5,940 bases of DNA, from positions 1-5,940 of IMG/VR virus record IMGVR_UViG_3300020030_000116. One strand, given 5' to 3'. The stretch comes from a virus. This document shows positions 1-5,940 of the stretch, piece after piece. Position 1 is the first letter of the stretch. Every line of letters begins with the position of its first letter. The notes under the pieces are model-generated. The model was given only the letters and a program-made list of their open reading frames with translations. It made no database searches and was not told the DNA's origin. The translations under genes and the position numbers were made by a program.

Positions 1-121
1 CCACCGTTCAAAGCGAGATCGATCCAACGTTGAATATGCGACATGGCGGAAATGTTACGCATCGAAATCGTCTTGTTATCCGCTTCCAAGTCGACTTTAA
101 TTTCAGCATCGACATAGCCGG
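1..121. repeat. Terminal redundancy, copy A; identical to 5820-5940, marking a circular genome of 5,819 nt
   Basis: Base-by-base comparison shows 1-121 (ccaccgttcaaagcgag...gacatagccgg) equals 5820-5940 with no mismatch. The repeat lies inside one continuous ORF (VP1). Confidence 0.97.
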
Positions 122-887
122 AGGTCTTCAACCACGATTCGAGATAATACGGAGGTAAGCAACGCTGGAAAATCGAAGAACGAGAATTCAGCCAAGCCCA
201 AGAACCGAGATACTTCGACTCTACAAAACTCGTAAGAGCGACAACAGGATCGGCGGCGGTCTTCACGGCACGGAGAAGAGCCTCTATGTCGGAAACAAGA
301 AAAGATGTCTGGGTAGCGCCTTCGCCATCTTCAGCGAGATTCCAGGCGGCCGTAGGGATCGAATCAATCTGCTGATTGATATAATAATTATACACAACGT
401 CAAGATAGCCAAGCATCTTGATCATGTTGAAAGACGGTGGAGCGGAAACTTTTCCAAAAGGAATTCCAAAACCAACGGGGAACCCCATATAATCAGCCAA
501 TGAGCCGGGAGTAGTAAGAGATTCAGCCGCGGTTATGAGATGTTCAGGGGTAGAAAAATCGATGGAAGCAGGCGCCAATCCCGCGGCAAGAGCAGGATAC
601 TTAACCGAATCGGGGTCATCCGTAGTGCCGGTAAAATCCAAAAGCAGGTTCGAGTTATAAAGGCGCGTAGGAATAAAAAAATACTCGAAACAAATCTTGA
701 ATCCGTTAATAAGAGGGGCATTCATCGGAAACGCCTGAACGAATGCAGAAGGAGAAAAGCGAAGTTTATCACCAGCGACTATGGGGATAAACGAGATAGG
801 AATGAGATTACCCGGGGCAAGCGTAGTAGGGGAGACGTGCGAAAGATTCACATTTGACTTACGATTGCGCTTGCGGGTTAAAAACAT
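1..887 (-). CDS. VP1: Major capsid protein VP1 (F-like), N-terminal part. It runs off the left edge and continues at 5819 on the circle.
   Basis: My translation from the ATG at 887-885 to position 1 has no stop codon. It begins MFLTRKRNRKSNVNLSHVSPTTLAPGNLIPISFIPIVAGDKLRF...FFIPTRLYN...GSLADYMGFP. It is in frame with ORF 4997..5908 through the junction (887-89 = 798 nt = 266 codons), giving 569 aa in total. The GxLIPI...GD, FFxPxRL and LxDY(M/L)GxP pattern is typical of microvirus F/VP1 N-termini. Confidence 0.93.
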   Translation of the reverse strand, partial: MFLTRKRNRKSNVNLSHVSPTTLAPGNLIPISFIPIVAGDKLRFSPSAFVQAFPMNAPLINGFKICFEYFFIPTRLYNSNLLLDFTGTTDDPDSVKYPALAAGLAPASIDFSTPEHLITAAESLTTPGSLADYMGFPVGFGIPFGKVSAPPSFNMIKMLGYLDVVYNYYINQQIDSIPTAAWNLAEDGEGATQTSFLVSDIEALLRAVKTAADPVVALTSFVESKYLGSWAWLNSRSSIFQRCLPPYYLESWLKTSGYVDAEIKVDLEADNKTISMRNISAMSHIQRWIDLALNG

Positions 888-1849
888 TAAGGCCATAATA
901 GACAGTTATAAATTTGTTGTTGCTGTTGAAAAGTGAAATCCGGGAACGGATAGCGCTTCTTCACGAAATCACGAAGAATGCCCGGAATAAGAGAATCGTT
1001 ACGACATCGAATTTCATTAGGTGAAAAACAAGCGGTTTTCCAATACCGCGGAATCGAATAACGATAGTTATTAATAAAATGACAGAACCAAGAAGATGCA
1101 CTTTTAAGCATATTTTTGCGCATAATCTTAATATCTTCCTTCGAGAGACGGCCGAAGCCGTGCGAAACAATCAACTTACCATTTTTACGGGCATCAACGT
1201 CCGAAATATACTGATGTGCAGCGCAGTCTTTGGTTATATACTTAAGGACATAGCGAACACCGGATTCAGATTCAAGCGGATCGACTTCCGCCTTTCCCAT
1301 ACCGGTATACCAGCCTTTTGCCTCATCAACCACATCGCCTTGCCAAAGATCGCGGACCTGCCACCAATAAAGAGGGCAACCGAAAAGAATAGCGTGATAG
1401 TGCATGCGATGAGTAGAAACACGGCCACGTTTAGCGGCAGTCTTACCATCGGCAAATTCGACAACGAACAAGTAGGGAAACTTAACCTTACGATAACGGT
1501 AACGTTTAGTAATCGGATCCTTCTCACGAAAGCGAGGATGTTTGCGAAGCCGATCTAAAAACTGCCGAATAGGGATATAGGGTTTTTCCTTGGCTTGCTC
1601 ATAAACAGAAGGCTTCAGGGTGAAAGTACAAAACAAGCACTGATCTGGCCGTAAGGCCATACGCTTCATAAGATGATGTGCGCGGGAAAACCATTGCTGT
1701 TGGCGACGCTTCAGACAATCGTCGCAATGTCCACAAGGGACGCGAAGTCTATAATCGTCACGACCAGAATAGACATGAACGGGATTTCCAGTAATTCGCG
1801 CATACTTAAGATAGCGGGGATTTGTAATGGTAAGTTGATTGTTACACAT
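887..1849 (-). CDS. VP4: Replication initiation protein VP4 (rolling-circle HUH endonuclease, Microviridae type)
   Basis: 320-aa ORF with rolling-circle Rep motifs. Motif 1 is FCTFTL (aa 73-78). Motif 2 is the HUH-type HYHAILF (aa 150-156, nt 1382-1402). Motif 3 is YVLKYITK with the catalytic Tyr (aa 200-207). An N-terminal Cys cluster PCGHCDDC (aa 38-45) is common in microvirus VP4. Confidence 0.95.
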   Translation of the reverse strand: MCNNQLTITNPRYLKYARITGNPVHVYSGRDDYRLRVPCGHCDDCLKRRQQQWFSRAHHLMKRMALRPDQCLFCTFTLKPSVYEQAKEKPYIPIRQFLDRLRKHPRFREKDPITKRYRYRKVKFPYLFVVEFADGKTAAKRGRVSTHRMHYHAILFGCPLYWWQVRDLWQGDVVDEAKGWYTGMGKAEVDPLESESGVRYVLKYITKDCAAHQYISDVDARKNGKLIVSHGFGRLSKEDIKIMRKNMLKSASSWFCHFINNYRYSIPRYWKTACFSPNEIRCRNDSLIPGILRDFVKKRYPFPDFTFQQQQQIYNCLLWP

Positions 1850-1857
1850 GATTAAAA

Positions 1858-2451
1858 TTAAAGATGACTACCGCCGAGGGGAACTGTTTTTGTGCCTTTG
1901 GGACGACCTTTTCGGCCGCCGCGACGGCGAGATCGCTTCACGAACGCGATCGGTAAGAATAGTGCTAAACATTTTTCCCCAAAGATGCGACATATAGGCC
2001 TCGACGAATATTGCGGAACCGTCGCCAAAGAGAAGGGGGTCAGTGTGGTAAAAGAAGTTAACTTCGTGATGCTGGAAGGACTTAAGAATCTGCTGTAACT
2101 TGACCATCGAAAGGTTGGTAGGAGAAAATCGCCACTGCATACAACCATGGTCGGAAATATAGTCGTCACAGATTCGATAGAGTTCCCGAACACAGGTATA
2201 GACGGGAAGAATTTCGGGGTCGAATGAACTTGAAAGTTCGTCGAAAACTTTTCCTGACATTGGGCGAAAGTTTGAAAATTACGTGAACGGATTTTGAATT
2301 GGTATTCCACAGTGTCATGATGAACGCCACGGCGGAGAATAGAGCCAGCCGAGACGCACGACGTGAGGAAGAAAGCGGAGAAAGCAGCCACAATGGATGC
2401 AACCAAAGTCCAAAACTTTTTGGACTTCAGCAAAGCGGGACATTTAGACAT
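1858..2451 (-). CDS. Hypothetical 197-aa protein with a lipoprotein-type signal peptide at the N-terminus and a strongly basic C-terminal tail. The middle overlaps the 130-aa ORF.
   Basis: It is the first ATG ORF downstream of the candidate promoter. The N-terminus MSKCPALLKSKKFWTLVASIVAAFSAFFLTS|C has a Lys-rich n-region, a 15-aa hydrophobic core and the lipobox L-T-S-C (Cys32, nt 2356-2358). Phage-typical codons occur in the unique 5' part (2261-2451) and in the tail (KRSRRRGGRKGRPKGTKTVPLGGSHL). The S/T/P/F-rich middle looks overprinted. The frame stays open for 197 codons. Confidence 0.5.
   Translation of the reverse strand: MSKCPALLKSKKFWTLVASIVAAFSAFFLTSCVSAGSILRRGVHHDTVEYQFKIRSRNFQTFAQCQEKFSTNFQVHSTPKFFPSIPVFGNSIESVTTIFPTMVVCSGDFLLPTFRWSSYSRFLSPSSITKLTSFTTLTPFSLATVPQYSSRPICRIFGEKCLALFLPIAFVKRSRRRGGRKGRPKGTKTVPLGGSHL
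1868..2260 (-). CDS. Hypothetical 130-aa protein, nested inside ORF 1858..2451 in another frame
   Basis: The ATG-initiated ORF has a balanced, globular-looking composition (MSGKVFDELSSSFDPEILPVYTCVRELYRICDDYISDHG...). Codons in its central part match the phage preference (CGT/CGC, GGT/GGC, TCG/TCT). Its last 20 or so codons switch to rare CGG/AGG. I recognise no family. Confidence 0.6.
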   Translation of the reverse strand: MSGKVFDELSSSFDPEILPVYTCVRELYRICDDYISDHGCMQWRFSPTNLSMVKLQQILKSFQHHEVNFFYHTDPLLFGDGSAIFVEAYMSHLWGKMFSTILTDRVREAISPSRRPKRSSQRHKNSSPRR

Positions 2452-2510
2452 TGAACATAATTTGAATATGAAACTTTACAGATGTAATATAAAGTTCCGA
2501 TAATGACCAG

Positions 2511-2532
2511 TTTACAGCGTTAGAACTGTAAA
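2511..2532. repeat. AT-rich inverted repeat (hairpin) in the leader region
   Basis: tttacag (2511-2517), loop cgttagaa, then ctgtaaa (2526-2532), a 7-bp perfect stem. It lies between the candidate promoters and the first ATG at 2451. Confidence 0.5.
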
Positions 2533-2550
2533 TTTAACATAATGAATAGT

Positions 2551-2559
2551 ATTATATCA
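2551..2559 (-). promoter_or_regulatory. Candidate sigma70-type extended -10 element (TGATATAAT) on the gene strand
   Basis: The minus strand reads TGATATAAT, a perfect TGnTATAAT, about 90 nt upstream of the ATG at 2451. I found no convincing -35 element. Confidence 0.3.
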
Positions 2560-2636
2560 CCAAAATCGGAACAGTAGGAGAGGGAAACAAGAGGGGGCAA
2601 GACGTCAAAGAACGGAGGAAATAGCAGAAAACTGCA

Positions 2637-2669
2637 CAAATGTAAAAAACTTTTTTTTACAAATGCAAA
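2637..2669 (-). promoter_or_regulatory. Candidate Bacteroidota-type promoter (TTTG-N21-TACATTTG) driving the whole minus-strand gene set
   Basis: The minus strand has TTTG at 2669-2666, a 21-nt spacer, then TACATTTG at 2644-2637. This matches the Bacteroides -33 TTTG / -7 TAnnTTTG consensus. It sits in an AT-rich tract immediately upstream of the gene array. Confidence 0.4.
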
Positions 2670-2755
2670 TTTTTCGGGATATATTTTTCAGATTTCTTGC
2701 GACGCTGCACGAGCGGTCCGCCACAAGGGCGCGATGGTGATAGACACAGTAGGGT

Positions 2756-2780
2756 CGAGAGGGGACCCCGGCCAACCTCG
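2756..2780 (+). repeat. Direct repeat copy 1 (25 nt)
   Basis: cgagaggggaccccggccaacctcg. It matches copy 2 apart from one extra c in the C-run. Confidence 0.92.
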
Positions 2781-2814
2781 TACATCAGAGCATACGAGAT
2801 GCGTAGGTAGATTC

Positions 2815-2838
2815 CGAGAGGGGACCCGGCCAACCTCG
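2815..2838 (+). repeat. Direct repeat copy 2 (24 nt), 59 nt downstream of copy 1
   Basis: cgagaggggacccggccaacctcg. The 34-nt spacer 2781-2814 is unique sequence. Confidence 0.92.
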
Positions 2839-2918
2839 CAGACATGACCGGCAATCACGCGTACGCACACGAAGCGCGCGCGCACGCAGATAGCCGACAG
2901 ACCTGCAAGGCAATTTGT

Positions 2919-2934
2919 CCCGGTTCCCTCTCGG
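2919..2934 (-). repeat. Inverted partial copy of the 5' half of the direct repeat
   Basis: The reverse complement of cccggttccctctcgg is ccgagagggaaccggg, compared with ccgagaggggacccgg at 2814-2829. This allows 13 consecutive pairs (12 Watson-Crick plus one G-T/U) with either repeat copy. Confidence 0.7.
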
Positions 2935-3310
2935 GCTCTCCCTCCGAAAGGTATGCCTTCGGCATGATTTATTTGATATTTACTTTACAGCAAAAACCGA
3001 TATGGAGCCACGCCAGGGAGGGCGTTTCCACATCTGGCATATGTTGACGAGGGAGATGCCTTTTTGCAACCTATGCGCTTCGAAAGACGGTACTTTCGAG
3101 CGCGAGAACTGCGCGCCTAAACGGCCTGCGCGGTTTCGGGGCCTCGATCTCGCGTCCGCGATATCTTCGGCGCCGGAAACCATTACTCGGCCGTTCTTAA
3201 CGGCAGCGCGGATGTATATACTGGCAAAGCCAGTGAGTTTGTGGACAAAATGAACAGCAAAACGCGCGAGCTGTGCTCCGATCGGGACACAGCTGTGCAA
3301 TTTCAGAAGA

Positions 3311-3346
3311 CAAAACAAACAAAAACCCCGGTCTCAAAGGGCCGGG
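3311..3346 (-). terminator. Candidate intrinsic terminator closing the minus-strand transcription unit
   Basis: The minus strand has a stem cccgg (3346-3342) / ccggg (3331-3327) with a 10-nt loop, followed immediately by GTTTTTGTTTGTTTTG (3326-3311). It starts 8 nt after the stop of the last small ORF. The stem is only 5 GC pairs, so its strength is uncertain. Confidence 0.5.
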
Positions 3347-3353
3347 ATTCGAA

Positions 3354-3470
3354 TCAATGGCGGTTAAGCCAACGGATAATAGCGCGGATCAGAAACAGAA
3401 GCGGAACAAGAAAGAAAACCAAGATGGCTAAAACAATAATTTGGCCATAACCAATCACAAGAAATTGCAT
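3354..3470 (-). CDS. 38-aa single-pass membrane peptide (not in the supplied ORF track)
   Basis: The ATG at 3470 lies 15 nt after the VP2 stop. The product is MQFLVIGYGQIIVLAILVFFLVPLLFLIRAIIRWLNRH, ending at TGA 3356-3354. It has a hydrophobic core of about 25 aa followed by a basic C-terminus. Its codons (CGC, CGT, GGT, GGC, CTT, GTT) match the phage genes. The candidate terminator follows it directly. Confidence 0.45.
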   Translation of the reverse strand: MQFLVIGYGQIIVLAILVFFLVPLLFLIRAIIRWLNRH

Positions 3471-3485
3471 ACAACAAAAGTTTAG

Positions 3486-4610
3486 TTACTCATGCAAAGA
3501 TACGAAATTACGTAATTCATCCAAGAATCGCTGACGAACATTTTCCTTCTCGTAATGTTCGCGAGATCCAAGAGATTCGATAGCCTTATCCAAAACAGAG
3601 TAAAGAGAATTCGAGCGATCGGTACCAGTCAAAATACGCGCAAGTTGTTCAGCCAATTCCGTGTTTTTCAATCGAGCACCAAACGCATCTTGAATAATCT
3701 TTTGTGCTTCAGATTGCTGGATTTTAATCTTACCCTCACGGAGAGCATTTTCCGTATCGGTAAGAGCCTGCTTGTAATCAGTATCGGCCGAAAGATTCGA
3801 TTTCTTAGCACCTTCAGTTGCCGTCTGGGCTTCGACATTCTCGATATTGGCATCCTGCAGACGCTTCATACCATCACGGAGAGTCTCAACGGTGAGACGA
3901 TCAGCGTCAGTCTTAGCGGCCTGGGCAAGATTATTCTCTTCGCGCGACCAAAGCTCAGCGATACGGGCATCACGTTCGGCGGAATCTTGAATAGCTTTAA
4001 TCTCGGCGAACTCGGCGTTAACCTGATCAATCTTAGCCTTAAAGCGCTTCGAAAGAGCATCGGACTCAGCAGCCGAACGAACGAACTCAAAGAGACTATT
4101 CGAATTCTCGATACCTTTAGTCTCTGCGATAGTCTTCAAACGCTGAGCGTTGGTATACTCGGTCTGTGCCTGAATGTTTTCAGCCTGAACACCCTGCAAA
4201 GCGGCTTCGCGAAGAGACGAGGCGCCTGCCATGATGTTAGACATCGGGTTATTCGAGTACGGACCTTGAGAGGGAACGGAACCACCGTCGGCCTGCGAAA
4301 CATTACCTTGCGGGGTACCCATCGGCTGGAGGGCAGAGCCTTGGAAAAACGGGTTAATCCCAGCGGCCTGCATAGAAGAACGCTGTGCAATGGGAGACTC
4401 GAATTTGTTATAAGCCCAAGAAGCATAATCTTTCATGCGTTCGTACTGGGCTTGAGCATCCTCACGGCGTTGAGTAACTTGAAGATTATACATCTTCTCT
4501 TGCCACTTACGATTTTTACGGTTTAAACTGCCAGCGGAAGCGGCAGAACCGGCGGAAGCGGCGCCCCCTAAAAGGGCGCCGATTCCAAGGGCGGTTTCAG
4601 CGAACGGCAT
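3486..4610 (-). CDS. VP2: Minor capsid / DNA pilot protein VP2
   Basis: 374-aa ORF with a Gly/Ala-rich hydrophobic N-terminus (MPFAETALGIGALLGGAASAGSAASAGS). The segment WAYNKFESPIAQRSSMQAAGINPFF resembles the conserved (M/L)xxAGLNP motif of microvirus VP2/H-like proteins. A long Ala/Glu/Gln/Lys-rich, probably coiled-coil, C-terminal half follows. The ATG lies 2 nt after the upstream stop. Confidence 0.85.
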   Translation of the reverse strand: MPFAETALGIGALLGGAASAGSAASAGSLNRKNRKWQEKMYNLQVTQRREDAQAQYERMKDYASWAYNKFESPIAQRSSMQAAGINPFFQGSALQPMGTPQGNVSQADGGSVPSQGPYSNNPMSNIMAGASSLREAALQGVQAENIQAQTEYTNAQRLKTIAETKGIENSNSLFEFVRSAAESDALSKRFKAKIDQVNAEFAEIKAIQDSAERDARIAELWSREENNLAQAAKTDADRLTVETLRDGMKRLQDANIENVEAQTATEGAKKSNLSADTDYKQALTDTENALREGKIKIQQSEAQKIIQDAFGARLKNTELAEQLARILTGTDRSNSLYSVLDKAIESLGSREHYEKENVRQRFLDELRNFVSLHE

Positions 4611-4612
4611 AA

Positions 4613-4993
4613 TTATTCAGTTTTAGCCTGCTTGAGTTTCTCCTCATAACGCTTTTTCATGCGGCCGGAAATACGATCGCGAAGCGCCTCAGACTTCTCG
4701 AAGCGATCAAAGCCAGGTTCGAACGTCGGATCAATATCCTCGGAATCATCCTCATCATAAGAAGATTCTCCGAGTTCCCGAGAAGCAAGCGGCAAACCAC
4801 CTTTGCGCATCGAGCGAATCTGATCGGAAAGAGGCTTAACGCCGTAAATCAAATTCTCATCGGTGGTAGGAGTACAAAAACCGCGGCGAGCACAGCGACG
4901 ACGCCGAGACATACGCAGGGGTAATTTAGAAAAGTCGAAGTCCTCAAAAAATTGAAGGTCTTCATTATTCGAAATATTCTTTGTCTTTGCCAT
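4613..4993 (-). CDS. Hypothetical 126-aa acidic protein between VP1 and VP2; a possible internal scaffolding (VP3-like) role is inferred from position only
   Basis: The ATG lies 3 nt after the VP1 stop, and the ORF's own stop lies 2 nt before the VP2 ATG. It has an Arg cluster (RMSRRRRCARRGF) and an acidic stretch (SSYDEDDSEDIDPTFEPGFDRFE). I do not see the FxxLPxxxRxxFxNxP motif I recall for gokushovirus VP3, so the function is uncertain. Confidence 0.75.
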   Translation of the reverse strand: MAKTKNISNNEDLQFFEDFDFSKLPLRMSRRRRCARRGFCTPTTDENLIYGVKPLSDQIRSMRKGGLPLASRELGESSYDEDDSEDIDPTFEPGFDRFEKSEALRDRISGRMKKRYEEKLKQAKTE

Positions 4994-4996
4994 AAC

Positions 4997-5940
4997 TTAA
5001 AGTGTTGTTGCTACGTTAACTTTTGACTTTTCACGATAGGCCGAAGCTGAGCACGAGAACGTCAAAACGAAGTTCTGCGCCTCGTTGGAAATATCCGCAA
5101 AAACGCTGTTATAAGCGTCCGAACGAATATAAGGCGAGTAATCGGTAAACGGACGCGACCGCTGAAGAACTGCGAGAATAGTCTCGGCGACCTCGTAGGT
5201 GATCGAACCATCTTTCAGATAATTAGCGATCGTGTCGCGAAGCGAATCAACTTGAGAAGAATTAATTTCATCGCCGTAGTCGCGATCGAGAAGCCAATAA
5301 GACAGCTCGGTAGTGAGTCGGCCGTGCGAACGGCTAACAAGCTGCATGAGCTTCGACCAAGCAGGGACAAAGCCGACGCCAATGCCGTTACCGTAATTGG
5401 TGGAAGTGAAAGAAAAAACGTCGGGCGAATCCACCGAGCCCTGCGGTATAGCGTCGAGTGTTTGAAGCAGAAGCGGCTCCATAGTAATATTATCGAGCGC
5501 GGGCGCGTATGAATCGCCAAGATTCAGTTCTTCGAGGAACGGATCAAGACCACGCGAATAGATGACATCGGGAACAAGCGAGGCCATCACCATAAAATAA
5601 CCGGGCTCGTCGAAGTTGAAGACACGGCGACGGAAATGCTCGCCACCGGAGGATTGACCAGCAAAAGCGCCGAGCGGACTGGAAGAATCGCCCGCGCCTG
5701 TCGTCTGATAGATGACATTCGAACCAAGGTACTGCCGATCAGCACCGAGAAAAATAGGCGTCGAATGATTCTTGACACGCGAAACGTCGAACTCCGAATT
5801 CAAGAAGTCGGACCAACGACCACCGTTCAAAGCGAGATCGATCCAACGTTGAATATGCGACATGGCGGAAATGTTACGCATCGAAATCGTCTTGTTATCC
5901 GCTTCCAAGTCGACTTTAATTTCAGCATCGACATAGCCGG
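4997..5940 (-). CDS. VP1: Major capsid protein VP1, C-terminal part. It continues upstream through the circular junction into 1..887; 5820-5940 duplicates 1-121.
   Basis: The track ORF 4997..5908 starts at an internal TTG (Leu in the full protein), but the frame stays open to the right edge. The stop TAA is at 4999-4997. Together with the N-terminal part it gives 1,710 nt, or 569 aa. Confidence 0.93.
   Translation of the reverse strand, partial: GYVDAEIKVDLEADNKTISMRNISAMSHIQRWIDLALNGGRWSDFLNSEFDVSRVKNHSTPIFLGADRQYLGSNVIYQTTGAGDSSSPLGAFAGQSSGGEHFRRRVFNFDEPGYFMVMASLVPDVIYSRGLDPFLEELNLGDSYAPALDNITMEPLLLQTLDAIPQGSVDSPDVFSFTSTNYGNGIGVGFVPAWSKLMQLVSRSHGRLTTELSYWLLDRDYGDEINSSQVDSLRDTIANYLKDGSITYEVAETILAVLQRSRPFTDYSPYIRSDAYNSVFADISNEAQNFVLTFSCSASAYREKSKVNVATTL
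5820..5940. repeat. Terminal redundancy, copy B; identical to 1-121
   Basis: See copy A; all 121 nt are identical. Confidence 0.97.

Follow-up and report, generated by a model that had tools for sequence, protein, structure and literature searches.

Two overlapping open frames with a hand-over of coding constraint in a microvirus of Alistipes

The locus and its genomic setting

The stretch of DNA analyzed here (the window) comprises the 5,940 nucleotides of IMG/VR record IMGVR_UViG_3300020030_000116, which represents a complete circular microvirus and has direct terminal repeats. All genes of the window were found on the minus strand (Table 1). The first-pass annotation had reported a long frame (frame B) that stays open across a complete shorter ORF in another frame (frame A). 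Both frames were present in the region claimed, on the minus strand, with B lying in the +1 frame of A. Searches of whole A, whole B, and the tail of B alone against Pfam and PHROGs returned no match, and scanning the window for Rfam families and tRNAs likewise gave nothing. A collection of annotated phages gave just two short, weak DNA matches, both to bajarodmic viruses.

Table 1. Genes of the 5,940-nt window and parts of frames A and B (positions in the window; codon and residue numbers refer to the respective frame).
Feature	Position	Strand	Description
VP1 capsid gene		minus	split across the window ends
126-aa acidic protein		minus	gene of the window
Pilot-like 374-aa protein		minus	gene of the window
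ORF-poor block, ~1 kb	2452..3485	minus-strand gene order	precedes frames A and B; Rep lies after them
Frame B, composite ORF	1858..2451	minus	197 codons + stop
B N-terminal module	2263..2451	minus	lipoprotein-type signal and conserved mature peptide of ~30 aa; B-phase purifying selection
B spacer, codons 64 to ~160	1972..2262	minus	overprinted on A; amino acids unconstrained, frame stop-free
B C-terminal module	1861..1971	minus	short hydrophobic stretch, Arg/Lys/Gly-rich run, invariant end of the type G-G-S-H-L
In-frame GTG just 5' of the basic run	1939..1941	minus	candidate internal start, 27-aa tail peptide
Frame A	1868..2260	minus	130 codons + stop; own ATG at 2258-2260
A constrained globular domain, residues 1 to ~100	1961..2260	minus	A-phase selection; AF2
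A unconstrained C-terminal tail, residues ~101-130	1871..1960	minus	variation on A codon position 1; pLDDT <50

The ORF-poor block immediately upstream of B is GC-rich. In close relatives, the same slot is occupied instead by an HTH_3 (PF01381) gene of 151-154 aa (for example, L084:595-1050, L086:290-754, and L001:1717-2172), and this part of the genome seems to be accessory and variable.

The genomic context of the relatives also gave information on the host. One relative (L170) is a provirus in the genome of the isolate Alistipes montrealensis kh20 (NZ_JAGYXY010000001.1:129986-133588) and carries the same A/B layout. Further integrated relatives, including L114 and L124, were found in Alistipes genomes and on contigs as long as 3 Mb. 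Because these relatives are integrated in Alistipes genomes and large contigs, the lineage is temperate or, at minimum, leaves proviruses. The host of the phage is Alistipes.

Conservation of the two frames and the chance of an open +1 frame

The presence of frame B in other microviruses was investigated at both the protein and the DNA level. Homologs of B numbered 278, with lengths of ~197-203 aa and identities down to 48%. The DNA of relatives was fetched using patterns located inside the N-terminal module of B, a selection that is independent of whether the middle of the frame is open. Distinct fused DNA copies numbered 43 and fell into ~10 deeply diverged clades. With the single exception of L087, B (192-205 aa) and A (118-138 aa) were both open in these copies and kept the same frame relationship; in each of the 43, several to a dozen stops were present in the third frame. 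Contigs in which the gene caller had picked A had B open as well. Stop codons in frame B of the relatives over the spacer, which the first-pass annotation had named as an observation that would speak against an overlap, were found in no lineage examined. Both frames are maintained: as in an overprinted pair, two same-strand frames are open in divergent relatives.

The exceptional copy, L087 (P0009), comes from a low-quality contig in which one indel swaps both frames and breaks Rep. Together with P0161, also from a low-quality contig, it gives rise to chimeric "proteins" in which a frame-B N-terminus is joined to a frame-A C-terminus as the result of a single indel.

When 1.84 billion cluster representatives were searched exhaustively with the N-terminal 65 aa of B as the query, 51 proteins with a bimodal length distribution were found. 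About 20 were stand-alone proteins, ending where the ~62-aa stand-alone gene ends. The long class comprised ~30 proteins of 180-223 aa that end in the tail motif, and it represents ~30 protein clusters below 50% identity in which B is open. Three of the 51 were anomalous, one having a chimeric end, one being truncated, and one showing a frame swap. No class broken in the middle of the spacer was found among the 51 representatives from this search.

The first-pass annotation had estimated the chance of such an open frame at 0.002. This value was far too small, since the +1 frame is stop-poor in this genome: the other genes of the window have 0.025 stops per codon in the +1 frame vs. 0.082 in the +2 frame. 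Under a null model in which codons for the protein sequence of A were resampled from the genome's own codon usage, the probability of an open +1 frame was 0.24 for the window; across lineages it ranged from 0.16 to 0.40, with 0.9-1.5 stops expected. Because the null probability is ~0.24, the openness of one sequence is not significant; the openness of B is significant solely across lineages. The product of the per-clade probabilities over the ~10 clades was ~5e-6, although the lineages may be less independent than this figure assumes. The +1 frame of Rep, used as a control, contained 5-14 stops across 11 lineages (0.029 stops per codon), and 0 of its 2043 windows of 130 codons were open. Stop-prone combinations were depleted in A's own codons relative to genome usage. 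Only 7 of the 178 possible A-synonymous changes create a stop in B, and a within-clade test, in which 1.0 stop-creating change was expected among 72 variants and 0 were seen (P = 0.36), had no power.

Constraint along the overlap and the protein modules

Codon-phase analysis, which measured mean pairwise differences per B codon position in 19 ungapped relatives (88-99% nucleotide identity), was used to locate constraint along the two frames. Over nt 1-189 of B, differences at B positions 1, 2, and 3 were.064,.024, and.189. Over nt 191-465, the corresponding values were.038,.197, and.057, with B position 2 being equivalent to A position 3, and over nt 481-591 they were about.015,.03, and.11-.15. 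The zone over which substitutions pile up on B position 2 extends from nt 191 to 480. Selection thus acts in three zones, namely B codons 1-63, A codons 1 to ~98, and the last 35-45 codons of B, and the order "B, then A, then B" previously suggested from codon preferences holds quantitatively. The hand-over from A to B was repeated in five other clades (six in total). In every clade, A-phase constraint ended at the last conserved motif of A and was followed by B-phase constraint over the last 35-45 codons.

Reduced synonymous variation, proposed earlier as a means of checking the overlap, was absent, as the wobble position of A varied at.197 vs..189 for the wobble position in the unique part of B. 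Because A wobble sites vary as they do in the unique part of B, the B spacer imposes on A just the avoidance of stops. The spacer part of the B alignment was poorly conserved, and S+T+P made up 37% of its composition. Judging from these substitution patterns, the middle of B appears to be conserved solely as an open frame, its amino acid sequence being irrelevant. The comparison with phiX174-type overprinting that accompanied the original observation therefore stands in part: two overlapping ORFs are maintained, but the arrangement is not classical dual coding, as one frame is constrained per nucleotide.

The N-terminal module of B contained a basic n-region (K3, K9, K11, K12), a hydrophobic h-region, and a lipobox L-T-S-C whose cysteine, Cys32 (2356-2358), was kept in nearly all of the 51 representatives. 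On these features, the N-terminus of B is a lipoprotein-type signal and a predicted signal peptidase II substrate. AF2 predicted a helix for residues 11-33 of B only, with the remainder at pLDDT <50 and predicted to be disordered. The N-terminal helix was TM-grade, with an average of 1.90 for the best 19-residue KD hydropathy. Elsewhere the module is an independent gene, found in most related ~6 kb microviruses with a length of 61-63 codons. This stand-alone gene usually lies just upstream of the pilot gene VP2 and in other cases adjoins unrelated small genes. It was observed in L008-L083 and L128-L153 (e.g., L013:1474-1665), carries a lipobox and the motif G-V-H-x-D-T-V, and has no family assignment. 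The widespread small lipoprotein is a candidate lysis or exclusion factor. A giant repeat protein, P0136 (3331 aa), contained ~20 copies of a lipopeptide-like motif, G-S-[IV]-L-R-R-x-V...T-V-x-F-K. Kinship between this protein and the lipopeptide was rejected, as the match is weak, involves a short strand-like motif, and may reflect a common beta-strand pattern.

The A family was coherent down to ~24% identity, and A was open in all relatives. Its stop position varied, lying 10, 31, or 49 nt before the B stop. The start codon was GTG rather than ATG in L119-L123, and L108 had no ATG at the aligned A start with the frame intact. AF2 modeled residues 11-100 of A with pLDDT values of 76-95 and an alpha-beta-beta-alpha-beta-beta-alpha topology; the tail was predicted to be disordered. 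This topology matches the LAGLIDADG type, with I-DmoI, an intein endonuclease domain, and WhiA-N recovered at Z 5-6, and a Foldseek search of A against the PDB gave nothing at an E of 0.001 or better. The modeled fold of A weakly resembles LAGLIDADG half-domains. A near-identical protein was present in a viral structure library, where it is listed as an uncharacterized Microviridae protein.

The C-terminal module of B was compared with the J/VP8 proteins, which are short and basic and whose final residues lie buried in a hydrophobic pocket of the capsid (PMC11281519). In the tail, K+R accounted for ~33% of the last 28 aa. A terminal L or F was conserved in the ~30 protein clusters, with the same type of ending retained below 50% identity. 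As in phiX174 J and SpV4 VP8 (PMC11281519), the tail is 28-45 aa long, is high in Arg/Lys/Gly, and ends in a conserved hydrophobic residue, and in sister genomes a similar peptide has a tiny ORF to itself. Unlike these proteins, the tail of the window lacks an ATG of its own and forms the last part of a 197-codon ORF starting with a lipoprotein signal. By its features alone, it resembles a J/VP8-like packaging module.

The sister genomes in question, L173 and L174, are complete and carry the stand-alone lipoprotein. Each contained a similar basic ORF of 24-28 codons with its own ATG; the one at L173:5966-6040 and its L174 counterpart span ~24 codons, are highly basic, and have a P-L-G-G ending. 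The small ORF overlaps only the last few codons of an upstream 107-aa gene, in the +1 frame, and this frame has stops further upstream. The 107-aa gene of L173 had no detectable relation to A. In that lineage, the small ORF probably encodes the packaging protein of the J/VP8 type. A BLASTP comparison of the B tail with it gave E = 0.94. A profile built from 63 tails placed the sister small ORFs in the best 4 of 562 six-frame segments (E = 0.02-0.2), with one spurious match scoring similarly. The tail profile gave no signal on phiX174 J, a negative that is not firm for peptides so short and composition-biased. Co-folding of VP1 with B residues 150-197 gave no answer (score 0.00), which counts neither for nor against binding.

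Readings of frame B

We consider it probable, with moderate confidence, that two real genes overlap at this locus and that coding constraint is handed over between them like a relay, with B being a composite of a lipoprotein and a J-like tail. In such an arrangement, A would be translated from its own ATG to give a globular protein of ~100 residues with a dispensable tail. Frame B would begin with the ATG of a small lipoprotein gene whose stop codon was lost, continue through A in its +1 frame as a ~95-codon spacer kept free of stops, and finish in the conserved basic module (35-45 residues), which has the DNA-packaging and capsid-binding features of J/VP8. In addition, initiation inside the frame could possibly yield the tail by itself, like A/A* of phiX174. 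Because the spacer is open in every lineage and comparable +1 frames gain stops, we infer that B is probably translated end to end as one polypeptide and that the fused product matters.

It is a more tentative suggestion, and one we hold with less than even confidence, that B may act as one bifunctional polypeptide, in which a periplasm-directed lipopeptide would be joined by a sequence-free linker, present just as an open frame over A, to a J-like module with capsid and DNA binding in the cytoplasm. Two points count against a fused B product in general. The tail need not derive from full-length B, as a start-type codon lies near the onset of its constraint, and a lipoprotein precursor that is exported would be an unexpected vehicle for a packaging peptide located in the cytoplasm.

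An alternative that we regard as unlikely, but the strongest of those considered, is that the locus yields three independent products, with the J-like peptide made from an internal start and the continuity of B a functionless run-on in a stop-poor +1 frame. The openness probability of 0.24 for a single sequence and the unconstrained, predicted disordered spacer are consistent with this. So are the start-type codons, one of which lies within a few codons of the onset of B-phase constraint in most clades: all 19 members of the window's clade have GTG at -28, two distant clades have ATG at -41, and many others carry TTG at -37/-38. In L007, as in the sister lineages, an ATG directly precedes the basic run. 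None of these starts is universal, however. The window has TTA at -37, and seven loci (L085, L086, L103, L105, and L108-L110) lack the GTG at -28 and have no start codon between -36 and -1. In the window's clade, B-phase constraint also reaches ~8 codons upstream of the GTG. Under a neutral run-on, 60-80% of lineages should carry stops, whereas B was open in ~10 of ~10 DNA clades and in ~30 protein clusters, with no intermediate lengths. The resemblance to phiX174 A/A*, in which a single ORF could likewise yield both a long and a short, C-terminal product (here B and the tail), is hypothetical for B, which has no start codon conserved across clades.

Less probable still is that B is a membrane protein for lysis or superinfection exclusion, comparable to a unimolecular spanin or to phiX174 E, with its function placed in the N-terminal lipid/TM anchor and its C-terminal end serving as a second, positive-inside anchor rather than as a packaging peptide. 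The lipobox with its nearly invariant Cys, the TM-grade N-terminal helix, the C-terminal hydrophobic stretch with a strongly basic cluster after it, and a genome with no recognizable lysis gene all point in this direction. Among known systems, the embedded spanin genes lambda Rz/Rz1 and the unimolecular spanin (u-spanin) T1 gp11 come close: here too, the gene for a phage lipoprotein overlaps a second gene in the +1 frame, and B shares with a u-spanin an N-terminal lipobox and a hydrophobic C-terminal region. In contrast to spanins, a C-terminal TM segment is not established in B: the best 19-residue hydropathy of the stretch before the tail averages 1.37 and reaches TM grade (>=1.6) in just 5/26 lineages. 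There is no holin/endolysin partner, A is without a TM segment, and in most relatives of the window phage the lipoprotein works as a lone, stand-alone 62-aa protein. The invariant C-terminus and the free-standing basic ORFs of 24-28 aa fit a J/VP8-type peptide better than an anchor.

A programmed +1 frameshift near the end of the A domain, which would fuse the globular domain of A to the tail of B and leave the openness of B upstream incidental, is very improbable. It would account for the switch of selection from A to B at about A codon 98 and for the unconstrained A tail with its variable stop position, and a prfB-like CTT-T context occurs near the switch in the window. The CTT-T, however, lies 5-8 codons before the switch, and B second positions vary over those codons, so it is not supported as a shift site by the constraint pattern. 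The always-open spacer would also be left unexplained, and sister genomes give the tail its own ATG. The possibility raised earlier that the layout is an assembly artefact, in which two compensating indels split one ordinary gene, found no support beyond the indel frame swaps in the two low-quality contigs noted above and can be considered excluded for practical purposes, as the identical architecture occurs in >40 independent assemblies, including the Alistipes isolate genome, and positions 1750-2550 differ between the contigs of independent studies by substitutions only, with no indels.

The preferred reading, an overlapping pair with a composite B, can be set against known microvirus overprinting. 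In phiX174, as here, a gene in another frame is nested inside a longer same-strand coding region (E in D, B in A). Both phiX174 E and phiX174 B tolerate much change outside one short functional end, which is the N-terminal TM segment in E and the C-terminal coat-binding end in phiX174 B. The present case differs in that the longer ORF is the one that overprints, being a composite of modules that are separate in relatives, and in that the shared nucleotides are without any dual amino acid constraint. No sequence relationship of A or B to phiX174 E, B, D, or A was found. To our knowledge, overprinting in microviruses, although a textbook case, is known almost only from phiX174-like phages. Overprinting is under-annotated outside phiX174 (PMC9865509), and the literature searched contained no earlier description of the B ORF, of a microvirus lipoprotein, or of an overlap kept just as an open frame.

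The locus adds a conserved example of overprinting from abundant gut microviruses of Bacteroidales. Its signature is unusual, as the overlapping stretch of one frame is selected just to stay open and joins modules that are separate in relatives. An overlap of this kind would escape scans for synonymous constraint such as synplot2 or FRESCo, whereas codon-phase and stop-avoidance tests detect it. The analysis also flags two unannotated classes of gut-microvirus genes, the widespread small lipoprotein and the J-like packaging peptide, and a cultivable host, Alistipes montrealensis, is available for testing the predictions. If B were bifunctional, it would couple assembly or packaging to the cell envelope, for instance in the timing of lysis or exclusion, and selection on frame continuity alone would represent a new use of overprinting.

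Follow-up and report, generated by a model that had tools for sequence, protein, structure and literature searches.

A mosaic of conserved, strand-specific hairpin modules in the non-coding DNA of a microvirus: candidate complementary-strand origin cassettes

The GC-rich block at positions 2697-3300 of a circular microvirus genome is a patchwork of six or more structured modules (D, L, A, B1, B2a and hp3/H4), all of which fold better on the minus strand, that is, on the T-rich coding strand. We consider the modules to be folded single-stranded DNA signals on the packaged T-rich strand, probably complementary-strand origin cassettes, and assign this reading a probability of roughly 45%. A single-stranded DNA fold acting as the complementary-strand origin was among the possibilities raised in an initial annotation of this DNA; it fits the data best, and we infer it from conserved covarying structure, strand specificity, horizontal exchange and an orientation locked to the T-rich strand. 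We take the packaged strand to be the T-rich one from its composition alone.

The sequence comes from the IMG/VR record IMGVR_UViG_3300020030_000116 (positions 1-5,940), and this whole stretch of 5,940 nt is called the window below. It represents a circle of 5819 nt, window positions 1-121 recurring as 5820-5940, and its minus strand carries all long genes. The block (604 nt) has a G+C content of 57.3% against 46.6% in the rest of the genome and the lowest folding energies within the circle, in agreement with its first description as GC-rich and hairpin-dense. Folding of 2690-3310 with RNA parameters gave z = -6.5 for the plus and -7.6 for the minus strand. With DNA parameters, 200-nt windows reach -41 to -51 kcal/mol in the block versus about -20 elsewhere, and the top window (2801-3000) has z = -9.3 on the minus strand versus -3.3 on the plus strand. 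The four helices singled out initially (3075-3103, 2999-3034, 3190-3204 and 3269-3294) are all present, as is the AT-rich island, which extends over 2965-2989. The features of the block and its surroundings are as follows.

2531-2545, no strand assigned: attP core, outside the block; AATTTAACATAATGA, which includes the canonical XerD arm TTATGTTAAAT.
2637-2669, minus strand: Bacteroidota-type promoter match, outside the block; -33 element TTTG at 2669-2666, 21-nt spacer, -7 element TACATTTG at 2644-2637.
2698-2745, minus strand: module D, a pair of small hairpins at 2719-2731 and 2698-2709, both conserved, helices 5 and 6 of alignment A6.
2756-2780, minus strand: 25-nt unit, second copy; the first (2814-2838) lies within module L.
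2805-2943, minus strand: module L, a long hairpin of 55 base pairs with covariation in alignment A6.
2944-2989, minus strand: AT-rich island (2965-2989) with small hairpins at 2953-2965 and 2944-2951, helices 1 and 2 of alignment A6.
2990-3067, minus strand: module A, closing helix GCAAAAA/TTTTTGC around two hairpins, with covariation.
3071-3110, minus strand: module B1, hairpin 3075-3103 with conserved flanks and the invariant loop TACCGT (minus strand).
3110-3210, minus strand: module B2a, a long irregular hairpin with covariation, the variable domain of the B element.
3214-3241, minus strand: module hp3, which reads on the minus strand as CAAACTCAC, a short hairpin (CTGGCTTTGCCAG) and then GTATATAC.
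3269-3294, minus strand: module H4, a hairpin with 13-nt arms (85% complementary) and the conserved centre CCGATCGG.
3310-3343, minus strand: terminator-like hairpin (3343-3324) and T-run, a 6-bp stem followed by TTTGTTTGTT.

The block lies outside any recognisable transcription unit. Its upstream edge on the coding strand is the intrinsic terminator (3343-3324), which closes the late operon (VP2 and a 38-aa membrane ORF) and is kept in relatives with changes inside the stem. At the other end, the minus strand of 2669-2637 holds the sole full match in the genome to TTTG-N21-TAnnTTTG, which we take to be the Bacteroidota promoter consensus. This promoter is conserved in eight relatives and reads towards attP and the lipoprotein gene, leaving the block behind it. 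Past the terminator and upstream of the only full promoter match, the block therefore has no recognisable transcription signal, and its placement between the two candidates, as described initially, was confirmed. The proposal of a structured non-coding RNA transcribed from a sigma70-like plus-strand promoter (2656-2685) is not supported: that promoter is one arm of an AT-rich palindrome whose minus-strand reading is the Bacteroidota-type promoter facing away from the block, the conserved structure sits on the minus strand, and Rfam release 15 gave no covariance-model match at E <= 5 on either strand of the window. In six relatives searched at E <= 1, Rfam returned one chance miRNA match only, outside the element. 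Neither a tRNA nor a tmRNA was detected by ARAGORN. An RNA of the same sequence and fold would arise if transcription ran through the terminator, which counts against the DNA reading.

The block does not look protein-coding. It was initially called ORF-poor, which is inexact in that mechanical ORFs of 112 aa are present on both strands; none of the block ORFs has a Pfam match, and in close relatives indels and cassette swaps break them while the base pairs are retained.

The attP core is dif-like and flanks integrated proviruses on either side as a direct repeat. Most close relatives are proviruses inserted at this dif-like site; QZMK01000220.1, for example, contains a provirus. The virus is probably a temperate, Bacteroidota-type gut microvirus with a putative host in that group, since it lacks Shine-Dalgarno sequences and has one Bacteroidota-type promoter, and since microviral proviruses of Bacteroidales are on record with additional dif-like sites (PMC3091885). 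Scanning genomes with the right flank of the provirus gave zero matches.

The block and its modules recur in relatives. It occupies the same place in the close ones, but with modules exchanged, shortened or substituted. Since the whole block is found at 91-96% identity in four independent assemblies (L052, L212, L217 and L242), it is not an assembly artefact, and the chimera considered in the initial annotation can be set aside. Aligned homologues show compensatory changes in modules L, A, B1 and B2a, and this covariation supports the predicted folds of the main modules.

Module L dominates alignment A6, contributing 55 of the 69 pairs of its structure. In this structure 98.8% of cells are paired versus 30-47% in slid controls, both sides have changed in 10 pairs, at least eight G·T pairs are invariant on the minus strand, and the covariation score is higher than in all 500 shuffles. 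The alignment-wide fold energy of module L is -100.3 kcal/mol for the minus versus -76.6 kcal/mol for the plus strand. At the tip of the hairpin purines and pyrimidines alternate (module C, about 2858-2893), and this stretch is also present in MG945634 (L004) and L073. Module D, at the promoter-proximal edge, is retained in relatives without module L and shows a stem change from GCGCC/GGCGG to GCACC/GGTGG. The AT-rich island and its two small hairpins separate modules A and L. The 25-nt copy at 2756-2780 is a recent local duplication or conversion, since no aligned relative (L052, L212-L242) carries it. A mini-CRISPR or repeat array was considered for the 25-nt repeats and dropped, the second copy being unique to this genome and the first being an arm of the L hairpin. 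A 16-mer of the repeat gave mostly chance matches to large GC-rich phage contigs in the viral collection, and comparison of the block with the contigs so matched added no homologue.

Module A is ancestral to this virus lineage. Where enough sequence is available, nearly all relatives selected for VP4 similarity carry it, and its 19-nt core ATATGCCAGATGTGGAAAC is unchanged across 46% to 100% VP4 identity. Both the closing helix (GCAAAAA, GAGAGAA, GTAAAA) and the inner stem (GCC/GGC, GGG/CCC, GGC/GCC) covary. Changes from G-C to G·T are confined to the minus strand, which is the more stable one in 22 of 22 sequences. In relatives that share the att core, module A and a TACCGT hairpin are located upstream of VP2, about 1.7 kb from attP.

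The B element comprises hp3, a variable B2 domain and B1. About 64 copies of B1 have sharp boundaries, and its outer stem covaries. The module is missing from some complete relatives, namely L222 (VP4 78% identical), L250-L254 and the L064 class. B1 was rejected as a Rep nick site on account of this absence from close relatives; a host origin or dif identity of its palindromic core was rejected as well, the exact 21-mer having no match in 185,579 species genomes. In B2a, 12 of 47 pairs carry compensatory changes (seven sequences); its minus strand is more stable in all seven, by 5.8 kcal/mol on average, with an alignment-wide fold energy of -66.6 versus -55.7 for the plus strand. Relatives have a Y-shaped B2b, a short B2c or unrelated hairpins at the same locus. 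B2b (compensatory changes in 5 of 34 pairs) also favours the minus strand in its alignment-wide fold energy. The B2a, B2b and B2c alleles interchange between the constant boundaries B1 and GTATATAC. The latter belongs to hp3, which is conserved as the 5' limit of the element whatever the B2 variant and has a covarying stem (CCGG/CCGG, CCGAA/TTCGG, CTGG/CCAG). The two end hairpins of the B element are dissimilar to each other. H4 is swapped for unrelated sequence in L214 and L216 and absent from L223. The dispensability of B1, L and H4 in some close relatives fits redundancy and equally fits non-essential passengers.

Strand preference is a common property of the modules: many invariant G·T wobbles of the minus strand correspond to A·C mismatches on the other strand. 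Base composition does not account for it in modules A and B, since their AT skew is only about -0.1. In all 79 microvirus genomes the B1 hairpin lies on the T-rich strand, including four whose genes are on the A-rich strand. The orientation of B1+B2a tracks the T-rich strand, including in the clade with A-rich-strand genes, and module C in L004 obeys the same rule. Between clades only A/T flips, not G/C, which limits the inference on the packaged strand. The inverted orientation is seen in one clade, accounts for two or three transfers at the most, and is statistically no more than suggestive. In that clade, to which relatives of MG945515 belong, the strand that folds well is antisense to every gene and adjoins the VP4 start codon.

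The distribution of the modules, mapped by motif and BLAST searches, points to cassettes that are exchanged horizontally between unrelated microviruses. B1+B2a is 94-97% identical in L046, L001, L040 and L091, despite VP4 identity of at most 28%; VP1 of these four genomes was not detected by tblastn. The position relative to genes also varies: the modules are upstream of VP2 in distant relatives and downstream of it here, and in a 6.06-kb lineage the B element is next to a different gene. The B element was rejected as a 5' leader of a downstream gene, being inverted in the A-rich clade and relocated elsewhere. As a rule there is one copy of a module per genome, with constant order hp3-B2-B1-A and constant locus. 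No target-site duplications were seen. Variants replace each other in place, near-identical genomes are polymorphic for presence and absence, and loop and junction sequences are invariant over deep divergence. A derivative of a MITE or of an IS200-IS605-type single-stranded DNA transposon was discarded (one copy per genome, unlike end hairpins, in-place replacement). The initial suggestion of an acquired element thus stands as far as the horizontally exchanged modules are concerned and fails for module A, which is ancestral, and no source was matched among host genomes or plasmids.

We infer from these properties that the modules prime complementary-strand synthesis. Once the single-stranded genome is in the cell, the encapsidated (T-rich) strand would fold at the modules, and the folded DNA would direct the host primase, a PriA-type primosome or RNA polymerase to the start of the complementary strand, much as the phiX174 n' site, the G4 complementary-strand origin and the single-strand origins (sso) of rolling-circle plasmids do. 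Signals of this kind would depend on the host and not on the viral Rep, which would explain why the cassettes are interchangeable. In this scheme module A is the constant core of the lineage, and B1/B2, L, D and H4 are accessory modules gained, swapped or lost through recombination.

The phiX174 n' (PriA) site and the G4 origin are intergenic hairpins of the packaged strand, read as folded single-stranded DNA by host proteins; their genome position is flexible and their orientation is fixed to the viral strand. The n' site activates the PriA ATPase and leads to primosome assembly. The hairpins of the block are likewise intergenic and strand-specific, with the viral strand presumed from T-richness. 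However, no sequence similarity to these sites is established, the block is 5-10 times longer with several exchangeable modules, and its putative host is of Bacteroidota type. The G4-type origin consists of three adjacent hairpins with a primase start trinucleotide and is recognised directly by DnaG. Adjacent hairpins (hp3, B2, B1 and A) exist in the block, for which CTG counts are uninformative.

The sso of rolling-circle plasmids (ssoA, ssoU, ssoT, ssoW) are long imperfect hairpins that function on one strand. They are host- and not Rep-specific, move as cassettes among unrelated replicons, can be present repeatedly in one replicon, and are beneficial though not essential. The terminal loop of ssoA contains the CS-6 motif TAGCG(T/A), and ssoA is further marked by the RS_B sequence. 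The block resembles ssoA in its long imperfect strand-specific hairpins with covariation and in cassette sharing (94-97% identity across viruses whose VP4 is at most 28% identical). It differs in that the CS-6 motif is absent from both strands of 2691-3310, that sensitive blastn of the block against 72,556 plasmids (PLSDB) found no match, and that the carriers are viruses. The lack of sequence ties to known primosome, primase and sso signals, including the missing CS-6 motif and plasmid homologue, speaks against an origin, as does the length of about 600 nt, which far exceeds the need of known complementary-strand origins.

A search of the literature on structured non-coding elements or reversed strand polarity in microviruses yielded a sole precedent (PMC9865509). 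Reekeekee- and roodoodoo-microviruses have conserved intergenic hairpins with identical loops and compensatory stems; these are more conserved than their surroundings, and a role in starting the negative strand was proposed for them (PMC9865509). Each is a single hairpin of 13-64 nt in a 4-kb genome (PMC9865509), whereas the block is a 600-nt multi-module array and adds demonstrated horizontal exchange and a strand-skew test.

Action of the modules as RNA of the coding (minus) strand is unlikely. They would then form a 3' extension of the late mRNA, made by read-through and either stabilising it or processed to a structured non-coding RNA. The folded strand is the mRNA sense in the window, G·U is as acceptable in RNA as G·T in DNA, the invariant nucleotides of junctions and loops are reminiscent of riboswitches or ribozymes, and a gene begins about 20 nt past the end of the element in the 6.06-kb lineage. 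However, the block is past the terminator with no promoter match upstream on the minus strand, no Rfam family is found in the window or the six relatives, the modules shift position relative to genes, and the A-rich-coding clade folds the strand antisense to all its genes, right up to the VP4 start codon.

We also consider it improbable that the rolling-circle plus-strand origin, recognised and nicked by VP4 (Rep) and serving for termination, lies in the block, and in module A in particular. Module A occurs in nearly all relatives with a similar VP4, tracking the lineage with its invariant core. Rep sites are likewise fixed relative to the packaged strand, and the clade of inverted polarity requires a polarity determinant in the non-coding region. 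Module A is thus still a candidate nick site for the Rep (HUH) protein. B1 does not show this association: because B1/B2 moves between viruses with Reps at most 28% identical and is absent from L222 despite its 78% identical VP4, at least the B element is not Rep-specific. The G·T asymmetry argues against cruciform extrusion from the double-stranded replicative form, and resemblance to the phiX174 origin was not seen by eye.

A similarly low probability is given to selfish GC-rich hairpin elements that recombination or gene conversion would spread without any gain for the virus, an analogy being the GC clusters and repetitive hairpin elements that invade mitochondrial intergenic regions (PMC2800124). 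The hairpins of the block are confined to the non-coding DNA of a small genome, are polymorphic for presence, absence and replacement among near-identical genomes and transfer across lineages, and the 25-nt duplication is specific to the window. The mitochondrial elements too are GC-rich palindromic non-coding modules in small compact genomes, polymorphic among close relatives. They are multi-copy and sequence-degenerate, whereas the modules here are as a rule single-copy and ordered at a constant locus, with no target-site duplications seen. Their invariant loops and junctions imply selection on sequence beyond hairpin potential, and their orientation is fixed to the T-rich strand.

Assistance to Xer/dif integration, by accessory sequences (cer/psi-like) or by a folded single-stranded attP as in CTX phage, is much less probable still. 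The dif-like integration site is only about 150 nt from the block, inverted repeat I7 pairs 2526-2540 with 2976-2990, and Bacteroidales microviral proviruses provide a precedent (PMC3091885). However, relatives with the same att core have module A and the TACCGT hairpin some 1.7 kb away, the B element is beside a different gene in the 6.06-kb lineage, and the I7 match is short and AT-rich. The block contains no Xer/dif site (28 bp, XerC/XerD arms, 6-bp centre), the true core being outside at 2531-2545.

A protein-coding remnant, host-derived filler or chimeric assembly, to which the 112-aa ORFs and the deviating G+C might point, is already contradicted by the lack of Pfam matches, by ORFs broken in relatives where base pairs persist, by the B1 core having no exact match in the species genomes and the block none among plasmids, and by recurrence of the block in many independent assemblies.

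We know of no account of how complementary-strand synthesis starts in microviruses beyond the phiX174/G4 group, and of nothing at all in this respect for the abundant Bacteroidota-associated gut microviruses. The modules are concrete candidates that can be aligned and put to direct test in synthetic genomes, and they show that horizontal exchange is active in the non-coding DNA of "maximally compact" microviruses. Should they be host-specific priming signals, the module repertoire may help to set or broaden host range, like plasmid sso types, and may serve as a host marker for uncultured microviruses. Module orientation combined with strand skew could offer a sequence-only route to the packaged strand of a metagenomic single-stranded DNA virus. 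We speculate, more tentatively than for the origin cassettes themselves, that the modules may constitute an undescribed family of host-directed single-stranded DNA replication signals and, given that their orientation follows the T-rich strand, expose a large clade that encapsidates the mRNA-complementary strand. If so, a negative-sense branch would exist within a family treated as uniformly positive-sense. VP1 relatives of the A-rich-coding clade occur in more than 200 GenBank records, with A-rich coding strands in every member checked.

The GC-rich stretch at window positions 2697-3300 (the block) holds a genuine set of structured non-coding modules, which are conserved, specific to one strand and exchanged horizontally. 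The window comprises a 5819-nt circle and a 121-nt terminal overlap (5940 bases), and its minus strand carries all long genes, ordered as follows:

start 2451, minus strand: small lipoprotein gene
2260-1868, minus strand: 130-aa ORF
1849-887, minus strand: VP4 (Rep)
spanning the window origin, minus strand: VP1, 572 aa
next in order, minus strand: 126-aa ORF
4610-3486, minus strand: VP2 (pilot protein)
3354-3470, minus strand: 38-aa membrane ORF, between VP2 and the terminator

The first portion of a mechanically called 197-aa ORF is the short lipoprotein (2451-2270, minus strand), which has a lipobox (KKFWTLVASIVAAFSAFFLTSC) and is also kept in the distant 6.06-kb lineage (L009); beyond it, the frame seems to run on into the following 130-aa gene. 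The hydrophobic 38-aa ORF (MQFLVIGYGQIIVLAILVFFLVPLLFLIRAIIRWLNRH), in a region partly kept among relatives, could encode a small membrane or lysis protein. VP2 (3486-4610) diverges much faster than its neighbours: in the relative L052 it is 80% identical to that of the window, against 98% for VP1 and 99% for VP4, and the C-terminus of VP2 differs in several close relatives (genomes compared: L052, L216, L217, L219). Recombination or diversifying selection acting on this pilot protein is a likely cause. A second GC-rich, strongly structured spot (4401-4600; z = -5.6 plus, -4.4 minus, DNA parameters) lies within the 5' portion of VP2 and overlaps the Ala/Gly/Ser-rich N-terminus.

The non-coding stretch covers 2452-3353, and the block is its GC-rich core, with 57.3% G+C against 46.6% elsewhere. 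The hairpin density described in the initial annotation was borne out: with RNA parameters the block folds at z = -7.6 (minus strand) and -6.5 (plus strand), 200-nt windows fold at -41 to -51 kcal/mol with DNA parameters against about -20 elsewhere, and every helix listed there was found. The fold is most extreme at 2801-3000 (z = -9.3 minus vs -3.3 plus, DNA parameters). The proposed flanking signals are also present: on the coding strand a hairpin resembling an intrinsic terminator (3343-3324) and followed by a T-run precedes the block, and a promoter match (2669-2637, minus strand) follows it. The latter is the sole full match in the genome to TTTG-N21-TAnnTTTG, which we take to be the Bacteroides-type promoter consensus. 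This match (TTTG, 21 nt, TACATTTG) is part of a 23-nt palindrome (2627-2675), and relatives retain the match. Both this promoter and the absence of Shine-Dalgarno sequences speak for a Bacteroidota host. A sigma70-like plus-strand promoter suggested at 2656-2685 is simply the opposite reading of this AT-rich palindrome. No Rfam family and no plasmid matched the block, an exact scan with the B1 core matched no host genome, and the block lacks the CS-6 motif of ssoA.

In BLAST against GenBank phages, short fragments of the block turned up in the non-coding DNA of microviruses that are unrelated in other respects, and IMG/VR scans added further carriers. The modules are:

3269-3294, minus strand: H4
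3214-3241, minus strand: hp3 with the GTATATAC box
3110-3210, minus strand: B2a
3071-3110, minus strand: B1, hairpin 3075-3103, loop TACCGT
2990-3067, minus strand: A
2944-2989, minus strand: AT-rich island and two small hairpins
2805-2943, minus strand: L, its tip being module C
2698-2745, minus strand: D

The minus strand is the more stable one in 22/22 sequences of module A (mean 5.6 kcal/mol) and in all seven of B2a (mean 5.8 kcal/mol). Alignment-wide fold energies agree, being -100.3 minus vs -76.6 plus for L, -66.6 vs -55.7 for B2a and -47.6 vs -42.6 for its Y-shaped alternative B2b. On the minus strand, eight or more G·T pairs of module L are invariant, and G-C to G·T changes in module A are confined to that strand; therefore the structure belongs to one strand, in the minus-strand sense. 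Over modules A and B, where the AT skew is about -0.1, the asymmetry is not accounted for by base composition. This strand preference rules out a double-stranded palindrome and does not support a structured plus-strand transcript, one of the functions initially proposed.

Covariation was examined in an alignment of module L from 13 relatives (69-pair structure, 55 pairs in the module itself). Paired cells reached 98.8% against 30-47% in slid controls, both sides had changed in 10 pairs, and none of 500 shuffles reached the observed score. Four consecutive pairs change from CTTG/CGAG to TATT/AATA, CGCG/CGTG or TCCT/AGGA. Compensatory pairs number 12/47 in B2a (seven sequences only) and 5/34 in B2b. 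In module A the closing helix occurs as GCAAAAA/TTTTTGC, GAGAGAA/TTCTCTC or GTAAAA/TTTTAC and the inner stem as GCC/GGC, GGG/CCC or GGC/GCC, around an invariant 19-nt core; B1 varies in its outer stem but not in its loop or inner stem.

The 6.06-kb viruses carrying the B element (hp3-B2-B1) are only very distantly related to the window virus: the two VP4 proteins are about 27% identical, and tblastn did not detect VP1 in these viruses. B1+B2a is nevertheless 94-97% identical in four carriers (L046, L001, L040, L091). A metagenome scan with the window VP4 gave 54 human-gut loci. Relatives at 77-100% VP4 identity have the block in the same place with changed cassettes: B2a gives way to B2b (L219, L221, L229), to the short B2c (L216) or to unrelated hairpins (L222), H4 is replaced (L214, L216) or missing (L223), and L is missing from L210, L211, L218 and L227. 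The swaps end at conserved sequences, B1 and GTATATAC, which points to recombination rather than transposition. In relatives at 61-68% VP4 identity nothing but module A, in some cases accompanied by the TACCGT hairpin, is present, upstream of VP2, which makes A the constant element of the lineage and the others accessory. The suggestion of an acquired element thus holds for the exchanged modules of this mosaic, but not for A. PQ006845 (L002) carries the TACCGT hairpin twice in identical form (2341 and 4199), and in the rearranged genome L213 module B directly adjoins capsid-gene sequence.

B1 has the same orientation relative to genes in 60/64 instances; the exceptions are L001, L026, L040 and, later, L091. 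In these genomes third codon positions are A-rich and T-poor (T-A skew -0.57), the mirror image of all others (+0.5 to +0.7). Relative to the T-rich strand, B1 is oriented identically in 79/79 microvirus genomes, and module C in MG945634 (L004) follows the same rule. Five VP1 relatives at 38-51% identity (rodents, tortoise, lemur, dog, human) have skews of -0.19 to -0.64, so A-richness is a clade property, and z-scores of their non-coding regions tend to be stronger on the T-rich strand. The A-rich set (skew -0.19 to -0.64) comprises L001, L026, L040, L091, L004 and L264-L268, with accessions MG945515, MG945634, PQ007276, MK765568, OP549874, PP511341 and MG945248. The encapsidated strand is T-rich in phiX174 and M13, which is put down to cytosine deamination in ssDNA. 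By this rule the modules would track the packaged strand and not the mRNA strand, and the skews suggest that in the A-rich clade the packaged strand is the complement of the mRNAs. Two caveats are that A/T alone, not G/C, reverses between clades, and that the inverted orientation represents few independent events. Literature searches returned nothing on an A-rich or reversed-skew microvirus clade; the apparent reversed polarity of this large clade is a by-product of the module analysis.

The strand-specific fold, the site outside the recognisable transcription unit, the lack of dependence on Rep relatedness, the cassette exchange and the orientation tied to the presumed packaged strand are together consistent with ssDNA signals that act in cis in complementary-strand synthesis, one of the roles initially proposed. 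We put this reading, whose function is inferred, at slightly under even odds (about 0.45). Lying on the presumed packaged strand, the modules would start the complementary strand, and several of them could mean redundancy or host-range breadth; two sso types (rolling-circle plasmid single-strand origins) are found on some plasmids. The kind of element is already known, counterparts being the phiX174 n' site, the G4 origin and plasmid sso cassettes; the block would resemble an sso or primosome site in function but fits no described family. Among published observations, conserved hairpins in very small microviruses (PMC9865509) come closest.

RNA made by terminator read-through is an unlikely explanation. 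A Rep origin, mainly in module A, is just as doubtful, though compatible with a complementary-strand signal; B1 is an improbable nick site, missing in relatives with 78% identical VP4. Selfish hairpin elements have a similarly low probability.

Proviruses are frequent among the relatives (L212, L214, L216, L217, L219, L242 and others): they lie in long contigs, up to 111 kb, with the 15-nt repeat TCATTATGTTAAATT on either side. The repeat corresponds to window 2531-2545 and contains a canonical XerD arm, which indicates a temperate virus integrating at a dif-like host site; Bacteroidales microviral proviruses at such sites have been described (PMC3091885). Through a partner inverted repeat (2500-2517 with 2526-2543), the attP region could take up a folded form in ssDNA, like that of CTX phage. 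The core is outside the block, and in distant relatives the modules are ~1.7 kb away from it, which argues against an integration role and leaves a Xer accessory function very improbable. A coding remnant or artefact can practically be dismissed: the whole block recurs at 91-96% identity in independent assemblies, so it is not chimeric.

Finally, large phage contigs of one family (L092, L106, L109, L112; 17-92 kb) have the same hairpin core, with a longer stem (TTTGAAAGACGGTACTTTCAAA), just upstream of a terminator; this could reflect chance or a shared host-recognised motif.
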